Shown piece by piece: positions 1 to 64,000 of a stretch of 64,000 nucleotides of DNA. The number at the start of each line of letters is the position of its first letter. The first letter of the stretch is position 1. A program made the position numbers and the translations under genes. The DNA comes from Candidatus Aenigmatarchaeota archaeon (lineage in GTDB: Archaea > Aenigmatarchaeota > Aenigmatarchaeia > PWEA01): positions 35,928 through 99,927 of the forward strand of contig JBKHHE010000002.1 of the NCBI GenBank assembly GCA_046539305.1. Direction: 5' to 3'. The notes under the pieces are model-generated. The model was given only the letters and a program-made list of their open reading frames with translations, had not been told where the DNA came from and did not search any database.

Positions 1-175
1 TGAGAAGAGGCCTCTTGAAGACCGCAGACACGCCCTTGAAAGGGAGCTGGAACAGGGCAGGACGATAACCAGGTATACAAGAAGGTCGTATCTATCCCCA
101 AAGGAAGCGGAGTGGATATACAAGAAGACCAAAGACGACTACACCAACGACATATTTGAATGCTTCCCGGACGAG

Positions 176-1816
176 GTGGAGGACATAACGGAACCACATA
201 TAAGCAGAAATGCAACTATCGAAAACGTGTCCTACGGAGAGGGAGATGAAGACGTCCTCGACGAAGCTGAGGTCGGGATCTACGACGATGTGCTCGTCAT
301 GCAGAGCACCAAGTTCAGGAGCGATACCACGACCCTCAAGAGTTTGGAGGAGGGTGAGGAGGAGGTCCTCTACAGAAGGCTGATATCCAAGGTTAGGAAC
401 GAGGCCGAAGACAGCGTCCCCGAACTCCTTCTCACGCCCCACGGAGCCGGAGGTTTCGATGTAAAAAGGATAAACACCACGCCCGAATACAAGGAGCTGG
501 GGGGCGAAGAGAGGGACGCACCCGAGGTTTCAACGATAATGCCGCTTCCTACTTTCCAGTCCGTCGACAAACTTCTGGAGTTCAAGGACAAGGGCATAAG
601 GAACTGGAACACCAAGAGGATAGACAAACATATGCACGCGTCCGGAGCCGTGATTCAGACGGTCCTCGAAGATGGTTCCGAAATGACGGAGTATATAGAC
701 CACTCTTCACTGGTGGATATAGCGGAGAAGAAAAAAGAACTGGAGAAATACGAGGAGGGGAGTGAGGAATATGAGGAAGTGAAGGGAGAGATTGAGAAAA
801 TGTGCTCAAAGACCCCGAAAGTGAGAGCAGGGCTCTTCGATGCCCACCTAGGAAGCGCAAACGTCCCCGGAACCCCTTCGAACTACGAGAGAGCCGAAAG
901 GACGAAAAACTACCTGAAGGAGGTCTACGGTGACTTTGTAGACGAGCTGCTGTTTTCCGAGCTGATACATGGCGTACTGGAACACACAGGAACTGAACAA
1001 AGGGTCTATTCCGAGCCGCTCCCCCAGATAAGGAAGAAGAACAAAGAGGATTTGAGAAAGCTCACGGATGAGGAGGCGGAGGAACTTACCCAGGAGGACT
1101 ACGCCGAGGTCATCGAAGATATAGACAGGAGGTACAAGGAGGCCCTGGAACAGATATCCTGGCCCAACAGGAGCAAGCAGTTCGATATAGCGGAACACTA
1201 CGTGAAGGAACTTGTGGAGGGCACCGACCCGGAAAAGGTGATAAACATTTCCGGGAACCACGACCGTTCGGACGAAGGTGTGGACGAGGCAACAACCCTT
1301 GAAAGGATTATCAAGGGATTCGACTGGGAAGGTGAAATAATAAACTCGAGCGCCTTCGGAAGTAAACACGGTGGCTATGGAGGAATAAAGGACGAGAAGG
1401 TGATTATTGATGGAGAGGAAATGAGCACCGGGAAGTCGGTGGGGTTCCACCACAAGATTCCAGGTGGGAGGACCTCAAACACGAGGACGAAGAGGAAGAT
1501 GCTGAGAAGTGGATACATGTTCGACGAGCTGTTTGCGGGCCATGTCCACCAGCCAAGGGTAAGCTTCACATCGGGAACGGCCATCACGATATTTCCGGGG
1601 CAGGAGGGGTTGAGCGAATACGTTGAGCATCTGCCTGTGAACCCCGCGGTCTACGGAACCACAGTCAAGTATTCGAACGCCGCCCCAGAGGACCATCCAG
1701 CAAACGACATAATCTGGCACGGCTGGCACTTCGTCAACGACGAGACACTGGAAAGAGAAGAATACAAGGGCGACGAGTTCGACGAAGAACTTGAGCTCCT
1801 GTTCGAAGAGGAGTAG
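176..1816 (+). CDS. Acidic calcineurin-like metallophosphoesterase (DAH...GDFVD...GNHD...GHVH motifs); reading frame is open upstream to the window edge, so possibly 5'-partial
   Basis: ORF track; motifs LFDAHLGS, YGDFVDE, SGNHD, AGHVHQ visible in translation; no in-frame stop between nt 2 and 176. Confidence 0.5.
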   Translation: MEDITEPHISRNATIENVSYGEGDEDVLDEAEVGIYDDVLVMQSTKFRSDTTTLKSLEEGEEEVLYRRLISKVRNEAEDSVPELLLTPHGAGGFDVKRINTTPEYKELGGEERDAPEVSTIMPLPTFQSVDKLLEFKDKGIRNWNTKRIDKHMHASGAVIQTVLEDGSEMTEYIDHSSLVDIAEKKKELEKYEEGSEEYEEVKGEIEKMCSKTPKVRAGLFDAHLGSANVPGTPSNYERAERTKNYLKEVYGDFVDELLFSELIHGVLEHTGTEQRVYSEPLPQIRKKNKEDLRKLTDEEAEELTQEDYAEVIEDIDRRYKEALEQISWPNRSKQFDIAEHYVKELVEGTDPEKVINISGNHDRSDEGVDEATTLERIIKGFDWEGEIINSSAFGSKHGGYGGIKDEKVIIDGEEMSTGKSVGFHHKIPGGRTSNTRTKRKMLRSGYMFDELFAGHVHQPRVSFTSGTAITIFPGQEGLSEYVEHLPVNPAVYGTTVKYSNAAPEDHPANDIIWHGWHFVNDETLEREEYKGDEFDEELELLFEEE

Positions 1817-1824
1817 CCAACTTT

Positions 1825-2481
1825 CTAAAGCTCGGATTTTATGGCTTCGACTATCTCTCTCGGCTTGGTCACGATGTAATCAGGGTTTTCCGCCTCCAGA
1901 TCTTTCCTCGGTCGAAAGCCCCATGTCACGCCCACGGATTTCACCCCGGCCCTGTGGGCTGCCTGAATATCGGTTGGCTGGTCTCCTACGTACACCGCGT
2001 CTTCGGGGGTGCGGGCCATCCTTTCCACGCAGACCTTTATCATCTTCGGGTCGGGTTTGAGATGCTCGCCGACCTGGCTGTGAGTCACAACGGAAGTGAA
2101 ATACTTTTTCAGGCCGTACTGTTCCAACTTTTCGGAAATCACTTCCTCCCGGTTAGACGAGACGATTCCAAGTATATGTCTCGACGTGTGGAGCTCCTCC
2201 AAAACGTTCTTGATTCCTCCTTTCAGGGGAACATCCTGCTGCCTCATGTAGTCATGGAAAAGCTCGATTATCTTACCCTTGTCCTCCTCCCAGTTGAAGC
2301 CAAAACTTTCGTAGAGTTCTGTGAACGGTTCCCTGAAATTTCTTCTGAGTCCCTCAGGATCTGAAAAGGGATAATCTTTGCCGAACTGCTCGCAGCAGTA
2401 GTTCAGCCAGTCATGCGTAACGCCAAGGCTGTCCACGATAACACCGTCCCAGTCGAAGATAACCGCCTCTGGCATACTCAC
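1825..2481 (-). CDS. HAD-superfamily hydrolase (phosphatase)
   Basis: N-terminal DWDGV motif I, later S/K and GDxxxD motifs typical of HAD phosphatases. Confidence 0.8.
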   Translation of the reverse strand: MSMPEAVIFDWDGVIVDSLGVTHDWLNYCCEQFGKDYPFSDPEGLRRNFREPFTELYESFGFNWEEDKGKIIELFHDYMRQQDVPLKGGIKNVLEELHTSRHILGIVSSNREEVISEKLEQYGLKKYFTSVVTHSQVGEHLKPDPKMIKVCVERMARTPEDAVYVGDQPTDIQAAHRAGVKSVGVTWGFRPRKDLEAENPDYIVTKPREIVEAIKSEL

Positions 2482-2507
2482 CCACTTGGTTCCGAAGAAA
2501 TAAAAAT

Positions 2508-3380
2508 TTGGCTGTGTTTTTTATAACTGCATCCTCAGGGATAAATGGTATGAAGCATCCCAGAAGCGTCATATTCAGGATAGCAGAAAAGATAGGAAAA
2601 CATTCAGGTGAAGGGATAGCAAACTTTTTCAAGCCCATCAACAGAAAGCTCCTGAGGACGTTCTCCGAGCTTACCTTTCCCTTCCAGTCCGACGTCTTCA
2701 CGGCACGAGTCAACGGCACCTCAACGAGCTACTTCGTGAAGGACCCACAGGAACTCACCACGCTCCGGTGGAACTTCATATATGAAAAAAAGGTGCGAGA
2801 TGGCGTGCTCACCTCCCTGAGAGAGGAGGACGTTTTCTACGACGTCGGCGCGAACCTAGGCACCTACTCCCTTCCTGTAGCACAGAAGCTGGGCGAAGGG
2901 GCGATATACGCCTTCGAGCCGTTCAGGAAGAACATGGACAGACTCAAAGAGAACGCAGAGCTGAACGGCCTGGAAATTAACCTCTTTCCTCTTGCGCTCT
3001 CGGACACAAACGGAACCGCGGAGATGGAAGTCTTCAGCGACAGACCAGGCGAGACGAAGAACAGGCTGTCCCGGGGAAGGACCGGAAGGAAGACGGTAAA
3101 AGTCGAAACGAGGAGATGTGACGACCTGATAGAGGAAAGGGGGCTCGACAAGCCGGACGTGGTAAAGATAGATGTGGAAGGAGCTGAACTTGAAGTGCTC
3201 AGAGGTATGGAGGAAAGCCTAGAAAACTGCAGGCTTATATACTGTGAAGTCCACAAGGAGGGGTTGGAGGAGAGGAAAAGTTCAAGGGAGGAACTGTTAA
3301 AACTATTGCATGACTATGGCTTCGACCTGGGGGTCATACACAGAAGGGGAGGAGACCTGGAAATAAAGGGAGAAAAATAA
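2508..3380 (+). CDS. FkbM-family SAM-dependent methyltransferase
   Basis: DVGANLGTYS...YAFEP motif arrangement typical of FkbM methyltransferases. Confidence 0.55.
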   Translation: MAVFFITASSGINGMKHPRSVIFRIAEKIGKHSGEGIANFFKPINRKLLRTFSELTFPFQSDVFTARVNGTSTSYFVKDPQELTTLRWNFIYEKKVRDGVLTSLREEDVFYDVGANLGTYSLPVAQKLGEGAIYAFEPFRKNMDRLKENAELNGLEINLFPLALSDTNGTAEMEVFSDRPGETKNRLSRGRTGRKTVKVETRRCDDLIEERGLDKPDVVKIDVEGAELEVLRGMEESLENCRLIYCEVHKEGLEERKSSREELLKLLHDYGFDLGVIHRRGGDLEIKGEK

Positions 3381-3621
3381 AAGTCAGAAGCCGTTCAGTC
3401 CATTCCTCTTGAGGCGCTCCCTTACGTAGCACTCCGTACAGACGATTCCTTTCCCGTTTTCGAAACGCCTGCCTGTCGGCCTCCACGACTTCCCACACTC
3501 ACTGCAGATCGGCAAGTTCTCACCTGAAACAACAAAGTAAGTCGGCAGACTTATAAATTTTTCTGAGTCCCTCGCACAACATTTAAATATATAAAGGATA
3601 AACTTAAGGAAGTGTTTCGAA

Positions 3622-3786
3622 ATGGAGCTGAAATGCAACTCTTGCGGCGTGAATATGGTGGGCAAGGAAGATTTCGTAAAATTTAAATGTCCAAGTTGTG
3701 GGGAGACTGAAATAATACGCTGCAGGAAGTGCCGGAGGAAGAAAAACAAGTACCGCTGCGAGGAATGTGGTTTCGAGGGACCGTGA
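3622..3786 (+). CDS. Small zinc-ribbon protein, 54 aa, two CxxC pairs
   Basis: Hand translation MELKCNSCGVNMVGKEDFVKFKCPSCGETEIIRCRKCRRKKNKYRCEECGFEGP; TATA-like tttaaatatataaagg about 25 bp upstream; below the 60-aa cutoff of the ORF track. Confidence 0.45.
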   Translation: MELKCNSCGVNMVGKEDFVKFKCPSCGETEIIRCRKCRRKKNKYRCEECGFEGP

Positions 3787-3827
3787 CCTTTAAATCAGTT
3801 CAGCTCTGAAACAAACAAGGTGTCTGT

Positions 3828-4253
3828 ATGCCCGGAATGTTTGCAGCTCGAAAACTTAAGAAGGACAGGAAGAAGTTCCGCTGGAAGGAAAAGGACTACA
3901 AGGACAGGATGACCCAGTTCAAGGAGAAAAGGGAGCCCCTGGAAGGAGCTCCACAGGCCAAAGGAATAGTCCTGGAAAAGCGAGGAGTCGAAGCTATGCA
4001 GCCTAACTCCGCTCTCAGGAAATGTGTGAGGATCCAGCTTTTGAAGAACGGGAAGCGCATCACTGCTTTCTGTCCGGGCGACGGCGCGATAGAGCATATA
4101 GACGAGCACGACGAAGTTCTTATTGAAGGTCTGGGTGGCTCCGGGAAGGGAGCCAAAGGCGATATTCCTGGTGTGAGGTGGAAGGTAATAAAGGTAAACG
4201 GCGTCTCCTTAAAGGAACTGGTAGCAGGAAGGGCCGAGAAACCTACGAGATGA
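3828..4253 (+). CDS. rps12: 30S ribosomal protein S12
   Basis: Conserved S12 sequence ([27 protein letters not shown]...). Confidence 0.92.
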
Positions 4254-4259
4254 TAAACT

Positions 4260-4853
4260 ATGAAACTGTTTGATCGCTGGGACGTCGAGGGAATAGAGCC
4301 GGAGGATCCAGGGCTCAAAGACCACATAAACCTGGAACCTATGCTCGCTCCGAAAAAGTCACACGGCAGGCACGCCGCCGACCGTTTTACTAAAAGTGAA
4401 GTAAATCTCGTGGAGAGGCTTATGAACCACCTGATGGGGCCCGGACACCGAGGGAAAAAACATAAGGTAAGCTCCGGTAACTGTGGAGGGAAATCTCGGA
4501 AGGTCTGGGATATAACCAAGGAGACTTTTTCCATAATAAAGGAAAGGGAGGACGAAAATCCTTTGCGAGTCCTCCTCGGAGCCGTGGAAAATACCGCGCC
4601 CGTCGAGGAAGTATCCTCCTACCAGGTCGGTTCTATAATCAAGAGGAAGGCCGTGATAACCTCTCCGCAGAGACGGATCGACATTTCCCTGAGACACATC
4701 GCACAGGGCGCATACTCCAACTCCGTGGGCTCGGAAAAGGAAATGGCGGAGTGTCTGGCAGAAGAAATACTTGCGGCATACAACAAAGAGAGGGAATCCT
4801 ACGCCTTCAGGCAAAAAGAGCGCCTAGAAAGGGAAGCAGAAGGCGCGAGGTAA
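4260..4853 (+). CDS. rps7: 30S ribosomal protein S7
   Basis: Archaeal S7 homology; follows S12 as in the str operon. Confidence 0.9.
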   Translation: MKLFDRWDVEGIEPEDPGLKDHINLEPMLAPKKSHGRHAADRFTKSEVNLVERLMNHLMGPGHRGKKHKVSSGNCGGKSRKVWDITKETFSIIKEREDENPLRVLLGAVENTAPVEEVSSYQVGSIIKRKAVITSPQRRIDISLRHIAQGAYSNSVGSEKEMAECLAEEILAAYNKERESYAFRQKERLEREAEGAR

Positions 4854-4874
4854 GACACCTCCACTAAATATACT

Positions 4875-7073
4875 GTGATGAATATGGCCAAAGAAAAACT
4901 GGCTGAACGTGTGAAGAAGCTGATGAGCCAGCAGAAGCAAATCCGTAACATCGGTACAGCGGCGCACATAGACCACGGAAAGACGACGCTGACCGACAAC
5001 CTCCTGGCCGGCGCTGGGATGATTTCGGACGAACTTGCAGGAGATCAACTGTTCATGGACTACGACGACCAGGAGCAGGAGAGGGGGATAACCATCTACT
5101 CTGCAAACGTCTCGATGGTTCATGATTTCAAAGGGGACGACTACCTGATAAACCTGATCGATACGCCGGGCCACGTTGATTTCGGAGGGGACGTAACAAG
5201 GGCGATGCGCGCCGTGGACGGCGTGATAATTCTGACCTGTGCGGTGGAGGGAGTGATGCCACAGACAGAGACAGTGATACAGCAGGCGCTCAAGGAAAGG
5301 GTCAAGCCTATTCTCTTCATAAACAAGGTTGACCGTCTCATAAACGAGCTTGAGCTGGACGCCGAGGGAATGCAGGAGAAGTTCATGAAGATTATAAGGG
5401 AGGTAAACAACCTCATAAGGAAGTACGCGGAGGACGAGTACAAGGACAAGTGGACGGTTTCCGTGGACGACGGCTCTGTAATGTTCGGCTCCGCTCTCAA
5501 GAACTGGGCAATTTCAAAGCCTTACATGAAAGAAACCGGGATAACCTTCAAGGATATACAGGAGAAGTGCTCCAAAGAAAAACACAAGGAGCTTTGGAAG
5601 GAGGCACCACTTCACCAAATTGTCCTCAACGGCATAATAAGACACCTTCCAAATCCAAAAAAGGCGCAGAACTACAGGATACCCAAAATCTGGCCCGGTG
5701 ATGAGGAATCCCAGGCGGGGAAAGATATGAAAGGCTGCGACGCCGATGGTGAGCTGGCGGCCATAACAACTAAGGTATATAACGACCCGCACGCAGGCTC
5801 TGTAGCGACGGGAAGAGTATTTTCAGGCGCGCTGACCGAAGGGCAGGAGGTTCATTTGGTAGGACAGCACAAGGACGAAAGAATACAGCAGGTCTGCATC
5901 TACAAGGGCCAGGAAAGGGTGCAGATGGACGAGGTCCAGGCAGGGAATATAATAGGCCTTGTAGGTGTTCCTGATGCTTTTTCGGGGGAGACCATATGCA
6001 ACCCCGACTACAAGATAGATCCGTTTGAGGAGATAAAACACGTCTTCGAGCCCGTGGTGACAAAGGCCGTAGAAGCAAAGAAGACCAAAGACCTTCCCGA
6101 CCTCGTGCAGTTTCTAAGGAAGGCCAGCAGGGAAGACCCTACCCTCTTGGTAGAGATAGACGAAGAAACGGGAGAACATCTCGTTTCGGGACTTGGAGAA
6201 CTACATATCCAGGCAAAAGTGGAGAAAGGTCTACAGGAAGAAGGTATACCTGTGGAAACCTCACCGCCGATAGTTGTCTACAGGGAAACCCTGAAGGGTG
6301 AGAGCAATACCCTAGAAGGCAAAAGCCCAAACAAGCACAATAAGTTCTACTTTGAAGTGGAGCCCCTCGACGACGACGTGTACGAGGCGATAGCAGGAGA
6401 TGAGATACAAGAGGGGGAATACAAGGGCAAGGACAGCGACCTTGCGAACAAACTGAAGGACCTGGGAATGGATGACGACGATGCCGAGGGAGTTGAACTG
6501 ATAAAGGAGAAGAACATATTTACCGATGCAACCAAAGGAATTCAGTACCTGAATGACACTATAGAGCTTGTCAGGGAAGCTGTGAGAGATATAATAGAGG
6601 AAGGTCCTCTCGCAAGAGAGCCGTGCTCCAAGATACTGATAAGGCTCGTGGACGCAAAGCTGCACGAGGACGCCATACATAGAGGGCCGGCACAGGTGAC
6701 TCCTGCAGTCAGGCACGCCGTGAAAAACGCAATCCTTTCGTCAAAGCCCACCCTACTGGAGCCAAAACAGATCCTGAGGGTCGAGGCGCCACAAGAACAT
6801 ATGGGAAACGTGATGACCGAGGTGCAGAACAGGAGGGGTGAAGTTATAAACGTGGACACAGAGCAGGGAACTGCAGTCCTAAAGGTGAAACTACCCGTGG
6901 AGGAGATGTTTGGTTTTGAGGGCGAGCTGAAGTCGGCAACGGAGGGAAAGGGTTTCTACTACCTCAAGGACGTTCTATTCGAGTACATGCCCGACAGTCT
7001 CAAGGACGAGCGTATTAAGGATATCAGAGAGAGAAAGGGCCTGGGCCGGGAAGTTCCGCAGCCCGAGGCATGA
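4875..7073 (+). CDS. fusA: Elongation factor 2 (aEF-2)
   Basis: GTPase motifs AHIDHGKTT, DTPGHVDF, NKVD; full-length EF-2 architecture. Confidence 0.95.
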   Translation: MMNMAKEKLAERVKKLMSQQKQIRNIGTAAHIDHGKTTLTDNLLAGAGMISDELAGDQLFMDYDDQEQERGITIYSANVSMVHDFKGDDYLINLIDTPGHVDFGGDVTRAMRAVDGVIILTCAVEGVMPQTETVIQQALKERVKPILFINKVDRLINELELDAEGMQEKFMKIIREVNNLIRKYAEDEYKDKWTVSVDDGSVMFGSALKNWAISKPYMKETGITFKDIQEKCSKEKHKELWKEAPLHQIVLNGIIRHLPNPKKAQNYRIPKIWPGDEESQAGKDMKGCDADGELAAITTKVYNDPHAGSVATGRVFSGALTEGQEVHLVGQHKDERIQQVCIYKGQERVQMDEVQAGNIIGLVGVPDAFSGETICNPDYKIDPFEEIKHVFEPVVTKAVEAKKTKDLPDLVQFLRKASREDPTLLVEIDEETGEHLVSGLGELHIQAKVEKGLQEEGIPVETSPPIVVYRETLKGESNTLEGKSPNKHNKFYFEVEPLDDDVYEAIAGDEIQEGEYKGKDSDLANKLKDLGMDDDDAEGVELIKEKNIFTDATKGIQYLNDTIELVREAVRDIIEEGPLAREPCSKILIRLVDAKLHEDAIHRGPAQVTPAVRHAVKNAILSSKPTLLEPKQILRVEAPQEHMGNVMTEVQNRRGEVINVDTEQGTAVLKVKLPVEEMFGFEGELKSATEGKGFYYLKDVLFEYMPDSLKDERIKDIRERKGLGREVPQPEA

Positions 7074-7153
7074 AGCTTATAAAGGAGTATTTATAAAGGA
7101 AAAACACACATTACAAGGGGGGTATCTCCCACCATTCAAAAGGAGGTGTGAAT

Positions 7154-8422
7154 ATGGCAGACAAACCACATTTGAACCTGGTCACGATAGGCCACGTAGA
7201 TCACGGTAAGTCCACGTTAGTCGGACACCTGCTCTACGACACAGGAGACCTACCGGACAAGGAATACCAGAAGCTGGAAGAAGCTGCGAAGGAAGCCGGG
7301 AAAGAAACATTTGGCTTTGCCTTCGCGCTGGACAGCCTCAAGGAAGAAAGGGAAAGAGGTGTGACTATCGATGTCGCGCACCAGGAGTTCGAGACCGATA
7401 ACTACCACTTTACAGTTATCGATGCACCGGGACATAGAGACTTCGTGAAGAACATGATCACAGGAGCCTCACAGGCAGACGCAGCTCTGCTCGTGGTTTC
7501 CGCTAAGGACGGCGTACAGGACCAAACGAAGGAGCACAGCTACCTGGCAAAGGTTCTCGGTGTTGACCAGCTCATCGTAGCGATCAACAAGATGGACACC
7601 GTTGACTACTCCGAGGACAAGTTCGAGGAAGTGAAGGAAGAAGTGAAGGACCTCCTCAAGAGTATAGGCTTCGACCCGAGTGACATGCCTTTCGTCCCGA
7701 CCTCGGCGTACTACGGAGACAACGTCGCCGAGCCCAAGGACGAGATGGACTGGTACGGTGGTCCCACGGTTCACGAAGTTCTGGACGACTTGGAAGAACC
7801 AACGAAGCCCGTGGATAAGCCCATGAGGACTCCGATCCAGGACGTCTACACCATTACAGGTGTCGGAACGGTCCCGGTCGGAAGAGTAGAAACAGGAAAG
7901 CTGAGGAAAGGAGACGAAGTTCTGTTCCTGCCCTCTGATGTCACGGGAGAGGTCAAGTCCATCGAGATGCACCACGAGGAAATTGAGGAAGCCGAAGCGG
8001 GAGACAACATCGGTTTCAACACCAGAGGAATTTCCAAGGAAGACGTCAAGAGAGGTGATGTAGCCTGTGATCCGGACAATCCTGTGACCGTAGCAAAGGA
8101 GTTCAAGGCCCAGATAATCGTCATGGAACATCCCAACGTCATCGCAGAGGGATACACGCCTGTGTTCCACTGTAACACCGCACAGACAGCCTCCAAGTTC
8201 ATAGACCTTGAGAAGAAGATAGACTCAAAGACAGGAGAAACTTTGGAAGAGGACCCGGACTACATTAAGACAGGAGATTCCGCAGTGGTCAAGATCAGGC
8301 CTACAGAGCCTATGGCGATTGAGGAACAGAGTGAGTTCCCGGAGCTGAGCAGGTTCGCGATCAGAGACATGGGCAAGACCGTGGCTGCAGGAATATGCAT
8401 AGAAGTGACCGAAGAGGCCTAA
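7154..8422 (+). CDS. tuf: Elongation factor 1-alpha
   Basis: [21 protein letters not shown]...DAPGHRDF...NKMD; GGAGGTG Shine-Dalgarno 7 nt upstream of ATG 7154. Confidence 0.95.
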
Positions 8423-8440
8423 AACCCACCCCAATTTTTT

Positions 8441-8456
8441 ATTTTAACCCATCATT
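8441..8456 (+). terminator. Oligo-T tract after tuf (archaeal-type intrinsic terminator)
   Basis: CCCCAATTTTTTATTTTAACC directly after the tuf stop. Confidence 0.35.
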
Positions 8457-8534
8457 ATTCTCTTTTTCTTTTGAACGACCAAAAGCTATTTAAATTCTTA
8501 CATTCCAAAGTCGTGTGATAGATTCGGTGATAAC

Positions 8535-8858
8535 ATGCCCGGGAAGGCCAGGATAAATCTCGCAGGAAGAAATCATGAGGTCCTCGAAGAGATATGCAGT
8601 AGAATCACGAGCATTGCGGAGAAATATGGCGTAGCCTACTCCGGCCCGATTCCACTCCCGACGAAAGAACTGAAGGTTCCCGTCATGAAGACGCCTTCAG
8701 GCCAGGGCACTGGACACGGCAACGCAACGTGGGACCACTACGAACTCCGCATCCATAAAAGACTCATAGAGATGGAAGCAAACAAGCGCGCGCTCCGTCG
8801 GATAATGGGAACCGACATCCCGGAGGACGTTAACATCGAGATAGAGCTCGAGGAATAG
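8535..8858 (+). CDS. rps10: 30S ribosomal protein S10
   Basis: S10 homology (ARINLAGRNHEVLEEICSRI...). Confidence 0.9.
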   Translation: MPGKARINLAGRNHEVLEEICSRITSIAEKYGVAYSGPIPLPTKELKVPVMKTPSGQGTGHGNATWDHYELRIHKRLIEMEANKRALRRIMGTDIPEDVNIEIELEE

Positions 8859-8899
8859 TCCTTTAAAATATTTAAATTTCTATCTATTTATCTAGTACA

Positions 8900-9448
8900 A
8901 TGCTCAAAGAAATCAAAGAATATGAGGAAGTGAAGTTCAGTTGTGCAGGTTCGGACACTCAAGAAAAAAGGGAAAGCCTGGTGAAGGAAATAGCAGAGAG
9001 ATCCGGTCTTTCGAGGGGAGAGGCAAAGGAATATTACGACTTCATAATAACCGATCGGAACTACAAGCCTCTTTTTAACTCTCCTCCCGAGAAGAACGGT
9101 TGTCTGCTTCTGGGATACGAGGAGGAAGACTTTGAGGAACTTTTCTACGAAGAAGACGGTCTTCTTACGAAATCGATGAAAAAACTGATGCCGCAGCCTC
9201 TCAAAAAGAAATTTGATGAGCTTAGAACCTTTGCTGAAGCAAGAGTAGGCTACGTTCTCACACCCGAGGCAGGGGAGAGAATTATAGAAAAAGACAGTGG
9301 AGGTGGTTGGCCTGTGGGACCTGAAGATGACAGGAAGAAAATTGAAGAATATCTGAGCATAGGGCTCCTTGATGCTGGGATAAACAGGTTCGGTCAGTTC
9401 ACAGTCAAGACAAGCGAAAAGGCTGAAAATCTTCTTCAGAATTCTTAA
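8900..9448 (+). CDS. Hypothetical acidic protein
   Basis: ORF only; no recognisable motifs. Confidence 0.35.
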   Translation: MLKEIKEYEEVKFSCAGSDTQEKRESLVKEIAERSGLSRGEAKEYYDFIITDRNYKPLFNSPPEKNGCLLLGYEEEDFEELFYEEDGLLTKSMKKLMPQPLKKKFDELRTFAEARVGYVLTPEAGERIIEKDSGGGWPVGPEDDRKKIEEYLSIGLLDAGINRFGQFTVKTSEKAENLLQNS

Positions 9449-9530
9449 ATAATTTAAACCTCAAGACCAATTCTTGGAAGGAAGACAACTATGAGGTGGA
9501 CGTGATTTTCAATCACGTCAGTTTTTAGTC

Positions 9531-9669
9531 GCCGGGGTAGCGAAGCCTGGCCCACCGCGCCAGCTTGGAGACCTGAACAGAAAGCTGGTGTGCGTTATAA
9601 GATTGATGTGGTCTCGGACCACATCCTATGGCGAAGCACGCGTGGGTTCAAATCCCACCCCCGGCGCCA
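9531..9669 (+). tRNA. tRNA-Ser (anticodon GGA, class II); about 12-nt insertion after position 37 and an enlarged variable region holding a 9-bp hairpin. CCA is encoded
   Basis: Acceptor GCCGGGG/CCCCGGC; anticodon arm CCAGC-TTGGAGA...GCTGG; T-arm GTGGG-TTCAAAT-CCCAC; G discriminator then CCA. Confidence 0.65.
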
Positions 9670-9771
9670 GTTTATATTTTTCTGTTTAGAGAATGAGACC
9701 TGTTTCAGAAAATCGAAATCTGTCCAAAGTTTCCTGTGAGGTAGGGTTGTACAAAAATCAAACGCTAGGGA

Positions 9772-11028
9772 CTAGAGCTCGTACTCTGTCCCGACCCTCA
9801 GTTCGTTCTTATAGTCGGAGCCCACGTTCTTGTGCAGCTCCTCCATGACCTCCTCGGCTTCTTCGAAATTCTTCTCCCACTCCTTCCGGTACGATTCAAC
9901 GTGACTGTCGGGATCGAATCCCTTGGCCTTCGCTTCCTTTTTCAGCCTCTCTTCTGTGGGCCCGTACATTTTAAGCGGAAAATTCCAGGCTTTTCTGTAA
10001 ACAACATCTCCTAGGTCGTCCGATAGCTCTTCAAGTAGGCGAGGTAGCGTTTCTGGGTTGGGATTGTAGAAAAATGGATAAACGTCTATTCCAGCTTCAG
10101 CGTACTTTTTGAAGGAGCATTTTTGCTCTTCGAAGAATTCCTCATCGTATCTTGTGTTTCTCCGGAAGTTATCAGGGTCCGTTCCTTTAAAGCTTGCGAG
10201 GAGGCTGAAGTTATCGTATTCACCTATTTTTTGAAGGATATCCTCCTCCACTTCGCCCCTTTCCTCAAGCTCGTCGAGAAAGCGTCCGGTCGTAAGGTTC
10301 GTGTCGGACTGTACGTGGACTTCCTTGCCCAGACCGCGGTCCTCTAGATCACGGAGGACCTCGAGCCACTGTTCGGGGACCAGGCTCGGCTCCCCGCCGC
10401 TCGGCCTTATCCTGTTGAGCTCAAACTCCTCTCTTTCGCCTCTCTCGTCCTCAAAGGCGTCAAGGATCCCGTCCACTGAAATGAAGGCAGCACCCTTGTT
10501 CTCGACCGGGGTCTTGTTCGGCTCGTCCACGTAGCAGTAGGGACAGGAGAGGTTACAGGCCTTCAGCTGATAGATGAAGACGTCGTTATAGTTTTTCAGG
10601 TCCTCGTCAAGTCTGGCTTGTCCCTCGATGCTCCTGTAGGCCCAGGATGGCATGTCGAACCTCCCGGCCATCGCGTCCATTATCGCCTCCTCGTCCGACC
10701 AGTCGAAGTCCTCCTCTTTGAACTTGGGGACGTCCTCCTTTATCCTGAAAAAAGGATCTACAAGTAATTTTCTCCTTCTGTTTATATCCTTCTCCTGCCT
10801 CGTTCCTTCAAAGTTTGTGAGGAGGAGTTTCAGGCCCTCGTCCCTCTTCATGGCTCTGTCCCTCAGGCCGCGAAGCTGTTTGAAGTTCATCCAAAGAACG
10901 GTTAACAGGTAAATTTTAAATACCTTTTCTTCCAAACTAAGGTTGTCTCTCAACGTGCCGTTTGGGAAGACCGTCTTCCCACCTGAAAGGTGACTTTCAG
11001 GACCCGTTTGAAAAAAGACCTGATCCAC
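9772..11028 (-). CDS. Radical SAM domain protein with an N-terminal domain of unknown function
   Basis: CNLSCPYC (CxxxCxxC) cluster and GGEPSL motif. Confidence 0.7.
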   Translation of the reverse strand: MDQVFFQTGPESHLSGGKTVFPNGTLRDNLSLEEKVFKIYLLTVLWMNFKQLRGLRDRAMKRDEGLKLLLTNFEGTRQEKDINRRRKLLVDPFFRIKEDVPKFKEEDFDWSDEEAIMDAMAGRFDMPSWAYRSIEGQARLDEDLKNYNDVFIYQLKACNLSCPYCYVDEPNKTPVENKGAAFISVDGILDAFEDERGEREEFELNRIRPSGGEPSLVPEQWLEVLRDLEDRGLGKEVHVQSDTNLTTGRFLDELEERGEVEEDILQKIGEYDNFSLLASFKGTDPDNFRRNTRYDEEFFEEQKCSFKKYAEAGIDVYPFFYNPNPETLPRLLEELSDDLGDVVYRKAWNFPLKMYGPTEERLKKEAKAKGFDPDSHVESYRKEWEKNFEEAEEVMEELHKNVGSDYKNELRVGTEYEL

Positions 11029-11097
11029 TTCTAGCAGGTGCAGCCTCGAAAGTTATATAAACTTCCGGGCACCTGGAAAGGTGTGGTTTTGGACCCA

Positions 11098-11110
11098 CAC
11101 GTTTTTAAAG
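11098..11110 (+). promoter_or_regulatory. TATA-like box (TTTTTAAAGGTTT) for the L3 operon; a second box (AAGTTATATAAAC, about 11052) may serve the divergent radical-SAM gene
   Basis: AT-rich box about 40 bp upstream of the L3 ATG, followed by GGAG. Confidence 0.35.
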
Positions 11111-11144
11111 GTTTACGTGGAAAAAATAGGAGTTAAGTGATACC

Positions 11145-12104
11145 ATGCCGGAACCCAGCAGACCAAAGAAAGGCTCGACAGGAGTTTGGCCCAGGAAGCG
11201 GGCCAGTCGTATCTATCCCTCGCTCCATTCCTGGATCCAGACGGACGACTGCAAGCCTCTCGCGTTTGCGGGATACAAGGCCGGGATGACGCAGGTCATT
11301 ATGAAGGACCTGAGGAAAACATCCCCCACCAAAAACCAGCTCATTTCTGTTCCTGTGACTGTTTTCGACATACCACCTCTCTTTCTTCTTGGCGCGAGAT
11401 CCTACAAAGAAACGAATGAAGGGCTGGAGGTTCTGGAAGATATAGGAGCGGAGGCAGACGAGATTCCAAAGGACCTGCGGGAGAGGATCCATTTCGCCGA
11501 GAAAAGCAAACTGGAGAAAGAAGGCGATGAAATAAGGCTTATAGTATGCACACAACCGCGGAGAAGCGGTCTGGGCAAGAAGAGACCGGAAGTTTTCGAG
11601 GTCCCCCTTGGTGGAAACTTCAAGGAACAGAAGGAGTTCGTGGAGGAAAATGTGGGTGGGGAAATAGAGGTGGAGGACGTTTTTGAAGAAGGCGAGTTCC
11701 TGGACGCTGTGGCCATCACGAAAGGAAAGGGATACGAGGGACCTGTGAAGAGATACGGTGCGAAGATAGACAGAAGCAAGGACGAGTATCCAAGAAGGAT
11801 AGGGAGCATGGGGGCGAGGGGTCAGGGGAGGGTGCTTCACACAGCCCCACAGCCCGGACAGGACGGCTTTCACCGAAGAACTGATGAATGTAAGCACTTC
11901 CTTGGTACCTTCGACGCGGAGGAGGTGAATCCGGAGGACGGTTTCAAAAACTACGGGATCGTGAGGGAAAACTCTATGCTAGTAAAGGGAAGTACTCCGG
12001 GACCGAAAAAAAGGTTGGTCCTTTTCAGAAAAAGCATAAAGAACAGGAAGAAGCTTCCTGTGGAGATAAAAAACATAAAGAAATCAAGTCAGCAGGGTGC
12101 ATGA
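11145..12104 (+). CDS. rpl3: 50S ribosomal protein L3
   Basis: L3 homology; first gene of the conserved L3-L4-L23-L2 block; TTTTTAAAGG box about 40 bp upstream and GGAG RBS. Confidence 0.92.
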   Translation: MPEPSRPKKGSTGVWPRKRASRIYPSLHSWIQTDDCKPLAFAGYKAGMTQVIMKDLRKTSPTKNQLISVPVTVFDIPPLFLLGARSYKETNEGLEVLEDIGAEADEIPKDLRERIHFAEKSKLEKEGDEIRLIVCTQPRRSGLGKKRPEVFEVPLGGNFKEQKEFVEENVGGEIEVEDVFEEGEFLDAVAITKGKGYEGPVKRYGAKIDRSKDEYPRRIGSMGARGQGRVLHTAPQPGQDGFHRRTDECKHFLGTFDAEEVNPEDGFKNYGIVRENSMLVKGSTPGPKKRLVLFRKSIKNRKKLPVEIKNIKKSSQQGA

Positions 12105-12903
12105 TATGGTGAAAATACTGTCTTTGGACGGCGAGGAAACGAGGGAGAGAAAGCTTCCTGAAGTTTTTCAGGAGAACTACAGACCGGACCTGATAAAGAA
12201 GGCGGTAGAATACTACCAGTCCAGAAAGAGGCAGAGTTACGGAGCGGACAGAAAAGCAGGCATGAAGACGTCAGCACACTACGAAGGCTCCAGACACGTC
12301 GCCCCGAGCGCACAGATGATGAACCGGGAGATGTCAAGGATGCCGAGAGAGCACGGCGACACGGCACGTCGCTTCCGCGCCCTGCTTGCCCCACACGCTG
12401 TAGGGGGAATGAAGGCGCATCCCCCGAAGGCCGAGAAAAACTGGGAAAAGGATATGAACAACAAGGAGAGGAAGAAGGCCACGAGAAGCGCGATAGCTTC
12501 AACCGCGAAAAGGAAAGCAGTGGAGGAAAGGAACCACAGGTTCGAAGGAGAGCTCCCGATAGTGGTGGAAGACGGGCTCCAGGAGCTAGAAAAGACATCG
12601 GAGGTGGAGGAGTTTTTGAAAAAAATAGGACTTGGGGAGGATCTGCAGAGAGCCAGGGAAAGGAAGGTCAGAGGTGGAAAAGGCAAGAGGAGGGGAAGGA
12701 AATACAAGACGAAAAAATCCGTGCTGATAGTTGTAGCGGAGGACAAAGGTATAAAAAGATCCGCGAGAAATATACCCGGCGTCGAAGTCGTGGAAGTAGA
12801 AAACTTAAACTCCGAGGTGCTTTCTCCGGGGGCACACGGTACCAGACTGACAGTCTACACGGAGTCCGCGTTGAATGAAATCGATGGGAGGTGGAGTGCG
12901 TGA
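12097..12903 (+). CDS. rpl4: 50S ribosomal protein L4
   Basis: L4 homology and operon position. Confidence 0.9.
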   Translation: MHDMVKILSLDGEETRERKLPEVFQENYRPDLIKKAVEYYQSRKRQSYGADRKAGMKTSAHYEGSRHVAPSAQMMNREMSRMPREHGDTARRFRALLAPHAVGGMKAHPPKAEKNWEKDMNNKERKKATRSAIASTAKRKAVEERNHRFEGELPIVVEDGLQELEKTSEVEEFLKKIGLGEDLQRARERKVRGGKGKRRGRKYKTKKSVLIVVAEDKGIKRSARNIPGVEVVEVENLNSEVLSPGAHGTRLTVYTESALNEIDGRWSA

Positions 12904-13163
12904 AAAGGCCCATGGACGTGATAAAGTATCCCCACCTCACCGAGAAGTCCGTGGATATGGTGGAGAAGGAGAACAAGCTCGTATTTATAGTGGAGGACAA
13001 GACGAATAAAAATCAGATAAGATGGGCGGTGGAGGAGGAATTCGACGTAACCGTTGTAAAGGTAAATACCTTAAACACCATGAAAGGAAACAAAAAGGCC
13101 GTGGTAAAACTTTCAGAAGATGACAATGCGATTGATATAGCCACGCGCCTTGGAATGCTGTGA
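12891..13163 (+). CDS. rpl23: 50S ribosomal protein L23
   Basis: L23 homology and operon position. Confidence 0.88.
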   Translation: MECVKRPMDVIKYPHLTEKSVDMVEKENKLVFIVEDKTNKNQIRWAVEEEFDVTVVKVNTLNTMKGNKKAVVKLSEDDNAIDIATRLGML

Positions 13164-13169
13164 TGATAG

Positions 13170-13862
13170 ATGCCTAAAAGGACGAGATCTCAAAGGATGG
13201 GAAGCAGCAGAAACGTGGGGACCCCCAGCCACAGGTATTCCAGGGAAGTGGAATTTAACGACATCGAGGGCGAAGTGGTGGATATTATACACGACCCCGC
13301 CCGATCGGCGCCCCTAGCCAAAGTCAAGCTGGAGGACGGAAAGGAGAGGTATATAATAGCTCCGGAGGGCCTTGAAACCGGGGACGTTATAAAATGTGGA
13401 ATTTCCGCTCCAATAGAGCCGGGAAACAGGCTGAAGCTTGCGGAAATCCCGGAGGGAGTCCCTGTACACTCCATCGAGACAAATCCCGGTGAGGGCGGTA
13501 AACTGGTCAGGGCTTCGGGAACCTATGCAACGGTAAAAATGCATGACCTAGATAAGACCGTAGTAGAACTTCCCTCCGGTGAATCAAAGGAACTCAACCC
13601 GGCGTGCCAGGCGACTGTCGGAGCGGTAGCCGGAGGGGGGAGAAAGGAGAAACCATACGTAAAGGCGGGAAACAAATACAAGGCCAAGAAGGCCCGCGGA
13701 AAGAAGTATCCCAAGACTTCTGCCGTAGCGATGAACGCTGTAGACCATCCGTTTGGAGGGTCTACTAAACCCGGAAAACCGAAAACAACAAAGTCGACTG
13801 CGCCACCCGGCCAGAAGGCGGGGTCCTTTGGCGCGAAATCTTCCGGTAAAAAAGAGGACTGA
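13170..13862 (+). CDS. rpl2: 50S ribosomal protein L2
   Basis: L2 homology (HPFGG motif near C-terminus). Confidence 0.92.
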   Translation: MPKRTRSQRMGSSRNVGTPSHRYSREVEFNDIEGEVVDIIHDPARSAPLAKVKLEDGKERYIIAPEGLETGDVIKCGISAPIEPGNRLKLAEIPEGVPVHSIETNPGEGGKLVRASGTYATVKMHDLDKTVVELPSGESKELNPACQATVGAVAGGGRKEKPYVKAGNKYKAKKARGKKYPKTSAVAMNAVDHPFGGSTKPGKPKTTKSTAPPGQKAGSFGAKSSGKKED

Positions 13863-13879
13863 AGTAAAAACGTGTTATA

Positions 13880-14260
13880 ATGGCAAAGGACTTTCAGTTC
13901 AGGGGAAAGACAGTTGAAGAGTTGAGAGAGATGGACCTTACCGAGTTCGCGGAGCTGCTAGATGCAAGGAAAAGAAGGAGTCTGGTGAGGGGACTCACGG
14001 ACGCGCAAAAGAAGCTCATGGAGAAAATACGAGAAGGAGAGGACTACGTCAAGACACACGCCAGGGACATGGTAATCCTTCCTGAAATGGTAGGGACAAC
14101 CATAGGCGTACACAACGGCAAGGACTTCGTGGATATTGATATAGAGCCGGATATGATAGGTCACTATCTGGGCGAGTTCGCGGAGACCAGAAAGAAGGTC
14201 GAGCATTCAGCACCTGGACTCGGAGCTACAAGAACGTCCAAACATGTACCCCTGAAGTAA
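13880..14260 (+). CDS. rps19: 30S ribosomal protein S19
   Basis: S19 homology. Confidence 0.9.
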
Positions 14261-14274
14261 AGAGGTAGATTAAT

Positions 14275-14664
14275 ATGGTAGGTTACCCGGTCGAAGTTGA
14301 AGAAAGGGACGTCAAGGCAGCCGGCACAGACCTGAGAATATCCAGGAAGAAGGCGCAGAAAATATGCGAGGTAATAAACAACAAAAAAATGAAGCTGGAA
14401 AGGGCCCAGGAGTTCGTGCAGAACCTAATAGACGGCGAGGAAACTATAGGCAAGAAAACCTATAAAAAAGCAGCTGAGGGCATTCTGGAGGTTCTCAGGA
14501 ATGCGGAGAACAATGCCGAGTTCAAAGGTATCCCGGTAGAAAAACTACGTGTAAAAAGCATAACTACGGAGCCGGGAAGAACGCTGCGTAGGAGGAGGCG
14601 TAGGAGGGACTTTGGAAACAGGCTCAAAAATTCAAACGTAAAGGTCGTGCTGGAGAGAGGATAG
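14275..14664 (+). CDS. rpl22: 50S ribosomal protein L22
   Basis: L22 homology and operon position. Confidence 0.85.
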   Translation: MVGYPVEVEERDVKAAGTDLRISRKKAQKICEVINNKKMKLERAQEFVQNLIDGEETIGKKTYKKAAEGILEVLRNAENNAEFKGIPVEKLRVKSITTEPGRTLRRRRRRRDFGNRLKNSNVKVVLERG

Positions 14665-14665
14665 G

Positions 14666-15475
14666 ATGACGCTTGAAAAACAGTTCATAGATAAAGGGAT
14701 AAAGAAAGGTCAGCTCGAGGAGTTTTTTGAGGAGGAGTATCCAAGGGCTGGATATACGGGATGTGATATAAGAAGGACTCCCACGGGAGTCAAGATAACG
14801 ATACACGCGGACAAGCCCGGCCTCATAATTGGAAGGGGAGGAGGGAGAATAGACGAAGTTACCCAAAAACTGGGGGAAGAGTTTGGGTTTGAAGACCCGC
14901 AGATAGACGTTCAGGAGATAGAGAAGCCGGAACTCGACGCAAAGATAATGGCAAAGGAAATAAAGAACGCCATAGAGAGTGGCGCGAACTACAAGAGGGT
15001 GGCAGGCGGCGTGCTGAGGAGTATAATGGAGAGGGGCGCCGCGGGAGCGGAGATATCTATATCCGGAAAACTGTCGGGGGCAAGGGGCAGGACGGTCAGG
15101 TTCCAAGACGGGTATATGAAAAGCTGCGGTGAGCCCGCGAAGAAGCTTGTCGACAAGGCGGTAGAACATGCCAAAACAAAGCCAGGGACCATAGGAGTCA
15201 AGATGAAGATAATGGAGAGGAAGCCGGATGAAAAGGAGGAAAGGGAAGAGGAAGAAGAGGTCGAGGAGGAGGAATTCGAGCTCACGGAGGAAAAGGTAAA
15301 CGAGATAGTAGATTCATCCATAAACGATGCAAAGGAAAAAATCGAAGAAATAGACGAACACCTGGACATCGAGGACTACAAAACAATACTGGAATATGAA
15401 ATGGACGACAAGAAGAGGAAGGGTATGACGAAGTTCCTGAAAAGAAAGGTGGAAGAAAAGGAGGAGTCTGATTAA
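14666..15475 (+). CDS. rps3: 30S ribosomal protein S3, with a ~60-aa acidic C-terminal extension
   Basis: KH-domain S3 core (IGRGGGRIDEV); poly-E tail. Confidence 0.9.
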   Translation: MTLEKQFIDKGIKKGQLEEFFEEEYPRAGYTGCDIRRTPTGVKITIHADKPGLIIGRGGGRIDEVTQKLGEEFGFEDPQIDVQEIEKPELDAKIMAKEIKNAIESGANYKRVAGGVLRSIMERGAAGAEISISGKLSGARGRTVRFQDGYMKSCGEPAKKLVDKAVEHAKTKPGTIGVKMKIMERKPDEKEEREEEEEVEEEEFELTEEKVNEIVDSSINDAKEKIEEIDEHLDIEDYKTILEYEMDDKKRKGMTKFLKRKVEEKEESD

Positions 15476-15476
15476 A

Positions 15477-15674
15477 ATGGCAATACTGAAGGCGGAAGAA
15501 ATAGAGGAAATGGGAGAGGAGGAGCTGGAGAAGAAACTGGATGAACTGGAGCTGGAGCTGGCAAAGGAGAAGGCGCAAGTAAAGATAGGAGGAGTCCCGG
15601 AAAACGCCGGGAGGATGAACGAAATGAAAAGGACTATAGCAAGGATAAAAACAAAGCTTTCCAAAACGAGGTGA
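15477..15674 (+). CDS. rpl29: 50S ribosomal protein L29
   Basis: L29 homology and operon position. Confidence 0.85.
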   Translation: MAILKAEEIEEMGEEELEKKLDELELELAKEKAQVKIGGVPENAGRMNEMKRTIARIKTKLSKTR

Positions 15675-15680
15675 AAATAG

Positions 15681-15986
15681 ATCGCTAACTGCCCCGACTG
15701 TGGACTGCCGGAAGAGCTCTGCGTCTGTGATACGATAGCGAAGGAAGAGGAAAAAATAGAGGTCAGGAAAACTAGGAGAAGCTACGGAAAGGAACTCACT
15801 GTATTAGAAAACGTTTCGGAGGACATGAATCCCGAAGAACTAGCAAAGAACCTCAAGAAAAAGCTAGCATGTGGAGGAACCTACAAAGAAGGGAGGATCG
15901 AGCTCCAGGGGGACCACCTGAGGAAAATAAAGGATCTCCTGGTCGCAGAGGGGTTTCCGGAAAACAAGATCGAAATAAAGGATTGA
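15681..15986 (+). CDS. Translation initiation factor SUI1 (aSUI1/eIF1); no in-frame ATG, GTG or TTG start (see finding)
   Basis: Hand translation IANCPDCGLPEELCVCDTIAKEEEKIEVRKTRRSYGKELTVLEN...ACGGTYKEGRIELQGDH; conserved position between L29 and Rpp29. Confidence 0.6.
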   Translation: MANCPDCGLPEELCVCDTIAKEEEKIEVRKTRRSYGKELTVLENVSEDMNPEELAKNLKKKLACGGTYKEGRIELQGDHLRKIKDLLVAEGFPENKIEIKD

Positions 15987-15987
15987 G

Positions 15988-16266
15988 ATGAGAGATGCCA
16001 AGAACCTCCCCCGACACGAGCTTATAGGGCTCGAAGTGAGGGTGATGGAAAGTGAAAACGAAGTGGAGGAAGGTATACAGGGGAAGGTAATAGACGAGGG
16101 AAAAGGTGTTTTAAAAGTTGAGCACGAAGATGATGAGAAAACCCTTGCCAAGAAAGGGCGGGTCTTCAACTTCAAGCTTCCCTCCAACGAGGAAGTGAAG
16201 GTGGAAGGCGACGTCCTGGAAGGGAGACCCGAGGAAAGGATAAAGAAAAAATTGAGGAAATGGTGA
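15988..16266 (+). CDS. rnp1: RNase P protein subunit Rpp29 (Pop4)
   Basis: Strong similarity to archaeal Rpp29 (HELIGLEV...KGRVFNFKLP...GRPEERIKKKL); canonical position before S17. Confidence 0.75.
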   Translation: MRDAKNLPRHELIGLEVRVMESENEVEEGIQGKVIDEGKGVLKVEHEDDEKTLAKKGRVFNFKLPSNEEVKVEGDVLEGRPEERIKKKLRKW

Positions 16267-16270
16267 AAAA

Positions 16271-16588
16271 ATGGCTCTAGGCCTCGACGTAAAAGCTCCA
16301 GAAAAGGAGTGTGAAGACGAAAACTGTCCGTTCCATGGACAGGTATCGGTCAGAGGTAGAACTTTCGAAGGCGTGGTCAAGTCGAAGAGCGAAAAGACCG
16401 TGACGGTGCAGTGGCAGTACTACAAATACGTGCCCAAATATGAAAGGTATATGAGGAAAAACACAAAGATTATGAGCCATCTGCCTCCATGCCTCGAGAT
16501 AGAGGAAGGAGATAAAGTCAAGATAGGTGAAACCAGACCACTTTCAAAGGGTAAAAGCTTCGTAGTGCTCGAAAAGGTGGGTGATTAA
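16271..16588 (+). CDS. rps17: 30S ribosomal protein S17
   Basis: S17 homology and operon position. Confidence 0.88.
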   Translation: MALGLDVKAPEKECEDENCPFHGQVSVRGRTFEGVVKSKSEKTVTVQWQYYKYVPKYERYMRKNTKIMSHLPPCLEIEEGDKVKIGETRPLSKGKSFVVLEKVGD

Positions 16589-16987
16589 ATGAAGGCTGTA
16601 GGAAGCAATATCACCAGAGGGATTGGACATGGGGCAAAACTGGAATGTGCAGATAACACAGGAGCAAAGATGTTGAAAGTCACTTCCATAATCAACTACA
16701 AGGGAACCAGAGCCAGGCAACCCAGAGCTGGCGTAGGCAACATCGTCAGGTGCTCGGTAATAAAGGGTTCCCCGGAAATGAAGGAGGAGACGCCGCTCGC
16801 GGTAATTATACGACAAAGAAAGGAGTGGAGGAGGCCCGACGGCAGGAGGATAAAGTTCAATGACAACGCGGCGGTTCTAATAAACGAAAGAAACGAGCCC
16901 CGTGGAAACGAGATAAAGGGTGCCGTTGCAAAGGAAGTGGTCGAAAGGTTCCCCGAAATAGGAAAGGTGGCCAGAACCGTGGTATGA
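16589..16987 (+). CDS. rpl14: 50S ribosomal protein L14
   Basis: L14 homology. Confidence 0.9.
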   Translation: MKAVGSNITRGIGHGAKLECADNTGAKMLKVTSIINYKGTRARQPRAGVGNIVRCSVIKGSPEMKEETPLAVIIRQRKEWRRPDGRRIKFNDNAAVLINERNEPRGNEIKGAVAKEVVERFPEIGKVARTVV

Positions 16988-17511
16988 TGGTTAGAAGCAA
17001 AAAACCAAAGAAACAGAGGAAGGAAGTCTCAAGGACTCCCCTGCACAGGAGACAAAGGAAAGTATCCGCTCTCCTGGAAAGGAGTCTACGAGAGGAGTTC
17101 GACAGAAGAAACCTTCCTCTGAGAAGTGGAGACGAAGTGAGGATTATGAAAGGAGATTTCAAAGGGACGGAGGACGAAGTCCATGAGGTAGATTTGAGAA
17201 AGCAAAAAGTTACCCTGGAAGACCTGAATGTGGAAAAGGTTGACGGCACCGAGGTCAGGCCAAAGATAGATCCGTCCAACCTGATGATACTGGATCCGGA
17301 CCTTTCCGATAAAATGAGGAGCAAGATAGTTGAAAGGGCCGGAGGAGAGGTTTCAGAGGAGTTCACAGAGGCAGAAAGCGAAGAGGAAGAAGAGGAGGAA
17401 GAGGGAAAGAAGGAGGAGGGCTTTAGATGTGAGATATGTGGTGACGTCTTCGACTCAAAGAGGGGACTAAATATCCACAAAGGACAAAAACATCCTGAAT
17501 ACATGAAATGA
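16984..17511 (+). CDS. rpl24: 50S ribosomal protein L24 (KOW) with an acidic linker and a C-terminal C2H2 zinc finger
   Basis: L24 core (GDEVRIMKGDFKG); C-terminal FRCEICGDVFDSKRGLNIHKGQKH after a poly-E stretch. Confidence 0.85.
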   Translation: MMVRSKKPKKQRKEVSRTPLHRRQRKVSALLERSLREEFDRRNLPLRSGDEVRIMKGDFKGTEDEVHEVDLRKQKVTLEDLNVEKVDGTEVRPKIDPSNLMILDPDLSDKMRSKIVERAGGEVSEEFTEAESEEEEEEEEGKKEEGFRCEICGDVFDSKRGLNIHKGQKHPEYMK

Positions 17512-18233
17512 GTGATAAAATGTCAAAACACCAGAAGGCACTGTCTTCGCCGAAATCGTATCCAATAGGCAGAAAAGAAAGGCCCTGGACCTTGAAACCC
17601 AGAGCCGGTCCACACCCAAAGGATGACTCCATACCTCTGGGGATAGTGGTAAGGGACATGCTGGGGTACGTGGACAATGTAAGCGAGGTCAAGGAGGTAC
17701 TCGAAAAGGGCCTGTGCAAGGTAGACGGGAAGGTTGTCAGGGATCACAGACTCCCCCTCGGAACGTTCGACTCCCTGCAGCTGGGGGATGAGTATTTTAG
17801 ACTGATGCCATCTGAGGAGGGATTTGAACTTGTTGGGGTGGATGAAGCCGACTCCGGCAAAAAAGTATGCAGAGTCGAAGACAAGAAAACGGTCAAAGGT
17901 GGAAAGATCCAGCTCAACCTGAACGACGGTAAGAATATCGTGGTCGACAAGAAAAGGCTTAAGAAACTCCCTACCGGCTCATCGCTCGTCTTAAGCCTAC
18001 CCGAACTCGAGATAGAGGAAGTAATTGAATTTGAAGAAGGACAGGAAGCTATGGTAACAGGAGGAAAGAACAGAGGAAAGGTGGCGGAGCTCCAGGAGAC
18101 AAAAGAGCTCAAAGGAAGCAAGGAAAACAGAGTCGTGGTCTCAAGCAACGGCGACGAACTCGACCTCCCCGAAAAACTTGTCTTCCCCGTAAACGAGGAA
18201 ATGATAAAACTTCGGGATAACCATGACGAATGA
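17508..18233 (+). CDS. rps4e: 30S ribosomal protein S4e
   Basis: S4e homology. Confidence 0.9.
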   Translation: MSDKMSKHQKALSSPKSYPIGRKERPWTLKPRAGPHPKDDSIPLGIVVRDMLGYVDNVSEVKEVLEKGLCKVDGKVVRDHRLPLGTFDSLQLGDEYFRLMPSEEGFELVGVDEADSGKKVCRVEDKKTVKGGKIQLNLNDGKNIVVDKKRLKKLPTGSSLVLSLPELEIEEVIEFEEGQEAMVTGGKNRGKVAELQETKELKGSKENRVVVSSNGDELDLPEKLVFPVNEEMIKLRDNHDE

Positions 18234-18738
18234 AAACCCAATGAAGGAAATAAAGTTGGAGAAGGTCGTCCTAAACATAGGGGCAGGAGGTCCCGGTGAG
18301 AAACTTGAGAAGGCGAAAAACCTGCTCGAAAGTCTCACAGGAAGGGGGGCAAAGATCACGAAAGCCAGGGGCAGAAGCGCTTTCGGCGTCTCCAAAGGAA
18401 GGGATATAGGCGCAATGGTCACTCTAAGGGAAAATGAAGCCGAAAGGTTCCTTGAAAGGGTCTTTGAGGCCAAAGAAAATAGGATAAGCAGGGACGTCTT
18501 TGACCAGCAGGGAAACCTTTCCCTGGGCATAAAGGAACATATTGACCTTCCGGGAACCGACTACGACCCCGAGGTTGGTATCTTCGGGATGGACGTGGCC
18601 GTAAAACTTGAAAGGCCTGGCTTCAGAATTAAGAAGAAGAAGGTCTCCAAAGAAATAGGCAAGGACCATAAAATTTCCAAGGACGAGGCGATAAGCTTCA
18701 TCCAAAAAAACTTCGATGTCGAAGTAGTTGGTGATTAA
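18223..18738 (+). CDS. rpl5: 50S ribosomal protein L5
   Basis: L5 homology. Confidence 0.9.
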
Positions 18739-18739
18739 C

Positions 18740-18871
18740 TTGGCTAAAAAGGAAGTTCCAAAATGCAGGCGATGTGGAAACAGGAAGGGAGTGATAAGAA
18801 AATACGGCCTCTACATATGCAGGCAATGTTTTAGAGAGGTCGCCGAGGAGCTGGGTTTCGAAAAATACTAG
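18740..18871 (+). CDS. rps14: 30S ribosomal protein S14 (zinc-binding type), TTG start
   Basis: Hand translation (M)[42 protein letters not shown]; below the ORF-track size cutoff. Confidence 0.7.
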
Positions 18872-18880
18872 GTGACTTAA

Positions 18881-19267
18881 ATGAGGCATTCAATACTTGC
18901 GGACTGTATGTCGGCGCTCAAAAACGCAGAAGATGTGGGCAAGGATAGATGTACCGTTCAGGCATCGGGACTTGTCACGGAGATTTTGAAAACCCTCCAG
19001 GACAAGGGCTATATCGGTGAGTTCGAGTTGATAGAGGACAATAGAGGCGGAAAGCTAAGGATAAAAATGATAGGCAAGATAAACGACTGCAATATAATAA
19101 GGCCACATTTTTCCGTGAAGAAAGATAACTTCGAGGAATGGGAAAAGAGGTTCCTCCCGGCAAAGGGAATGGGCTACCTCCTGGTAAGCACTTCCCAAGG
19201 AATTAAAACCCACGAAGAGGCGAAGGAAGAGGAAATGGGCGGAAAGCTCATGGCCTACGTATACTGA
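18881..19267 (+). CDS. rps8: 30S ribosomal protein S8
   Basis: S8 homology. Confidence 0.9.
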   Translation: MRHSILADCMSALKNAEDVGKDRCTVQASGLVTEILKTLQDKGYIGEFELIEDNRGGKLRIKMIGKINDCNIIRPHFSVKKDNFEEWEKRFLPAKGMGYLLVSTSQGIKTHEEAKEEEMGGKLMAYVY

Positions 19268-19275
19268 GGATAATT

Positions 19276-19809
19276 ATGAAAAGAGAAGTCGAGATCCCCG
19301 AGGATGTTGAAATCAAGTTAGAAGGTAAAAGGGTCAGAATCAAGAGTGGGGATGAAGAGGTAGTAAAGAAGCTTGACCACCCCCTCCTGGATCTGGAGGT
19401 CGAGGACGACAGAATTATTATAAAGTCTTTAAAGGAAAACAAGAAGGTTGACAGCGTGTCCAGAACATTCAAGTCTAAGATAAAGAACGCGATAAAGGGG
19501 GTCCACGAAGGATTCGATTACAGGCTCAAGGTTATATACAGGCATTTCCCGATGGAAGTAAGTGTGAAAGGGGACAGGCTGGTGGTATCCAACTTCCTGG
19601 GTGAGAAGGCGGACAGGGAAGCCGAGATACTAGAGGGTGTGAATGTACAGGTAGAGGACGGAGAAATACTTGTCAGAGGTGCCGACAAGGAAAGGGTGGG
19701 CCAGACTGCCGCCAACATTGAAGGAAGGATGCAGGCACCCTCGGCCAAGGATAGGAGGGTGTTTGAGGACGGTATATATATAGTCGAAAAACCCGAAATG
19801 GAGGGCTAG
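19276..19809 (+). CDS. rpl6: 50S ribosomal protein L6
   Basis: L6 homology. Confidence 0.9.
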   Translation: MKREVEIPEDVEIKLEGKRVRIKSGDEEVVKKLDHPLLDLEVEDDRIIIKSLKENKKVDSVSRTFKSKIKNAIKGVHEGFDYRLKVIYRHFPMEVSVKGDRLVVSNFLGEKADREAEILEGVNVQVEDGEILVRGADKERVGQTAANIEGRMQAPSAKDRRVFEDGIYIVEKPEMEG

Positions 19810-19812
19810 ACC

Positions 19813-20127
19813 ATGTCAAAAGACAAGTTCAAAAGACAGAACTCGACCAGAAAGGTAAAGGACTCCTGGAGAAGACCCAAGGGCCACCATTCGTCCCTTA
19901 GAAAGGGTATAAAGGGGGCCGGAAAGAAACCTTCTCCGGGCTACGGTTCACCTGATAAAGGTATGCACCCTTCGGGATATTACGAGGTGCTCGTGAGGAA
20001 CCCGGATGATCTCGATAAAATAGATCAGGAGAAGGAAGCCGCAAGGATAAGCTCGAGGGTTGGAGAGAAGAAAAAAGAAAAGATAAGAGAAAAAGCAGAG
20101 GAAATGGATATAAAAGTTTTGAACTGA
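19813..20127 (+). CDS. rpl32e: 50S ribosomal protein L32e
   Basis: L32e homology. Confidence 0.85.
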   Translation: MSKDKFKRQNSTRKVKDSWRRPKGHHSSLRKGIKGAGKKPSPGYGSPDKGMHPSGYYEVLVRNPDDLDKIDQEKEAARISSRVGEKKKEKIREKAEEMDIKVLN

Positions 20128-20136
20128 GGTTTAAAG

Positions 20137-20298
20137 ATGTTCCTGAGATTTGACGAAAAGAAATGCCCGATCTGTGGAACCGTGGGCAAGGACTCCAGTA
20201 TAAAGGAGCTAAACCAGTGCCCAAGATGTGGTACAAGGTTCAATCAGTTCGGAATCATAGCCTCTTACAAAAAGGACAGAAAGCTCCAATGGACTTGA
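20137..20298 (+). CDS. Small zinc-ribbon protein, 53 aa, inserted between L32e and L19e
   Basis: Hand translation MFLRFDEKKCPICGTVGKDSSIKELNQCPRCGTRFNQFGIIASYKKDRKLQWT; it fills the gap exactly. Confidence 0.4.
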   Translation: MFLRFDEKKCPICGTVGKDSSIKELNQCPRCGTRFNQFGIIASYKKDRKLQWT

Positions 20299-20299
20299 G

Positions 20300-20764
20300 G
20301 TGGAAATGATGGATCTTTCAACTCAAAAAGAGATGGCAGCCGACGTCCTGAGTTGCGGAAAGAACAAAGTCTGGATAAACCCGGAAAGACAGGATGACGT
20401 AGCCGACGCGATAACAAAGGCAGACGTAAGGAGACTTATACAGAAGGGAGCGATAAAAAAGAAGTCAACGGACGGACAGTCACGAGGAAGGGTAAGAAAC
20501 AAAAAAATACAGGAGGAGAAAGGGAGAAGAAGCGGGCACGGGTCCAAAAAAGGAAATAATCAAACTGAGAAGAAGAAATGGATGTCCAAAGTGAGGGCCC
20601 AGAGAAAGCTGCTCAAGGAACTGCGGGACAAAGGTGATATAGATAGCTCCACTTACAGGGACCTTTATCAAAAGTCCAAGGGTGGAAGGTTTAATTCAAA
20701 AAAGCACCTCATGGAATATATGAAAAAGGGAGGCCTGATTGAAAAAGGTGATGAAATTGAGTAA
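20300..20764 (+). CDS. rpl19e: 50S ribosomal protein L19e
   Basis: L19e homology. Confidence 0.88.
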   Translation: MEMMDLSTQKEMAADVLSCGKNKVWINPERQDDVADAITKADVRRLIQKGAIKKKSTDGQSRGRVRNKKIQEEKGRRSGHGSKKGNNQTEKKKWMSKVRAQRKLLKELRDKGDIDSSTYRDLYQKSKGGRFNSKKHLMEYMKKGGLIEKGDEIE

Positions 20765-21326
20765 GGGAACAGGAAAGAAGAGAAGAAGGGAGAAAAAAAC
20801 TGACTACCGCCAGAGACTGAAGCTTCTGAAAAGCGAGGTGCCCAGGCTTGTAGTGAGGAAGAGCCTCAACAATACTATAGTCCAGCTGGTAAAATGGAAT
20901 GAAGACGGTGATAAGGTAATAGCCCAGGCGGAGGCACAGGAGCTGCCTAACTTGGGGTGGAAGGGCCACACGGGCAATATACCCGCTGCATACCTTGCCG
21001 GGCATCTTCTCGGCGAAAGGGCCGAAGAGAAAGGTGTAAAGGAATGTGTGCTGGACTTGGGCCTCCAGGAAAGCACGCAAGGTAACAGGATATATGCCGC
21101 CGCAAAAGGTGCCAGGGATGCGAATCTTGTGGTTCCGGTGGGTGAAGAGATGCTACCCCCGGAAAGCAGGGTAAGGGGGAAACACATAGAGGAATACGCA
21201 TCGGGGATGTCTTCCGATGAAAAAAAGGAACATTTTTCAAGTCTGATGGAAAGGGGTCTAGACCCGGAAAATCTTTCCGATAACTTTCAAGGAGTAAAGA
21301 AGAAAATAGAAAAGGAAGGTGAATGA
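20739..21326 (+). CDS. rpl18: 50S ribosomal protein L18 (L5e family)
   Basis: L18 homology (RLVVRKSLNNTIVQL). Confidence 0.88.
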   Translation: MKKVMKLSKGTGKKRRREKKTDYRQRLKLLKSEVPRLVVRKSLNNTIVQLVKWNEDGDKVIAQAEAQELPNLGWKGHTGNIPAAYLAGHLLGERAEEKGVKECVLDLGLQESTQGNRIYAAAKGARDANLVVPVGEEMLPPESRVRGKHIEEYASGMSSDEKKEHFSSLMERGLDPENLSDNFQGVKKKIEKEGE

Positions 21327-22035
21327 AATGGCCGAAGAACAGACGAAGGATTGGACACCACATACCGAACTGGGAAAGGAAGTGGTTGACGGTAAGATAA
21401 CGTCAGTAGAGGAGATCTTCGAGCAGGGAAAGAAAATAATGGAACCCGAAATAGTAGATCTCCTCGTTCCCAACCTGGACCATGAGCTGATCCTCATAGG
21501 AGGTTCTCCTGGGAAAGGAGGTGGAATGAGAAGGACGCCGGCGAAGAGAACCGCGAAAATGCACAAAAGCGGGCGGAAATACAAGATGACAGCCTTTGCC
21601 GTCGTAGGCAACAGTAACGGATATGTAGGAGTTGGTGAAGGGCAGGCCACCGGATCTGGCGCTTTCAGAACCGCAATACAGAAGGCAATAAAAAATGCGA
21701 AGCTTAATATCATACCGGTGCGCAGGGGATGTGGTTCGTGGGAGTGCGAGTGCGCCTCCCCCCATTCTCTGCCCACAGAAATAGAGGGCAGCGAGGGTAG
21801 TATTAGGGTAGTTCTAAAACCGGCCCCAAGAGGTGTGGGCCTGGTGGTATCTGATGAAGTCAAGAAATTTATGAAGCTGGCCGGTGTCGAAGACTGCTGG
21901 ATAAAGACATTCGGCGAGACGAGAACAAGAACAAATCTGATAAAGGCCGTTTACAACGCATTCAACAACCTCAACCACCTCAGGATGGAAGAAGATTTCA
22001 AAGAAAAAACAGGAACGGTAATGGGTGAGATCTGA
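21319..22035 (+). CDS. rps5: 30S ribosomal protein S5
   Basis: S5 homology. Confidence 0.9.
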   Translation: MNEMAEEQTKDWTPHTELGKEVVDGKITSVEEIFEQGKKIMEPEIVDLLVPNLDHELILIGGSPGKGGGMRRTPAKRTAKMHKSGRKYKMTAFAVVGNSNGYVGVGEGQATGSGAFRTAIQKAIKNAKLNIIPVRRGCGSWECECASPHSLPTEIEGSEGSIRVVLKPAPRGVGLVVSDEVKKFMKLAGVEDCWIKTFGETRTRTNLIKAVYNAFNNLNHLRMEEDFKEKTGTVMGEI

Positions 22036-22436
22036 TGTATGCTGTAGTTCGTCTACGCGGAAAGGTTGGGGTCCGAGATGAGTTTGAGGACACCCTGAGA
22101 ATGCTCAATCTGAAAGACAAGTTCGCCTGTACTTTCCTTCCCGAGACAAAGGACTATGAAGGGATGCTGAAAAAGGTCAAAAACTTCGTGACTTGGGGAG
22201 AGGTTGACAAAGAGACTGCAGAAGAAATTATAAACAAGAAAGGTGACATGGAAAACGCGGAGGAAGTAATAGAAATTCTGGAAAAGGATAGGAACTTGTC
22301 GGAAATGGAGAGAAGAAGTTTTCCACTCTCTCCGCCTTCGGGTGGATTTAAAAAACCAACAAACAAGCTTCACCCCAATGGAGAAGCCGGATACAGAGGC
22401 GAAGAAATAATCCCGCTTCTCAAAAACATGGTGTGA
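22035..22436 (+). CDS. rpl30: 50S ribosomal protein L30
   Basis: L30 homology. Confidence 0.85.
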   Translation: MYAVVRLRGKVGVRDEFEDTLRMLNLKDKFACTFLPETKDYEGMLKKVKNFVTWGEVDKETAEEIINKKGDMENAEEVIEILEKDRNLSEMERRSFPLSPPSGGFKKPTNKLHPNGEAGYRGEEIIPLLKNMV

Positions 22437-22439
22437 AAA

Positions 22440-22856
22440 ATGACTGATAAGAAAAAATACAGAGGTTCCGGCACCCATGGTGGTGGATCCAAGAAAAAGA
22501 GGCGGGGAGCGGGCTCCCATGGCGGTAGAGGAAGGGATGGTGAGAAGCACAGGAAGTTCAAATACATAAAGGAGGGCGACGAAGAAAGGGGCTTCAAGAG
22601 ACCCGAGAACGTAATTGACAAGAAGAGAACCATAAACCTGTCCAAGCTGGACATGAGGGTGGAAGAGCTTCTCGAAAAAGATGTGGCAGAAGAAACCGAT
22701 GATGGTATTGAAATAGATATCTCCGAAATTGGATACGACAAGCTTCTGGGCTCCGGTAAAGTTACGAGGAAACTCAATGTAAAGGCCAAGGAATTCTCCG
22801 AAAAGGCAAAACAAAAACTAGAGGAAGCAGGGGGAAGCGCAATTGAACTACCGTGA
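22440..22856 (+). CDS. rpl15: 50S ribosomal protein L15
   Basis: L15 homology (glycine/basic N-terminus). Confidence 0.88.
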   Translation: MTDKKKYRGSGTHGGGSKKKRRGAGSHGGRGRDGEKHRKFKYIKEGDEERGFKRPENVIDKKRTINLSKLDMRVEELLEKDVAEETDDGIEIDISEIGYDKLLGSGKVTRKLNVKAKEFSEKAKQKLEEAGGSAIELP

Positions 22857-24216
22857 CCTACTTGGAATCGCCCCGGGAATTGAAGGTCCCAAGAAAAGGC
22901 TCAACTTCAACGACAAGCTCAAGTGGACAGGAATAATAGTCATTATATACTTCGTAATGGGCCAGATCACGGTATGGGGTGTCTCGTCAGCCGGCATGGA
23001 AAGGTTCGAATTCCTTCAAACTGTAGTCGCCTCCGACTTCGGTTCTCTTATCACTCTTGGTATTGTTCCTATAGTCAACGCATCTATCATACTACAGCTT
23101 CTCACGGGAAGTGAAATACTTCAGTGGGATACCAATACTCCGGAGGGCAAAAAGCTGTTCATGGGAACACAGAAGCTTCTGGCTATAGTTTTCTGCGTGG
23201 TCCAGGCCATAGCCTTCGTATCCTTCGGTGCAGTCCCTGCACAGCAGGGAATGACAGCAGTGGTAATAACCCAGATAGCCGCGGGTGGGATACTAATCGT
23301 CCTGATGGACGAAGTTATATCCAAATGGGGCTTCGGCTCCGGTGTTTCACTTTTCATAGCCTCAGGTGTATCCATGCAAATAATTGTAGGGCTTTTCAAT
23401 CCGATAGAAAAGGCAGGAAAGATTCCTGCGCTTATAGATGCACTGCTACTTGGAAGCCTGCCCGAAGCCGGAGGTGCACTGATACCTATAATCTTTACAG
23501 TGCTCGTGTTCTTACTTGTCATCTACCTCAACTCGATGAAGGTGGAAATACCACTAGCCTTCGGCCAGGTCAAGGGCTTCGGTCAGAGGTATCCGCTCAA
23601 CTTCCTGTACACGAGCGTTATCCCGATAATCTTCACCCACGCACTCCTCGCGAATCTAAATATAATGGGTCAGATGCTTGCGGACAAGGGGACGCCGCTA
23701 TTGGGCACCTTCGGTGAGGGAGGAATCCCAGAGTCGGGGCTTTTATACTGGATATATAGCCCACAGGCCGCTGCACCCAGAGACGGTCTCCTCACTGAGA
23801 TGGTAGTTTCAAGGATAACAGAGGCATCACTACCTGAAATAACGATCGCATGGTTCCCATATGCAGCTACAGTGTGCGCTCTCACGATAATCTTCTCTGT
23901 GTTCTGGTCCAAAACCTCCGGACAGGATGCGGGCACAGTGGCGGAGCGAATACATGATATGGGCATGTCCGTCCCAGGCTACAGGCGCGACAAGAGGATA
24001 ATCAAGAGGATACTGGACCGTTACATACCTTACCTCGCAGTTCTATCTGGATTTTTCATAGGCCTGTTGTCCGTTCTGGCGGACTTCGTGGGAGCCGTTG
24101 GTGGGGGTATAGGTATCCTCCTGGCCACGATGATAATATACAGGCTATACGAGGAGCTTGCGCAGCAGCACATGGAGGATATGCATCCTGCACTGCGCCA
24201 GTTCATGGGCAAATAG
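22843..24216 (+). CDS. secY: Preprotein translocase subunit SecY
   Basis: 10-TM SecY homology at the end of the ribosomal operon. Confidence 0.93.
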   Translation: MNYRDLLGIAPGIEGPKKRLNFNDKLKWTGIIVIIYFVMGQITVWGVSSAGMERFEFLQTVVASDFGSLITLGIVPIVNASIILQLLTGSEILQWDTNTPEGKKLFMGTQKLLAIVFCVVQAIAFVSFGAVPAQQGMTAVVITQIAAGGILIVLMDEVISKWGFGSGVSLFIASGVSMQIIVGLFNPIEKAGKIPALIDALLLGSLPEAGGALIPIIFTVLVFLLVIYLNSMKVEIPLAFGQVKGFGQRYPLNFLYTSVIPIIFTHALLANLNIMGQMLADKGTPLLGTFGEGGIPESGLLYWIYSPQAAAPRDGLLTEMVVSRITEASLPEITIAWFPYAATVCALTIIFSVFWSKTSGQDAGTVAERIHDMGMSVPGYRRDKRIIKRILDRYIPYLAVLSGFFIGLLSVLADFVGAVGGGIGILLATMIIYRLYEELAQQHMEDMHPALRQFMGK

Positions 24217-24249
24217 ATTTTTAACGGTCGAGAACAATTTTGTAGAAAG

Positions 24250-24885
24250 GTGAAACAAATGGTGCTGGAAAACGCTCTGTACGGTGTATTCATCATAGCT
24301 GTAGGTGTGAGTTTTCTGACCTCACTGTTTTACAAAATTCTAATGGATCAGAAAGATGTAAAGAAGATAAAGGAGAAGATGAGCGAGCTTCAAGAGAAGT
24401 CGAAGGAAGCAAGGGAGGAAGGTAATGAGGAGAAGGCTATGGAATACCAGCAGGAGGTCATGAGTCACACCACGGAGCAAATGAAGATGCAGTTCAAGCC
24501 CATGATCGCCACCTTTATAGTAATAATACCTATATTTACCTTCCTGTTTCCTAGCCTTTACCCTGCGGCGACGGTCAACCTGGATGAAACGGACACACTA
24601 ACCTATGAGGGAACCAACTGGACCGTATCCTTGAACTCCGAGGATCCCCTGGAAATAAATATTGACGGAGAGACCTACTCTGAGGATGAAATAATTCAAA
24701 TTGATGGGCACGAGTTTAAAGTTGACAGCTACGAGGAAGGAAAGCTCAAAATGTCTAGGGTGGCTGCAAAACTTCCTCTTTCCCTGCCCTACGTAGGCAG
24801 CACGCTGGGATGGCTTGGGTGGTACATACTCGTGACCCTAGGATTTTCTCAGATCCTTAGAAAGTTGATGGGAGCAAGACCATGA
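24250..24885 (+). CDS. DUF106/EMC3-like membrane protein (putative archaeal Oxa1/YidC-like insertase) with an inserted soluble domain
   Basis: TM-coiled coil-TM architecture; conserved position after secY. Confidence 0.5.
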   Translation: MKQMVLENALYGVFIIAVGVSFLTSLFYKILMDQKDVKKIKEKMSELQEKSKEAREEGNEEKAMEYQQEVMSHTTEQMKMQFKPMIATFIVIIPIFTFLFPSLYPAATVNLDETDTLTYEGTNWTVSLNSEDPLEINIDGETYSEDEIIQIDGHEFKVDSYEEGKLKMSRVAAKLPLSLPYVGSTLGWLGWYILVTLGFSQILRKLMGARP

Positions 24886-25841
24886 AGCGTGAGTTTCAGT
24901 TCAAGGAGGCAGTTCTTTCTGACCCGAGCTACGGGAAATACCCCGGAGCACATACCATGGAAGAGGTTACGGAAAGGGGCATCGTGGTTCTCGACAAACC
25001 TGAGGGTCCAACCTCCCATCAAGCCACGGGCTGGGTGAAAGACATACTTGGCCTGAGCAAGGCCGGTCATTCAGGAACTCTGGATCCCAGGGCCACGGGC
25101 GTCCTTCTCATCGCGCTCGGAAAGGCCACGAAGACTATGCCTGTACTGAGTAACCTGGACAAGGAGTACGTTTCCCTGGTGATGCTGCACGGAGAGGTGA
25201 GCGACGGCGAGTTGGAGACGGCTCTTGAACAGTTCAGAGGCAAGATAAAGCAAACTCCTCCGAAGAAGTCAGCCGTGAAGAGGGAAGAGAGGGTCAGGGA
25301 AGTGAAGGAGCTGGAACTTCTGGAGAGAGGGGAGAATAAAATTTTGCTTAGGGTAAAATGTGAGGCAGGGACCTACATAAGGAAGCTCGCGCACGACCTC
25401 GGCGAGGAGCTTGGATGTGGCGCGCATATGAAAGAGCTCAGGAGGACGGCCGTGGGCCCCTTTGACGAGGAGGAAGCGGTGAAACTCCAAACACTGAAGG
25501 ACGACCGTGTTTTCTACGAGGAGGGGGAAAACGAAAATATAAGGGGTGATATTCTACCCCTGGAGATGGTCGCCGACGTTTCAAGCTGTATCGTGGTAAA
25601 GGACACGGCCGTGGAAGCACTCTGCAACGGAGCGGACCTGGGCGTGGGGGGTATCTCGGCTGTGGAGAGGAGCCTGAATAAGGGGGATAAGGTTTCGTTG
25701 CTCACAGGCAAGGGCGAGCTAGTCGCGATAGGCAAGGCAGAGATGGGCCCGAAGGATATCTACGAAAGCAACAGGGGAAAGGCGGTCTCGTTGATAAATG
25801 TGCTAATGGAGAGAGGGACCTATCCGAAGGCGTGGAAATAG
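24882..25841 (+). CDS. cbf5: tRNA/rRNA pseudouridine synthase Cbf5 (TruB family, PUA domain)
   Basis: VLDKPEGPTSH...HSGTLDP catalytic motif; archaeal Cbf5 N-terminal extension. Confidence 0.9.
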   Translation: MKREFQFKEAVLSDPSYGKYPGAHTMEEVTERGIVVLDKPEGPTSHQATGWVKDILGLSKAGHSGTLDPRATGVLLIALGKATKTMPVLSNLDKEYVSLVMLHGEVSDGELETALEQFRGKIKQTPPKKSAVKREERVREVKELELLERGENKILLRVKCEAGTYIRKLAHDLGEELGCGAHMKELRRTAVGPFDEEEAVKLQTLKDDRVFYEEGENENIRGDILPLEMVADVSSCIVVKDTAVEALCNGADLGVGGISAVERSLNKGDKVSLLTGKGELVAIGKAEMGPKDIYESNRGKAVSLINVLMERGTYPKAWK

Positions 25842-25878
25842 TCGAGATATTTAAATCTTAATCAAAATTTCTAAAATA

Positions 25879-26481
25879 ATGAGTTATGCAACAGTCCTGG
25901 AAAGTTACAGGAACCAAGGGTTAGAAGAAGCTGTAGAAAACCTTGACGAACTGCCGGAAACCGAGAAGAAAGCGGCTGCAAATCAACTCTTTGGAGAACT
26001 TGAGGACTACAAAGAAGGTAGAAAACTTCTCGAGAAAGTCAAAGAGGAGGTCGAATACAACCCTTTCACGGAGATCGAAAGGCTTGTTAGAGAAGTGTAC
26101 AGTGAAGTAGCAAAAGGAAAGAACCCGGAGAGGAAAAAGGGTGAAATTGTTGCCCTTGCACAGGGTGCAAAGAAGAAACTAGGAGATGATTTCAAGAGAA
26201 CTGTCGAACATGAGAATCCAGAACCGCTGAAACTTAAATCTAGCACGAAGGAGTTCGGAAAGCTCATAAAAGAATATTTAGAAAATGCAGAACCTTACGA
26301 GGAAAATAAAAGTTTGGAAGGTTTCTTTAGAGATTCCTACCACAACATGAGAAAAGTATTAACAGAAGTCAAAGAATCGAAGATAGACGCCATCTTTGAC
26401 CTGGACATGAAGGACCAGGCAGAACTTCTCAACGCAAGGGAAAGGACTCCTAAACCATCTCTCCGAAGTTCCCAAGAATAA
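25879..26481 (+). CDS. Hypothetical E/K-rich protein
   Basis: ORF only. Confidence 0.35.
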   Translation: MSYATVLESYRNQGLEEAVENLDELPETEKKAAANQLFGELEDYKEGRKLLEKVKEEVEYNPFTEIERLVREVYSEVAKGKNPERKKGEIVALAQGAKKKLGDDFKRTVEHENPEPLKLKSSTKEFGKLIKEYLENAEPYEENKSLEGFFRDSYHNMRKVLTEVKESKIDAIFDLDMKDQAELLNARERTPKPSLRSSQE

Positions 26482-26484
26482 TTT

Positions 26485-26757
26485 TCACACTTTCAGTTTC
26501 TTGAGTTTGGGAATTATCTTCCTGTAGGTGAGGAGAAACAAGTAAGCTATAACCGTCGCTGCTACGGCGACTATAAAGTCGACGACTATCTGCATGCTAG
26601 CACCGAAGAGTAATGCGAAAGAGCCCTGAAGTGCTGTCCTCAGAAACTCGGCCCAGAAGACCGCGACCGTGACTATCACAGCGAACTTGAGGTTCTTGGG
26701 CACGGTCCGGCCCACATCGACTATAGGTTTTTCTTTTCTTTGGCCATAGGTTAACAT
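26485..26757 (-). CDS. Small membrane protein, 2 TM
   Basis: ORF with two hydrophobic helices. Confidence 0.4.
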   Translation of the reverse strand: MLTYGQRKEKPIVDVGRTVPKNLKFAVIVTVAVFWAEFLRTALQGSFALLFGASMQIVVDFIVAVAATVIAYLFLLTYRKIIPKLKKLKV

Positions 26758-26763
26758 TGGGAT

Positions 26764-27012
26764 TTGGGATTAAAAACTGTAAGGCGGCAAAAAATGCCGC
26801 AAAGTTTAAAAAGGTTAGGAGGCATAAGAGTTGTGATGTCTTCCGCGGGAACGGTGCAGGAACTTATGGATGTGCTCGCCTGCCCCAAGTGCAAGGGCGA
26901 GGTTAAACTTAATAAGGACGAAAATAAGATAGTTTGTCACGACTGCCGGCTCAAGTTTTCGGTGGAAGAGGGCATTCCAAACATGCTCCTGGAGGAAGCG
27001 GAGAGGTTTTAA
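26764..27012 (+). CDS. Trm112-like zinc-ribbon protein (methyltransferase activator family)
   Basis: LACPKCKGEV...IVCHDCRLKFSVEEGIPNML matches the Trm112/DUF343 pattern; likely true start at internal Met (MSSAG). Confidence 0.65.
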   Translation: MGLKTVRRQKMPQSLKRLGGIRVVMSSAGTVQELMDVLACPKCKGEVKLNKDENKIVCHDCRLKFSVEEGIPNMLLEEAERF

Positions 27013-27035
27013 ATATAGGCGTGGTCTATACCACG

Positions 27036-27241
27036 GCCGGGGTAGCGAAGCCAGGTTCAACGCGCCGGATTTGAGACCGGATTTGTTGACGTGAGGATGA
27101 CAAAAGGTTTGCAAGAAATCCGGTGGGCCGTGTAGGACCTGCAGCCGCGGAAGCCCGCGTGGGTTCAAAAGAAAACCCTTTCAAAAAGTGTTTTCATTCC
27201 CAAAGGAGAAGGGGTTTCGGGAAGTCCCACCCCCGGCGCCA
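27036..27241 (+). tRNA. tRNA-Ser (anticodon TGA) with about a 42-nt intron at 37/38, an expanded variable arm and about a 56-nt insertion in the T-loop. CCA is encoded
   Basis: Acceptor GCCGGGG/CCCCGGC; anticodon arm CCGGA-TTTGAG[...]A-TCCGG; T-arm GTGGG-TTCAAA[...]T-CCCAC. Confidence 0.65.
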
Positions 27242-27261
27242 AAACCCGTTGGGAGGCAAGG

Positions 27262-27729
27262 TTGGATATGACAGAAAGGAAGAACATACTGAGGTTGTTC
27301 GAAACGGACATTCCCGGAGAGCTGGAGATAATCAACGGTCTCAGACGGATAAAGGGTATAGGTTTTACCGCTAGCAAGGCGGTGCTGGAAGAGACAGAAA
27401 TAGATCCCCACAAACCCGCAGGAGAAATAAGCGACGAAGAAGTCAATTCACTGAAAGATATCATAAAAAATGGCGGTATTCCGGACTATCTTTTGAATAG
27501 AAAAAAAGATCCTGAAACCGGCAAGGACAGTATGCTCGTAGCCAGTAAACTGGAGATAGAGAAGAGACAAGACATAGACAGGATGAAGAAGCTTGGAAGC
27601 TACAGAGGTATAAGACACAGGCACGGTTTGCCTGTCAGAGGACAGAAAACACAGTCCAGCTTTAGAGGCGAATCATCTGTCGGCGTAGCGACGGAAGAAA
27701 TAAAGGAAGAAAGGAGTGAAGGTGAATAA
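27262..27729 (+). CDS. rps13: 30S ribosomal protein S13, TTG start
   Basis: S13 homology (KKLGSYRGIRHRHGLPVRGQKT). Confidence 0.9.
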   Translation: MDMTERKNILRLFETDIPGELEIINGLRRIKGIGFTASKAVLEETEIDPHKPAGEISDEEVNSLKDIIKNGGIPDYLLNRKKDPETGKDSMLVASKLEIEKRQDIDRMKKLGSYRGIRHRHGLPVRGQKTQSSFRGESSVGVATEEIKEERSEGE

Positions 27730-27730
27730 A

Positions 27731-28210
27731 ATGGGCGATCCGAGAAAACAGAAAAAACAATACGAGAGGCCTCTAATTCCATGGGACGAGAGAAGAATAG
27801 AAAAAGAAAAGGAACTGATGGAGGGGTATGGACTCAAGAGAAAGGAAGAAATACTCAAAGCGGAAAGTTTTCTAAGAAAGCTGAGGAGGAGGGCAAGAAA
27901 TATATCTGCAAGAGGTTCAGAGGAGGAAAGGAAAGACCTCCTGGAAAAATGCAGAAAGATAGGGCTTATAGGTGAAGAGGACGAGGTTGGGCAGATACTT
28001 AGAATAGAGTTGAGGGACGTCTTGGACAGAAGGTTCCAGACCTTGGTAACAAGGATAGATGGCGTGGAGGGACCACAGCACGCCAGACAACTCGTGACCC
28101 ATGGACATGTAAAGGTAGGAGATAAAGAAATGAACTCGCCGTCTTTTTTGGTTCCAAAAAAACTGGAAGACAAGTTAAGCGTCGATAAAAAGGCCCTTGC
28201 AAGTGATTGA
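27731..28210 (+). CDS. rps4: 30S ribosomal protein S4
   Basis: S4 homology ([14 protein letters not shown]...). Confidence 0.9.
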
Positions 28211-28596
28211 CCATGCAAAAAAAAGGTATCGTGCACATCCATTCATCGCAGAACAACACAATAGTACACATCACCGACGTTACCGGAGCGGAGACCATGA
28301 GCAGATACACGGGTGGTATGGTGGTAGATCAGGACAGGGACAAGGGCACACCTTTTGCTGCAATGCAGGCGGCGAGAAAAGCGGCCGAAGAGTCCAAGGA
28401 CAAAGGAATTGAAAAGGTTGATATCAAGGTGAGAGCTCCGGGTGGACACAAATCCAAGAGCCCGGGATCTGGCGCACAGCCCGCAATCCGGGCCATAGCC
28501 AGAACGGGTATGCAAATAGGTAAGATAGAAGATATAACTCCCGTACCGCATGACTCGACCAGGAGACCGGGAGGAAAGAGAGGGAAGAGGGTCTGA
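28207..28596 (+). CDS. rps11: 30S ribosomal protein S11
   Basis: S11 homology. Confidence 0.9.
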
Positions 28597-28597
28597 T

Positions 28598-29383
28598 ATG
28601 GAGATAAAGAAGATGGAAGAGAAGAATGAAACCCTGAAGGTGCTGGTCAAAGACACGAATCCGGCTATGATGAACGCCCTTAGAAGGATCTCAATGAAAG
28701 GAATCCCTGTGCTCGCAATAGAAGACGTGGCTATTGTGAAGAACAACTCCCTCCTCTTCGACGAGGTAATAGCCCAGCGTCTGGGTCAAGTTCCCCTCGA
28801 TTTTGATCCGGACAAGTTCGAAATGCATGGGGAATGTGACTGTGAAGAAGGCTGCCCGAACTGCGAGGCAGTGTTCTCGTTAAAGGTGGAGGGACCAGGA
28901 AAGGTTTACTCTGGGGATCTTGTCTGTGAGTCAGGCGAAATCGAGCCGTTTTACGATGAAATACCTCTAACGGAGCTGGACGAAAACCAAGAGATTGAGA
29001 TGGAGGCCACGGCTATCCTGTCCACTGGAGAAGATCACTCCAAGCACCAGGCGGCTATCTCCTCATATCAGTATTATCCTATAATAAACGTGGATCAGGA
29101 TGAACTCACCAAAAAGGAGAAAAAGGAAGTAGCCGAGCTTTGTCCCCGTGGTGTGTTCGAAGTAAAGGATGGGAAGCTTGAGGTTACAGAGGAAGCAAGG
29201 TGTACGCTCTGCAGGGAGTGTGTGGAGGCAGTAGGCCCAGAAGGTATCACAGTCGCAGGAGACGATGAGAAGTTCATATTCAAGGTCGAGTCTATATCAG
29301 CGCTTGAACCTGACTGGATTATAAAAAAGACCGCTGAGATACTGGAGGAGAAGGCCGACAAGGTAATAGACAAGCTGGATTAG
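28598..29383 (+). CDS. rpoD: DNA-directed RNA polymerase subunit D
   Basis: RpoD homology with cysteine cluster (CDCEEGCPNC...CTLCREC); conserved position after S11. Confidence 0.88.
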   Translation: MEIKKMEEKNETLKVLVKDTNPAMMNALRRISMKGIPVLAIEDVAIVKNNSLLFDEVIAQRLGQVPLDFDPDKFEMHGECDCEEGCPNCEAVFSLKVEGPGKVYSGDLVCESGEIEPFYDEIPLTELDENQEIEMEATAILSTGEDHSKHQAAISSYQYYPIINVDQDELTKKEKKEVAELCPRGVFEVKDGKLEVTEEARCTLCRECVEAVGPEGITVAGDDEKFIFKVESISALEPDWIIKKTAEILEEKADKVIDKLD

Positions 29384-29559
29384 CGGGGGTAACCAAGTGG
29401 TCAAAATTGAAATTTTGACTTTCGCCAGCAAGCTGACGAAATGGTCAAAATATGGCCAAAGGTGCAGGACTTAAGGCAACTTAAGTGTTGAGGTATAAAT
29501 CCGATGATAAGAAATCCTGTGGCTTAGTGCCTTCGTCGGTTCAAATCCGGCCCCCCGCA
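29383..29559 (+). tRNA. tRNA-Leu (anticodon TAA) with about a 53-nt insertion in the D-loop and about a 38-nt intron at 37/38. Its first base is the last base of the rpoD stop codon
   Basis: Acceptor GCGGGGG/CCCCCGC; anticodon arm CAGGA-CTTAAG[...]A-TCCTG; T-arm GTCGG-TTCAAAT-CCGGC. Confidence 0.65.
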
Positions 29560-29574
29560 TCAGTTGGTGGAAAA

Positions 29575-29928
29575 ATGAAGAAGACAAACCCCGTATTGAA
29601 GGAGACTATACAGGAGATCGAAGAGAAAGGCAGAAAGGAAAATGTAGACATATGGAAAGACGTGGCTGAAAGGCTGAAAAAGTCCAGGAGAAAGAAGAAT
29701 TCCGTAAACATATCAAAGATAAACAGGCACGCGGAGGGTGGTGACGTGATCTTAGTTCCGGGAAAGGTGACCGGATACGGAAACCTTGACAAAGAGGTTA
29801 CGGTTGCGGCTCTTTCATTTTCGAACGGAGCAAAGAAGAAGGTGGAGGAAAGAGGCGAAGCTATAAAGATATCTGAACTGATCGAGGAACATCCTGAAGG
29901 TCAGGGAGTAAAAATAATGGAGGGTTAA
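29575..29928 (+). CDS. rpl18e: 50S ribosomal protein L18e
   Basis: L18e homology from the internal Met (MKKTNPVLKE...); upstream part of the longer ORF overlaps tRNA-Leu and is discounted. Confidence 0.85.
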   Translation: MKKTNPVLKETIQEIEEKGRKENVDIWKDVAERLKKSRRKKNSVNISKINRHAEGGDVILVPGKVTGYGNLDKEVTVAALSFSNGAKKKVEERGEAIKISELIEEHPEGQGVKIMEG

Positions 29929-29929
29929 G

Positions 29930-30328
29930 ATGATAGTAGATGCAGAAGGACAGGTGATGGGAAGACTTTCGTCGGAGATAGCGCCCAAACTTCTTGACAA
30001 GGAAGAGGTAGAAGTGATCAACTGCGAAAAAGCTATAATCACTGGAGACCCGGAAAAGACCGTGGAAAAATACCTGGAGAAGAAGAGCATAGGCACCCCC
30101 AAGCACGGCCCGCAAACCTCTCTAAAGCCGGAAAAGATACTCAAAGACTCGATAAAGGGCATGCTTCCCATGGACAAGGGCAGAGGAAGGGAAGCGATCA
30201 AAAGGCTGGAGGTTCAGAGAGGTAACCCCGGGGAGAAGGAGGGCAAAAGGGTTTCAAAAAGCGCTTCCGAACTAACGACAAATTATATAACTCTTGAAAA
30301 ACTATCAAGGAAGATAGGTGGAAAATAA
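29930..30328 (+). CDS. rpl13: 50S ribosomal protein L13
   Basis: L13 homology. Confidence 0.88.
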   Translation: MIVDAEGQVMGRLSSEIAPKLLDKEEVEVINCEKAIITGDPEKTVEKYLEKKSIGTPKHGPQTSLKPEKILKDSIKGMLPMDKGRGREAIKRLEVQRGNPGEKEGKRVSKSASELTTNYITLEKLSRKIGGK

Positions 30329-30726
30329 TGGAAACGGCAATAGGTAAAAGAAAGGAAGCCAGTGCACGAGTCACAGTGGAAAAAGGCGACGGAAAGGTAA
30401 GGATAAACTCCCGGCCCCTTGAGAGTTTTAGCGATGAAATGATAAGGCTAATGGTAAAGGAACCTCTGGAACTGGCCGGTGAACTCACAGAAGAAGTGGA
30501 TATAGAGGTTGACGTCTCCGGAGGAGGGAAGGTAGGCCAGGGTGAGGCCGTGAGACAGGCAATAGCCAGAGGTCTGGTGAAATTCTCCGGAAGTGAGGAG
30601 TTATCAGAGAAGTTCGAGGAATACGATAGATACCTTCTCGTCAGAGATGACAGAACGACCGAACCGCATAAGCCTTCTGTATCCACAAAGGGCGCAAGAA
30701 AACACAAGCAAAGGAGCAAGAGGTGA
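30328..30726 (+). CDS. rps9: 30S ribosomal protein S9
   Basis: S9 homology (C-terminal ...KGARKHKQRSKR). Confidence 0.9.
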   Translation: METAIGKRKEASARVTVEKGDGKVRINSRPLESFSDEMIRLMVKEPLELAGELTEEVDIEVDVSGGGKVGQGEAVRQAIARGLVKFSGSEELSEKFEEYDRYLLVRDDRTTEPHKPSVSTKGARKHKQRSKR

Positions 30727-30730
30727 AAAG

Positions 30731-30925
30731 ATGATAATACCTGTGAGATGTATCAGCTGTGGGAAACCTGTAGGACACCTCTGGGAAGAATACAAGGAAA
30801 GGACTCAGGACGGTGAAGAGCCCAAAGAAGTTCTCGACGACTTGGGTCTGGAAAGATACTGCTGCCGAAGCCTCTTCTTGACCCACACCGATCTGACAAG
30901 TAAAGCCGCCAAGTTCAAGAAGTGA
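30731..30925 (+). CDS. rpoN: DNA-directed RNA polymerase subunit N
   Basis: MIIPVRCISCGKPVGHLWEEY... classic RpoN/Rpb10 zinc motif. Confidence 0.88.
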   Translation: MIIPVRCISCGKPVGHLWEEYKERTQDGEEPKEVLDDLGLERYCCRSLFLTHTDLTSKAAKFKK

Positions 30926-30964
30926 GCCGCATAATCTTTATTTATTAGAAAGACAAATCTACTG

Positions 30965-32368
30965 TTGGTGGACAGCTTGAAGAAAGTCCTTCTGATTTTT
31001 TCGGTGCTTTTTGTATTCGCAGCTTTAATCCCCAGCTCTCTAGCCATGGAAGTGAACTATGAAGGGAAGGGATCATGCAAATTTACCCCCTACACCTATG
31101 AAATCAACGTAACCAACGGACAGGAATCCAGGGATATAATCAGGATTGGGGCTCCACGCAACCTGTCCAACTGGGTTTCAATACAGAACCGTATAATGGT
31201 TTTAGAACCCGGTGAATCGGAGACAACGGACGTCAAGGTTGACCCTCCCCAGGATGTCAAGATGGGGGAATACACGGCGGGAATATCCTTCACTTCGGAA
31301 GAATATCCTGAACTGAGCCGGACCGAGGAGATCTGTTTCATTGTCCTAAGAGAATACCGTATGGTTGCGGAGGAGTTGCAGGTAAAAAAGGAAAAATATA
31401 AGCCGGGTGATACGGTGGAATATTCGATCGCCGTTGAAAACGACGGGACCAAAGACTTCGAAGACGGTGAACTGAAGGTTGAGGTAATGAAGGGAAACAA
31501 CGATGTGAAGTCCGTGGTCACGGACTTCGACCTCGTGGCAGACAGGAAGAAAACGGTCAAAGATTCCTTCTCACTGGACAAGTATGAGAGCCCGGGGGAA
31601 TATGAACTTGCCTACGAAGTAATCGGAGCAGGAAGAGTCTGGACCGATGGCAAAGAATCCTTCGAAGTTGACCCGGTAGCAGAAACGGAAAGGAGTAAGA
31701 CGGTTAACAGGGGGTATCTGGGCTCCACAAAAACTATAGAGGTAAAAAACAAGGGTAACTCGGCGCAAAAGGAAAAGATTATAGAAGAAATTGGTCTGCC
31801 TGCAGCACTACTTGTTACCGCTGAGGAAGCAGAAGTGGAAAGAAGTGGACTATCAAGGATTTATACCTGGGAACTGGAGCTTAAGCCCGATGAGACTGGA
31901 CAGGTAAGTTATAAAATCCATTATTGGCCTGTATACCTTCTTCTGATACTTGTAGGGATTATAGCCTTCAGGAGCTACCTTTACCTGAAAGCTCCCGTAG
32001 TGGAAAAAAACGTCACGAAGAGCGAGATATCTGGAGATAAAAGAATTTTGACTGTGTCCCTGGAGATAAAAAACCGCCTCTTTGGAAGGGCGAAGAACGT
32101 GGTCTTGGAGGATTCGGCACCTTCTGTTACAAGGGTAATAGAAGATTTTGACACTGTGGAACCTAACGTAGAGAGGGGCGAGGAAGATACCGTACTGAGA
32201 TGGAAGATTGGAAAAATCAATCCAGGTGAAAGCAGGATTATACACTACAAGGTTAAGGTGCTCCTGGAGTCCGTCGACTATCTGAAGTTCTCGAAGGCAA
32301 AAATAAGAGGAGGTGTCGACGGGAGAACGTTTGAGAGGTCTTCCTCATCCGTAAAAATAGAGGTTTGA
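30965..32368 (+). CDS. Secreted/surface protein with signal peptide, CARDB-like (VxNxG) repeat domains and a TM helix near residue 310
   Basis: N-terminal hydrophobic signal; IAVENDGTKDFEDGELKVEV-type motifs; hydrophobic segment WPVYLLLILVGIIAF. Confidence 0.45.
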   Translation: MVDSLKKVLLIFSVLFVFAALIPSSLAMEVNYEGKGSCKFTPYTYEINVTNGQESRDIIRIGAPRNLSNWVSIQNRIMVLEPGESETTDVKVDPPQDVKMGEYTAGISFTSEEYPELSRTEEICFIVLREYRMVAEELQVKKEKYKPGDTVEYSIAVENDGTKDFEDGELKVEVMKGNNDVKSVVTDFDLVADRKKTVKDSFSLDKYESPGEYELAYEVIGAGRVWTDGKESFEVDPVAETERSKTVNRGYLGSTKTIEVKNKGNSAQKEKIIEEIGLPAALLVTAEEAEVERSGLSRIYTWELELKPDETGQVSYKIHYWPVYLLLILVGIIAFRSYLYLKAPVVEKNVTKSEISGDKRILTVSLEIKNRLFGRAKNVVLEDSAPSVTRVIEDFDTVEPNVERGEEDTVLRWKIGKINPGESRIIHYKVKVLLESVDYLKFSKAKIRGGVDGRTFERSSSSVKIEV

Positions 32369-32732
32369 ACTTTCTCAGGGGGAAAGATTTATAAAAATAA
32401 ACTAAGAAGTAAGAGAGGTTTTTGGTGAGGTCCTTTAGAGTACAGTGTTGTGGTATATTAGGGTCATCCGCCAGAAATTAAGTGTGGAATCATCCCCTAT
32501 TTACTGGTGGTATAGTCCACACTTAATGGTCCTTGTTGGGGAGACAAAGGCCAGACTGGGCATTACCTTCCAAGAAATGGTATTCAGGTAGTCTTGCCCA
32601 GTCATATTGGTTTATTGTTGGTCCTTTGTCTATTTTAAAGTTTGGTATAACGATCGTCGAAATAAATCTTTTTGAAGTAATCAAAATGGGAAACCAAGGT
32701 AAATTTTAAAAGTCTTGTCTTCAATTATTAGG

Positions 32733-32852
32733 AAGGCTGGCGGCCAAAGCGGAGGGGCAACTCCCGTACCCATCCGAACACGGAAGAAAAGTCCTCCAGC
32801 GATTTGGTCAGTATCCTCAATCCGAGGAGAACTCCAGGACGCTGCCAGCCGC
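32733..32852 (+). rRNA. rrf: 5S ribosomal RNA
   Basis: GGCUGGCGGCCAAAGCGGAGGGGCAACUCCCGUACCCAUCCGAACACGGAAG...GCUGCCAGCC closes a terminal helix; matches the archaeal 5S consensus (CCGAAC, GGAAGUUAAG-like, AGCG). Confidence 0.75.
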
Positions 32853-32914
32853 TATTTATTCTCCGGGCTAAGCATAAATACTTAAAAGGTTTGTCACAAG
32901 AATGTTATGTCGTT

Positions 32915-33012
32915 GCCGCGATGGTGTAGCGGCTCAACTCTCGAAGAGAGGGGGCCAAGCATAGAGCCCTGTCGAGGCTCTGACCCGGGTTCAAATCCCG
33001 GTCGCGGCGCCA
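32915..33012 (+). tRNA. tRNA-Asp (anticodon GTC) with about a 22-nt insertion in the D-loop region. CCA is encoded
   Basis: Acceptor GCCGCGA/TCGCGGC; anticodon arm GAGCC-CTGTCGA-GGCTC; T-arm CCGGG-TTCAAAT-CCCGG. Confidence 0.65.
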
Positions 33013-33050
33013 ACTAACAAATGACGTGGTCCTTGACCACGTCCTCTGCC

Positions 33051-33191
33051 GGGCCCGTAGCTCAGTCTGGGAGAGCACTGGGCTTTTAAGAACACTTTGG
33101 AAAAACGTTCATGGAAAAATATTTTGATGGACCTTTTTCGAAAAGGTTCTAAGACACCCAGGAGTCGCGGGTTCAAATCCCGTCGGGCCCA
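33051..33191 (+). tRNA. tRNA-Lys (anticodon TTT) with about a 67-nt intron at 37/38
   Basis: GGGCCCG-TA-GCTC-AGTCTGGGA-GAGC-A-CTGGG-CTTTTA[intron]A-CCCAG-GAGTC-GCGGG-TTCAAAT-CCCGT-CGGGCCC-A. Confidence 0.75.
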
Positions 33192-33338
33192 TTTAAGACT
33201 TTGTGTTTGTAAACATTCATATGGTAAAATCGACGAAAGATTTGGATGAAACCTTTGGGAAGAAGAATCTTCCCAATACTTGGAACTCGGTTCCAATATT
33301 TTCTAAAGGTTTCTTCCTGGATCCCGTCGGGCCCATAA
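33192..33338 (+). repeat. 147-bp element directly 3' of tRNA-Lys(TTT), ending in a 16-bp direct repeat of the tRNA 3' end (ATCCCGTCGGGCCCAT); identical to copy 2 at 41209-41355
   Basis: Exact sequence identity of the two copies; internal 9-bp hairpin TTGGGAAGA-AGA-ATCTTCCCAA and palindrome GGAACTCGGTTCC. Confidence 0.8.
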
Positions 33339-33460
33339 GAACCTCAAAGCCATTAGACACCGAAACACTTATAAACGTTAACATATAATAGACAACACCA
33401 GTCTTGGAAACTTTCTTGAAAGCAGAGGGTATGTAGTTTTGTTTAAAAGTTGGGGAGAAA

Positions 33461-33706
33461 ATGGCCGAAGAGTATGACGTAACGGACCACATCCAGGTTC
33501 CGAAGCATGAGGTTCTTTCATCCGAAGAGAAGGAGGAGCTGCTCGAGGAGCTAGAGATAAAGAAAGAACAGCTCCCAAAAATCTACGACAGCGATCCTGT
33601 CGTAAAGGAAATCGGAGCCTCAATCGGTGATGTGGTCAAAATTACAAGAGATAGCCCCACTGCTGGGAAGGCAGTTTATTACAGGCTCGTCGTAGAGGAA
33701 AAATAG
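33461..33706 (+). CDS. rpoH: DNA-directed RNA polymerase subunit H
   Basis: RpoH/Rpb5 homology; directly precedes rpoB. Confidence 0.88.
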
Positions 33707-33707
33707 A

Positions 33708-35207
33708 TTGTGGTTTGCCATGAGAAAGGGAAAATTTCAGTCCCTGTTGAAAGCGTTCAAATCTGAAAAGGGCTTCGCGCAGTACCAGATAGATGCCTTC
33801 AACCGTTTCGTTGACAAAAGGTTGCAGGCAATAATAGATGAGATAGGAACCATAGAGCCCGAATCAGAGAAGCTTGGAGAGTTCCTCATAGAGCTTGGAG
33901 AAGTGAGAGTGGGAAAACCATCAGTAAAGGAAGCTGACGGGAGCCTGAGACAGATACTGCCACAGGAGGCCAGGCTCCGTGACATAACTTACGCAGCTCC
34001 CATCTTTCTTGAAATGACTACAAAAGCCGACGGTGAGATACATGAAGAAAGGGAAGTTAAAATAGGTGAGCTCCCGATTATGGTTAGGTCCAAGAAGTGT
34101 CCTCTCTCAGATATGAGCGACGAGGAACTTATTGAGGCAGGGGAGGATCCGGAAGGCCTTGGAGGCTACTTCATTATAAATGGGACGGAAAGGGTATTGA
34201 TGCTTCTGGAGGAAGTCGCACCCAACAGAATAATAGTGGAGAAGAAGGACAAAAAGAAGGTTGAATACGCCGCCAGAGTAAATTCGGAAAGGAGGGGATG
34301 GGGACAGAGGCATACAATAAATAAAAGAAGGGACGGTCTTCTGACAATTTCTTTTGCAAACGTTCGAAAGGTTCCGTTGGTGGTAGTGATGAGGGCCCTG
34401 GGTCTAGAAACCGACAAAGATATCGTCGAATCTATAACGGAGGAGGAAGAATACCAGGAAGAGATATATGCTAACCTCTACGAAACCGAGGTTTCGGACA
34501 CGGAGGAGGCCCTGGACTACATAGGGAAAACCATGAACGTCTCGGAAAAGGATTATAGGAAGGAGAGGGCACAGGAAGTCATAGACAAATACCTCCTTCC
34601 TCATATAAGCCAGGACGAAGAAGACAGGCTTGATAAAGCAAAATACCTTGGAAGGACCGCGAAAAAGATACTGTACATCTCAAATGAAGATATGGAGCCG
34701 GACGATATAGATCACTACAGAAACAAGCGGCTGAGGACCAGCTCGGACCTGCTCGAAATACTTATTAGAAGTAAGCTTCTTGGAAGGGTGGGCCTGATAT
34801 CAAGGATAAAATATAACTACAAGAAGATAGCAAGAAGGGGGAAGGTGCCAACGATAAATACAGTGGTTGAATCGGACATGCTCACTGGCCAGATTCAATC
34901 CGCCTTCGCCACGGGACTCTGGGTTGGAGGCAGAACGGGGGTCTCCCAGAGGCTTGAAAGGACCAACTATGTGAAAACCCTCTCCCACCTGAGGAACGTG
35001 ACATCTCCCCTATCCACACAGCAGGAGCATTTCGACGCCAGACAGCTCCATGCCACCCACTGGGGACGTCTTGGAGCGACGCAGACGCCTGAAGGACCTA
35101 CCATCGGTCTGAGAAAATACCTCGCGATCATGGCATCCATATCTACTGGTCTTGATCAGGAGGAGGCAGAAGACGTCCTGAAGGGCCTGAAAACTGAAAT
35201 TTCATGA
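33708..35207 (+). CDS. rpoB2: DNA-directed RNA polymerase subunit B'' (N-terminal part of split B)
   Basis: RpoB N-terminal homology; separate ORF ends 4 nt before rpoB1. Confidence 0.93.
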   Translation: MWFAMRKGKFQSLLKAFKSEKGFAQYQIDAFNRFVDKRLQAIIDEIGTIEPESEKLGEFLIELGEVRVGKPSVKEADGSLRQILPQEARLRDITYAAPIFLEMTTKADGEIHEEREVKIGELPIMVRSKKCPLSDMSDEELIEAGEDPEGLGGYFIINGTERVLMLLEEVAPNRIIVEKKDKKKVEYAARVNSERRGWGQRHTINKRRDGLLTISFANVRKVPLVVVMRALGLETDKDIVESITEEEEYQEEIYANLYETEVSDTEEALDYIGKTMNVSEKDYRKERAQEVIDKYLLPHISQDEEDRLDKAKYLGRTAKKILYISNEDMEPDDIDHYRNKRLRTSSDLLEILIRSKLLGRVGLISRIKYNYKKIARRGKVPTINTVVESDMLTGQIQSAFATGLWVGGRTGVSQRLERTNYVKTLSHLRNVTSPLSTQQEHFDARQLHATHWGRLGATQTPEGPTIGLRKYLAIMASISTGLDQEEAEDVLKGLKTEIS

Positions 35208-35211
35208 TAAA

Positions 35212-37008
35212 ATGTCTGATGTATTTTTGAACGGACGGTTTGTAGGAGAAACGGAAGAGCCAAAGGAACTGGTCAGAGAAATTCGTGAGAAAAGAAGAGA
35301 TGACACAGTTCCTAAAGAGTTTAATATAAATTACAACAAGGAGGAAGGGAGTATACGGATAAACACCGATTCCGGTCGCGTCAGAAGACCACTGATAAGG
35401 GTGGAAGATGGAGAACCTTTGCTATCAGAAGAACACATGAAAAAACTGGAAGATGGAGAACTGGGATGGAAGGATCTGGTTGAGGAGGGTATAATCGAAT
35501 GGGTGGACGCGGAAGAGGAAGAGCTTCTGCTCATAGCTGCGGAAAAGGAAGAGCTTACCGAAGAGCACACACACCTTGAAATACACCCTGCAAACATACT
35601 TGGAATAAACGCTTCGCTCATACCGTTTCCCGAATACAACAGGGGAGACCGTATAAGTTACGGCGCGAAGATGATAGGGCAGACCCTGGGATTTTATAGC
35701 GCCAACTATCCCCTGAGGGCTGATACAAAAAGCAACCTTCTCACCTATCCACAGACTCCTCTTGTGACTACGCAGTCCGAAGCCGCGGTAGATCTAGAGA
35801 ACCACCCCGCAGGACAGAACGTAGTCGTGGCGCTTCTTTCCTACAAGGGTTTCAATATAGAAGACGCAGTTATAGTTAACAGGAGCAGCGTGGAAAGGGG
35901 ACTGGGAAGAAGCTACTTCTTCAGAACCTACGATGCCGAGAAACAGAGGTACTCGGGCGGCCAGGAGGACGAAATAAAGATTCCTGACAAGGATGTAAGA
36001 GGTTACAGATCCGAAGAAGCATACTCACGGCTTGCTGAAGACGGTGTAATCCCACCTGAGATGGAGGTGGGAAGTGGAGATGTACTCGTTGGGAAAACTT
36101 CCCCTCTGAGATTTATGGGGAGCGGAGACTTTGTCACAGGTATACAGAACAGAAGGGAAACCTCCGTAACCGTCAGACATGGCGAAGGTGGCGTAGCGGA
36201 CAAGGTTCTCCTTTCCGAAACGGAGGAGGGAAACAAACTTGTCAAGGTCACTTTAAGGGAGAAGAGAGTACCGGAGCTTGGAGATAAGTTCGCGACCAGA
36301 CATGGACAAAAGGGTGTGATAGGTCTCCTGGAGCCCGAAGAAAACCTTCCCTTCACCAAGGATGGTATAACCCCGGACATAATCCTAAATCCCCATGGAA
36401 TACCTTCCAGACAAACCGTAGGGCAGCTATTGGAGGTTTTAGCGGGCAAGACGGGCGCTCTTGGAGGAAAAAAGGTAGATGGAACTGCGTTCAGTGGTAG
36501 AGAAGAAAACGATTTAAGGGAAGAGCTGAGGGAACTGGGTTTCAGGTCCGATGGAAAGGAGGTACTATACAACGGGATGACGGGTGAAAGAATGGAAGCT
36601 GAAATCTTCCAGGGTGTCGTATACTACGAGAAACTTGAACACATGGTGTCCAACAAGATACATGCCAGGTCCCGTGGACCTGTTACTCTACTCACAAAGC
36701 AGCCCACTGAAGGAAGGGCGAAAGAAGGTGGGCTCCGGCTTGGAGAGATGGAAAAGGACTGTTTCGTCGGTCATGGCGCCTCAATGACCCTTAAAGAAAG
36801 GTTCTCCTCGGACGAGGTCAAACTACCGGTATGCAAAAAGTGTGGTATGATAGCAATGGAAAATGAAACGGAAGGAGAGGTCGTATGCCCGATGTGTAAG
36901 GGAAGTGAAACGGAAGAAGTGGAGATGAGCTATGCCTTCAAACTTCTCTTAGACGAGCTGAAATCAATGGTTATATACCCAAAACTGGATGTAGAGGAGA
37001 TGGTATAA
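35212..37008 (+). CDS. rpoB1: DNA-directed RNA polymerase subunit B' (C-terminal part of split B)
   Basis: RpoB C-terminal homology incl. zinc motif CKKCGMIAMEN...CPMC. Confidence 0.93.
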   Translation: MSDVFLNGRFVGETEEPKELVREIREKRRDDTVPKEFNINYNKEEGSIRINTDSGRVRRPLIRVEDGEPLLSEEHMKKLEDGELGWKDLVEEGIIEWVDAEEEELLLIAAEKEELTEEHTHLEIHPANILGINASLIPFPEYNRGDRISYGAKMIGQTLGFYSANYPLRADTKSNLLTYPQTPLVTTQSEAAVDLENHPAGQNVVVALLSYKGFNIEDAVIVNRSSVERGLGRSYFFRTYDAEKQRYSGGQEDEIKIPDKDVRGYRSEEAYSRLAEDGVIPPEMEVGSGDVLVGKTSPLRFMGSGDFVTGIQNRRETSVTVRHGEGGVADKVLLSETEEGNKLVKVTLREKRVPELGDKFATRHGQKGVIGLLEPEENLPFTKDGITPDIILNPHGIPSRQTVGQLLEVLAGKTGALGGKKVDGTAFSGREENDLREELRELGFRSDGKEVLYNGMTGERMEAEIFQGVVYYEKLEHMVSNKIHARSRGPVTLLTKQPTEGRAKEGGLRLGEMEKDCFVGHGASMTLKERFSSDEVKLPVCKKCGMIAMENETEGEVVCPMCKGSETEEVEMSYAFKLLLDELKSMVIYPKLDVEEMV

Positions 37009-39483
37009 ATGCCCTCAAAAATCGACAAAGTAGAGTTTGGAATCCTGTCGCCACAGCAGATAAAGGAGCTCGCAGTCGCAGAGATAAATAAGCCGGAGCT
37101 TTACGACAAAAGCGGTTACCCGGCGGAAGGCGGCGTTATGGATCCGAGAATGGGAGTAATAGATCCGGGTATGAAATGCAGGACATGTGGAGGAAGCATA
37201 GGAACATGCCAGGGACATTTCGGATACATCGATCTCTCAAGACCCGTGATACACGTCCGCTACGTTAAAACTATTTACAAGCTTCTGAGGGCCACCTGTC
37301 AGGAATGTCACGAACCACTTGCAGAGAAGGAAGAGCTGGAGGAAATGAACGATCCCCTCTACGAGCTGTACCTGAAGAAAAGAAGTAAATGCCCGCACTG
37401 CGACGCGGAACAGGACAAGGTGAAGAGGCAGAGGCCACACAACTTCACCCTGGGCGGCAAGCAGATGAACCCCAGAGAGATAAGGGAATGGTTTGAAGAC
37501 ATATCTGATGAAACCGTCGAAGAATTCGAACTGGAAGGTGGAAGGCCTGAATGGCTTATTCTGACCCTGCTACCCGTGCCCCCCGTCACTATGAGGCCCT
37601 CGATAACGCTTGAATCTAGCCAGAGGTCGGAGGACGACCTGACCCACAAACTAGTCGACCTTATAAGGATAAACCAGAGGCTTGCAGACAATATTGAGAT
37701 AGGAGCACCCGACTTCATAATAGATGACCTTTGGGAACTTCTACAGTATCATGTCTCCACCTTTTTCGACAACAACCTTTCAAGCGTCCCACAGGCCAGG
37801 CACAGAAGCGGTAGGGCGCTCAAGACTTTGGCGCAGAGACTCAAAAGCAAGGAAGGAAGGTTCCGTGGAAACCTTGCGGGGAAGCGTGTTGACTTCTCTT
37901 CGAGAACTGTAATTTCTCCCGACCCAGACATATCTATAAACGAGGTCGGGATTCCTGAAGAAATCGCAAAGGAAATAACCATACCCGAGAAAGTAAGAGA
38001 AGATAACTTTGATGAGCTCAAAAGGTTTGTCGAAAACGGACCCGAAGAGCATCCCGGCGCTAACTATCTTATAAGGCCTGACGGCGGAAAGAAAAAAATA
38101 ACTCCGGATAACTCCAGACAGATAGCCGAGGAACTGGAGACAGGGTTCACCGTGGAAAGGCATCTACAGGACGGGGATGTTACCCTCTTCAACAGGCAGC
38201 CTTCGCTCCATAGGATGAGTCTTATGGCTCACCGGGCAAGGATAATGCCCTGGAAAACGTTCAGAATCAATCTATGCGTGTGTGTTCCTTACAACGCCGA
38301 CTTTGATGGGGACGAGATGAATCTCCATGTCCCGCAGACGGCCGAGGCAAGAGCCGAAGCAGAAGAACTTATGCTTGTGCAGGAGAACCTTAGAAGCCCG
38401 AGGTTCGGCGGTCCTATAATAGGATGCACGCAGGACCATATCTCTGGTCTTTATATCTTGACGGATGACGGCGTAGAGTTTTCAAGGAAGGAGGCACAGG
38501 AACTGATAACTCAGGCCGGCAAGGAAGATGTCAGACTTGAAAGTGAAACCCTCACCGGTAAGGAGATTTTCTCCAGATTTTTACCTGACATCACTTTGGC
38601 CTTTGAATCAGAATCGGGGGAGGAGAAAGTTATTATAGAGGATGGTGAACTAAAAAAAGGCAGAATAGATGAAGCAGCGGTGGGTTCGTTCGCGGGCAAG
38701 ATAACGGAGAAAATAGAAAGGGGCTATGGAAGTGAAAGGGCCAAGGACTTCCTGAATCAGGTCAGCCGGCTTTCGCTCGAATACCTCAACAGAAGAGGAT
38801 TCAGCATAGGAGTTTCCGACGTCGACATTTCGGATAGCTCTCTCAAGGATATAGAAGATATAATTACGGACGCCGAGGATGAGGTTAAAGACCTTATAAA
38901 ATCCTTCGAAGAAGGCGAAACTGACCAGCTTCCTGGCCAGACCATGAAAGAATCCCTGGAGTCACATATAAACAGGAGACTTGGACAGGTCCAGAATACT
39001 GCAAACGAAGTTGTCACAGAAGACCTGCAGAGAGATAGTTCAGCAGTTGTAATGGCAAAGTCCGGCGCAAGGGGCGGTATGATACAGCTATCTCAGATAG
39101 CCGGGGTAGTAGGCCAGCAAACCTTGGAGGGTGAAAGGATACACCGGGGCTACAAGGACAGGACTCTGTCGTTGTTCGAAAGGGAAGAACTGTCGCCAGA
39201 AGCCCACGGATTCGTCCGCTCGTCTTTCAAGAAGGGGTTGTCGCCAGAAGAGTTCTACTTCCTTGTGATGAATGGAAGGGAAGGGTTAATGGATACCAGC
39301 CTGAGGACGAGGAAGAGTGGGTACATGGAGAGGAGACTTGTAAATGCTCTTCAGGACCTGAAGGTAGAAGTAGACGGAACCGTGAGAGATAATAGAAAGG
39401 TTATAATACAGTTCACCCCTGGCGAGGACGGTGTGGACCCCGCAAAAAGCAAGGAAGGTGAGGTCCCGGTTGAATTAAAGTGA
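37009..39483 (+). CDS. rpoA1: DNA-directed RNA polymerase subunit A'
   Basis: RpoA' homology (zinc motif CRTCGGSIGTCQGHFG; NADFDGDEMN catalytic motif). Confidence 0.95.
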   Translation: MPSKIDKVEFGILSPQQIKELAVAEINKPELYDKSGYPAEGGVMDPRMGVIDPGMKCRTCGGSIGTCQGHFGYIDLSRPVIHVRYVKTIYKLLRATCQECHEPLAEKEELEEMNDPLYELYLKKRSKCPHCDAEQDKVKRQRPHNFTLGGKQMNPREIREWFEDISDETVEEFELEGGRPEWLILTLLPVPPVTMRPSITLESSQRSEDDLTHKLVDLIRINQRLADNIEIGAPDFIIDDLWELLQYHVSTFFDNNLSSVPQARHRSGRALKTLAQRLKSKEGRFRGNLAGKRVDFSSRTVISPDPDISINEVGIPEEIAKEITIPEKVREDNFDELKRFVENGPEEHPGANYLIRPDGGKKKITPDNSRQIAEELETGFTVERHLQDGDVTLFNRQPSLHRMSLMAHRARIMPWKTFRINLCVCVPYNADFDGDEMNLHVPQTAEARAEAEELMLVQENLRSPRFGGPIIGCTQDHISGLYILTDDGVEFSRKEAQELITQAGKEDVRLESETLTGKEIFSRFLPDITLAFESESGEEKVIIEDGELKKGRIDEAAVGSFAGKITEKIERGYGSERAKDFLNQVSRLSLEYLNRRGFSIGVSDVDISDSSLKDIEDIITDAEDEVKDLIKSFEEGETDQLPGQTMKESLESHINRRLGQVQNTANEVVTEDLQRDSSAVVMAKSGARGGMIQLSQIAGVVGQQTLEGERIHRGYKDRTLSLFEREELSPEAHGFVRSSFKKGLSPEEFYFLVMNGREGLMDTSLRTRKSGYMERRLVNALQDLKVEVDGTVRDNRKVIIQFTPGEDGVDPAKSKEGEVPVELK

Positions 39484-39487
39484 TAAG

Positions 39488-40639
39488 ATGGACTACGAGG
39501 AAAAGGTAAAGGAACTGGAAGGTGAACTCCCGAAGACTGTGAGGAGTAAACTCCTGGAAAAGATGGAAGAAGAGGAACTGAACAAGACAGAAGTCGAGGA
39601 GCTTATAGAAAGAACCAAAAAATCTTACAGGGAAATGAGATACGATCCCGGGGAACCGATAGGCGTAGTCGCCGCGCAGTCCATATCGGAGCCGGCCACC
39701 CAGATGACTATGCGTACCTACCATGTTGCAGGAGCTGCAGGAGGCGTAGAAATCACCCAGGGCCTGCCGCGCCTAATCGAAGTTGTGGACGCGAGGAAGA
39801 CCATAAAGACGCCATCGATGGATATATATCTGGAGGAAGACTATCAGACGGAGGAAGGAGCCAGGGAAGTTGCAGGGAGAGTCAGAGAAACGAAACTCAA
39901 GGACCTCATCAGTGAAGACAGAATAGACCTTCTCAACCTTGTAATTGAGGTGGAGGTGAATAAAGGATCTTTGGAAGATATTGGCATGGAAACGGAGGAA
40001 ATCGTCAATAAGCTTAACAAGGGAAGAGGCAAATACGAGGTGGAGGCCGAAGACAATCTTCTAAAAGTGGTACCGAAGGACGATGATATATCTGTAAGAG
40101 ATCTCCAGAAGATGAAAAACAAAATCCTGGACAAGCACCTGAAGGGTATAAAGAAAATCCCTCAGGCGGTAGTCAGTGAAGAGGAAGGTGAATGGAAAAT
40201 ACAGACGCTTGGAACCAACCTGAAAAAGGTCTTAAAGGTCGAAGGTGTAGATCCAACTAGAACAGTTTCCGCAGATCCCAGGGAAATGGAAAAGGTGTTT
40301 GGAATAGAGGCCTCCAGAAAAACTATACTTAAGGAGGCTCACAAAACTATTCAGGAACAGGGTCTGGATGTGGACATAAGACATATAATGCTGGTGGCGG
40401 ACACCATGACCGTGGACGGAGAGATAAAAGCGATAGGAAGGTACGGTGTGGCTGGAGAGAAGGGCTCCGTTCTGGCCAGGGCTAGCTTCGAAGTGACTGT
40501 GAGACACTTGACCGAGGCCTCTATCAAAGGCGAGGTGGACGAACTCAATTCTACCGTGGAAAACGTGATAATAAATCAGACAGTACCCGTAGGCACCGGA
40601 ATGTACGACGTGGTCTACGAGCCGCCAACAGGGGAATAA
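39488..40639 (+). CDS. rpoA2: DNA-directed RNA polymerase subunit A''
   Basis: RpoA'' homology. Confidence 0.93.
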   Translation: MDYEEKVKELEGELPKTVRSKLLEKMEEEELNKTEVEELIERTKKSYREMRYDPGEPIGVVAAQSISEPATQMTMRTYHVAGAAGGVEITQGLPRLIEVVDARKTIKTPSMDIYLEEDYQTEEGAREVAGRVRETKLKDLISEDRIDLLNLVIEVEVNKGSLEDIGMETEEIVNKLNKGRGKYEVEAEDNLLKVVPKDDDISVRDLQKMKNKILDKHLKGIKKIPQAVVSEEEGEWKIQTLGTNLKKVLKVEGVDPTRTVSADPREMEKVFGIEASRKTILKEAHKTIQEQGLDVDIRHIMLVADTMTVDGEIKAIGRYGVAGEKGSVLARASFEVTVRHLTEASIKGEVDELNSTVENVIINQTVPVGTGMYDVVYEPPTGE

Positions 40640-40640
40640 G

Positions 40641-41045
40641 ATGAAGAAAAAGTTCGACAAGGAGGCGATCCAAGCAATAAATCTCTTTGAAGAAGAAACC
40701 GGTGTGGAGGTCAAGGACTTTATCCAGGACGAGGAATCGGCCTACTTCCTTGTAGAGAAGGGAAAGGCAGGGCTCGCAATAGGCAAGAACGGCAAGAATA
40801 TAAAGAAAATCGGTAAGATGCTTGGGAAACGCATAAAGGTATTTGAATACGAGGGCGATGAAAAGAAACTAATAGAAAATATGGTAATGGAATCAAACTC
40901 GGTCAAAATAGATGGTCAAACAGCCCTCGTAGACGTGGACAGCGGCGATCGGGGAAAGGTCATAGGCAGCAACGGAAGCAACATCGAAAAGGTTCGAACC
41001 CTTCTCAGAAGGAACAGTAATCTTGAAGAACTCAGGTTGAAGTAA
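40641..41045 (+). CDS. nusA: NusA-like KH-domain transcription termination/antitermination protein
   Basis: Two KH motifs (IGKNGKNIKKIG, IGSNGSNIEKV); canonical position after rpoA''. Confidence 0.85.
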   Translation: MKKKFDKEAIQAINLFEEETGVEVKDFIQDEESAYFLVEKGKAGLAIGKNGKNIKKIGKMLGKRIKVFEYEGDEKKLIENMVMESNSVKIDGQTALVDVDSGDRGKVIGSNGSNIEKVRTLLRRNSNLEELRLK

Positions 41046-41086
41046 TGGAAAGTTTTATATTTTTCTATAGACCAAAACCCTTCCGT

Positions 41087-41208
41087 GGGCCTGTAGCTCA
41101 GTCTGGGAGAGCGCTAGGCTCTTAACTTTTAAGAGCGCGTAATGGGACCGGTCGGTCCTTATGACGAAAGAAACCTAGAAGTCGCGGGTTCAAATCCCGT
41201 CGGGCCCA
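41087..41208 (+). tRNA. tRNA-Lys (anticodon CTT) with about a 48-nt intron at 37/38
   Basis: GGGCCTG-TA-GCTC-AGTCTGGGA-GAGC-G-CTAGG-CTCTTA[intron]A-CCTAG-AAGTC-GCGGG-TTCAAAT-CCCGT-CGGGCCC-A. Confidence 0.75.
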
Positions 41209-41355
41209 TTTAAGACTTTGTGTTTGTAAACATTCATATGGTAAAATCGACGAAAGATTTGGATGAAACCTTTGGGAAGAAGAATCTTCCCAATACTTGG
41301 AACTCGGTTCCAATATTTTCTAAAGGTTTCTTCCTGGATCCCGTCGGGCCCATAA
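41209..41355 (+). repeat. Second identical copy of the 147-bp tRNA-Lys-associated element with the 16-bp terminal direct repeat
   Basis: Identical to 33192-33338 over its full length; flanking sequence diverges immediately after ...GGGCCCATAA. Confidence 0.8.
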
Positions 41356-41364
41356 ATTTAGTTT

Positions 41365-41619
41365 TTAAAGAAGTGAAACGTTTTCCACGGTAACGGAGGT
41401 AACTCCCTTCATATCGGATATATAGTTTTCTATATCGTCCGTACCACCCTCATCCTCGTCCCGAACTATGAGAAGTTTGAGTGCAGTCAGCCCAAAGCCT
41501 ATCTCCTCGGTGTCGGAGTCCTCAACGGGGAACTCCCCTGCTATCTTCTCTGTGAGGTTTTCCAGATCCACGTCCGTTCCGTCCGGGGTTACTTTAAGTG
41601 ATATTGCTACGTCGCCCAT
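41365..41619 (-). CDS. Elongation factor 1-beta (aEF-1beta)
   Basis: MGDVAISLKVTPDGTDVDLE...FGLTALKLLIVRDEDEGGTD pattern typical of archaeal EF-1beta. Confidence 0.8.
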   Translation of the reverse strand: MGDVAISLKVTPDGTDVDLENLTEKIAGEFPVEDSDTEEIGFGLTALKLLIVRDEDEGGTDDIENYISDMKGVTSVTVENVSLL

Positions 41620-41623
41620 CCTA

Positions 41624-41809
41624 TCAGTCCTTTCTTTTCCCCGTCACTTTCTTGTTTTTCCAGCTCTCGTTCTTTATCTTCTTTGTCTTTCCGAAACCGC
41701 AGGCAGTGCAATACCCCTTGGATCGGTTGAAAGACTTTTTGCCGCATCTTCTACAGATTCCATGGGTCTGCTTCTTCTTTTTTCCTGCGGATGGTGTACC
41801 CTTTGTCAT
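41624..41809 (-). CDS. rpl37e: 50S ribosomal protein L37e (C4 zinc)
   Basis: [27 protein letters not shown]...CTACG; adjacent to LSm as conserved in archaea. Confidence 0.85.
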
Positions 41810-41836
41810 TCCAAAACACCTCACGAAGCAACGGTC

Positions 41837-42067
41837 CTAGGCTGGAGAGGCAAAGATGACGTTGTCTCCTCGGACTACGATGGTTCCAAGCTTGGTCTTG
41901 CTCCCATCTTCTTCGACTCTTTCTGCGTTCTCCAGCCAGAGATTGAGATGCAGGTCAAAAGCCACGAGCTTCCCTGCGACCTTTTCACCGTTCTTGAGGT
42001 TCGCTATTATTCTCTCATCTCTGGCGTTTTCCAGCGCATCTAGCGGCCTTTTACCATTTTCCCCCAT
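41837..42067 (-). CDS. Sm-like protein (archaeal LSm/SmAP)
   Basis: Sm1/Sm2 motifs (...GKLVAFDLHLNLWLENA...IVVRGDNVIF). Confidence 0.85.
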   Translation of the reverse strand: MGENGKRPLDALENARDERIIANLKNGEKVAGKLVAFDLHLNLWLENAERVEEDGSKTKLGTIVVRGDNVIFASPA

Positions 42068-42195
42068 GCTACCACGTTGTTTTTTATTGAAATACTATTT
42101 AAAGGTATGGGTCAAAACTTGAAAGGGAACCTTTTCAAACCTAAAGTCTTTCAACTTTTAAGATATTTAAATGATGAGGCTAAATCTGTGAGGAT

Positions 42196-42576
42196 ATGTG
42201 GCAAGGAAAATCCAGAAGAAACATCTCCGGTGGAAGGAGAAAGACGAAAAGGAAGAGAAGGAAATACGAGCTTGGAAGAGAAACATTGTTCTGCAAAGTT
42301 TCGGACTCGGACACCCAGAAAAAGATAGATGTAAGAGGGAAGACGGATAAGATTAGAGCCAAAAAGGCTTCAAAGGTCAATGTCACTGATCCAGAGACGG
42401 GAAAGACTTCAACCGAGAAAATAGAGGACGTTCTGAAGACCCCCGCCAATCCCCATTTTGTAAGGAGAAATGTTGTAACGAAGGGTACAGTAGTAAAAAC
42501 GAGCGGGGGAAAAGCAAAAATCACATCAAGGCCAGGTCAGGACGGCCAAATAAACGCTATAAAGGTAGAGGACTAA
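42196..42576 (+). CDS. rps8e: 30S ribosomal protein S8e
   Basis: MWQGKSRRNISGGRRK... S8e N-terminus. Confidence 0.85.
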   Translation: MWQGKSRRNISGGRRKTKRKRRKYELGRETLFCKVSDSDTQKKIDVRGKTDKIRAKKASKVNVTDPETGKTSTEKIEDVLKTPANPHFVRRNVVTKGTVVKTSGGKAKITSRPGQDGQINAIKVED

Positions 42577-43172
42577 CTTCTCTCGAACCTATAGAGCGTA
42601 ACCTTGATAGTTCTGAGGTCCTCATCGTGCCAAGGCATGGTCCTGCTCAGAGGGAATTTCAACCTTTCCTTGAAGGCAATCCTCCCGCCCAGATCTTTCA
42701 CGTATTCTTTGACAAACTCCTCCGTCTCGCTCATGTGGAATGAATAGACGGTGGGAGCTATTTCCAGAGATTTTCGGATGAAGGGTCGGTCGTTTCCTTT
42801 TTTCTGGGAACCGAATGGGGGGTTCTGTACCACCAGATCGGCTTCGGCCCTGAATTCACCGATTTCGGAGGCTTCAAATTCGACGGTTACATCAAGCCTC
42901 TCGGCGTTTTTCCTCGCCGTTTCAATAGCGCCTTCATCCACGTCCACTCCAACCACCTCCGAGGCGCCCAGGAGCTTTGCCCCTATGGCCAGGGTCCCGG
43001 TCCCGCATCCCAGATCACATACCTTCTTTCCTTTGATTTCGCCGCTCATATAGGCCTTCCACAGGAGTGTCGAAGCTATCCTTGCAGGAGTCCGATACTG
43101 CTCTAAAACAGCCTTTGGCTCAGAAAACCCTTCCAGCTTCTGCAGCTTCATCTCAAGCTCCTTCCTGTCCAT
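42573..43172 (-). CDS. Class I SAM-dependent methyltransferase, METTL5-like (NPPFG motif; probable rRNA/N6-adenine methyltransferase)
   Basis: VCDLGCGTGTLAIGA (motif I) and VVQNPPFGSQ (motif IV). Confidence 0.75.
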   Translation of the reverse strand: MDRKELEMKLQKLEGFSEPKAVLEQYRTPARIASTLLWKAYMSGEIKGKKVCDLGCGTGTLAIGAKLLGASEVVGVDVDEGAIETARKNAERLDVTVEFEASEIGEFRAEADLVVQNPPFGSQKKGNDRPFIRKSLEIAPTVYSFHMSETEEFVKEYVKDLGGRIAFKERLKFPLSRTMPWHDEDLRTIKVTLYRFERS

Positions 43173-43377
43173 ACCACCAACTATTAAATGCTTATTTTTA
43201 AATAATGGAAAACAGTTTTCGTTATAAGGTCTCGTATGTCCGCGAGAATACTTGGGGGTATAGATATACTGGGGGGTTTCCTACTAGTTCTGTCCAGAGT
43301 CCAGTATCCGAGGTTTGGTATCATTTTCCTGGGCCTGATTCTGATTGGAAGGGGTATATTCTCCTTACTGTGATACA

Positions 43378-43935
43378 ATGCTCCCTAGAAAATTTTATTT
43401 GAGGGACTCCTCGGAGGTTGCAAAGGACCTCCTGGGCAAGGTTCTTACGAGGGATGGGATAAAGGGAAGGATAGTGGAGACCGAAGCATACTACGGAGAG
43501 GGGGATCCCGCATCACACGCCTGCAACGGAAGGACAGAAAGAAATGAACCGATGTTCGGAGAAGCAGGAAGGACCTATATTTATCTTTGCTACGGTATCT
43601 ACTACCTTCTAAACGTGACCACCGAGGAAGAGGGAAGCCCCGGAGCGGTCCTCATAAGGGCTCTGGAACCAAGGGAGGGTGTGGGAAAAATGAGAGAAAA
43701 TCGAGGCGTGGAAGAGAAAGAGGAGCTTACAAACGGTCCTGGAAAGCTGACCCAGGCGCTAAACATAACCAAAGAATACAACGACCAGGACGTTACCAAG
43801 AGTAGCTCTGATATAAGGATCTGTGAAGGAGAAGAAGTAGAAGAGATGGGGTCCAGCAAGAGGACTGGCGTAAGTGAACACCACAACAAAGAGCTTCGTT
43901 TCTTTGATAAAAACTCGGAATATATCAGCGGATAA
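43378..43935 (+). CDS. DNA-3-methyladenine glycosylase (Mpg/AAG family)
   Basis: GRIVETEAYYGEGDPASHACNGRTERNEPMFGEAG motif cluster typical of MPG; start taken at the internal ATG 43378. Confidence 0.75.
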   Translation: MLPRKFYLRDSSEVAKDLLGKVLTRDGIKGRIVETEAYYGEGDPASHACNGRTERNEPMFGEAGRTYIYLCYGIYYLLNVTTEEEGSPGAVLIRALEPREGVGKMRENRGVEEKEELTNGPGKLTQALNITKEYNDQDVTKSSSDIRICEGEEVEEMGSSKRTGVSEHHNKELRFFDKNSEYISG

Positions 43936-43965
43936 ATTTTTAAATCATAGCTGTTTATTTATAGT

Positions 43966-45576
43966 ATGCAGGGGACAAAGTGGGTTTTCATTTCTGGAGG
44001 CGTGCTTTCCGGCCTGGGTAAAGGGCTGGTATCCGCTTCCATCGGAAAGTTCCTTCAGACAAGGGGTCACAAAGTTGTTCCTATAAAATGCGACGGCTAC
44101 CTCAACGTTGACCCCGGAACGATGAACCCTATAGAACATGGTGAGGTTTTCGTGCTGGAAGATGGTGGTGAGGTGGATATGGACTTCGGACACTACGAAA
44201 GGTTCCTTGGTATAAATGGGAAATTTACCTGGAACCTGACCTCGGGTAAGATCTTTCAGTCTGTGATAAAGAAGGAACGTGCAGGAGAATACTTAGGTAA
44301 TACCGTCCAGATGATACCACATGTCACGGACGAGATAAAGGAGAGGTTGGAAAGGGTTGGGGAGAAGGAGAAAGCAGAGGTCGTACTGGTCGAGGTAGGG
44401 GGCACGGTCGGTGACATGGAGAACATGATCTTTCTGGAAGCGATAAGGCAGATGAGGAGTGAACTTCCGGGGGAACAGACCTGTCTCATACATGTGACAC
44501 TCGTACCGTGGCTTGAAACGGTCGGAGAACAGAAAACGAAGCCTACACAGCACTCGGTCAAAGAACTACAGAGGCTAGGACTTGAAGCGGATATAATAGT
44601 TGGAAGGGCGGAGAAGAGGTTAGAAGAAAAAGTCAAAGAGAAGATAGCTCTCTTTTGTGACGTGCCGAAAGACCATGTAATATCAAATCCCGATGTGGAG
44701 GATGTCTACAGAATACCCCTGAGCCTTATGGAGGATGGAGCGGACGAAGTAGTATCAGAGGAGCTTGGTCTGGAAAACAAGGAAAGTGATATGGAAGACT
44801 GGAAACAACTGGTGGAAAGGATGGAAGATCCTGAGGAAGAAATTAATGTGGTTATATGTGGCAAATACACCAAACTGGAAGATTCCTATATCTCCATAAT
44901 GGAAGCCCTCAAACACTGCTCCGCCCACCTGAGCTGTGGAGTGAACTACAGGTTCCTGGAGACGACTAAAATCGAGAAAGGTGAAAAAGACGTGGAGGAA
45001 GTATTAAAAAATACAGAAGGAGTGATAATACCTGGGGGGTTTGGAAAACGGGGCACAGAGGGAAAGATAAAGGTAGCGGAGTTCTGTCGGGAAAATAAAA
45101 TATCCATACTCGGTCTCTGTTATGGGCTTCAGCTTATGGTGGCGGAGTTCGCTAGAAACAAATGTGGGCTGGAAGGGGCCAATTCTACGGAGATCGACGA
45201 AGACACACCACATCCGATTATAGACCTTATCCCCGAACAGAAGAGTGTAGAGGCGAAAGGCGGGACCATGAGACTGGGAGGTCAAGTGACGAAAATAAAG
45301 GAAAACTCGATGGCACACGAAATATACGGACAAGAGGAGATAAAAGAAAGGTTCAGACACAGATACGAGATAAACCCCGAATATCACTCTCGCCTAGAAG
45401 AAAACGGATTGAAGCTTACCGGAGTGGCGAAGAAGGAAAAACATATAGTTCAGACAGTCGAGCTGGAAGACCATCCATTCTACTTTGGTACGCAGTTCCA
45501 TCCCGAATTCACTTCAAAGTTCGAAAGGCCGAACCCTGTTTTCATGGAGTTCGTCAAATCCTGCAGAGAGAGGTAA
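43966..45576 (+). CDS. pyrG: CTP synthase
   Basis: Full-length PyrG: N-terminal synthetase (KWVFISGGVLSGLGKG) and C-terminal glutamine amidotransferase (GLCYGLQ, HPEF). Confidence 0.95.
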   Translation: MQGTKWVFISGGVLSGLGKGLVSASIGKFLQTRGHKVVPIKCDGYLNVDPGTMNPIEHGEVFVLEDGGEVDMDFGHYERFLGINGKFTWNLTSGKIFQSVIKKERAGEYLGNTVQMIPHVTDEIKERLERVGEKEKAEVVLVEVGGTVGDMENMIFLEAIRQMRSELPGEQTCLIHVTLVPWLETVGEQKTKPTQHSVKELQRLGLEADIIVGRAEKRLEEKVKEKIALFCDVPKDHVISNPDVEDVYRIPLSLMEDGADEVVSEELGLENKESDMEDWKQLVERMEDPEEEINVVICGKYTKLEDSYISIMEALKHCSAHLSCGVNYRFLETTKIEKGEKDVEEVLKNTEGVIIPGGFGKRGTEGKIKVAEFCRENKISILGLCYGLQLMVAEFARNKCGLEGANSTEIDEDTPHPIIDLIPEQKSVEAKGGTMRLGGQVTKIKENSMAHEIYGQEEIKERFRHRYEINPEYHSRLEENGLKLTGVAKKEKHIVQTVELEDHPFYFGTQFHPEFTSKFERPNPVFMEFVKSCRER

Positions 45577-45582
45577 TCCTCA

Positions 45583-46715
45583 TGGAAGCGGACTGGATAT
45601 TGATACGTTACGGTGAAATAGGCCTGAAAAGCGATCACGTTAGAAGAAGCTTTGAGGACAGACTTATCCATAACATTCACGAGGGCCTGAAATCCAAGGA
45701 AATCAAGGAAAACATAAAAAGGGGGTATGGAAGAATATTTGTAAACACCAAAGAAGTCGAACGGGCCTCTGAGGTCCTGAAAAGGACCTTTGGAATAGTT
45801 AGCTTCTCCCCCTGCGAAAAAATGGATGCAAGCTTTGAAAAAATAACGGAGAGGCTGGCTGAAGTCGGGGAGGAAAATATAGAAAGTGGGGAAAGCTTCG
45901 CTGTCAGGGTAAGGAGGACGGGCAGCCATGACTTTAGCTCCAAAGACGTAGAAGAAGTTGCTGGAGCTAAAATACTAAAAAGGGTAGAAGCAGAGGTAGA
46001 CCTCGACGAACCCGATAAAAAGATCATGGCGGAGGTCAGACAAGGGCAGTGTTATATCTTCACAGATAAGATAGAAGGGCCTGGGGGGCTACCGCTCGGC
46101 ACACAGGGAAAGGTGGTTTCCCTTCTAAAGGGAGGGTATAAATCGTTTCTGGCAACCTGGCTTATGATGAAGAGGGGGTGTTCAGTCGTGGCTTTACATG
46201 GGAACCTCGGGCCTTATGCCCAAGGAGGGGGAAGTGGAGAAGTTGTGAAGGAGCTCAGAAAATGGAGCCATGGGTCGCCTGTGGAAGCGCTAGAATTTGA
46301 CCATAGCGATAATATTTTCACATTTTCCGAGGAGGGAAAAAGGGGGATGACCTGCGTGCTTTGTAAAAGGTTTCTGTACAGGCTCGCGTCCAAAGTTGCA
46401 GATAAAAGGAACGCCAAGGCCGTAATATCCGGTGAGTCTATTGGAAACAACCTAAAGAGAATGAGTGCAACTGATTCAGTCAGTGACCTCCCCATTATAA
46501 GACCTCTTGTAGGTCTTGGAAGAGAAAAAATAAAGAAAAAATGCAGGGAAATTACGGGAAGACAGTTTACCAAACCGGGCTGCGAGGCCGAGGACAGTGG
46601 TATTTCGGAGTTCACGGAGGAAGAGCTGAAAGAAGTTGAGAGTGAAACTGACGTTGAAAATATGATAGAAGAAAAGTCGGATGAGGTGCTTGAGGTTGAA
46701 GATACCCAATCCTGA
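45583..46715 (+). CDS. thiI: tRNA 4-thiouridine synthase ThiI-like (THUMP + PP-loop domain; PP-loop looks degenerate: KGGYKS)
   Basis: MEADWILIRYGEIGLKS N-terminus; THUMP; C-terminal GESIGNNLKRMSATDS motif; start taken at ATG 45583 after the pyrG stop. Confidence 0.75.
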
Positions 46716-47082
46716 GCTGGTGAAGAGGATAATAAGACAGAAACTGAAGGAGAGAGGCGTTGTAAGAAGTCAGGAAGAACTTGGTAAATTAGTGGATGAG
46801 GAGCTTCAGAGGATAGACGATTCTTTCCAGATATCCCCTGAAAGGACAAGAAGGATAGCGCTGGAACTTTCAAACGTGGAGGTAACGGTAAAAACGAGAA
46901 AGTCTCGAGAAAAGAGGCCAGAGGAATGTCCTGCCTGTGGTGGAGAGTTAAGGGGCCTCTACGCAAAAAATCTGGAAGGGGAAAGGACTGAGGTCGGTTT
47001 TAGATGTGAAAACTGTGGTTATCACGGCGATGTAGAGGCATTTATACCCATGAGATACGAGTTCAGGTTGACCAAGGATTAA
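46681..47082 (+). CDS. Hypothetical protein with a C-terminal C4 zinc ribbon
   Basis: CPACGG...CENCGYHGD; start uncertain because the 5' end overlaps thiI. Confidence 0.4.
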   Translation: MRCLRLKIPNPELVKRIIRQKLKERGVVRSQEELGKLVDEELQRIDDSFQISPERTRRIALELSNVEVTVKTRKSREKRPEECPACGGELRGLYAKNLEGERTEVGFRCENCGYHGDVEAFIPMRYEFRLTKD

Positions 47083-47116
47083 ACTCTTATAGTTTGAGGC
47101 CTTTCATATAAACTGC

Positions 47117-47330
47117 GCCGGCGTGGCCGAGTCAGGCTCAAGGCGGTGGATTCGAGTCCGGATATGTTGAGCAAACGCGATGAAAGAGAAACATCCACTG
47201 GGCGTTAAGGACAGAGCGCGTAGGTCTCACCTACGCCGGTCGACTAGGCCCGCGCAGGTTCAAAGGAACCTTTTTCGAAAAAAGGTTCATCAAAAAGGAG
47301 AAGGTTCGGGAAATCCTGCCGCCGGCGCCA
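47117..47330 (+). tRNA. tRNA-Ser (anticodon CGA) with three insertions: about 36 nt at 37/38, about 44 nt in the variable arm (8-bp hairpin) and about 48 nt in the T-loop. CCA is encoded
   Basis: Acceptor GCCGGCG/CGCCGGC; D-arm GCC...GGC; anticodon arm GTGGA-TTCGAG[...]A-TCCAC; variable stem GGGC/GCCC; T-arm GCAGG-TTCAAA[...]T-CCTGC; followed by an oligo-T tract. Confidence 0.65.
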
Positions 47331-47365
47331 TTTCTTTTTTTAATCATGAGATACACAGTCTCGAC

Positions 47366-48031
47366 ATGGTAGAAGAGTTCAAAGGTATAGTTTTCGACAT
47401 GGACGGCGTGCTGGTAAACTCAATGCAGTACCACGCGGTTTCATTTGAGAAAACTCTGAAAAAAATAGGCGTGGATGTGGACAGGAAAGACGTTTACATG
47501 CTGGAAGGAGAAGGGTCGGAGCTCGTCATAAGAGATATTCTCGGGAAGAAGGGAGTTGAGACTGGGGATGAAATTGTAAGGGATCTAGTCGAGAAGAAGA
47601 GGGAGATGTTCGACGAGATAGAGAACACAGAACCCTTTCCAGGAATAAGGAACTTCCTGGAAAGGCTCAAGAACAAGTTCAAGCTTGGACTGGTGACAGG
47701 AACCAACCGAGACACTGCACAAGGTTACATAGAAGAATATTTCGGGGGTGTTTTTGACGAGATAATAACCGAGGACGATACGGAGAACAAAAAACCCGAG
47801 CCTGAGCCCTACAGTAAATGTTTCGAAAGGCTGGGACTTTCGTCCGAAGAAGTTCTGGTCGTGGAAAACGCGCCCCTGGGCGTGAAGGCCGCGAAGAGGG
47901 CCGGTGCAACCTGCTGGGCAATAGCGACCTACGTGGACAGCGAGGCTCTGAAAGGAGCCGATGCTGACAGTGTGTTTGAAAACCACGAGGAGTTCATAGA
48001 GCATGCCGGGGAAGCGTTGTTACCAGGATAG
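47366..48031 (+). CDS. HAD-superfamily hydrolase (beta-phosphoglucomutase-like)
   Basis: IVFDMDGVLVNS motif I; K...GDxxxD motifs; the upstream 62 codons of the ORF overlap tRNA-Ser and are discounted. Confidence 0.8.
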   Translation: MVEEFKGIVFDMDGVLVNSMQYHAVSFEKTLKKIGVDVDRKDVYMLEGEGSELVIRDILGKKGVETGDEIVRDLVEKKREMFDEIENTEPFPGIRNFLERLKNKFKLGLVTGTNRDTAQGYIEEYFGGVFDEIITEDDTENKKPEPEPYSKCFERLGLSSEEVLVVENAPLGVKAAKRAGATCWAIATYVDSEALKGADADSVFENHEEFIEHAGEALLPG

Positions 48032-48077
48032 CGTTCGGGAAAGCTTTATATTGATTAACGGACAACTGAAATACCGT

Positions 48078-48152
48078 GCGGTCGTGGTCTAGTGGCTAGG
48101 ACACGACCCTGCCACGGTCGTAGCCCGGGTTCAAATCCCGGCGACCGCACCA
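48078..48152 (+). tRNA. tRNA-Gly (anticodon GCC), intron-less. CCA is encoded
   Basis: GCGGTCG-TG-GTCT-AGTGGCTAGGAC-ACGACC-CTGCCAC-GGTCGT-AGC-CCGGG-TTCAAAT-CCCGG-CGACCGC-A-CCA. Confidence 0.9.
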
Positions 48153-48182
48153 GTTTTATTTCTTGAAATATAGATATAAGGT

Positions 48183-48848
48183 ATGTCCTGGAGAGATGTG
48201 ATTCAGGAGAAAAGCGACGAGGTGCCCTTCCTTGTTTTCGTATCCTTTCTCATCTCGTTTTTGGCCGCGCGAATATATGTGTACTTCCTGGGAAATGTAG
48301 GGACCGCTGCAGACATCTTTCCCTTTGAGAAATACATCCTACATCACTTATACTACGGCGTGGGTCTCCTTATAATCGCAGGATGGATATCAATAATATA
48401 CAAAGATAAAAACCTTAACAGAATCTCCGCGGTTATCTACGGTGCTGGCCTGGGAATATTCTTCGACGAAGTGGGCCTTCTTCTGACTGAATTCGCGGAC
48501 TATTGGGCAGGTATAACCTACACTGTAGTAGTTGTTATATCTCTTTTGCTTCTGAATATAGTATTCTTCTCGGATTTCTGGGAGGAAGTAAGGTCTGGGG
48601 TAACGGCATTTGCAGAAAGACACAGGCTTGACCGCGGTCCCTGGAACCTGATGGGTATGGTCGATATACTTGAGGAGGTTGAAGATAAAATGTCTCAAAC
48701 CAGGAAAATAACCACTGTCTTCGTCGGGATAATCCTGATAGTGACGGGGATACTGGTAATAAGGTACCCCTCTCTGATAAAATACTGGGTGGGCGGGGCC
48801 TTCGTCCTGAGTGGCATAGCCCATCTAATAGAAGTTGCCAAGAAATAA
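48183..48848 (+). CDS. Hypothetical integral membrane protein (about 6 TM)
   Basis: ORF with multiple hydrophobic helices. Confidence 0.5.
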   Translation: MSWRDVIQEKSDEVPFLVFVSFLISFLAARIYVYFLGNVGTAADIFPFEKYILHHLYYGVGLLIIAGWISIIYKDKNLNRISAVIYGAGLGIFFDEVGLLLTEFADYWAGITYTVVVVISLLLLNIVFFSDFWEEVRSGVTAFAERHRLDRGPWNLMGMVDILEEVEDKMSQTRKITTVFVGIILIVTGILVIRYPSLIKYWVGGAFVLSGIAHLIEVAKK

Positions 48849-48883
48849 CAAGAAATTTAAAGCTCGACGACGCAGGTAGAACC

Positions 48884-49420
48884 ATGTCTGAAGGTTTCAG
48901 CAGCAGGATATATTCAGACTGGATGAAGTCTACCCAAGAGAAGAAGTACACAGAGATACTACTGGACTTTATCCTGCCCCTGAAGAATAAGTTAAATATA
49001 GAAAACTGCCGAGTTCTTGACGTCGGTGTGGGTAAAGGATGGTTTGAGAAAAAGCTGATTGAAAGAGGTATGGACGCCGAGATTGTTGGCCTGGATATTG
49101 AAAAAACCGACTTAGCCACGGAAGGCGTTAGATTAATGCTTGGATCGGGTGACAGAATACCTCTGAAAGAGGAGAGTTTTGATTTCGTGGTTTCCTTCGA
49201 TACTGTTCACCTCCTCAAGAGTCCGGAGGAGATAGAGAGGGTTCTCAGTAAAGGAGGCTACGCACTAATCACCAGCCACTGCAATGAAAGAAACTTTAAA
49301 AAGAAGAAACAAAAAATTAACTCACTGTTCGAGATGGATGTGCTGAAGGAGGGGCTAGTGGGAGACCCTCAGGAGGAAATGAGCTACGCCGTTTTGTTAA
49401 AGAAAGGGTCCGTGGTCTAG
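48884..49420 (+). CDS. Class I SAM-dependent methyltransferase. Its last 15 nt overlap tRNA-Val
   Basis: VLDVGVGKGWF (motif I) and FDFVVSF (motif II). Confidence 0.7.
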   Translation: MSEGFSSRIYSDWMKSTQEKKYTEILLDFILPLKNKLNIENCRVLDVGVGKGWFEKKLIERGMDAEIVGLDIEKTDLATEGVRLMLGSGDRIPLKEESFDFVVSFDTVHLLKSPEEIERVLSKGGYALITSHCNERNFKKKKQKINSLFEMDVLKEGLVGDPQEEMSYAVLLKKGSVV

Positions 49421-49521
49421 CGGCTGGGAATCTTTTGTAAAGGTTGGTTATAAGATTCCACGTAAATGACGTCGCCTTGACATGGCGAAGGTCCCCCGTT
49501 CAAATCGGGGCGGACCCACCA
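49406..49521 (+). tRNA. tRNA-Val (anticodon GAC) with about a 39-nt insertion in the D-loop. CCA is encoded
   Basis: GGGTCCG-TG-GTCT-AGCGGCT[insertion GGGAATCTTTTGTAAAGGTTGGTTATAAGATTCC...]TGAC-G-TCGCC-TTGACAT-GGCGA-AGGTC-CCCCG-TTCAAAT-CGGGG-CGGACCC-A-CCA; oligo-T follows. Confidence 0.7.
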
Positions 49522-49547
49522 CTCTTTTTTTATCTCAGAAATTTTCT

Positions 49548-50456
49548 TCAAACTTCCGGCTGAGTAGTAACAGTAACGTCGTCCTCTACGAAGTATCCGT
49601 AACGAAGTCTGATTTTTACGGGTATCGCCATCTCGGGCTCAACATCGTCTTCATCAATATCTATTCTGCATCCTTTCCTGAAGTCGTGATCCCAGAAACT
49701 TACCTCTCCAAATTCTCCTCCGTAAGCATCGGCACAGTCGCCTACAAGTTCTCCAGGGTCTCCGACATCTATCTTCATTTCTATAGTATTCCTATCCAGG
49801 TCGTCCAGGACGCTACCCTCCAGGTATGCGGTGCCAGGCCCGGTATTCTGGCCAATAATAGTCAGCCTGAAGTCATCACCACCTTCCTCTATAGAAGGTG
49901 CCCTGCCTGGCTCCGGCAGGCTCACGGAAAACGGTCCTGCGGAGGTCACCGGTGCTTCAACTGCAGGTATTTCTTCGTCCTCCCTTGCCCTTGCCCTGTG
50001 CTCGTTTCTGTTCAGGGCAGGAACGTTCACCTCGGCAACGGTTTCGTATTCGTAATATACCCTCACCTTCGGGTTGTCTGTCCGCTCGACTGACTCCACC
50101 TCTGGAGCTTCAAGGCTCCAGTCCTCCGTCCTCGACTCTCCCTGATATTCATCTGTGGCCTTCTCCAAGGTATCGATGTCTTTCGGATTATCTTCATTTT
50201 CCTTCAAACTCAGTTTTCCTCGGTTGAAGATTTGAGCTTTGATGTTTTCCGCATTTACTGTTCCCATATTTTTGACATCCAGTATGATTTCCAAATCCTC
50301 GTTACTATAGACGGCCTCTGGATAGGCCTCAAGTCTATCAATTATTACACCGTCTTGTTGCGGTTCTGACTCCTCCTCGCCGAAGTCTAAACAACCGGAA
50401 ACCGCAACTACAAGCAAAGATGTGATAAGTAAAGCACCGATCTTCTTAGCTCTCAT
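49548..50456 (-). CDS. Secreted CARDB-like lipoprotein, paralog 1 (signal peptide + VSGC lipobox-like cysteine)
   Basis: MRAKKIGALLITSLLVVAVSGC...; GGDDFRLTIIGQNTGPG motif; about 300 aa, acidic. Confidence 0.6.
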   Translation of the reverse strand: MRAKKIGALLITSLLVVAVSGCLDFGEEESEPQQDGVIIDRLEAYPEAVYSNEDLEIILDVKNMGTVNAENIKAQIFNRGKLSLKENEDNPKDIDTLEKATDEYQGESRTEDWSLEAPEVESVERTDNPKVRVYYEYETVAEVNVPALNRNEHRARAREDEEIPAVEAPVTSAGPFSVSLPEPGRAPSIEEGGDDFRLTIIGQNTGPGTAYLEGSVLDDLDRNTIEMKIDVGDPGELVGDCADAYGGEFGEVSFWDHDFRKGCRIDIDEDDVEPEMAIPVKIRLRYGYFVEDDVTVTTQPEV

Positions 50457-50505
50457 CTATCCACCTAATTGTATTTTGGAATATTTACTTTATAAGGCTT
50501 TGCCT

Positions 50506-51408
50506 TTAAGGTGCGACTGTCACGGAAACCATACCATCAATAATGTATCTGTAGTCAGCATATACTTCAAACGACTCCTCTTCAAGTATGTCCACCTTGT
50601 CAGGAGCAACAAAACGACAGGATATCGTGGAAGTTTCATCCTCATGGAAGTAAAGGTCATCGGCCAAAGTGAGGTTGCCATTCTCTTCAACCATCTTTCC
50701 CTGGCATCCACCTTTCTGGTTCAGCGAATCCTCGGGCCAGTCCAAGACCACGCTCCCCTCTTCAAGGACCTGATCCTTTACACTTCCCTCGCCGACGTTC
50801 CTGAACTTTATCTCAAGTATGAAATCATCTCCTCCCAGTACTGGCTGTTCGTCGGGTGTGGAGATGTTTATGTCAAGGGGCGAATCCCTCTTGAAATACC
50901 CCAGCTCCAAAGGCTCCTCAACGCCCTCATCCTTCCTCCTTAGAAACTCGTCCTCGGACATGATGGCGACGCCGTAGCTTGCATACCCTTCTGAATCGTA
51001 CCCAACCCTGTAACGGAAATTAGAAGTCCTGGCCATGGGGACATCTCCCGCCACAAACCCCCATTCCAGGTTTTTGATCTCTCCTGGTTTGAGATCGCCA
51101 ACCTCCTTCTCCTTGTACGCGTCCTCCTCCACCGACTCAAAATGGCCGAGGTCCGTCATCTTCAGCAAAACGTCGCCAACAGTGGCATTTCCTTCGTTCT
51201 CAATTTCGAACTGAAGCCTTGTCTTCCTGCCCACTTCAACTTCATCCCGCAGAGACTCCGCCGAAACCGAAACCTTTTCCGTGACTATATACTCCGGCTC
51301 ACCAACCCCCAGAATCCCTGCCAGGTCAACGTCCGTAGCGAAGCCCATACATCCCGATACACCTACTACAAGAAGTAAGGCCAGGAGAACAGCTGCCGTC
51401 TTATTCAT
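50506..51408 (-). CDS. Secreted CARDB-like lipoprotein, paralog 2
   Basis: MNKTAAVLLALLLVVGVSGC...; GGDDFILEIKFRNVGEG motif. Confidence 0.6.
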   Translation of the reverse strand: MNKTAAVLLALLLVVGVSGCMGFATDVDLAGILGVGEPEYIVTEKVSVSAESLRDEVEVGRKTRLQFEIENEGNATVGDVLLKMTDLGHFESVEEDAYKEKEVGDLKPGEIKNLEWGFVAGDVPMARTSNFRYRVGYDSEGYASYGVAIMSEDEFLRRKDEGVEEPLELGYFKRDSPLDINISTPDEQPVLGGDDFILEIKFRNVGEGSVKDQVLEEGSVVLDWPEDSLNQKGGCQGKMVEENGNLTLADDLYFHEDETSTISCRFVAPDKVDILEEESFEVYADYRYIIDGMVSVTVAP

Positions 51409-51430
51409 GTCTGATCAAGGGATTTGGAAT

Positions 51431-52354
51431 CTACGGCTCTACCTCTACACTATGCTCGTGCAAAAGCTCGTACTCGTAGTCGTTTATTTCGACCTGGACT
51501 GTCTGCTCCTCTACCGGGCCCGGTCCTTCTATTGTCGCGTCTTCAATGACGCAGGATATTCTCGGTGTGGAGCCCTCGCTGAAGTAAAGGGTTTTATCGG
51601 TATTCCTCATAGGCCATATACAGTATTTACCTCCATTATCCTGCTCTTCCGTGTAGAAGTCTTTTATTTCCTCGCCGTTGTGCTTTATCGTTATATCCTC
51701 GGTACCCAGCTCGGTTCCCATCTTTCCTTCGCCTGTGTTCTCCATGTAGATATCGAAACCAACATCAGTTTCCTCGATAAGGGGCTGGTCTCCCCAGAAG
51801 TCTATGTAGGCCTTGATAGGTCCGTCTGCGTAGCTCGCCGTCGGACTGACCCCTATGCTCTCACCTCTCCGGTCCATCTCCCTGACATGGTCCTGGGTCA
51901 CGAGGTATAGGTCGTGTGTGGACCGGGCGTCGAAGGTATAGCTCACTCTAAATCTAAGTGAACAGTCTCTTGGCATGTGTCCCATATCCTCGGAATCGGG
52001 CGTCTCAAAATTCCACCGAACCTCCCTCTCCCCTCCCCTGTATATGTCGTCATCTCTGATATCACTGCCTTCCGTTCGGTTACACATACCCCAATCGTAA
52101 AGTTCCACGTCAACACCTTCGGTGTCCTCATTCTCGTACAGATTCTTTACCAGGAAAGAAAACTCAAAGCCCGAATCCGAAGCTATGGGCGGATTGGGTA
52201 TTACATTTTTATCGGCAACCTCAAGAACGTCGCTGGGAGCTTCCTCTTCCTCCGTGCCGACGCCCATGATCCCGGCAAGGCCTCCTCCTTCCACACATCC
52301 AGAGGTAAATAAGACTAATCCCAGGGCCAGGATCAGAACCACAAACCTTTTCAT
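51431..52354 (-). CDS. Secreted CARDB-like lipoprotein, paralog 3
   Basis: MKRFVVLILALGLVLFTSGC...; similar size and motif layout. Confidence 0.6.
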   Translation of the reverse strand: MKRFVVLILALGLVLFTSGCVEGGGLAGIMGVGTEEEEAPSDVLEVADKNVIPNPPIASDSGFEFSFLVKNLYENEDTEGVDVELYDWGMCNRTEGSDIRDDDIYRGGEREVRWNFETPDSEDMGHMPRDCSLRFRVSYTFDARSTHDLYLVTQDHVREMDRRGESIGVSPTASYADGPIKAYIDFWGDQPLIEETDVGFDIYMENTGEGKMGTELGTEDITIKHNGEEIKDFYTEEQDNGGKYCIWPMRNTDKTLYFSEGSTPRISCVIEDATIEGPGPVEEQTVQVEINDYEYELLHEHSVEVEP

Positions 52355-52417
52355 AAAACCACTATATCTTGTTTTTGCTCCCCAGTAAATATAAATCTTT
52401 CCATTTACTCACCATCC

Positions 52418-55336
52418 TCATCCTCCTCCACCCCCACCATCGTCCTCATCTCCATCCTCTGGAACACATCTATAGACGTCTCCATCGCACTTGTAATCCT
52501 CCTCGAAGCTATCTTTACACCGACTATCGCCGTATTCATCGTGGCCAGGAATACATTCGTACCTCACCTCGACCGTGCTGGTCCTGCTGAACTGATACCT
52601 GTACTCTACCTCCGTCATCAGGTTTTTGGTCTGGTCAGGAGCACCATCTATGTCCAAGTGTTGTTCACCGTCGACGACACACCTCGCATCGATTGTCTCG
52701 TCCGGCTCCAGACCCAGCTTCTCACCTGTCTCATGCTCGTGTGCCTGCAGGCTCTCTATAGTTTCTAGCCTGTTGTTGATGTCCTTCTCTATAACCTTGC
52801 CGCATTCCTTTCCATCATTGCTTTCTACGGGTTCTCCGTCTATCGTTATATTTTTGATCGTTATATCTCTCAGATAGCCCTCGCCCCGGTTGGTCACGGG
52901 GAAGAAAAGGGTCCTGGTCTCACCGTCTTTCACGGGCTGCTGCGTGCCCACGCCGAGGCCGACAGCAAGGGGACCCCATTCGAACCTTGACGTGGGTTCA
53001 TAGAAATCTGTGTCACGGAGCTGGTCGTACCTGTCCTCGCTGTAAATTTCCACCTCCAGATCTGCGTAGGTGTGGACATCGTAGGCCGCGTCGATGCCGT
53101 AAGTCATGTACTCTCCAGGCTTCGCGTTTTCTTCGAAAGCAGTGTGTGTGACCGTGAAAGTGTGGGACTGTCCGGGTCTGAGGTCGACTTTACAGGGTTG
53201 TGAATCCCAATAAGCCCTATATGATTCTTCGTCATCATCGGATTCTGTGTGTCCACTCGCATCTTCACAAGGCGGACCAAACTCCCAACTGCTCCCTATA
53301 GTATTAAGAACGGGGCCGTCGGGCGACCATGTTTTCTCGGAGGTGTCGTAAATAGTCCTGGGAGCCAACTTGACATCCTCTACGGTAGGTGGTTCGTCGA
53401 CGTCTTCACGGGTCAGGGTATTCTTCAGGTCAAAGGTGTAAGTAAATATACCCTCTTCGTCAAAACCTTGGTCAGTTTTTATTGGTTCCTCAATCCTGTT
53501 CCCTGGAAGGCCTACCGGCTCCGGATTGGTTACCTCAACTGCCGTGTAGGACTTCTCAGCCTCGGTATCCGGCCGCCATATCTCCATACACGCCTGCGGT
53601 GACTGGAGACAGGTCCAGCCCTGGCCCATAGTCATCTGAATATCCTGGAAACCTGTAAGCATAGGAGAAGCTGCCGACTCAATTACCTGTATCCTGTTGT
53701 GCACGGTCGGCCACCAATCCCCAAATACAGCCTCCCCCATAACCTGTGGATAGGCCGTGGTTGCGGCCATAATTGCTATAGGTAAAACTATCATCCCCAT
53801 TACAGGCCTGGCCTCTGGAATAGGAACGGCTGTGGAGAGTCCCATCAAGACGATACCGATGTAAAGGACGGCCGCGACCGTGGTTCCCATGAGGGCGTAT
53901 CCACCCAAAACCAGGCCAATTAAGCCAGTAATTCCGGAAAACGCGGTACCGGCTTGTCCAGAACCAAAGGCCTTATACAAAAAAATTATCCCAATAAAAC
54001 CAGCAACCACTGGAAGTATCCAACGGGGGGAAATAATAATTGCCAGAATAACACCTATGATAATAAAAAAGATTAAAGATGTTTTTAAAATTCCCGGCGG
54101 TCCCTTGTTAACCGCTTCTATAAAGCCATCTGCCGCCTCCTTGAAACCTTTTGCTATTTCACCAGGCTTGCCTTCTCCGTAATCTCTAAATTTAGGAATT
54201 ACGATAAAGAAGGCTAATGAGAGAGAGAGTAGGGAAAGACCAAGTTTCCAATTTGTACTCCATATTCCGGAACCCCATACAAATGTCCAGTTGAATAGAG
54301 GTATCAGAACAAAAGCACCGTAAATAAACCTCATAATCATCATTATTCTTTCCAGCTGCCTCTCCTCTTCCCGGTCTGCAGAAGGCTTGCTGGGAAAGGT
54401 GAAGATTCCTATGGCCGCGACGATCATGGGGATCATCCTAAACACTGCCCGATCACCGACGAAAGCCAAAAGGCCGCCCGTAAGGAATATGAATCCGAAT
54501 ACCCTGAAACCGGGCTTCGCGTAGCCCCACGGAAGCGTCTTAGGAAAAATACGGTCGAAGACTAAACCAATTATTCCAAGCATGGTCAAGGCGTAGGCCA
54601 TTCCTCCGAAGCCTATCATCGGGAGGACTATGGCTATAATTAAAACCGCTATGAACATGAAAGCTATGCTTGCGACCCTCGAGCGCAGCGCCTCGCCAAA
54701 CTCGCTCGATGCCCTTTCCTTTTCCTCTTCCTTTTTATTCGCCTTTGCCGTTAATTCCTCCAGCCTTTCTGTGCTTCTAGCAAATTCTCCACATTTATTA
54801 CATTCCCACACTTCTTTATCCGGGTCGTAAGTCCAATCATCGTGGATTTCCTCGCAGTTGTCACAGTACCAGTTCCATTTGGATTCATCTTCCTCCGTTT
54901 CTTCGCCTTTTCCTTCTCCACTGTCTTTATCAGAAGGTGGAAGTCTCTCTTCAGCCTGCTTTTCTTGAATCATTTTATATAGCTCCTGTTCCTCATCTCC
55001 TGTCAAATTCCTGCCGCCTTGAAGTCCCCATTTCCTGACCTTCTGCTGAGCTTCCTGTAATTCTTCCCACGTCTCGGCTTTCTCTATCTTCTCTTTGATT
55101 TTTTCCTTATGCTCTTCTTTGGCTGCCTCCATCTCCGGCTCCCTTCTTTCTGTTTTTGGCTTCGGTTTTCCCTTCTCTTCCTTCCCGTAAACCCTGTCGG
55201 CGAGCTTTTCGATATAGTCGCGGCTCACGTTCTCGAAGACATCAGAAGTCCTGCGGACGGCCTCGTCTCTGGGAACTTCCATCTTCCTGTGGTTAATCAA
55301 AGCCTGCCTGGCTCTTTCACGGGGATCTTTGGGCAA
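52418..55336 (-). CDS. Large polytopic membrane protein (972 aa): charged coiled-coil N-terminus with a C4 zinc ribbon, at least 10 TM helices and a large cysteine-containing C-terminal ectodomain ending in poly-Gly
   Basis: WNWYCDNCEEIHDD...WECNKCGEF; long hydrophobic block at residues ~230-540; C-terminal ...CVPEDGDEDDGGGGGG. Confidence 0.6.
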   Translation of the reverse strand: MPKDPRERARQALINHRKMEVPRDEAVRRTSDVFENVSRDYIEKLADRVYGKEEKGKPKPKTERREPEMEAAKEEHKEKIKEKIEKAETWEELQEAQQKVRKWGLQGGRNLTGDEEQELYKMIQEKQAEERLPPSDKDSGEGKGEETEEDESKWNWYCDNCEEIHDDWTYDPDKEVWECNKCGEFARSTERLEELTAKANKKEEEKERASSEFGEALRSRVASIAFMFIAVLIIAIVLPMIGFGGMAYALTMLGIIGLVFDRIFPKTLPWGYAKPGFRVFGFIFLTGGLLAFVGDRAVFRMIPMIVAAIGIFTFPSKPSADREEERQLERIMMIMRFIYGAFVLIPLFNWTFVWGSGIWSTNWKLGLSLLSLSLAFFIVIPKFRDYGEGKPGEIAKGFKEAADGFIEAVNKGPPGILKTSLIFFIIIGVILAIIISPRWILPVVAGFIGIIFLYKAFGSGQAGTAFSGITGLIGLVLGGYALMGTTVAAVLYIGIVLMGLSTAVPIPEARPVMGMIVLPIAIMAATTAYPQVMGEAVFGDWWPTVHNRIQVIESAASPMLTGFQDIQMTMGQGWTCLQSPQACMEIWRPDTEAEKSYTAVEVTNPEPVGLPGNRIEEPIKTDQGFDEEGIFTYTFDLKNTLTREDVDEPPTVEDVKLAPRTIYDTSEKTWSPDGPVLNTIGSSWEFGPPCEDASGHTESDDDEESYRAYWDSQPCKVDLRPGQSHTFTVTHTAFEENAKPGEYMTYGIDAAYDVHTYADLEVEIYSEDRYDQLRDTDFYEPTSRFEWGPLAVGLGVGTQQPVKDGETRTLFFPVTNRGEGYLRDITIKNITIDGEPVESNDGKECGKVIEKDINNRLETIESLQAHEHETGEKLGLEPDETIDARCVVDGEQHLDIDGAPDQTKNLMTEVEYRYQFSRTSTVEVRYECIPGHDEYGDSRCKDSFEEDYKCDGDVYRCVPEDGDEDDGGGGGG

Positions 55337-55369
55337 CCTTCCACCTGTTTTACTTTAAAATCTTCACTT

Positions 55370-56569
55370 TTAATAGGTTACTTCGAAGTCGGAGAGGTAG
55401 AAGCCTCCCTCTCCCCCTACTTCAAACTGGAGGGTATTTTCTCCCACCGCCAAATCATCCTTCGTTATCTCTATTGAAATAGTTTCTCCCTCTTTTAGGG
55501 GTTTACCGGCCAGGATATCCTTTTCCTCACCTTCTGCAGTTTCTATCTTCAGGGTGAGGAACCTGGGGTTTCCCTCTATACGGTCTATTTGGAAAGTTAT
55601 GTTGCCAGGGAGCTGGTTATAGTTTCCGGAACTTACATCGAGCACTTTCCTGGAGGCCTCGGAATAGCCGGCGTTCCAGAAATAAACCATTTTCGCTGAG
55701 TCGAAGCTGTAAGAGGAATCCACCTCGGTGAAAAGGGTTAGCTCGTTTTGTCCTTCCTCCACCTCAGCTTCCTCAAAGTCTATCCACATCGACCTTTCCG
55801 CCCGATACTCCGGTATGTCCCTGTAAACGTCCTTTCCGTTGACCTGAACCACGAGGGGACTCTCATCCACAAACTCGTCGGGCATAAAAACCAACCTCCC
55901 CATCCTGAAGTTGTCGGCCTGATCTTCCGTGAGGGAGAACTCGAAACTCCTTTCATTCCTCCCAAGTATATCAGCCTTCATCGTGAAGTTTTCCAGTATG
56001 TAAACGGTCGGAGCCCAGAACCTCCAGCCGGAGGATTTGGGGGATATCTCCAGTTCGTTTGTCTTATCGAGCAGAGTCCTGTTCACATCTACGGTATAAG
56101 ACCTCTCGGGGGCGGGGTAACCGGAGTATACCTCCCCACCGTTGAGGAATAGCTCCAGTTCATTCATCCGGTTCGTGTCCTTCACCCAGAAGTCCAGACC
56201 AAAGGAAACTATATTATCAAGTTCGCTCTGAGTAAGGTTGAAGGCAACCGAGCGGGTTTCGCTGGTGCCTATGCCCCTCCTGACATCCACATCTTCCAGT
56301 TTTCCAAGGGTCCTCTCCTCCTCGTGGAACGAAACCTTAAAGGGTTCGTTCGAGAGAGTCACGTGCTTGAAGGCCGTGTCTTCTATCCTTCCCACGTAGA
56401 AAGCCTCCCCGGGCTCCTCCTCACCTTCCTCCTCATCACCGTCGCTGGGACCAGGAATCAGAGGGCCTTCTTCCTCACCGTCTTCTATGAAATCCATCTC
56501 CCCTCCAAATAGGACTAGGAGAACTCCAAAGAGAACTATAGCAACCAGCAGAACCCTTGCAAAATCCAT
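55370..56569 (-). CDS. Secreted acidic protein with an N-terminal signal/anchor (399 aa)
   Basis: MDFARVLLVAIVLFGVLLVLFGG then a poly-E/D linker. Confidence 0.55.
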   Translation of the reverse strand: MDFARVLLVAIVLFGVLLVLFGGEMDFIEDGEEEGPLIPGPSDGDEEEGEEEPGEAFYVGRIEDTAFKHVTLSNEPFKVSFHEEERTLGKLEDVDVRRGIGTSETRSVAFNLTQSELDNIVSFGLDFWVKDTNRMNELELFLNGGEVYSGYPAPERSYTVDVNRTLLDKTNELEISPKSSGWRFWAPTVYILENFTMKADILGRNERSFEFSLTEDQADNFRMGRLVFMPDEFVDESPLVVQVNGKDVYRDIPEYRAERSMWIDFEEAEVEEGQNELTLFTEVDSSYSFDSAKMVYFWNAGYSEASRKVLDVSSGNYNQLPGNITFQIDRIEGNPRFLTLKIETAEGEEKDILAGKPLKEGETISIEITKDDLAVGENTLQFEVGGEGGFYLSDFEVTY

Positions 56570-56621
56570 CTTACCACTTATATTAATTCATGTAACTAAT
56601 AAATATTTGTCGGGTGGTATC

Positions 56622-57653
56622 GTGAAAATCCTGGAAAGAAACGAAAAACAAGGTCTTGTGAAGCTGAAGGTGGAGAATCCCAACGACGTGTGGGAGTTGG
56701 AGCACGTTATTGAAGAGGGCGACCTGGTGGGCGGAAGGACCTTACGCAGAAAGATGATTGAAAGGAAGGATGGCGAAGAGAAGGGGGAGAAGAGACCTGT
56801 TTACCTGACCATCCAGGCGGAAAAAATCAAAATACACGAACACACAGGTAACCTTAGAATCACCGGAAAGATACAGGAAGGGCCCGAGGACGTGGAAATG
56901 GACAGCTACCACACGATAGTCGCGGAGCCCGGGAAAGTTCTTACGGTAGTGAAGAAAGGTGGATGGAAGGACTGGCAGCTCAAGACCCTCAAGAGAGCCT
57001 ACAGAAAGCCACCGAAGGTCTTGGTCTGCGTCCTTGACCGGGATAAAGCTACTCTGGCCAAAGTCACGAACGAAGTAGATATCCTGACCGAGGTTGAGTC
57101 CAGGGAGCCGGGAAAGCAGTACGATTCAGAGAAAAGTGGGGAGTATTTCGGCGAGGTGATCTCGATTCTGGAAAGAAAGTACAAAGATTTCGACAAAGTA
57201 GTTGTGGCGGGTCCTGGTTTCGCCAAAGACGGACTCTACGAAAAAATAAAGGACAGGAACAAAGAAATGGCGGAGAAGGTAACCAAGGCTTCCACGAGCC
57301 AGACGGAGAGGACGGGCGTCCAGGAGGTTATAAACAGGGGTATTATAGAGGACATCGTGAGGGAATCGAGGATTTCGGAGGAGAGCAAGGAGGTGGAGAG
57401 GGTTTTTGAAGAGATTTCCAAGGATACGGGAAAGGTCACGTACGGAGAGGAAGAAGTAAAAAAGGCCGTGGAAATGGGGGCCGTGGAGAGAATCCTGGTC
57501 TCGGAGAAGAAACTGAAGGAGCACAGGGAACTGGTTGCCGAGGCCGAGGACAAAGGGGCGGGGGTTTTAATAGTCTCGGAGAGGCACGAATCAGGCGAGA
57601 AATTAAACAATATGGGGGGCATCGCAGCTTTTCTGAGATATAGGATCGAATGA
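56622..57653 (+). CDS. Pelota/Dom34 mRNA surveillance protein (GTG start)
   Basis: VKILERNEKQGLVKLKVENPNDVWELEHVIEEGDLV... matches the aPelota N-terminus; eRF1-like central and C-terminal domains; ATAAATATT box upstream. Confidence 0.85.
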   Translation: MKILERNEKQGLVKLKVENPNDVWELEHVIEEGDLVGGRTLRRKMIERKDGEEKGEKRPVYLTIQAEKIKIHEHTGNLRITGKIQEGPEDVEMDSYHTIVAEPGKVLTVVKKGGWKDWQLKTLKRAYRKPPKVLVCVLDRDKATLAKVTNEVDILTEVESREPGKQYDSEKSGEYFGEVISILERKYKDFDKVVVAGPGFAKDGLYEKIKDRNKEMAEKVTKASTSQTERTGVQEVINRGIIEDIVRESRISEESKEVERVFEEISKDTGKVTYGEEEVKKAVEMGAVERILVSEKKLKEHRELVAEAEDKGAGVLIVSERHESGEKLNNMGGIAAFLRYRIE

Positions 57654-57692
57654 TTCGAGGTATTTAAATTTTAGATATCCCTTCTATCTTCT

Positions 57693-58205
57693 ATGAAGGA
57701 AGACGCAACCGGTCTGATTATGGTCCACGCACATCCGTACTACGACGGTAGACACACAGAGGATAAAGTTATTGAGGTTCTACAGAAGTTCGGTGGAACA
57801 GCCTACGAGCTGCCTGCGGGTGATAGAACGTCCTACGGGAGAGATCAGGGGCTTTACGATCAAGCGCTTGAGGAAAAGGCACACGGGAAGCTAAGGCCGA
57901 GGGATTCCAAGGATCTAGTCCGGGGACACGAAAAGGTTCTCCTTGGTGGTGGATTTGCAGGGGGATGTATGAGGAATACTTACGACTCTCTAAAGGACGA
58001 AAGGGATTTACTTAGTATAGATACTGAGATAAGGGTGGTTCCGGAAGTATCTTACGGGGGAAACTACAGATTCAATAAATGGAAGGGAAGGTTCGATTTT
58101 GGTGAAATATTTACCCTGGAAGAAATCAAGGACTGGGATCTGGAAGACCTTCCTGCAAGGATTTCTGAATACCTGGAAAATGAAAATATTGAAAGTATTC
58201 TCTAG
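57693..58205 (+). CDS. Hypothetical protein (possible isochorismatase-like cysteine hydrolase fold; weak)
   Basis: VLLGGGFAGGCMRNT resembles a nucleophile-cysteine motif; otherwise no clear match. Confidence 0.3.
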   Translation: MKEDATGLIMVHAHPYYDGRHTEDKVIEVLQKFGGTAYELPAGDRTSYGRDQGLYDQALEEKAHGKLRPRDSKDLVRGHEKVLLGGGFAGGCMRNTYDSLKDERDLLSIDTEIRVVPEVSYGGNYRFNKWKGRFDFGEIFTLEEIKDWDLEDLPARISEYLENENIESIL

Positions 58206-58232
58206 GAGAAAGCTTGTAAACTCAGAAAAGTG

Positions 58233-58346
58233 ATGGACCCGGCGGGATTTGAACCCGCGGTCTCCACCATGCCAAGGTGGCGTCTTTTCGTTGGAACCTT
58301 TTGATGAATCTTTTTGGAAAAGATTCCTTCCACTAGACTACGGGCC
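58233..58346 (-). tRNA. tRNA-Ala (anticodon GGC) with about a 38-nt insertion in the D-loop
   Basis: Reverse complement gives GGGCCCG-TA-GTCT-AGTGG[insertion]AGAC-G-CCACC-TTGGCAT-GGTGG-AGACC-GCGGG-TTCAAAT-CCCGC-CGGGTCC-A. Confidence 0.7.
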
Positions 58347-58438
58347 CTGGTAAATGCTTGGAAAACAGTTTAATAAAGATTTGGGGCCGCGCAAGGGCAA
58401 GTTTTATATAGTAGCTAGCATATTATGGCATCTGTAAG

Positions 58439-59008
58439 ATGCCTCTCCAAAAAAGGATAAAGGCCACGAATTCAGGCGTGAAGAAGAGGGGCGATATGGA
58501 AGAGATAGCCGATTTCTCAGAAAGAGTCAGAGAAATTATAGAGGGAGAGGAGGGGAACTCTTCTGCGAAAAAATTTGAAAGGTGGAGGCCCAGATCTTCT
58601 GATCACGAGAAGGATATAAAGAAGAAGACCGTGTTGGACGCGGTGACGGAAAAGACAAAAGCAGAAAAGAAGGGAGAGGGGATTAAGAGGGACCTCTCCA
58701 GGGCTATGGTAAAAACTAAGGAAGCAGAGGAGAGGGTCAAGTGCAGGAAAGTTCCAAAAAACGAGGCCAAGGAAGCTCTGAAAAACCTCTTCCGCCCCCT
58801 AGTCGCCAAGCTAATGAATCTGCTCAGGACCGTGGAAGGGTCCATCTATTCCAAACTCATGCTGAAATTTAATCCGTATTTCTTCGAGTGTCGCGACTTC
58901 TCCGTGGACCTGAGGAAGATTGAAGACGATGAATACGAAATGGAGGTAAACACACCTCAGGAAGAAAACAGTAGGAAGCTTAAGGGAAAATTCGGCTTAG
59001 AAGAGTGA
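58439..59008 (+). CDS. Hypothetical basic K/E-rich protein
   Basis: ORF only. Confidence 0.35.
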   Translation: MPLQKRIKATNSGVKKRGDMEEIADFSERVREIIEGEEGNSSAKKFERWRPRSSDHEKDIKKKTVLDAVTEKTKAEKKGEGIKRDLSRAMVKTKEAEERVKCRKVPKNEAKEALKNLFRPLVAKLMNLLRTVEGSIYSKLMLKFNPYFFECRDFSVDLRKIEDDEYEMEVNTPQEENSRKLKGKFGLEE

Positions 59009-59017
59009 AGAGAGAAA

Positions 59018-59950
59018 ATGGAAGCTTTCCTTTTCATAGTGGCAATATCCGCATCCGTATTCATGGGGATTTCTATAGGATCTTCCAGCGTAGCCCCGGC
59101 TTTCGCGCCCGTGAACATATCTAACTCCTCAAATATACTGAAACTGGCCCTTTTTGCGGGCATCTCGGCACTGATAGGCTCGATCCTGCAGGGAGAGAGG
59201 GTGGCGGAGAGCGTTGGTGCCGAAATACTCACAGGAGAGATAGTTATCCTTCAAGCTGCGATTATACTGATTATAGGAGCATCGCTTGTCCTCCTCAGCG
59301 TAATAACCGACTATCCTATGCCCACCGCCTTTACCATAGTCGGTGCTGTTGTGGGGAGCGGCCTCGCCTTCGGAAACAATATAATGTGGGGTTCCCTACA
59401 AAAGATCGTGCTGTTCTGGATCCTAACCCCCCTCGCAGCTTCGATGATGGGATACATTGTGTCGAAAGTTATTCGGAAATACCTGCACAAGGAAGAAAAC
59501 AGAGATATGATACGATACTTTTTACTGATAGCGGGGTGTTACGTTGCCTATACAGCCGGGGCGGCCTCCGTCGGCCTGGCCGTAGGACCCCTCCAAGGAC
59601 TGGGATACAGCACCACAAGCCTTCTCGTATTCGGAGGTTTCACCATACTTTTGGGGGCCTGGATGTATTCTCCCAGAATAATAAAGGCAGTGTCCTACGA
59701 CTACTCAACAGTGGGGCCCAGGAGGTCGCTCGCAGCTTTGATAAGCTCTGGTATACTTGCTCAGGTGGGTGTTTTTCTGGGGGTTCCGGTATCGTTTAGC
59801 CTGGCAATCCTTCCTGCAATCATAGGGAGTGGGATATCAGGAGAAAAGTCGGAGAGGAGCAAGAAAAAGATAACCTTCACTGGGTTGAGGTGGATTTCTT
59901 CCTTCTTCCTTGCAATGGGACTCGCCTATATCCCCGCATTTTTCCTCTGA
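59018..59950 (+). CDS. Inorganic phosphate transporter, PiT family
   Basis: Duplicated motif GISIGSSSVAPAFAPV / AGAASVGLAVGPL resembling the GANDVANA signature; about 10 TM. Confidence 0.65.
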   Translation: MEAFLFIVAISASVFMGISIGSSSVAPAFAPVNISNSSNILKLALFAGISALIGSILQGERVAESVGAEILTGEIVILQAAIILIIGASLVLLSVITDYPMPTAFTIVGAVVGSGLAFGNNIMWGSLQKIVLFWILTPLAASMMGYIVSKVIRKYLHKEENRDMIRYFLLIAGCYVAYTAGAASVGLAVGPLQGLGYSTTSLLVFGGFTILLGAWMYSPRIIKAVSYDYSTVGPRRSLAALISSGILAQVGVFLGVPVSFSLAILPAIIGSGISGEKSERSKKKITFTGLRWISSFFLAMGLAYIPAFFL

Positions 59951-60000
59951 GAAAAAATCTAAATAAGAAAAAAGGGTTTTGGTCCATACTGACTTCAAAA

Positions 60001-60339
60001 TCAACTATGGACCACTTCGTGGCCGGAGACCATCTCCGCAGTCCTCCAAAGGAAGTAAAGGTTCAGTAGCGGAATCAGTCCAAAGATAATCCACTTGATA
60101 GTGGACTCCTTCCTGTCCATGTGGTCAACTCTCTCAAACTCGCCGAACTTCTTCTCATGGCCGGACACAAACTGGGCAATCCTGTACAAGAGGTACAGAC
60201 CTATGATGAAAGCGGCCACGTAGCCAATCATGAGGCCCGCTGCACCTCCTGCGACACCTGCCTCAGTTCCTATCAGGGCTCCCCCGAAAAGCCCTCCGAC
60301 AGCTATTACCATGATTGTCACAGGTATCAGAAAAACCAC
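60001..60339 (-). CDS. Small membrane protein with an internal repeat (STxKW...LIP..NLYFLW...AE.VSGHEV); a start-less extra repeat copy lies upstream in frame
   Basis: ORF track; the repeat is seen three times including the in-frame region 60340-60540. Confidence 0.4.
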   Translation of the reverse strand: MVFLIPVTIMVIAVGGLFGGALIGTEAGVAGGAAGLMIGYVAAFIIGLYLLYRIAQFVSGHEKKFGEFERVDHMDRKESTIKWIIFGLIPLLNLYFLWRTAEMVSGHEVVHS

Positions 60340-60590
60340 GAACCATTTTCCCGTGGAGTCCTTCCTGTCTCTGTGTCTTACTGCCTCGTACTCCCCAGAA
60401 ACTCCTACTTCATGACCAGAAACGCTCTCAGCAAGCTTCCAGAGGAAGTACAGATTAATTATCGGGATAAAAAAGAAGATGAACCACTTGATGGTCGAAT
60501 CCTTTTTTCCAGGATGTTGAAGTTTTGGAATCTTACCACCTAAAGAGGATTTGTTTTGAGTTTATAAAAAGCTATTTAAGGATAGAACTA

Positions 60591-60706
60591 TGGGCCTGCG
60601 CGGATTTGAACCGCGGATCTCCACCTCTTTTCTACGAAGTAGGAAAGTTCGAAATCCCCGATTTCGTATCGTGAAGGTGGCGTCATAGCCGCTAGACCAC
60701 AGGCCC
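60591..60706 (-). tRNA. tRNA-Val (anticodon CAC) with about a 42-nt intron at 37/38
   Basis: Reverse complement gives GGGCCTG-TG-GTCT-AGCGGCTA-TGAC-G-CCACC-TTCACG[intron]A-GGTGG-AGATC-CGCGG-TTCAAAT-CCGCG-CAGGCCC-A. Confidence 0.7.
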
Positions 60707-60749
60707 AGCCAAGGCAACTACTTTTATACATACACTGTTATTTATATTT

Positions 60750-61241
60750 ATGAATCTTGAGGCTGCCGTGGAGAAAGCCGAAGATCTGGATGAAATCAAG
60801 GATATTCTGGACGAGGAGGGATTCCTCTGCTCCGCGTACCTCATGCTTGAGGAGGGAGAGGGGCCAGAGGTCTGGAACCTCGCATTCTACTCCGAAGGGA
60901 AAAACGAAATAACTGCAGTGGAAGTAACTTCAGAGGACGCGACGTTGGGAGTGACGGACGCACCGCTGCGGGAGGATACAGGGAAAATAAGTCTTGAGGA
61001 GGTTAAAGTAGGCGCGAAAGAAGGCCTGGAGAAGGTAAAGAAAGTTCTTGAGGAGGAGTTCGGAGGCTCCTATAAAAAGCTCTTATTCTCATTGAAATCG
61101 GAAGGTGGAAGACAGGAATGGCGGGCCGTCTTCGTGGGAAAGAGCCTCTCCATCATAGTTATCTCCCTGGACGCAGAGACGGGAGAGGTACTTGAAAAGG
61201 AGAAAAAAAGTATGAACAGGAATGGATTGTTCGGAAGCTGA
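60750..61241 (+). CDS. Hypothetical acidic protein with two related halves
   Basis: ORF only. Confidence 0.35.
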   Translation: MNLEAAVEKAEDLDEIKDILDEEGFLCSAYLMLEEGEGPEVWNLAFYSEGKNEITAVEVTSEDATLGVTDAPLREDTGKISLEEVKVGAKEGLEKVKKVLEEEFGGSYKKLLFSLKSEGGRQEWRAVFVGKSLSIIVISLDAETGEVLEKEKKSMNRNGLFGS

Positions 61242-61330
61242 GGAACGGGACCGCCGGGATTGACGGAGGAAGCTTTCCAAAACCTTCAATTCAAATATTC
61301 TTTTTCATGAATGTTTAAAAAAGATTCTGA

Positions 61331-61545
61331 TGGGACCGCCGGGATTCGAACCCGAGATCTCCGGCTTCCATGCCGCGCACGACGGAATTTACCGAAAGCG
61401 AAGCTTTCGTAAAACACGAAAACCCGCGTTTTCGGCGATTTACGCGCGGTGGCCTTATAAGACCGGCGCTTTGGTCAAGTCTTTCCCTTTTTGATGAACC
61501 TTTTTTCGAAAAAGGTTCTTTCTAACCAAGCTAAGCCACGGTCCC
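61331..61545 (-). tRNA. tRNA with two large insertions (about 50 nt in the D-loop, about 89 nt at 37/38); the anticodon reads TAT, so a candidate tRNA-Ile(UAU)
   Basis: Reverse complement gives GGGACCG-TG-GCTT-AGCTTGGTT[insertion]-AAGC-G-CCGGT-CTTATA[intron]A-GCCGG-AGATC-TCGGG-TTCGAAT-CCCGG-CGGTCCC-A. Confidence 0.5.
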
Positions 61546-61606
61546 ATCTAATAGGGACAGTTAAACTGCAAGACTTTTATTAGTTTTCTGTCTTAAAAAT
61601 ATAACC

Positions 61607-62509
61607 ATGAAGGTTGACCTGATACGGGACCTGAAAAGGTTTCTGGAGGAAAGAGGTTACGATACTTTTGAATACTTCCGGGGCTGTTTCGACCTGGCCG
61701 CGAAGCGGGAGAAACTGCTTCTGATAAAGGTTCTCGGGAACGTTGACTCCTTCAAAGAGGGCCAAGCAAGGGACCTCAAGGTTCTCACGGAGTCCCTGTC
61801 CGCTTCCGCTATAATTACGGGTGAAAGAACTAGGAAGGAAAAACTCAAAGAAGGCATCATATATGAAAGGTTTGGGATACCTGTTCTACACCCCGAAACT
61901 CTGAAAAACACGGTGAAAGGAAACCATCCTACGAAATTCAGGTCGAGAGGTGGAACCTTCGGGAAGATAGACCCTGAAAGGTTGAAGGATTTTCGGAAGA
62001 GAAAAAACCTTACACAGGAGGAACTTGCCGAAAAGCTGGGGGTTTCACAGAAAAATATATCGGAACACGAGCGATATTCAGAAAAAGCTCAATACTCCAT
62101 GATAAGACTAGGTGAAAAGGTTCTCGGAGAAGAGATAAAGGAGCGGATAAATCCTCTGGACCAGGAAGTAAACGGACTGGTCGAAGAGAAGGGAAAGCCA
62201 GAATTCAAGGAGGTTGGGAGGTGTATGCAAAGGACAGGCTTCAAAATAAGGTACACTGAAAGGGCGCCTCCTCAGATACTTGCAGAAAAAGAAGTCACAG
62301 TACTTTCACGGTTTGATAGCGATAAGAAAAGGCTGAAAAGAAAGTCGGAAGAGCTTAAGAAGTTCTCGAGTATAAGCGGGTCGCCCGCCTTCATGGTAGC
62401 CAAGGAAAAGGTCGAAAGCAAGGTCCCTGTCTTACTGAAAAATGAGCTGAACAGAATAAAAAGTTCCGAAGAACTGCTGAAGATAATTGAGGAAAAGAAA
62501 GGGGTCTAA
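61607..62509 (+). CDS. HTH (XRE/Cro-C1 type) DNA-binding protein with an N-terminal domain of unknown function
   Basis: LTQEELAEKLGVSQKNISEHER helix-turn-helix. Confidence 0.55.
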   Translation: MKVDLIRDLKRFLEERGYDTFEYFRGCFDLAAKREKLLLIKVLGNVDSFKEGQARDLKVLTESLSASAIITGERTRKEKLKEGIIYERFGIPVLHPETLKNTVKGNHPTKFRSRGGTFGKIDPERLKDFRKRKNLTQEELAEKLGVSQKNISEHERYSEKAQYSMIRLGEKVLGEEIKERINPLDQEVNGLVEEKGKPEFKEVGRCMQRTGFKIRYTERAPPQILAEKEVTVLSRFDSDKKRLKRKSEELKKFSSISGSPAFMVAKEKVESKVPVLLKNELNRIKSSEELLKIIEEKKGV

Positions 62510-63346
62510 CTACTTCCTCAAACTCTTGCACTTCTCTATATTCCACTTGAAGCCCTTGTTATCCACAGGTGTTTCCAGGACCATTGGAAGGTCTCTGAGC
62601 TTCTCGTGGTTTATGAGGATTTCAAAGGCTTTCTCGCCTATTTCACCCTCGCCTATATGATCGTGCTCGTCTTTCTCCGAGCCCTCTGGATACTTTGAAT
62701 CGTTCAGGTGGAGGAAATGAAGGTTGTCAAGACCTATAACTTCGTCAACCCTGTCAACCAATTCGTCTATTTTCTCTCTTTCGGTGAAATCGTGGCCCGC
62801 GGCGTACATGTGACAGGTGTCCAGACATACCCCAAGGTCCGAGTAGGTGTAGTCCGAAAGCTGGACCATCCTGTCCAGCTGTGAAAAGTCTTTGCCCAAC
62901 GTGGTTCCCTTGCCCGCAGTATTCTCAAGTAGAAGTTTTACGCCGTCGGGTATTTCCACCTTCGAGAGCCTTTCGGCTATGTTATTTATTCCCTGTTCCT
63001 CGCCGGCGCCCGTATGGGCCCCGGGATGGAACACGTAGTAAGGTATCCCTAGCTCCTTGGTCACATCCAGCTCCTGTTGAACTGCCTCGATGGATTTCTT
63101 CCCGAGGTCTTTCTTAGGGGTGGCAAAGTTTATCAGGTAGGTCCCGTGGACTATCCAAGGTCCGATGTTTCTCTCCTCCGACCTTTCCTTGAATCCATTG
63201 GCTTCATTTTTTCCGGGTTGGGATACCTTCCAGCCGCGGGGTGAGCCAACAAAGATCTGGCCGCAGTTACCGCCCAGTTTCTCTTCCCTCTCCACGGCCT
63301 TATGTATACCTCCGCCCACGGAGACGTGTGCTCCTATCCGGAACAT
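62510..63346 (-). CDS. nfo: Endonuclease IV (AP endonuclease family 2)
   Basis: Nfo TIM-barrel metal-binding motifs (HGTYLINF, HPGAHTG, CLDTCH, HLNDS). Confidence 0.88.
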   Translation of the reverse strand: MFRIGAHVSVGGGIHKAVEREEKLGGNCGQIFVGSPRGWKVSQPGKNEANGFKERSEERNIGPWIVHGTYLINFATPKKDLGKKSIEAVQQELDVTKELGIPYYVFHPGAHTGAGEEQGINNIAERLSKVEIPDGVKLLLENTAGKGTTLGKDFSQLDRMVQLSDYTYSDLGVCLDTCHMYAAGHDFTEREKIDELVDRVDEVIGLDNLHFLHLNDSKYPEGSEKDEHDHIGEGEIGEKAFEILINHEKLRDLPMVLETPVDNKGFKWNIEKCKSLRK

Positions 63347-63493
63347 ATCCTAGACTCCTCAGGCAGAGTTAAATTTCTTGCCCAACAAAATCCGTAACTT
63401 TTAAATATGTGCATGGAGGTATATTGGGTCTGGGGCGAAAGCCATTATTCCAACTCTTAAACCCGATTAGTTGATAATTTCAAACACAAGGAG

Positions 63494-64000
63494 GTGATAA
63501 CCATTCCACAAGGAACACAAGGTGTTGGTCAGCCCATCTTCATTCTAGGCGAAGACGCCGAGAGGCAGAGCGGCAAGGGCGCGCAGAAAAACAACATCGC
63601 CGCAGGAAAAGCAGTAGGCGAGACAGTAAGAACGACGCTCGGTCCGAAAGGCATGGACAAGATGCTAGTTGATTCAGTGGGCGACATTGTAGTAACAAAC
63701 GACGGCGTGACCATCCTCGACGAGATGGAAATCGAGCATCCAGCCGCGAAGATGATGGTCGAAGTAGCGAAGACTCAGGAAGAACAGGTCGGTGACGGGA
63801 CAACGACGGCCGTAGTCATTGGTTCGGAGCTGTTAAAACAAGCGGAAGATCTCCTGGACCAGGACATCCACCCGACCGTGATAACCCGAGGTTTCAACCT
63901 TGCCTCAACAAAGGCACTGGAGAGCCTCGAGGACATCAGCGAGAAAGTTGACTTCCAGGAAAACGAAGACCTTCTCAAGAGGATAGCTATGACCGCGATA
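63494..64000 (+). CDS. ths: Thermosome/group II chaperonin subunit (3'-truncated by the window edge), GTG start
   Basis: Hand translation ...[49 protein letters not shown]...GDGTTTAVV; runs to the window end. Confidence 0.8.

What the first reader, a model, noticed from the sequence alone, without database searches (positions are those of the whole stretch)
17300..17511. Ribosomal protein L24 carries a poly-Glu linker and a C-terminal C2H2 zinc finger
Archaeal L24 is about 120 aa. Here the KOW/L24 core is followed by SEEFTEAESEEEEEEEEGKKEEG and then FRCEICGDVFDSKRGLNIHKGQKH, a textbook C2H2 finger with about 55 extra residues. C2H2 fingers are rare in archaea, and a fusion to a universal r-protein in the core operon is unusual. 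It could be a lineage-specific ribosome decoration or an extra-ribosomal nucleic-acid-binding function.
Basis: seen in the sequence. Interest (0 to 1): 0.55.

Follow-up and report, generated by a model that had tools for sequence, protein, structure and literature searches.

The report
Ribosomal protein uL24 with zinc finger
In one branch of the tiny uncultured Aenigmatarchaeota, the universal ribosomal protein uL24, which sits at the mouth of the ribosome's protein exit tunnel, carries a conserved extra arm ending in a classical C2H2 zinc finger, a real and apparently undescribed ribosome decoration whose binding partner is unknown.

Summary
ORF 16984-17511 (+) encodes a 175-aa uL24. It has a normal archaeal core (residues 5-119), a 26-residue charged linker, one classical C2H2 finger (C149, C152, H165, H170) and a short tail, PEYMK.

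It is not a frameshift or assembly error. More than 30 independent assemblies carry the same architecture. The finger is more conserved than the L24 core (79% vs 63% pairwise identity; pN 0.095 vs 0.18). The gene is packed tightly between uL14 and eS4.

All carriers form one clade of Aenigmatarchaeota (200/200 bootstraps). Sister lineages and every solved archaeal ribosome have a uL24 of about 120 aa.

The poly-Glu run is not the functional feature. A non-halophilic subclade has a Lys/Glu linker of about the same length, and there uS3 carries the same finger as well. The same finger also sits on charged linkers at the ends of unrelated proteins in hypersaline archaea.

Most likely reading: a finger held on a spacer arm at the tunnel-exit rim, acting as a binding adaptor. 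The partner is unknown, and the near-neutral charge argues against typical nucleic-acid binding. I found no prior description. Verdict: a new variant of a known kind (lineage-specific ribosomal-protein extension), of moderate interest.

The parts
16984..17511 (+). Complete uL24 (L24P) gene with extension, 175 aa. NCBI starts it at the second Met (16987), giving 174 aa.
   Evidence: A 100% identical protein, P0001, is annotated '50S ribosomal protein L24, Candidatus Aenigmatarchaeota archaeon'. The source is GCA_046545755.1, contig JBKGZB010000004.1.
16996..17340 (+). uL24 core (basic N-terminal arm, KOW barrel, C-terminal helix), residues 5-119
   Evidence: TIGR01080 E 1e-34, PF16906 E 5e-19. 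AlphaFold pLDDT above 90. Foldseek TM 0.86-0.88 to P. furiosus, T. kodakarensis and H. marismortui uL24.
17341..17418 (+). Charged spacer, residues 120-145 (GGEVSEEFTEAESEEEEEEEEGKKEE), net charge about -13
   Evidence: Low-confidence or disordered in AlphaFold (pLDDT below 50 at residues 129-143). The sequence is poorly conserved (49% identity) but length is kept at 23-26 aa in 18 of 21 orthologs. It is a Lys/Glu mixture of 21-27 aa in clade B.
17419..17493 (+). Single classical C2H2 zinc finger, residues 146-170. Predicted ligands are C149, C152, H165 and H170.
   Evidence: zf-C2H2_4 E 3.7e-4 in context and 3.7e-5 alone. The finger profile matches solved C2H2 fingers at E 6.5e-16 to 1e-9. 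AlphaFold gives a beta-beta-alpha unit, pLDDT 81-84 in context and 89.7 alone. Foldseek top hits are all C2H2 fingers at rmsd 0.4-1.3 A. Mean pairwise identity 79%, pN 0.095.
17494..17511 (+). C-terminal tail PEYMK plus the TGA stop. The motif H-[PK]-x-[YFH]-x-K is specific to the uL24 fingers.
   Evidence: Conserved in clades A and B (PEYMK, PDYMKS, KNYMKGE, KEFK and others) but absent after the finger on uS3, DsbA-like and nucleotidyltransferase hosts.
16589..16987 (+). uL14 gene. Its stop overlaps the uL24 start (GTATGATGG).
17508..18233 (+). eS4 gene. The start is either ATG 17508, overlapping the uL24 stop (ATGA), or ATG 17520 as NCBI calls it. Either way there is no room for a separate finger ORF.
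14666..15475 (+). uS3 gene of the same operon, also extended: an acidic linker (from nt 15221) plus a conserved helical domain of about 60 aa with no family match (from nt 15275). In clade B this position holds a C2H2 finger instead.

Best explanation
This is a genuine C-terminal extension of ribosomal protein uL24 that arose once and has been kept by selection in one clade of Aenigmatarchaeota (DPANN archaea). Its order is: L24 core, then a highly charged spacer of about 21-30 residues, then one classical C2H2 zinc finger, then a short conserved aromatic/Lys tail. SHOWN: the reading frame is real; the finger is under stronger purifying selection than the core; spacer length is conserved while its composition follows the proteome; all carriers are monophyletic; and the finger has the classical C2H2 sequence pattern and predicted beta-beta-alpha fold. 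[quoted passage not shown] The finger would therefore be held on an arm of roughly 35 A (if helical) to 90 A (if extended) at the exit-tunnel rim of the assembled 50S subunit. There it most probably works as a tethered binding adaptor that holds or recruits a partner at the exit site. A protein partner is more likely than nucleic acid. It is less likely to be an rRNA-embedded structural element or a DNA-binding regulator. The stated confidence is for the whole statement, including the inferred adaptor role; the part marked SHOWN I hold at about 0.97.
For: Reality of the fusion: 21 of 21 close orthologs, 7 GTDB species and 13 JGI metagenome contigs from different samples share the architecture. 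The gene abuts uL14 and eS4. Selection: finger identity is 0.79, against 0.63 for the core and 0.49 for the linker. Pooled pN is 0.095 (finger), 0.18 (core) and 0.24 (linker), with synonymous sites saturated. Single origin: carriers are monophyletic in 200 of 200 bootstraps on a uL14 + uL24-core + eS4 + uL5 tree that excludes the finger. Finger-less Aenigmatarchaeota are sister to them, and no free-standing finger ORF lies next to L24 in any of 73 finger-less loci. Spacer as a ruler: clade A linkers are net -6 to -15 and clade B linkers -1 to +5, matching a proteome-wide shift of 8-12 charge units per 100 aa, yet length stays at 21-30 residues. AlphaFold gives the linker low confidence and both flanking domains high confidence. 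Solvent-exposed C-terminus: solved archaeal uL24 chains end at query residue about 121, and other archaea tolerate varied low-complexity tails at this point. [quoted passage not shown] In eukaryotes the uL24 C-terminus is itself a regulatory handle at the ribosome-translocon junction (PMC10937380). Adaptor rather than nucleic-acid clamp: finger net charge is -2 to +2. Surface positions D-S-[KE]-R-G-L-[KN]-[IV] are conserved across unrelated host proteins, which suggests a common ligand. On every host the finger is terminal and attached by a charged linker.
Against: No partner has been identified and nothing has been tested experimentally. Zinc binding is only predicted. I could not dock the model onto a ribosome, so the reach estimates come from residue counts alone. 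In clade B the same finger sits on uS3 (30S head, mRNA-entry side), far from the exit tunnel, so any partner cannot be specific to the exit site. A single finger falls below Pfam's gathering score. Single C2H2 fingers can bind RNA despite modest charge, so contact with rRNA on the same ribosome is not excluded. The clade A uL24 finger resembles halophile fingers on other hosts more than it resembles the clade B uL24 finger, so a secondary replacement of the finger cannot be ruled out entirely.
Confidence: 0.58

Rival explanations
1. Structural extension acting on the same ribosome. The finger folds back and binds 23S rRNA or a neighbouring exit-site protein, as eukaryote- or mitochondrion-specific r-protein extensions do. 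It may compensate for clade-specific rRNA or r-protein changes.
For: Lineage-specific r-protein extensions usually contact rRNA (established knowledge). The conserved linker length fits a fixed target distance on the particle. uS3 in the same clade is also extended, which suggests general remodelling of the ribosome surface. C2H2 fingers can bind RNA, as in TFIIIA-5S rRNA (established knowledge).
Against: The linker is strongly acidic in clade A (net up to -15) and the finger is near neutral; both are unusual for rRNA-contacting extensions, which are basic. AlphaFold gives no confident packing of the finger on the core. The same finger occurs on non-ribosomal hosts, so it is not tailored to rRNA. 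There is no significant match to the dsRNA-binding C2H2 subtype: zf-C2H2_jaz was not reported for uL24 and scored E 0.13-0.18 for the uS3 fingers.
Confidence: 0.25
2. Extra-ribosomal (moonlighting) function. Free uL24 uses the finger to bind DNA or mRNA, for example as an operon autoregulator or transcription factor.
For: Classical C2H2 fingers are best known as DNA-binding units, and the best fold and profile matches are DNA-binding fingers. Some r-proteins autoregulate their own operons (established knowledge).
Against: A single near-neutral finger is a poor sequence-specific DNA binder (established knowledge that tandem fingers or basic flanks are needed). uL24 is not a known autoregulator. 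The same module on uS3 in clade B argues for a role on the ribosome. The recognition-helix positions (-1 S, +2 R/Q, +3 G, +6 I/V) are conserved across unrelated hosts instead of varying with the target.
Confidence: 0.07
3. A passenger domain without a specific ligand. It could be a zinc reservoir, a solubility or stability tag, or a neutral remnant of a mobile finger cassette that happened to land on exposed termini of abundant proteins.
For: The finger is promiscuous and always terminal. Zinc-binding r-proteins have been proposed as zinc stores in bacteria (established knowledge).
Against: pN is about half that of the essential L24 core, and non-ligand surface residues are nearly invariant. 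The fusion was retained through deep divergence (47% identity) and a shift from non-halophile-type to halophile-type proteomes. A uL24-specific C-terminal tail motif is conserved.
Confidence: 0.06
4. Artefact. A frameshift, a misassembly or a chimeric contig joins L24 to an unrelated small zinc-finger ORF.
For: None beyond the prior that MAG assemblies contain errors.
Against: The same in-frame architecture is found in more than 30 independently assembled contigs from soda-lake, hydrothermal and other metagenomes at 47-83% identity. There is no stop after the core in any of them. The finger evolves under codon-level purifying selection. The flanking genes abut the ORF.
Confidence: 0.01

Closest known systems
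Archaeal L24P / eukaryotic L26 (uL24; TIGR01080, PF16906)
   Same: The core sequence, the fold (TM 0.86-0.88 to P. furiosus, T. kodakarensis and H. marismortui uL24) and the operon position between uL14 and eS4.
   Different: All solved archaeal uL24 chains are 118-128 aa and stop where this protein's spacer begins. None carries a folded C-terminal domain.
Eukaryotic RPL26/uL24 C-terminal extension (UFMylation site K134 at the ribosome-translocon junction)
   Same: It is a C-terminal extension of uL24 beside the exit tunnel that is used as a handle by trans-acting machinery (PMC10937380). This is a functional analogy for the position only.
   Different: The eukaryotic extension is a short basic helix or tail modified by UFM1. 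It is not a zinc finger on a charged spacer, and there is no sequence relationship beyond the core.
Classical (TFIIIA/Krueppel-type) C2H2 zinc finger (PF00096, PF13894)
   Same: The exact consensus F-x-C-x2-C-x3-F-x5-L-x2-H-x4-H, a predicted beta-beta-alpha fold, profile matches to solved fingers (E down to 6.5e-16 summed; single fingers about 3e-4), and rmsd 0.4-1.3 A to solved fingers.
   Different: It is a single finger, not a tandem array. Its net charge is near neutral. It is fused to ribosomal proteins. Its recognition-helix positions are conserved across hosts. It lies below Pfam's gathering score as a lone finger.
Prokaryotic Ros/MucR-type C2H2 zinc finger
   Same: It is a prokaryotic Cys2His2 zinc-binding domain. 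Ros homologues have been reported in bacteria and archaea (PMC6562870).
   Different: No ROS_MUCR match was reported even at E<=10. From memory, Ros uses a shorter Cys-His spacing and a larger globular domain of about 58 aa. The spacing and size here are of the eukaryote-like classical type.
Zinc-ribbon ribosomal proteins (uS14, eS27, eL37, eL40, eL43 and others)
   Same: They are zinc-binding modules that are integral parts of archaeal ribosomal proteins (established knowledge). uS14 with CxxC motifs lies in this operon at 18728-18871.
   Different: Those are C4 ribbons or treble clefs buried in rRNA and ancestral to archaea and eukaryotes. This one is a beta-beta-alpha C2H2 finger on a flexible arm and is confined to one clade.
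Ribosomal stalk proteins (aP1/P1/P2, bL12)
   Same: The architecture is analogous: a ribosome-anchored domain, a flexible charged or acidic hinge, and a small conserved C-terminal element that captures trans-acting factors (established knowledge; analogy only).
   Different: The location differs (GTPase centre versus tunnel exit), the terminal element differs, and there is no homology.

Membership tests
uL24 (archaeal L24P / eukaryotic L26) | Match to the equivalog model above its curated cutoff | tested here: met
   TIGR01080 scores 119.2 bits against a cutoff of 47.65. PF16906 scores 68.9 bits against 28.8.
uL24 (archaeal L24P / eukaryotic L26) | KOW-barrel fold superposable on uL24 in solved ribosomes | tested here: met
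   AlphaFold core pLDDT above 90. Foldseek E 2e-15 and TM (target) 0.88 to 9qf4_BU and 6skf_BX.
uL24 (archaeal L24P / eukaryotic L26) | Conserved gene position uL14 - uL24 - eS4 - uL5 in the spc-like operon | tested here: met
uL24 (archaeal L24P / eukaryotic L26) | Physical incorporation of the extended protein into 50S subunits | not testable with these tools
   It is the only uL24 gene seen in the operon, so incorporation is expected but has not been shown.
Classical C2H2 zinc finger | Consensus (F/Y)-x-C-x2-5-C-x3-(F/Y)-x5-hydrophobic-x2-H-x3-5-H | tested here: met
   F147-R-C149-EI-C152-GDV-F156-DSKRG-L162-NI-H165-KGQK-H170. C, C, H, H, F and L are invariant or nearly so in all carriers.
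Classical C2H2 zinc finger | Pfam model match at or above the gathering score | tested here: inconclusive
   zf-C2H2_4 scores 21.4 bits in context and 24.5 alone, against GA 27. zf-C2H2 scores 15.3-18.4 against 25.2. E-values are significant, and 21 of 21 carriers hit while 0 of 5 non-carriers do. The finger profile finds 3585 proteins at E<=1e-3, led by multi-finger proteins, and solved fingers at E 1e-9 to 6.5e-16.
Classical C2H2 zinc finger | Beta-beta-alpha fold | tested here: met
   AlphaFold gives strands at residues 147-148 and 155-156 and a helix at 159-169, with pLDDT 81-84. The finger alone scores pLDDT 89.7. The top Foldseek hits are nearly all C2H2 fingers, TMq 0.64-0.90 and rmsd 0.4-1.3 A in the top ten; E-values are not significant because the domain is only 30 aa.
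Classical C2H2 zinc finger | Tetrahedral Zn(II) coordination by 2 Cys + 2 His | not testable with these tools
   This needs metal analysis or a structure of the recombinant tail.
Ros/MucR prokaryotic zinc finger | Match to the ROS_MUCR family, with a short Cys-His spacing and an extended globular domain | tested here: not met
   No ROS_MUCR hit was listed at E<=10. The spacing is C-x2-C-x12-H-x4-H, and the whole domain is about 25-30 aa.
dsRNA-binding U1/JAZ-type C2H2 finger (PF12171) | Significant match to zf-C2H2_jaz | tested here: not met
   It was not reported for the uL24 finger at E<=10. It scored only E 0.13-0.18 for the clade B uS3 fingers.

The most novel reading that the evidence does not exclude
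The finger is a shared docking tag. In these archaea one type of C2H2 finger on a charged spacer is attached to the exit-tunnel protein uL24 and, in clade B, to the mRNA-entry protein uS3. In hypersaline archaea it is also attached to the predicted cytoplasmic end of membrane-anchored DsbA-like proteins, to a nucleotidyltransferase and to coiled-coil proteins. One common, still unknown partner would recognise the conserved D-S-[KE]-R-G-L-[KN]-[IV]-H face and so be recruited to ribosomes and to these other machines. That would be a previously unrecognised way of wiring factors to the archaeal ribosome, for example to couple it to the membrane or translocon or to a quality-control factor.
Probability: 0.17. 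Interest if true: 0.75.

Novelty: new variant of a known kind. Interest (0 to 1): 0.52.

Why it matters
Ribosomal proteins of archaea are usually treated as invariant markers; uL24 and uS3 are among the 14 proteins concatenated for the phylogeny in PMC9258230. Here a universal exit-tunnel protein has kept a folded, eukaryote-style C2H2 finger on a spacer arm through a deep divergence, and a sister branch has put the same finger on uS3. If the finger recruits a partner, it marks a new lineage-specific contact point for co-translational processes in DPANN archaea, which have reduced genomes and depend on hosts. It also shows that classical C2H2 fingers circulate in archaea as portable terminal modules. 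In practical terms, annotation pipelines name the protein plain 'L24' and miss the domain.

Tried and rejected
Poly-Glu words crowded the 8000-candidate limit, so even the L24 fusions themselves were not scored. It yielded only a few free-standing small C2H2 proteins (P0027-P0036). The context of the closest one, P0032, was a 1.2-kb contig with nothing informative.
The top 150 hits were dominated by multi-finger, presumably eukaryotic, proteins whose scores sum across fingers. This confirms the C2H2 class but not the origin. A few short archaeal-looking relatives turned up (P0099, P0114, P0067).
3. The uS3 tail domain of clade A: no match in Pfam, NCBIfam or the PDB, and no hit in the large protein search. 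It remains unidentified.
4. A viral-contig scan with the finger gave only 7 weak loci, so nothing supports a viral origin.
5. The first bootstrap run timed out. I repeated it with a faster distance routine.
6. The window holds no homolog of the nucleotidyltransferase, DsbA-like or coiled-coil hosts. Only the L24 finger itself matched them.
7. The window contains no 23S rRNA, so clade-specific rRNA elements near uL24 could not be examined.
8. Rejected readings: a Ros/MucR-type finger, a dsRNA-binding JAZ-type finger, and the idea that the poly-Glu run is itself the functional element.
9. No paper in the searchable library describes a uL24 or uS3 C2H2 fusion.

Full report
**1. The observation**

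Window 16984..17511 (+) is a 175-aa ORF. Residues 5-119 are an ordinary archaeal uL24. TIGR01080 scores 119 bits against a cutoff of 47.65, and PF16906 scores 68.9 bits against 28.8. After the core comes GGEVSEEFTEAESEEEEEEEEGKKEE (residues 120-145), then GFRCEICGDVFDSKRGLNIHKGQKH (146-170), then PEYMK.

The finger fits the textbook pattern F-x-C-x2-C-x3-F-x5-L-x2-H-x4-H. It hits zf-C2H2_4 at E 3.7e-4 in context and 3.7e-5 alone, both below Pfam's gathering score of 27 bits.

**2. It is not an artefact**

- A 100% identical protein is annotated '50S ribosomal protein L24' in an Aenigmatarchaeota MAG. The source is GCA_046545755.1, contig JBKGZB010000004.1.
- Twenty further proteins, 56-73% identical and 157-185 aa long, all have the linker and the motif GFKCEICGDxFDSKRGLNIHKGKxHPxYMK.
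- Seven GTDB species representatives and thirteen JGI metagenome contigs carry the same in-frame architecture.
- All 21 carriers in alignment A1 hit zf-C2H2_4 individually, and none of the five finger-less homologs does.
- The uL24 start overlaps the uL14 stop. The eS4 start is either ATG 17508, overlapping the uL24 stop, or ATG 17520 as NCBI calls it. No space is left for a separate ORF.

**3. Selection**

| Segment | Mean pairwise identity (21 carriers) | Pooled pN (clade A DNA) |
|---|---|---|
| Finger | 0.79 | 0.095 |
| Core | 0.63 | 0.18 |
| Linker | 0.49 | 0.24 |

Synonymous sites are saturated (pS 0.7-1.0). The finger is therefore under stronger purifying selection than the essential core. 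Linker length is 23-26 residues in 18 of 21 sequences, although the linker sequence itself drifts.

**4. Fold**

AlphaFold with the ortholog alignment gives the core pLDDT above 90, the linker (residues 129-143) below 50, and a beta-beta-alpha unit at 147-170 with pLDDT 81-84. The finger alone reaches pLDDT 89.7.

The core superposes on uL24 of P. furiosus, T. kodakarensis and H. marismortui at TM 0.86-0.88. The finger model's best Foldseek matches are nearly all classical C2H2 fingers: an R2 retrotransposon finger at rmsd 0.6 A over 29 residues, and ZNF692, SALL4 and BCL11A at 0.4-1.3 A. The E-values are not significant because the domain has only 30 residues.

A profile of the finger matches solved C2H2 fingers by sequence (Aart 6.5e-16, SALL3 5.9e-10, ZBTB24 1e-9). 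In 1.8 billion representative proteins it finds 3585 hits at E<=1e-3, led by multi-finger proteins. There is no ROS_MUCR match and no significant JAZ-type match.

**5. Distribution and origin**

Among the 80 best GTDB loci, only L001-L007 have the finger. At least ten other Aenigmatarchaeota species, and all other archaea listed, have a uL24 of 114-165 aa with no Cys/His motif. All solved archaeal uL24 chains are 118-128 aa and end at query residue about 121.

I built a neighbour-joining tree from uL14, the uL24 core only, eS4 and uL5 (622 columns, 36 DPANN taxa). All carriers fall in one clade in 200 of 200 bootstraps. That clade has two subclades, each also supported 200/200, and its sisters are finger-less Aenigmatarchaeota. 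A tail HMM searched against all six-frame ORFs of the 80 loci found no free-standing finger gene beside L24 in finger-less relatives. The simplest reading is a single acquisition in the common ancestor, retained since.

One caveat applies. The clade A finger is closer in sequence to halophile fingers on other hosts than to the clade B uL24 finger. However, the identical position, the similar spacer length and a uL24-specific terminal motif, H-[PK]-x-[YFH]-x-K, are shared by both subclades, which supports orthology.

**6. The poly-Glu run is a composition effect**

Clade A includes the window. It also includes MAGs named T1Sed10 and B1Sed10 and contigs named SL_8KL. B1Sed10 and T1Sed are the high-salinity soda-lake sediment datasets of PMC6146748, which reports Aenigmarchaeota MAGs.

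The neighbouring r-proteins of clade A are 8-12 charge units per 100 aa more acidic than those of clade B or the finger-less relatives. Clade B includes a contig from the metagenome that also yielded a Thermococcus MAG labelled HyVt. Its linkers are Lys/Glu mixtures such as GKFEVKKVKEEKKEVEKKEEVK, with net charge -1 to +5 and length 21-27. Clade A linkers are net -6 to -15 and 25-30 residues long. What is conserved is a highly charged spacer of roughly constant length, not acidity.

**7. The module is portable**

- In clade B the uS3 gene, about 2 kb upstream in the same operon, also ends in a Lys/Glu linker plus a C2H2 finger (EFKCPYCGKVYDKERSLKIHIGQKH). This is seen in L006, L007, L088, L098, L106, L110 and L119.
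- In clade A, including the window (14666-15475), uS3 instead carries an acidic linker plus a conserved helical domain of about 60 aa with no match in Pfam, NCBIfam or the PDB.
- In JGI metagenomes, mostly hypersaline, the same finger (FDSERGLKIHxGxxH) sits at the C-terminus of NTP_transf_2 nucleotidyltransferase-like proteins of about 453 aa.
- It also sits at the N-terminus of membrane-anchored Thioredoxin_4/DsbA-like proteins, ahead of an acidic linker and a hydrophobic, presumably membrane-spanning, segment.
- It is found as well at the ends of coiled-coil proteins of about 550 aa, in an HNH-endonuclease protein and in small proteins.
- Non-ligand positions D-S-[KE]-R-G-L-[KN]-[IV] are conserved across these hosts.
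- A viral-contig scan gave only seven weak matches.

**8. Mechanism**

What is shown: a folded C2H2 finger under selection, separated from the uL24 core by a spacer of constrained length.

What follows from established structure:
- uL24 is part of the inner ring of the exit tunnel, with eL19, uL23 and uL29 (PMC7005732).
- It lies next to the signal sequence and SRP in targeting complexes (PMC4737761).
- In eukaryotes its C-terminus is the UFMylation site through which 60S subunits are released from translocons (PMC10937380).

What is inferred: a spacer of about 25 residues spans roughly 35 A if helical and up to about 90 A if extended. That is enough to sweep the exit-site surface.

Three features fit a finger held away from the rRNA surface that binds a partner, more likely protein than nucleic acid:
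- The arm is acidic in clade A and of the ER/K type in clade B.
- The finger appears at the ends of unrelated proteins.

The presence of the same finger on uS3 in clade B means that any partner is not specific to the exit site. The main rival is binding to rRNA or a neighbouring r-protein on the same ribosome. I could not test this, because no ribosome coordinates and no clade 23S rRNA were available.

**9. Novelty**

Full-text searches found no description of a C2H2 finger on uL24 or uS3. I searched uL24 with C2H2; Aenigmarchaeota with ribosomal protein and zinc finger; C2H2 with archaea and DPANN; archaeal r-protein extensions; and haloarchaeal C2H2. PMC9258230 uses L24 and S3 only as phylogenetic markers. 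Work on haloarchaeal zinc fingers concerns small C(P)XCG proteins, and in its introduction mentions Ros-type regulators.

I therefore rate this as a new variant of a known kind: a lineage-specific ribosomal-protein extension built from a known domain class. Interest is moderate. The feature is real, ancient and located at a functionally important site. However, the organisms are uncultured and the partner is unknown.

Noticed in passing
window 14666-15475 (+); tail from nt 15221, domain from nt 15275: uS3 is 269 aa. After the normal KH/S3_C core it has an acidic linker (KPDEKEEREEEEEVEEEE) and a conserved helical domain of about 60 aa (FELTEEKVNEIVDSSI...DYKTILEYEMDDKKRKGMTKFLKRK). The domain is shared by the six other clade A loci where uS3 could be read (L001-L003, L005, L082, L084), with 25 invariant positions. 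It has no match in Pfam, NCBIfam or the PDB, and the large protein search found nothing.
   Followed up: partly
L006 434-1171; L007 643-1425; also L088, L098, L106, L110, L119: In the non-halophilic sister subclade (clade B), uS3 ends in a Lys/Glu linker plus a C2H2 finger of the same type as the one on uL24. These organisms therefore carry the finger on two ribosomal proteins, one on each subunit.
   Followed up: yes
L092, L100, L102; L093-L096, L099, L103-L105, L107, L108, L112; L114, L120, L123, L125; L118: The same finger (FDSERGLKIHxGxxH) occurs on charged linkers at the termini of several kinds of protein, mostly from hypersaline metagenomes: NTP_transf_2 nucleotidyltransferase-like proteins, membrane-anchored Thioredoxin_4/DsbA-like proteins (N-terminal finger, presumably cytoplasmic), coiled-coil proteins of about 550 aa, and an HNH-endonuclease protein. 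Whether any of them share a genome with uL24-ZF is unknown.
   Followed up: partly
window 20137-20298 (+): A 53-aa ORF with two CxxCG motifs (a C4 zinc-ribbon-like pattern; only weak Pfam and NCBIfam hits) lies between eL32 (19813-20127) and eL19 (20300-20764). Weak tail-HMM hits mark a short ORF at the equivalent position in the loci checked (L001, L002, L003, L005, L006, L007) and in at least one finger-less Aenigmatarchaeota locus, L012; only the L006 and L007 sequences were read and show the CxxCG pairs.
   Followed up: partly
window 17508 vs 17520: The eS4 start is ambiguous. ATG 17508 overlaps the uL24 stop (ATGA) and gives 241 aa. NCBI's call corresponds to ATG 17520 and gives 237 aa.
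   Followed up: no
window 9531-9666, 33051-33191, 41087-41208, 60591-60706; 32736-32850: Four Rfam tRNA matches span 116-141 nt and are not called by ARAGORN, which fits intron-containing archaeal tRNAs. A 5S rRNA gene stands alone, followed by tRNA-Asp at 32938-33012. No 16S or 23S rRNA lies in the window.
   Followed up: no
L017, L026, L050, L051, L054, L078 (Acidilobaceae, Thermoprotei and a Calypsonella MAG); L021, L041, L065; P0024-P0026: Other archaeal uL24s carry unrelated low-complexity C-terminal tails (Ala/Glu/Gly-rich or Lys-rich, up to about 45 extra residues) with no Cys/His motif. The uL24 C-terminus therefore tolerates extensions in general.
   Followed up: partly
window 12000-22000: The r-protein operon strand has a strong purine excess (GC skew up to +0.31, AT skew up to +0.43). 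This is presumably due to its Glu/Lys/Arg-rich coding content.
   Followed up: no

What the first reader, a model, noticed from the sequence alone, without database searches (positions are those of the whole stretch)
33177..33338. A 147-bp element with a 16-bp terminal direct repeat of the tRNA 3' end follows tRNA-Lys(UUU); an identical copy follows tRNA-Lys(CUU)
- Downstream of both tRNA-Lys genes (33051-33191 and 41087-41208) lies a perfectly identical 147-bp sequence.
- Each copy ends with ATCCCGTCGGGCCCAT, a 16-bp duplicate of the last 16 nt of the tRNA; the flanking DNA diverges immediately after.
- This is the footprint of site-specific integration into a tRNA 3' end (att-site duplication). 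Only about 130 bp of cargo lies between the repeats, so it is either a non-autonomous MITE-like element or the scar of an excised or decayed integrative element that targeted both Lys isoacceptors.
- The two Lys tRNAs share an identical T-arm and acceptor 3' half.
- The cargo contains a perfect 9-bp hairpin (TTGGGAAGA-AGA-ATCTTCCCAA) and the palindrome GGAACTCGGTTCC, so it could also encode a small RNA.
Basis: seen in the sequence. Interest (0 to 1): 0.75.

Follow-up and report, generated by a model that had tools for sequence, protein, structure and literature searches.

The report
Tiny insertions duplicating tRNA 3' ends

Summary
tRNA-Lys(UUU) and tRNA-Lys(CUU) are each followed by the same 128-nt non-coding cargo plus a second copy of ATCCCGTCGGGCCCAT (period 144 nt). 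The two loci are identical over 176 nt.

- **It is an insertion.** Ten distinct related Aenigmatarchaeota lineages are empty at the UUU site and seven at the CUU site, with collinear flanks.
- **There is a third copy.** A shorter, related element (70-nt cargo, 15-nt repeat) follows tRNA-Ile(UAU) at 61246-61346 (-). It is also absent from relatives and is flanked by that tRNA's own 3' end.
- **The layout recurs elsewhere.** The same layout, with unrelated cargo sequences, occurs in a Woesearchaeota chromosome (3 tandem 114-nt units) and in two other archaeal contigs. The E. coli tyrT RtT repeats are a bacterial analogue.
- **Negative results.** The element has no terminal inverted repeats, no bulge-helix-bulge splice motif, no ORF and no Rfam match. 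No recombinase was found among 20 window ORFs. No parent element was found in any collection.

The duplicated block always starts in the T-loop, while its right border varies. My best reading is a miniature non-autonomous integrative element, essentially an att site alone, moved in trans by a tRNA-targeting integrase. A casposase-like target duplication, an inert scar and an RtT-like trailer RNA remain open.

The parts
33051..33191 (+). tRNA-Lys(UUU) gene with a 67-nt canonical intron (about 33089-33155). It remains complete despite the insertion.
   Evidence: Rfam tRNA 56.6 bits; ARAGORN -i Lys(ttt) i(39,67); the bulge-helix-bulge control found this intron.
33177..33192 (+). Proximal copy of the 16-nt direct repeat ATCCCGTCGGGCCCAT (tRNA positions 59-73 plus 1 nt).
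33193..33320 (+). 128-nt non-coding cargo of the Lys element. It holds the left-end motif TAAACATTCAT (33210-33220), the outer stem 33248-33256 / 33305-33313, and hairpins at 33255-33276 and 33280-33296. Position 33297 is T here and G in both copies of strain L001.
33321..33336 (+). Distal copy of the 16-nt repeat. It is followed by the ancestral flank and the rpoH promoter.
41087..41208 (+). tRNA-Lys(CUU) gene with intron.
41194..41353 (+). Second, identical Lys element: proximal repeat 41194-41209, cargo 41210-41337, distal repeat 41338-41353.
61331..61545 (-). tRNA-Ile(UAU) gene with a D-loop intron and an anticodon-loop intron.
   Evidence: After removing both introns, ARAGORN calls Ile(tat). 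Orthologues are present in L179, L181 and L183.
61246..61346 (-). Third, shorter element of the same family: proximal repeat AATCCCGGCGGTCCC at 61332-61346 (tRNA positions 58-72), 70 nt between the repeat copies at 61262-61331 (tRNA A73 at 61331 plus about 69 nt of cargo), and distal repeat at 61247-61261, followed by G at 61246 where the tRNA has A73.
   Evidence: It is absent from relatives.

Best explanation
**What it is.** These are members of a small family of miniature, protein-less insertion elements that target the T-loop-to-3'-end segment of tRNA genes in this Aenigmatarchaeota (DPANN) genome.

**How it sits in the genome (shown).**
- Each element lies between two copies of the tRNA's last 15-16 nt.
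- The proximal copy completes the tRNA gene, so the host loses nothing.
- The distal copy is joined to the ancestral downstream flank.
- The insertions are lineage-specific and occur at three tRNA genes in 64 kb.
- The two Lys copies are identical, and the Ile copy is a diverged, shorter relative.

**How it moves (inferred).** The element is essentially an att site with its arms and nothing else. It enters by site-specific recombination between its own tRNA-like core and the tRNA gene, with crossover in or next to the T-loop. The catalyst would be a tRNA-targeting tyrosine-type integrase supplied in trans by an element or gene outside this window. The perfect palindromes in the cargo would then be protein-binding or terminator sites. 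The two Lys copies stay identical through re-mobilisation or gene conversion between the 176-nt repeats. Whether the trailer is also released as a stable RNA, as for E. coli RtT, remains open.
For: - **Clean 144-bp insertion.** Ten distinct relatives are empty at Lys-UUU and seven at Lys-CUU (alignments; closest relative L094). The distal copy lies 125 nt from the rpoH ATG. In relatives the single copy lies about 125-140 nt from it.
- **Third copy at tRNA-Ile.** It is absent in L179, L181 and L183.
- **Lys and Ile cargos are related.** Global alignment scores 36.7 against 16.2 +/- 6.1 for shuffles, reached by 2 of 2000. The 11-mer TAAACATTCAT occurs in the window only at these three places, 15-19 nt after a tRNA end.
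- **Border pattern.** In all five independent archaeal cases, and in E. coli tyrT, the duplicated block starts in the T-loop (positions 56-59). Its right border varies (72, 72, 74, 78, 90). That is the pattern of a T-loop att identity block.
- **T-loop remnants.** In L114 and L062 the distal copy keeps TTC, then 2-3 extra nt, then RAAT, like an imperfect T-arm in an attP core.
- **Retargeting is documented.** A T-loop integrase can be retargeted to another tRNA by changing only the attP core (Ms6, PMC1762012). This would explain related elements carrying Lys-specific and Ile-specific repeats.
- **Tandem units.** The tandem units in L062 fit repeated integration or unequal exchange.
- **Real in several assemblies**.
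Against: - No integrase, excisionase, transposase or Cas1 was found among 20 window ORFs or next to the other cases.
- No parent element or attP junction was found in viral, genome, metagenome, phage or plasmid collections.
- A circular intermediate of 85-144 bp is very small for double-stranded recombination.
- The three window copies have repeats of nearly constant length (16, 16, 15). Each matches its own target, which a staggered-cut target duplication explains more simply.
- Sequence to the left of the distal copy in the Lys element does not resemble a T-stem.
- The Lys/Ile cargo relationship is modest, and nhmmer does not link them.
Confidence: 0.45

Rival explanations
1. Target-site duplication. 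The cargo alone (about 70-128 bp) is the element. It is pasted into tRNA 3' ends by an enzyme that makes cuts staggered by about 15 bp next to the T-loop, as casposases (Cas1 homologues) do, and gap repair creates the direct repeat.
For: - Repeats of 16, 16 and 15 nt in the window and 16 nt in L062 are each identical to the local tRNA rather than to a fixed element-borne sequence.
- The A. boonei casposase makes a 15-bp duplication abutting the T-loop-encoding part of tRNA-Pro and can insert short duplexes (PMC5137440).
- A linear fragment of about 100 bp is a more plausible intermediate than a circle of that size.
Against: - There are no terminal inverted repeats in the Lys or L062 cargo; the alignment of left end to reverse-complemented right end is no better than shuffles.
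- L114 and L053 have 23-bp and 33-bp repeats.
- The L114 distal copy extends into T-loop-like sequence with an indel, which a clean duplication would not give.
- No Cas1 or PolB is present in the window.
- The casposon duplication overlaps the tRNA by only 5 bp, whereas here it lies almost wholly inside the tRNA.
Confidence: 0.17
2. Inert scar. A large integrated virus or plasmid once sat at a tRNA-Lys gene and lost everything but its two ends. The remnant was then copied to the other Lys gene by gene conversion. It is neither mobile nor functional.
For: - tRNA 3'-end fragments left by integrated elements are common in archaeal genomes (PMC9897764).
- The two Lys loci share 30 nt of tRNA upstream of the insert.
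- In strain L001 both copies carry the same T-to-G change at 33297/41314, which is consistent with gene conversion.
Against: - A third, related remnant of similar size at a different tRNA (Ile), with that tRNA's own repeat, would need a second independent near-total deletion.
- The same 70-130-nt size class with two perfect hairpins recurs in L062 (as three tandem units) and in L114.
- Homology to the right of the insert is only the 16-nt repeat, which is poor for conversion.
- The concerted SNP could also be an assembly collapse of a 176-nt repeat.
Confidence: 0.15
3. RtT-like trailer RNA. The unit is kept because the tRNA read-through transcript is processed into a stable structured small RNA whose 3' end mimics the tRNA 3' end, as with the E. 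coli tyrT RtT RNA. This is compatible with any of the insertion mechanisms.
For: - In E. coli K-12 the tyrT-tyrV locus carries four units (one between tyrT and tyrV, three after tyrV). Each ends with the last 19 nt of tRNA-Tyr, starting at position 58, the same left border as here. They are a curated Rfam family (RF00391) and an annotated sRNA, rttR.
- The Lys unit folds much better than shuffles (z = -4.2).
- There is no strong T-run between the tRNA and the cargo, whereas T-runs follow the distal copy at the CUU locus and in L062.
Against: - There is no match to RtT or any Rfam family even at E <= 10.
- The unit is absent from all relatives, so there is no conserved function in the clade.
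- Pairing between the cargo and the distal repeat is no better than chance in the window; 692 of 1000 shuffles are as good.
- No expression data are available.
Confidence: 0.13
4. Non-canonical tRNA intron or split-tRNA piece. The proximal 3' end plus the cargo is spliced out of the T-loop, so the distal copy becomes the real tRNA 3' end.
For: - This genome's tRNAs carry many introns, including in the D-loop.
- Any splice register inside the repeat would restore the tRNA.
Against: - No register gives a bulge-helix-bulge motif. The best candidates have a 4-bp central helix but flanking helices of 0-1 bp in the window and 2 bp in L062. The same scan recovers the canonical Lys(UUU) intron.
- The proximal copy already completes the tRNA.
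- In the Ile element the distal copy has G where all relatives have the discriminator A73.
Confidence: 0.02

Closest known systems
tRNA-targeting integrative elements with a T-loop att site (for example mycobacteriophage Ms6 and P4-like integrases), and their gene-less derivatives such as CIMEs (cis-mobilizable elements; the CIME comparison rests on my own knowledge)
   Same: - The direct repeat is the tRNA's 3' part, so the gene is regenerated.
- The left border of the identity block lies in the T-loop.
- The insertion is absent from relatives, and isoacceptors that share the core are both hit.
- Specificity can be switched by changing the core alone (PMC1762012).
   Different: - There is no integrase in the element or in the window.
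- The cargo is only 70-128 bp with no ORF.
- Identity starts at positions 57-59 rather than covering the whole T-arm.
- No parent element is known.
E. coli tyrT/tyrV distal 178-bp repeats (RtT RNA, Rfam RF00391; rttR/tpr)
   Same: - A tRNA gene is followed by non-coding units that each end with a copy of the tRNA's 3' end starting at position 58.
- Units occur in tandem, as in L062.
- The cargo is structured.
   Different: - It is bacterial, with unrelated sequence and no covariance-model match.
- The repeat includes the encoded CCA (19 nt).
- The E. coli unit is known to be released as an RNA (my own knowledge); nothing is known here.
Casposons and mini-casposons (Cas1-type integrase)
   Same: - The direct repeat is about 15 bp and lies at a tRNA 3' end next to the T-loop-encoding sequence.
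- Repeated insertion at the regenerated target is possible (PMC5137440).
   Different: - Casposons have terminal inverted repeats and encode Cas1 and PolB; none of these is present here.
- The casposon duplication overlaps the tRNA by only 5 bp.
Classical MITEs
   Same: They are short, non-coding, multi-copy and non-autonomous, and are flanked by a direct repeat.
   Different: - There are no terminal inverted repeats.
- The repeat is 15-16 bp rather than 2-10 bp.
- The target specificity for tRNA 3' ends is strict.

Membership tests
tRNA-integrating element (integrase/att type) | attL and attR share an identity block made of the tRNA's 3' portion | tested here: met
   There are 16-nt exact repeats at both Lys genes and a 15-nt repeat at Ile.
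tRNA-integrating element (integrase/att type) | The identity block begins in the T-loop or anticodon loop, and its right border lies at or beyond the tRNA end | tested here: met
   The left border lies at positions 56-59 in five archaeal cases. The right border lies at 72-90.
tRNA-integrating element (integrase/att type) | The insertion is absent from the orthologous site in relatives | tested here: met
   Empty sites: 10 at Lys-UUU, 7 at Lys-CUU and 3 at Ile.
tRNA-integrating element (integrase/att type) | An integrase gene lies inside the element | tested here: not met
   The cargo is 128 nt or 70 nt with no ORF. The element is at best a non-autonomous derivative.
tRNA-integrating element (integrase/att type) | A cognate integrase exists elsewhere in the genome, or a parent element has the same ends | tested here: inconclusive
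   None was found among 20 window ORFs. No match was found in the viral, genome, metagenome, phage or plasmid collections. Only 64 kb of the genome was available.
Classical MITE / DDE transposon derivative | Terminal inverted repeats | tested here: not met
   Left end against reverse-complemented right end scores 10.0 against 10.8 +/- 1.7 for shuffles. The L062 element gives the same result.
Casposon / mini-casposon | A target-site duplication of about 15 bp next to a tRNA T-loop | tested here: inconclusive
   Repeats of 15-16 nt fit, but they lie inside the tRNA. L114 and L053 have 23 and 33 nt (PMC5137440).
Casposon / mini-casposon | Terminal inverted repeats; Cas1 and PolB in autonomous copies | tested here: not met
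   No TIRs. No Cas1 or PolB in the window ORFs scanned.
RtT RNA (Rfam RF00391) | Match to the family covariance model | tested here: not met
   No RtT hit at E <= 10 in 33030-33400. The same tool finds all four E. coli units at 133-138 bits.
RtT RNA (Rfam RF00391) | The unit lies downstream of a tRNA gene and ends with a copy of the tRNA 3' end from about position 58 | tested here: met
Archaeal tRNA intron (bulge-helix-bulge) | An hBHBh' motif at the exon-intron borders | tested here: not met
   All 23 registers were scanned and none has both flanking helices. The control intron was recovered.

The most novel reading that the evidence does not exclude
These are representatives of an undescribed class of miniature mobile elements that home to the T-loop/3' end of tRNA genes, with no inverted repeats and no genes of their own. 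They would be widespread in DPANN and other archaea, sometimes amplified in tandem, and sometimes carrying a single gene, as in L053. The E. coli RtT repeats would be the long-known but unexplained bacterial counterpart. They would move by a mechanism not yet characterised, either a Cas1-like 15-bp staggered insertion of short DNA or trans-mobilised att-only minicircles. They might also yield tRNA-punctuated small RNAs.
Probability: 0.25. Interest if true: 0.75.

Novelty: new variant of a known kind. Interest (0 to 1): 0.55.

Why it matters
tRNA 3'-end fragments are usually read as scars of large viruses or plasmids. Here the complete insert is 70-130 bp of non-coding, hairpin-rich DNA. It recurs at three tRNA genes in one small genome and, with other sequences, in distant archaea.

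If these inserts are active, they are the smallest known tRNA-targeting mobile elements. They would point to a trans-acting recombinase in genome-reduced DPANN archaea. They would also give an evolutionary explanation for the E. coli tyrT repeats, and a natural example of how a site-specific target is regenerated and re-used, which is the logic shared with casposons and CRISPR arrays.

On the practical side, the inserts create 176-nt exact repeats flanking the RNA polymerase operon. These repeats break short-read assemblies and can mislead tRNA annotation.

Tried and rejected
- **Default ARAGORN** missed the intron-containing Lys genes. Rfam and ARAGORN -i were used instead.
- **Exact-pattern scans for the cargo.** The left end, right end and hairpin found nothing in viral contigs. 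The left end found nothing in genome contigs.
- **tRNA-Lys 3' end in viral contigs:** nothing.
- **Two-copy pattern** TCCCGTCGRRCCCA-N{110,140}-ATCCCGTCGRRCCCA in metagenomes: nothing.
- **Cargo pieces or the repeat from the L053, L062 and L114 elements** in viral contigs: nothing.
- **blastn against phages and plasmids:** nothing.
- **Rfam** at gathering threshold and at E <= 10: only the tRNA.
- **nhmmer** of four cargos against all 2 Mb of held loci found only self hits.
- **Splicing** was rejected by the bulge-helix-bulge scan.
- **Decayed tandem tRNA-Lys duplicate** (period 144 against a 141-nt gene plus 3) was rejected. Ungapped identity is 39/126, and local similarity to the tRNA and intron is marginal (22 of 500 shuffles as good).
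- **A tRNA-like acceptor stem** formed by the cargo and the distal repeat is not better than chance in the window, though it is in L062 (10 of 1000 shuffles).
- **Terminal inverted repeats:** none.
- **Extending the contig beyond the window** failed. Only short Logan contigs were returned, and the first ORF is not on record.

Full report
**Setting.** The window comes from a Candidatus Aenigmatarchaeota (DPANN) metagenome-assembled genome. Its RpoH is identical to a protein NCBI names from that phylum, and GCA_046545755.1 (L001) is 99.914% identical over 18.5 kb. The two tRNA-Lys genes bracket the rpoH-rpoB-rpoA-nusA operon, and this arrangement is conserved in all relatives.

Rfam and intron-aware ARAGORN identify tRNA-Lys(UUU) at 33051-33191 and tRNA-Lys(CUU) at 41087-41208, both with canonical introns. 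ATCCCGTCGGGCCCA occurs exactly four times: at the end of each gene and again 144 nt downstream. At up to 2 mismatches there are 6 matches against 0.17 expected. The loci are identical from 33163 to 33338 (176 nt). This stretch starts inside the tRNA and ends 2 nt after the distal repeat. The 128-nt cargo (33193-33320) has two perfect hairpins inside a 9-bp stem and folds at z = -4.2. It has no ORF and no Rfam match.

**It is an insertion.**
- I recovered the orthologous loci of relatives (RpoH 72-83% identical) through exact-protein look-ups and two collection scans.
- Ten distinct lineages have a single 3' end at Lys-UUU and seven at Lys-CUU.
- In the closest relative (L094) the flank after the tRNA is collinear with the window's flank after the distal copy, and the distance to the rpoH TATA box is 32 nt against 33 nt.
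- Logan unitigs from three runs begin with 30 nt spanning the cargo end and the distal repeat and run into the UUU flank. L001 carries both inserts, so this is not a mis-assembly.

**Concerted change between strains.** L001 differs from the window at 16 of 18,529 positions. Two of those are the same T-to-G change in both element copies (33297 and 41314). This means either gene conversion or re-mobilisation, or a collapse of the repeat by the assembler.

- **tRNA-Ile(UAU) in this window (minus strand).**
  - The gene has two introns, and ARAGORN calls Ile(tat) once they are removed.
  - It ends at 61331. It is followed by about 69 nt of cargo and a second copy of AATCCCGGCGGTCCC at 61247-61261.
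  - Relatives L179, L181 and L183 have the tRNA but no second copy.
  - Its cargo is related to the Lys cargo: the alignment is reached by 2 of 2000 shuffles.
  - The 11-mer TAAACATTCAT occurs in the window only in these three elements, 15-19 nt after the tRNA end.
- **L062, a Woesearchaeota chromosome.** A tRNA is followed by three tandem 114-nt units, each ending in GAATCCCGGCAGGGGC.
- **L114.** A tRNA-Tyr carries a 116-nt unit whose cargo holds 11-bp and 7-bp perfect hairpins.
- **L053.** A 1-kb single-gene (methyltransferase) insert is flanked by 33-bp repeats made of the tRNA end plus its terminator.
- These other cargos are unrelated in sequence to the window's.

**What it is not.**
- **Not a spliced intron.** No register gives a bulge-helix-bulge motif, while the same scan recovers the canonical intron.
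- **Not a decayed tandem tRNA copy**.
- **Not a classical MITE or casposon.** There are no terminal inverted repeats.
- **Not RtT.** The covariance model does not hit the window, although it finds all four E. coli units.
- **Not clearly a tRNA-like minihelix.** Pairing of the cargo with the distal repeat is at chance level here.
- **No recombinase nearby.** No integrase, transposase or Cas1 is encoded among 20 window ORFs or beside the other cases; L062 has only a Bro-N protein next door.
- **No parent element found** in any collection.

**Mechanism.**
- **For an integrase/att mechanism.** In every case the duplicated block starts in the T-loop (positions 56-59), while the right border varies from position 72 to 17 nt past the tRNA. 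L114 and L062 keep a T-loop remnant (TTC, then 2-3 nt, then RAAT) to the left of the block. This is the anatomy of a T-loop att identity block, as for Ms6. In Ms6 the core must match the tRNA, and changing the core alone retargets the same integrase to another tRNA (PMC1762012). That would account for related Lys-specific and Ile-specific elements.
- **My reading.** I therefore favour an att-only, non-autonomous satellite mobilised in trans (confidence about 0.45).
- **For a staggered-cut mechanism.** The near-constant 15-16-nt repeats that match each local target, and the very small size, are better explained by a staggered-cut insertion. The 15-bp duplication made by the A. boonei casposase next to the tRNA-Pro T-loop is the nearest precedent (PMC5137440). 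I keep this at about 0.17.
- **Inert scar.** A scar spread by gene conversion (0.15) is weakened by the independent Ile copy and by the recurring size class.
- **RtT-like RNA.** verify that the E. coli tyrT-tyrV locus carries four units (three of them after tyrV), each ending with tRNA-Tyr positions 58-76, the same left border as here. This makes an RtT-like processed RNA a live possibility that is compatible with the other models (0.13).

**Verdict.** The feature is real and recently inserted, and it belongs to a small family. I rate it as a new variant of known kinds (tRNA-targeting integrative elements and RtT-type tRNA-distal repeats), of moderate to good interest.

Noticed in passing
window 61246-61545 (-): tRNA-Ile(UAU) has a D-loop intron and an anticodon-loop intron, and default tools miss or mis-call it. 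It carries a third, shorter 3'-end-duplicating insertion. The distal repeat copy has G where the tRNA, and all relatives, have the discriminator A73.
   Followed up: yes
L062 7873-8378 (-) (Woesearchaeota chromosome OY970338.1): An intron-containing tRNA (ARAGORN: Gly-CCC) is followed by three tandem 114-nt units, each ending with a copy of tRNA positions 57-72. The last copy is followed by a T-rich terminator and a convergent Bro-N domain gene. In this element the cargo does pair with the repeat better than chance.
   Followed up: partly
L114 3055-3247 (+); L053 34-1081 (+): L114: tRNA-Tyr(GUA) carries a 116-nt unit whose distal copy retains GGTTC-CC-AAAT. L053: a 1-kb insert holding a single SAM-methyltransferase gene is flanked by 33-bp repeats made of the tRNA 3' end plus its terminator, like a gene cassette at a tRNA.
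   Followed up: partly
window 33297 and 41314, compared with L001 9837 and 17854: Both element copies are T in the window and G in a strain that is 99.9% identical. This means either concerted evolution between repeats 8 kb apart that flank the essential RNA polymerase operon, or an assembly collapse.
   Followed up: partly
L005 9876-9895, L008 9873-9890, L011, L014, L034, L097-L100 (downstream of tRNA-Lys UUU): A conserved motif TCGWCRATAGTCTA lies between tRNA-Lys(UUU) and the rpoH TATA box in nine relatives. It is missing in the window and in L094. It may be a regulatory or termination signal.
   Followed up: no
window 33129-33149 (+), 61496-61518 (-), 58300-58330 (-): Introns of different tRNAs share a hairpin of the type GRACCTTTTTCGAAAAGGTTC. 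The two D-loop introns also share the following CATCAAAARGG. This suggests related, possibly mobile, intron sequences. The Lys cargo's outer stem (GAAACCTTT...AAAGGTTTC) is of the same flavour, though the similarity is marginal (22 of 500 shuffles as good).
   Followed up: partly
window tRNA genes (9646, 29539, 32989, 48129, 49498 vs 33171, 41188, 58254, 60611, 61351): Some tRNA genes encode the CCA end and others do not. All three insertion-bearing genes belong to the group without CCA and share the 3' consensus ATCCCGKCGGKCCCA.
   Followed up: no
L185 (E. coli K-12 1286709-1287622): The tyrT-tyrV locus contains four RtT units (one between the two tRNA genes, three after tyrV). Each ends with the last 19 nt of tRNA-Tyr, starting at position 58, the same left border as in the archaeal elements.
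   Followed up: yes

What the first reader, a model, noticed from the sequence alone, without database searches (positions are those of the whole stretch)
41209..41355. Second copy of the tRNA-Lys-associated 147-bp element (downstream of nusA / tRNA-Lys CUU)
This copy is reported separately because it sits at the end of the rpoH-rpoB-rpoA-nusA operon, between tRNA-Lys(CUU) and the convergent EF-1beta/L37e/LSm genes. The copy is identical to the first. Together with the identical 16-bp flanking repeat, this points to a recent duplicative event (mobility or gene conversion) rather than ancient conserved sequence. It also creates two identical spurious antisense ORFs (32991-33296 and 41122-41313, both starting MEPSSKYWEDSSSQRFHPNLSS).
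Basis: seen in the sequence. Interest (0 to 1): 0.55.

Follow-up and report, generated by a model that had tools for sequence, protein, structure and literature searches.

The report
Tiny insertion copying the tRNA-Lys tail
A 144-base non-coding insertion, seen only in this one archaeal (Aenigmatarchaeota) species, sits directly behind both lysine tRNA genes, with a shorter relative behind an isoleucine tRNA gene, and each time repeats the last 15 bases of the tRNA, so it looks like a small mobile or once-mobile DNA element rather than an old conserved functional sequence.

Summary
Window 41209-41355 is 100% identical to 33192-33338. Each copy starts right after an intron-containing tRNA-Lys gene and ends with a repeat of tRNA positions 59-73 (ATCCCGTCGGGCCCA). 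Independent assemblies of the same species contain both copies.

Eight related species keep the same gene order but have neither the insert nor the repeat. It is therefore a clean 144-nt insertion (129 nt plus a 15-nt target duplication) that leaves the tRNA intact.

It has no coding signal, no Rfam match, no terminal inverted repeats and no bulge-helix-bulge splice motif.

I found a third case in the window. tRNA-Ile(UAU) on the minus strand is followed by a related 70-nt insert and then a repeat of its own positions 59-72. One other species has a diverged copy at that site with a decayed repeat; three species have an empty site.

The short inserts also resemble the canonical intron of this genome's tRNA-Lys(UUU). 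The folded core of the Lys insert resembles the intron 5' domain of relatives.

Best reading: a small family of non-autonomous elements that target tRNA 3' ends and are related to introns, inserted with a 14-16-bp target duplication. The enzyme is unknown (casposase-like, tyrosine integrase or RNA-mediated). The two Lys copies are kept identical by recent copying or gene conversion.

The parts
41087..41208 (+). tRNA-Lys(CUU) gene. 5' exon 41087-41124, canonical intron about 41125-41172 (48 nt), 3' exon 41173-41208. The gene is complete without the downstream element.
   Evidence: Rfam tRNA 57 bits; ARAGORN with introns; sequence
41194..41208 (+). Direct repeat copy 1: tRNA positions 59-73 (ATCCCGTCGGGCCCA), part of the functional tRNA. 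The following T (41209) is also repeated.
41209..41337 (+). Unique 129-nt body of the insertion (copy 2). It is non-coding and strongly folded.
   Evidence: Identity to 33192-33320. Fold -47.1 kcal/mol, z = -4.2. No homolog elsewhere in the window or in 26 related loci. No protein relatives.
41266..41330 (+). Three-way-junction core: closing helix GAAACCTTT/AAAGGTTTC, hairpin GGGAAG..CTTCCC and hairpin TTGGAAC-TCG-GTTCCAA. It resembles the 5' domain of tRNA-Lys(UUU) introns of related species.
   Evidence: Fold. A covariance model built only from L014/L015/L022 introns gives 17.9 bits, E = 0.048, the top hit in the window. Pairwise z = 6.2 against the L015 intron. A sequence-only HMM is not significant (E = 1.9).
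41338..41352 (+). Direct repeat copy 2 (a duplicate of tRNA positions 59-73). It is followed by T and then the original flank TAA...
33051..33191 (+). tRNA-Lys(UUU) gene. Its 67-nt canonical intron (33089-33155) is unlike the introns of relatives but is related to the tRNA-Ile insert family.
33192..33335 (+). Copy 1 of the insertion: 129-nt body 33192-33320 plus repeat 33321-33335. It lies between tRNA-Lys(UUU) and the rpoH promoter region.
61331..61545 (-). tRNA-Ile(UAU) gene with a D-loop intron (61473-61520) and a long canonical intron. Positions 59-73 are 61345-61331.
   Evidence: Sequence. Splicing in silico gives a 78-nt tRNA-Ile(tat) recognised by ARAGORN. Coordinates.
61247..61330 (-). 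Third member of the family: a 70-nt insert (61330-61261) right after tRNA-Ile, followed by a repeat of that tRNA's own positions 59-72 (ATCCCGGCGGTCCC, 61260-61247).
   Evidence: Present in the sister MAG and a Logan contig. Similar to the Lys insert (z = 4.6) and to the UUU intron (z = 4.8).

Best explanation
The element is a lineage-specific insertion of a small, non-coding, non-autonomous DNA element. It belongs to a small family that lands at the 3' end of tRNA genes in this Aenigmatarchaeota (DPANN) lineage.

Shown:
- A 129-nt body plus a duplicate of tRNA positions 59-73 has been added directly after both tRNA-Lys genes.
- A related 70-nt body plus a duplicate of positions 59-72 has been added after tRNA-Ile.
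- The upstream repeat copy is the working end of the tRNA, so the tRNA stays intact and needs no splicing.
- The downstream repeat copy is dispensable. It carries one mismatch at the Ile site and has decayed in another species.

Inferred:
- The repeat has the sequence of whichever tRNA was hit, but it always starts at position 59 and reaches the tRNA end. I therefore infer a target-site duplication made by staggered cutting about 14-16 bp apart, next to the T-loop, by an enzyme supplied in trans. A casposase-like integrase is the closest known chemistry.
- The two Lys copies then arose by repeated insertion, or by gene conversion between the two tRNA-Lys 3' regions, which share 29 nt on the left and the 15-16-nt repeat on the right.
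- The body appears to be built from tRNA-intron-like material.
- It probably has no function for the cell.
For: - Both copies are real and identical and occur in independent assemblies.
- Eight relatives with the same gene order lack the insert and the repeat at both tRNA-Lys sites. At some sites their post-tRNA sequence begins like what follows the second repeat here (both start TAA).
- A systematic scan of the window and all loci fetched up to that point (about 40, mostly relatives) for 'tRNA positions 59-72 repeated downstream' finds only three sites, all in this species: Lys UUU, Lys CUU and Ile UAU. The repeat starts at position 59 every time and carries the local tRNA's own sequence.
- At the tRNA-Ile site three related species are empty. 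One (L046, GCA_046540935.1) has a homologous insert (z = 7.9; nhmmer E = 0.0035) whose downstream repeat has decayed.
- Family links: Ile insert against Lys insert z = 4.6 (0 of 2000 shuffles). Ile inserts against this genome's tRNA-Lys(UUU) intron z = 4.8 to 5.2, and an HMM of the two Ile inserts finds that intron as the best non-self hit (E = 0.024). The Lys core against relatives' intron 5' domain: covariance model E = 0.048, top hit.
- No coding signal and no Rfam family.
- The inserts carry 3 of the 31 differences between two 99.9%-identical strains in 1% of the compared length (expected 0.3), which fits weak constraint.
- Casposase insertions give 14-16-bp duplications at a tRNA 3' end next to the T-loop and need only the last 5 nt of the element (PMC5137440, PMC6614799).
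Against: - No integrase, transposase or Cas1 gene was found in the 64-kb window. The rest of the genome could not be searched.
- There are no terminal inverted repeats and no shared terminal 5-mers.
- Only three insert sites (plus one related intron) are known in this species, and one in another species.
- No empty-site allele was seen within the species, and no copy occurs away from a tRNA gene.
- Nothing was found in viral or JGI metagenome collections.
- The link between the Lys and Ile inserts is moderate (pairwise z = 4.6, but HMM E is about 4).
- A 14-bp repeat of the 3'-distal tRNA is also the signature of SNJ2-type tyrosine integrases (PMC5861418).
- Identity of the two Lys copies, and their shared SNP, could partly be a consensus effect of short-read assembly.
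Confidence: 0.55

Rival explanations
1. Scar of integrated viruses or plasmids. A tyrosine integrase (for example the SNJ2 type, with a 14-bp core equal to the 3'-distal tRNA) integrated larger elements into tRNA-Lys and tRNA-Ile. Later deletions left only the arm sequences next to attL and attR. Related elements have related arms, which would explain the family resemblance.
For: An intact tRNA on one side and a 14-16-nt partial copy on the other is the classic integration footprint (PMC9897764, PMC5861418). The repeat ends exactly at the tRNA end, as expected if the element must restore the tRNA. The lineage lives in hypersaline and soda-lake settings, judging from the titles of related MAGs.
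Against: - The two tRNA-Lys sites carry exactly the same 129 nt, so the same deletion would have had to be copied.
- Each site would need its own matching attP core, yet the bodies are related.
- No integrase gene is nearby.
- The reconstituted attP junction (...CCTGG-core-TTTAAG...) is absent from viral contigs and JGI metagenomes.
- It does not explain the similarity to a tRNA intron.
Confidence: 0.2
2. RNA-mediated insertion. Excised tRNA-Lys intron RNA was copied by a reverse transcriptase together with the 3' end of a tRNA. Copying of the tRNA stopped at the modified base m1A58, which is why the repeat starts at position 59. The cDNA then recombined into the tRNA gene.
For: The repeat starts exactly at position 59 at all sites. 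The roughly 68-nt inserts align end to end with a genuine intron of the same genome. The stop of reverse transcriptases at m1A58, which defines the retroviral primer-binding site, is from my own knowledge and was not tested here.
Against: No reverse transcriptase was seen. No CCA follows the second repeat. The Ile inserts of two species resemble each other more than they resemble the intron. Several template switches would be needed.
Confidence: 0.08
3. A cryptic or former T-loop intron (position 58/59 or 59/60). In this reading the real 3' exon is the second repeat, and the first repeat plus body is, or once was, spliced out.
For: This genome has a genuine T-loop intron at 59/60 in another tRNA (47265-47313), with a clear splice motif. 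The body is related to intron sequences.
Against: No bulge-helix-bulge motif exists at any register that would restore the tRNA, nor in a reconstructed 'ancestral' form (and inspection of the sequence). The same script does find the motif in the positive controls. The tRNA is complete without splicing. No relative has a T-loop intron in tRNA-Lys or tRNA-Ile. The second repeat decays in L046.
Confidence: 0.06
4. A functional structured RNA or DNA signal recruited behind these tRNA genes, such as a small RNA, a processing signal, a terminator or a protein-binding site. On this view selection, not recent copying, explains the identity of the copies.
For: Strong predicted fold (z = -4.2 on both strands). 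The three-way junction is shared with relatives' introns. The tRNA-Ile insert is retained at about 68% of aligned columns in a second species whose neighbouring protein is only 61% identical.
Against: Absent from eight relatives at the Lys sites and from three at the Ile site. No Rfam match. The predicted folds of the two Ile inserts differ. SNPs are enriched between near-identical strains. The three genomic contexts differ.
Confidence: 0.09
5. Assembly artefact: a collapsed or duplicated repeat in a metagenome-assembled genome.
For: The two copies are identical, and both carry the same SNP in the sister MAG. Consensus calling through a collapsed repeat node could produce that.
Against: Two independent MAG assemblies agree. 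Logan contigs from SRR21542052, SRR19844286, SRR19844287 and SRR21542051 confirm three of the four junctions directly: tRNA-CUU into the repeat, the repeat into the rpoH upstream region, and the repeat into the EF-1beta downstream region. The flanks match the gene order of relatives. The single-copy tRNA-Ile insert has the same anatomy.
Confidence: 0.02

Closest known systems
Casposon integration by Cas1-like casposases (Aciduliprofundum boonei, Methanosarcina mazei, Nitrosopumilus)
   Same: A 14-16-bp target duplication. The target is the 3' end of a tRNA gene next to the T-loop, and the tRNA is kept intact. Only the last 5 nt of the element matter for integration, so long inverted repeats are not strictly needed (PMC5137440, PMC6614799).
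   Different: There is no Cas1, no PolB and no gene at all; the element is 70-129 nt rather than many kb. There are no terminal inverted repeats and no shared terminal 5-mers. The duplication starts inside the T-loop at position 59, not 8 bp downstream of TCAAATC. Whether this genome has a casposase is unknown.
tRNA-gene integration by archaeal tyrosine integrases (SNJ2 type with a 14-bp core; also SSV/pTN3 type, the latter from memory) and the resulting partial tRNA copies
   Same: A complete tRNA plus a partial 3' copy bracket the inserted DNA. The repeat length of 14-16 nt equals the SNJ2 core (PMC5861418, PMC9897764).
   Different: The inserted DNA is 70-129 nt with no integrase, against 9-23 kb in the described cases. 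The same body sits at two sites. The repeat follows the target sequence at Lys and at Ile. No attP was found.
Archaeal bulge-helix-bulge tRNA introns, and intron transposition as described for Thermoproteales (Fujishima et al. 2010, from memory, not read here)
   Same: Related short sequences occur at different positions of different tRNA genes in one genome. One family member is a genuine canonical intron, in tRNA-Lys(UUU). The same genome also shares a 47-nt module between a T-loop intron and a D-loop intron.
   Different: The Lys and Ile inserts lie after the tRNA end, have no splice motif, and are flanked by a 15-nt duplication that makes splicing unnecessary.
MITEs (miniature inverted-repeat transposable elements)
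   Same: Small, non-coding, strongly folded, more than one identical copy, dependent on an enzyme supplied in trans.
   Different: No terminal inverted repeats. The duplication is far longer than the 2-10 bp usual for DDE transposons (from my own knowledge). The target is strictly the tRNA 3' end.

Membership tests
Casposon-type (casposase-mediated) insertion | Target-site duplication of about 14-16 bp flanking the insert | tested here: met
   15-16 nt at both tRNA-Lys sites. At tRNA-Ile, 14 nt exact, or 16 nt with one mismatch.
Casposon-type (casposase-mediated) insertion | Insertion at a specific site next to the T-loop at the 3' end of a tRNA gene | tested here: met
   All three sites; the duplication starts at tRNA position 59. 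The register differs from A. boonei, where it lies 8 bp after TCAAATC (PMC6614799).
Casposon-type (casposase-mediated) insertion | Terminal inverted repeats, or at least shared terminal nucleotides at both 3' ends | tested here: not met
   The best inverted match pairs the right end with an internal segment, not with the left terminus. The termini (..CCTGG / TTTAAG....CGTCA / TCAGAA..) share no 5-mer (read from the sequence).
Casposon-type (casposase-mediated) insertion | Cas1-solo and family B polymerase genes in the element or elsewhere in the genome | not testable with these tools
   None in the element (no ORF with relatives) and none in the 64-kb window.
Integrated element with tyrosine-integrase att sites in a tRNA gene | Intact tRNA at one end and a direct repeat of the tRNA's 3'-distal part at the other | tested here: met
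Integrated element with tyrosine-integrase att sites in a tRNA gene | Integrase gene inside or next to the bracketed DNA | tested here: not met
   The bracketed DNA is 70-129 nt. The neighbours are rpoH, EF-1beta and a conserved 163-aa gene. Pfam scans of unknown window ORFs found no integrase.
Integrated element with tyrosine-integrase att sites in a tRNA gene | A free or circular form with the reconstituted attP junction exists somewhere | tested here: not met
   The junction pattern is absent from viral contigs. The right-junction pattern gave only two chance hits in high-GC bacterial genes in JGI metagenomes. These collections appear not to contain this species, so the negative result is weak.
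Archaeal bulge-helix-bulge tRNA intron (non-canonical position) | A bulge-helix-bulge motif formed at the two boundaries | tested here: not met
   No register from 41185 to 41214 gives the motif. The same script finds it for the T-loop intron at 47265-47313 and for the tRNA-Lys(UUU) canonical intron; the tRNA-Lys(CUU) canonical intron scores weaker (second rank).
Archaeal bulge-helix-bulge tRNA intron (non-canonical position) | The tRNA is incomplete unless the sequence is removed | tested here: not met
   The tRNA ending at the first repeat is complete (Rfam 57 and 56.6 bits).
MITE | Terminal inverted repeats and a short target duplication | tested here: not met
   No terminal inverted repeats; the duplication is 15-16 nt.
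Any described RNA family (Rfam 15) | Match to a curated covariance model | tested here: not met
   Only the tRNA itself matches. The best other hits have E of at least 0.06 and lie far below their gathering scores.

The most novel reading that the evidence does not exclude
The same roughly 68-nt sequence family serves in one genome as a genuine spliced tRNA intron (tRNA-Lys UUU, position 37/38) and as a DNA insertion flanked by a target duplication behind tRNA-Ile and, in an enlarged form, behind both tRNA-Lys genes. If that holds, these would be archaeal tRNA introns, or their precursors, caught moving as DNA-level mobile elements. The insertion mechanism would measure from the T-loop (position 58/59), either through a casposase-like integrase acting on tiny non-autonomous substrates or through reverse transcription that stops at m1A58.
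Probability: 0.2. Interest if true: 0.8.

Novelty: new variant of a known kind. Interest (0 to 1): 0.55.

Why it matters
How archaeal tRNA introns are gained, move between positions and relate to the mobile elements that target tRNA genes is an old open question. This locus gives a concrete, testable case. A small family of non-coding sequences appears once as a canonical intron and three times as insertions that duplicate tRNA positions 59-73. Empty and filled sites exist in related species, and one older copy has a decaying repeat. If an enzyme can be tied to it, this would be the first natural miniature passenger of a casposase-like or tRNA-targeting integrase, found in a DPANN archaeon with a very small genome. 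If not, it is still a useful warning for annotation: partial tRNA copies and 'ORFs' behind tRNA genes are insertion footprints. It also shows that identity between repeat copies in short-read MAGs should not be over-read.

Tried and rejected
- Known RNA family: Rfam at gathering and at E-value thresholds finds nothing but the tRNA.
- Protein-coding: all six frames, concatenated, have no relative among 5.8 billion proteins.
- Splice motif: no bulge-helix-bulge motif at any register that restores the tRNA. An apparent hit joining the D-arm to the element's end is at chance level; I estimate about 3 such hits for the pairs searched.
- Terminal inverted repeats: none.
- Other copies or a parent element: no homolog of the 129-nt body elsewhere in the window or in 26 related loci. 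Five viral-contig scans returned zero, including the tRNA-Lys 3' end and a reconstituted attP. Two JGI metagenome scans gave zero hits and two chance hits.
- Origin by duplication of the local flank or rpoH promoter: similarity to the flanks is not significant (z at most 2.2).
- Circularly permuted copy of an L015-type intron: the doubled-intron alignment scores higher (56 against 41), but the left half alone is not significant (z = 0.8), so I dropped the idea.
- Tandem duplication of 'intron + 3' exon' of the same gene: the 3' exon part is not significantly similar, and the tRNA-Ile insert resembles the Lys intron rather than the Ile intron.
- tRNA-like minihelix at the element's base: the equivalent of A73 is paired in the predicted fold, so it does not resemble a tRNA end.
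- Integrase, transposase or Cas1 in the window: none.
- The 225-nt spacers behind tRNA-Asp in relatives turned out to hold what looks like a small cysteine-rich ORF, not a family member.

Full report
**1. The observation**

Window 41209-41355 is 100% identical to 33192-33338. The repeat finder reports the pair as 188 nt at 98%, because it also takes in the similar 3' exons of two tRNA genes. Perfect identity runs 29 nt to the left into the shared T-arm/acceptor sequence. On the right it stops exactly after GGGCCCATAA.

Each copy begins at the first base after an intron-containing tRNA-Lys gene: CUU at 41087-41208 and UUU at 33051-33191 (Rfam tRNA 57 and 56.6 bits; ARAGORN with introns allowed).

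Each copy ends with ATCCCGTCGGGCCCA(T), which is the tRNA's own positions 59-73 plus one base. So the anatomy is: complete tRNA, a 129-nt body, then a 15-nt repeat of the tRNA tail.

rpoH, split rpoB, split rpoA and nusA lie upstream. EF-1beta, L37e and LSm converge from downstream. The two antisense ORFs exist and start with the translation of the element.

**2. Is it real?**

The organism is a Candidatus Aenigmatarchaeota (DPANN) archaeon, judging from source names and record titles.

A second assembly of the same species (GCA_046545755.1) is 99.914% identical over 18.5 kb and has both copies. Logan contigs from four sequencing runs start or stop exactly 30 nt into the repeat when approached from the unique sides (rpoH side, EF-1beta side, tRNA-CUU side). 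A k=31 assembler does this at a true repeat. The flanks match the gene order of related species. An assembly artefact is very unlikely.

One caveat remains. Perfect identity between the two copies, and the fact that both copies in the sister assembly carry the same T-to-G change, could be real concerted evolution. It could also be consensus calling through a collapsed repeat node. Only reads anchored in the unique flanks can tell.

**3. It is an insertion**

I aligned NusA homologs and used them to fetch 26 loci from one genome per species. Eight relatives (NusA 70-83% identical) keep the order tRNA-Asp, tRNA-Lys(UUU), rpoH ... nusA, tRNA-Lys(CUU). None has the body or a second copy of the tRNA tail at either site.

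In some relatives the sequence right after the tRNA (TAACAACC..., TAACCAGAC...) begins like what follows the second repeat in the window (TAAGAACC..., TAAATTTAG...).

The 129-nt body has no detectable relative elsewhere in the window or in the 26 loci. It is also absent from viral contigs and from JGI metagenomes (the two hits are chance matches in high-GC bacterial genes).

**4. What it is not**

- Not a described RNA family.
- Not coding. The six frames have no relative among 5.8 billion proteins, so the ORFs are spurious.
- Not a classical MITE. There are no terminal inverted repeats; the best inverted match pairs the right end with an internal segment.
- Not a standard archaeal intron. No bulge-helix-bulge motif exists at any register that would restore the tRNA. 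The same script recovers the motif for a genuine T-loop intron in this window (47265-47313, position 59/60) and for the tRNA-Lys(UUU) canonical intron; the CUU intron scores lower. The tRNA is also complete without any removal.

The body does fold strongly (-47.1 kcal/mol, z = -4.2; the reverse strand is similar). The fold is a long imperfect hairpin in which the second repeat pairs with an internal segment. It is capped by a three-way junction: helix GAAACCTTT/AAAGGTTTC plus two hairpins.

**5. A third case and a family**

While following a shared 11-mer I found that tRNA-Ile(UAU) on the minus strand (61545-61331) has the same downstream anatomy. This tRNA has two introns and is recognised by ARAGORN after in-silico splicing. 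It is followed by a 70-nt body (61330-61261) and then ATCCCGGCGGTCCC, its own positions 59-72 (61260-61247).

A systematic scan of the window and all loci fetched up to that point for this signature finds only these three sites. The repeat always starts at position 59 and always carries the local tRNA's sequence. The Ile insert is present in the sister assembly (with one SNP) and in a Logan contig.

At the syntenic tRNA-Ile site in other species:
- three species are empty (L044/45, L047/48, L052/53);
- one has unrelated DNA (L049);
- one (L046, GCA_046540935.1) has a homologous 69-nt body (51 of 75 aligned columns identical, z = 7.9; nhmmer E = 0.0035), followed by a decayed repeat ATCCTCGTCCTAC.

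The downstream repeat is therefore a dispensable by-product, not a functional part.

**6. Links to introns**

- The Ile body is similar to the Lys body in the same orientation (z = 4.6, 0 of 2000 dinucleotide shuffles).
- It also aligns end to end with the 67-nt canonical intron of this genome's tRNA-Lys(UUU) (z = 4.8; L046 body against that intron, z = 5.2).
- An HMM built from the two Ile bodies alone finds that intron as the best non-self hit in the window (E = 0.024). The Lys body reaches only E of about 4.
- The window's UUU intron is unlike the UUU introns of the relatives.
- The three-way-junction core of the Lys body resembles the 5' domain (anticodon loop plus intron) of tRNA-Lys(UUU) in L014, L015 and L022. 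Pairwise z = 6.2 against L015. A covariance model built from those three only ranks the two Lys copies first in the window at 17.9 bits (E = 0.048, rough), and the next hit scores 12.8 bits. A sequence-only HMM is not significant (E = 1.9).

I treat these links as moderately supported, not proven.

The same genome also shares a 47-nt module (89% identical) between a T-loop intron and the D-loop intron of tRNA-Ile. Short sequences do move among tRNA genes here.

**7. Rate of change**

Between the window and the sister assembly there are 31 differences in 33.2 kb. Three lie in the 328 nt of the inserts, where 0.3 is expected. That fits weakly constrained DNA. The predicted folds of the two Ile bodies differ.

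**8. Mechanism**

Shown: insertion directly after the tRNA, a duplicated tail from position 59 to the tRNA end, an intact tRNA, target-specific repeats, related bodies, and absence from most relatives.

Inferred: because the repeat takes the sequence of whichever tRNA was hit but keeps its start at position 59, it is most simply a target-site duplication. It would arise from cuts staggered by 14-16 bp and measured from the T-loop. The closest known chemistry is casposase integration:
- a 14-16-bp duplication at the 3' end of tRNA-Pro;
- recognition of the T-loop motif TCAAATC;

Against membership in that family: no Cas1 or PolB was seen, there are no shared termini, and the register differs.

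The main rival is a scar of integration by a tyrosine integrase. SNJ2-type enzymes use a 14-bp core equal to the 3'-distal tRNA (PMC5861418), and partial tRNA copies normally bracket 9-23 kb (PMC9897764). That rival needs the same internal deletion at two sites and a separate matching core for the Ile and Lys elements.

A speculative third route is RNA-mediated: intron RNA plus a cDNA of the tRNA tail that stops at m1A58. This would explain both the start at position 59 and the intron likeness. But there is no reverse transcriptase and no CCA.

The two identical Lys copies arose either by two insertions of the same element or by gene conversion. The two sites share 29 nt on the left and the 15-16-nt repeat on the right.

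**9. Verdict**

It is a new variant of a known kind: an insertion targeted to a tRNA gene with a target or att duplication. Here it is miniature, non-coding, related to introns, and found in a DPANN archaeon.

Interest is moderate. The anatomy is clean and the link to introns is intriguing. But there are few copies, the family links are of moderate significance, and the enzyme is unknown.

Noticed in passing
window 47257-47303 (+) and 61481-61527 (module on the minus strand): A 47-nt palindrome-containing module (GGAACCTTTTTCGAAAAAAGGTTCATCAAAAAGG..., 89% identical) lies inside two different tRNA introns at different positions. One is the T-loop intron (59/60, clear bulge-helix-bulge motif) of a class II tRNA at 47117-47331. 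The other is the D-loop intron of tRNA-Ile(UAU) at 61473-61520. This looks like intron or module spread between tRNA genes within one genome. A related palindrome sits in the tRNA-Lys(UUU) intron.
   Followed up: partly
window 47117-47331 (+): A tRNA with Ser(CGA)-like anticodon loop ending in CGCCGGCGCCA, missed by default ARAGORN and by Rfam. After removing the canonical and T-loop introns it is still about 128 nt, so it may hold a third insertion in the variable region. Its identity is not settled.
   Followed up: partly
window 33089-33155 (+): The canonical intron of tRNA-Lys(UUU) in this species is unrelated to the introns of six relatives, which end in ..GATGA(A/G)GAAAGAA. Instead it aligns end to end with the insert behind tRNA-Ile. 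The intron seems to have been replaced in this lineage.
   Followed up: partly
L014:2521-2592, L015:2561-2632, L022:381-451, compared with L009, L011, L012: Three relatives carry a two-hairpin module of about 48 nt at the 5' end of the tRNA-Lys(UUU) intron. Three others have only about 4 nt at that place, a clean insertion/deletion difference inside an intron.
   Followed up: partly
window 33297, 41314, 61288: Of 31 differences between this genome and GCA_046545755.1 over 33.2 kb, three fall in the tRNA-associated inserts, and the two Lys copies carry the same T-to-G change. This is either gene conversion or a consensus effect of the assembly.
   Followed up: partly
L009:2339-2561, L011:2318-2541, L012, L014, L022 (spacer between tRNA-Asp and tRNA-Lys): Five relatives have what looks like a small cysteine-rich ORF (about 65 aa) between tRNA-Asp and tRNA-Lys(UUU). 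The window (38-nt spacer) and L015 (13-nt spacer) lack it.
   Followed up: no
L049:1999-2654: In one relative the DNA after tRNA-Ile holds an unrelated insert of about 400 nt with a called 57-aa gene and no tRNA-tail repeat.
   Followed up: no
window 49548-55336 (-): Three consecutive ORFs of about 300 aa and one of 972 aa have no solid Pfam match, only faint CARDB / DUF7507-like hits. They may be surface proteins.
   Followed up: no
window 27036-27081 and 9531-9669 (+): Two further tRNA-like starts share a 46-nt 5' part (83% identical). The one at 27036 is not called by Rfam or ARAGORN and may be another multi-intron or split tRNA.
   Followed up: no
window 33708-37008 compared with L005: The split rpoB genes are called as 499 + 598 aa here but as 495 + 604 aa (overlapping) in GCA_046545755.1, although the DNA is nearly identical. 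This is a difference in gene calling, not in sequence.
   Followed up: no
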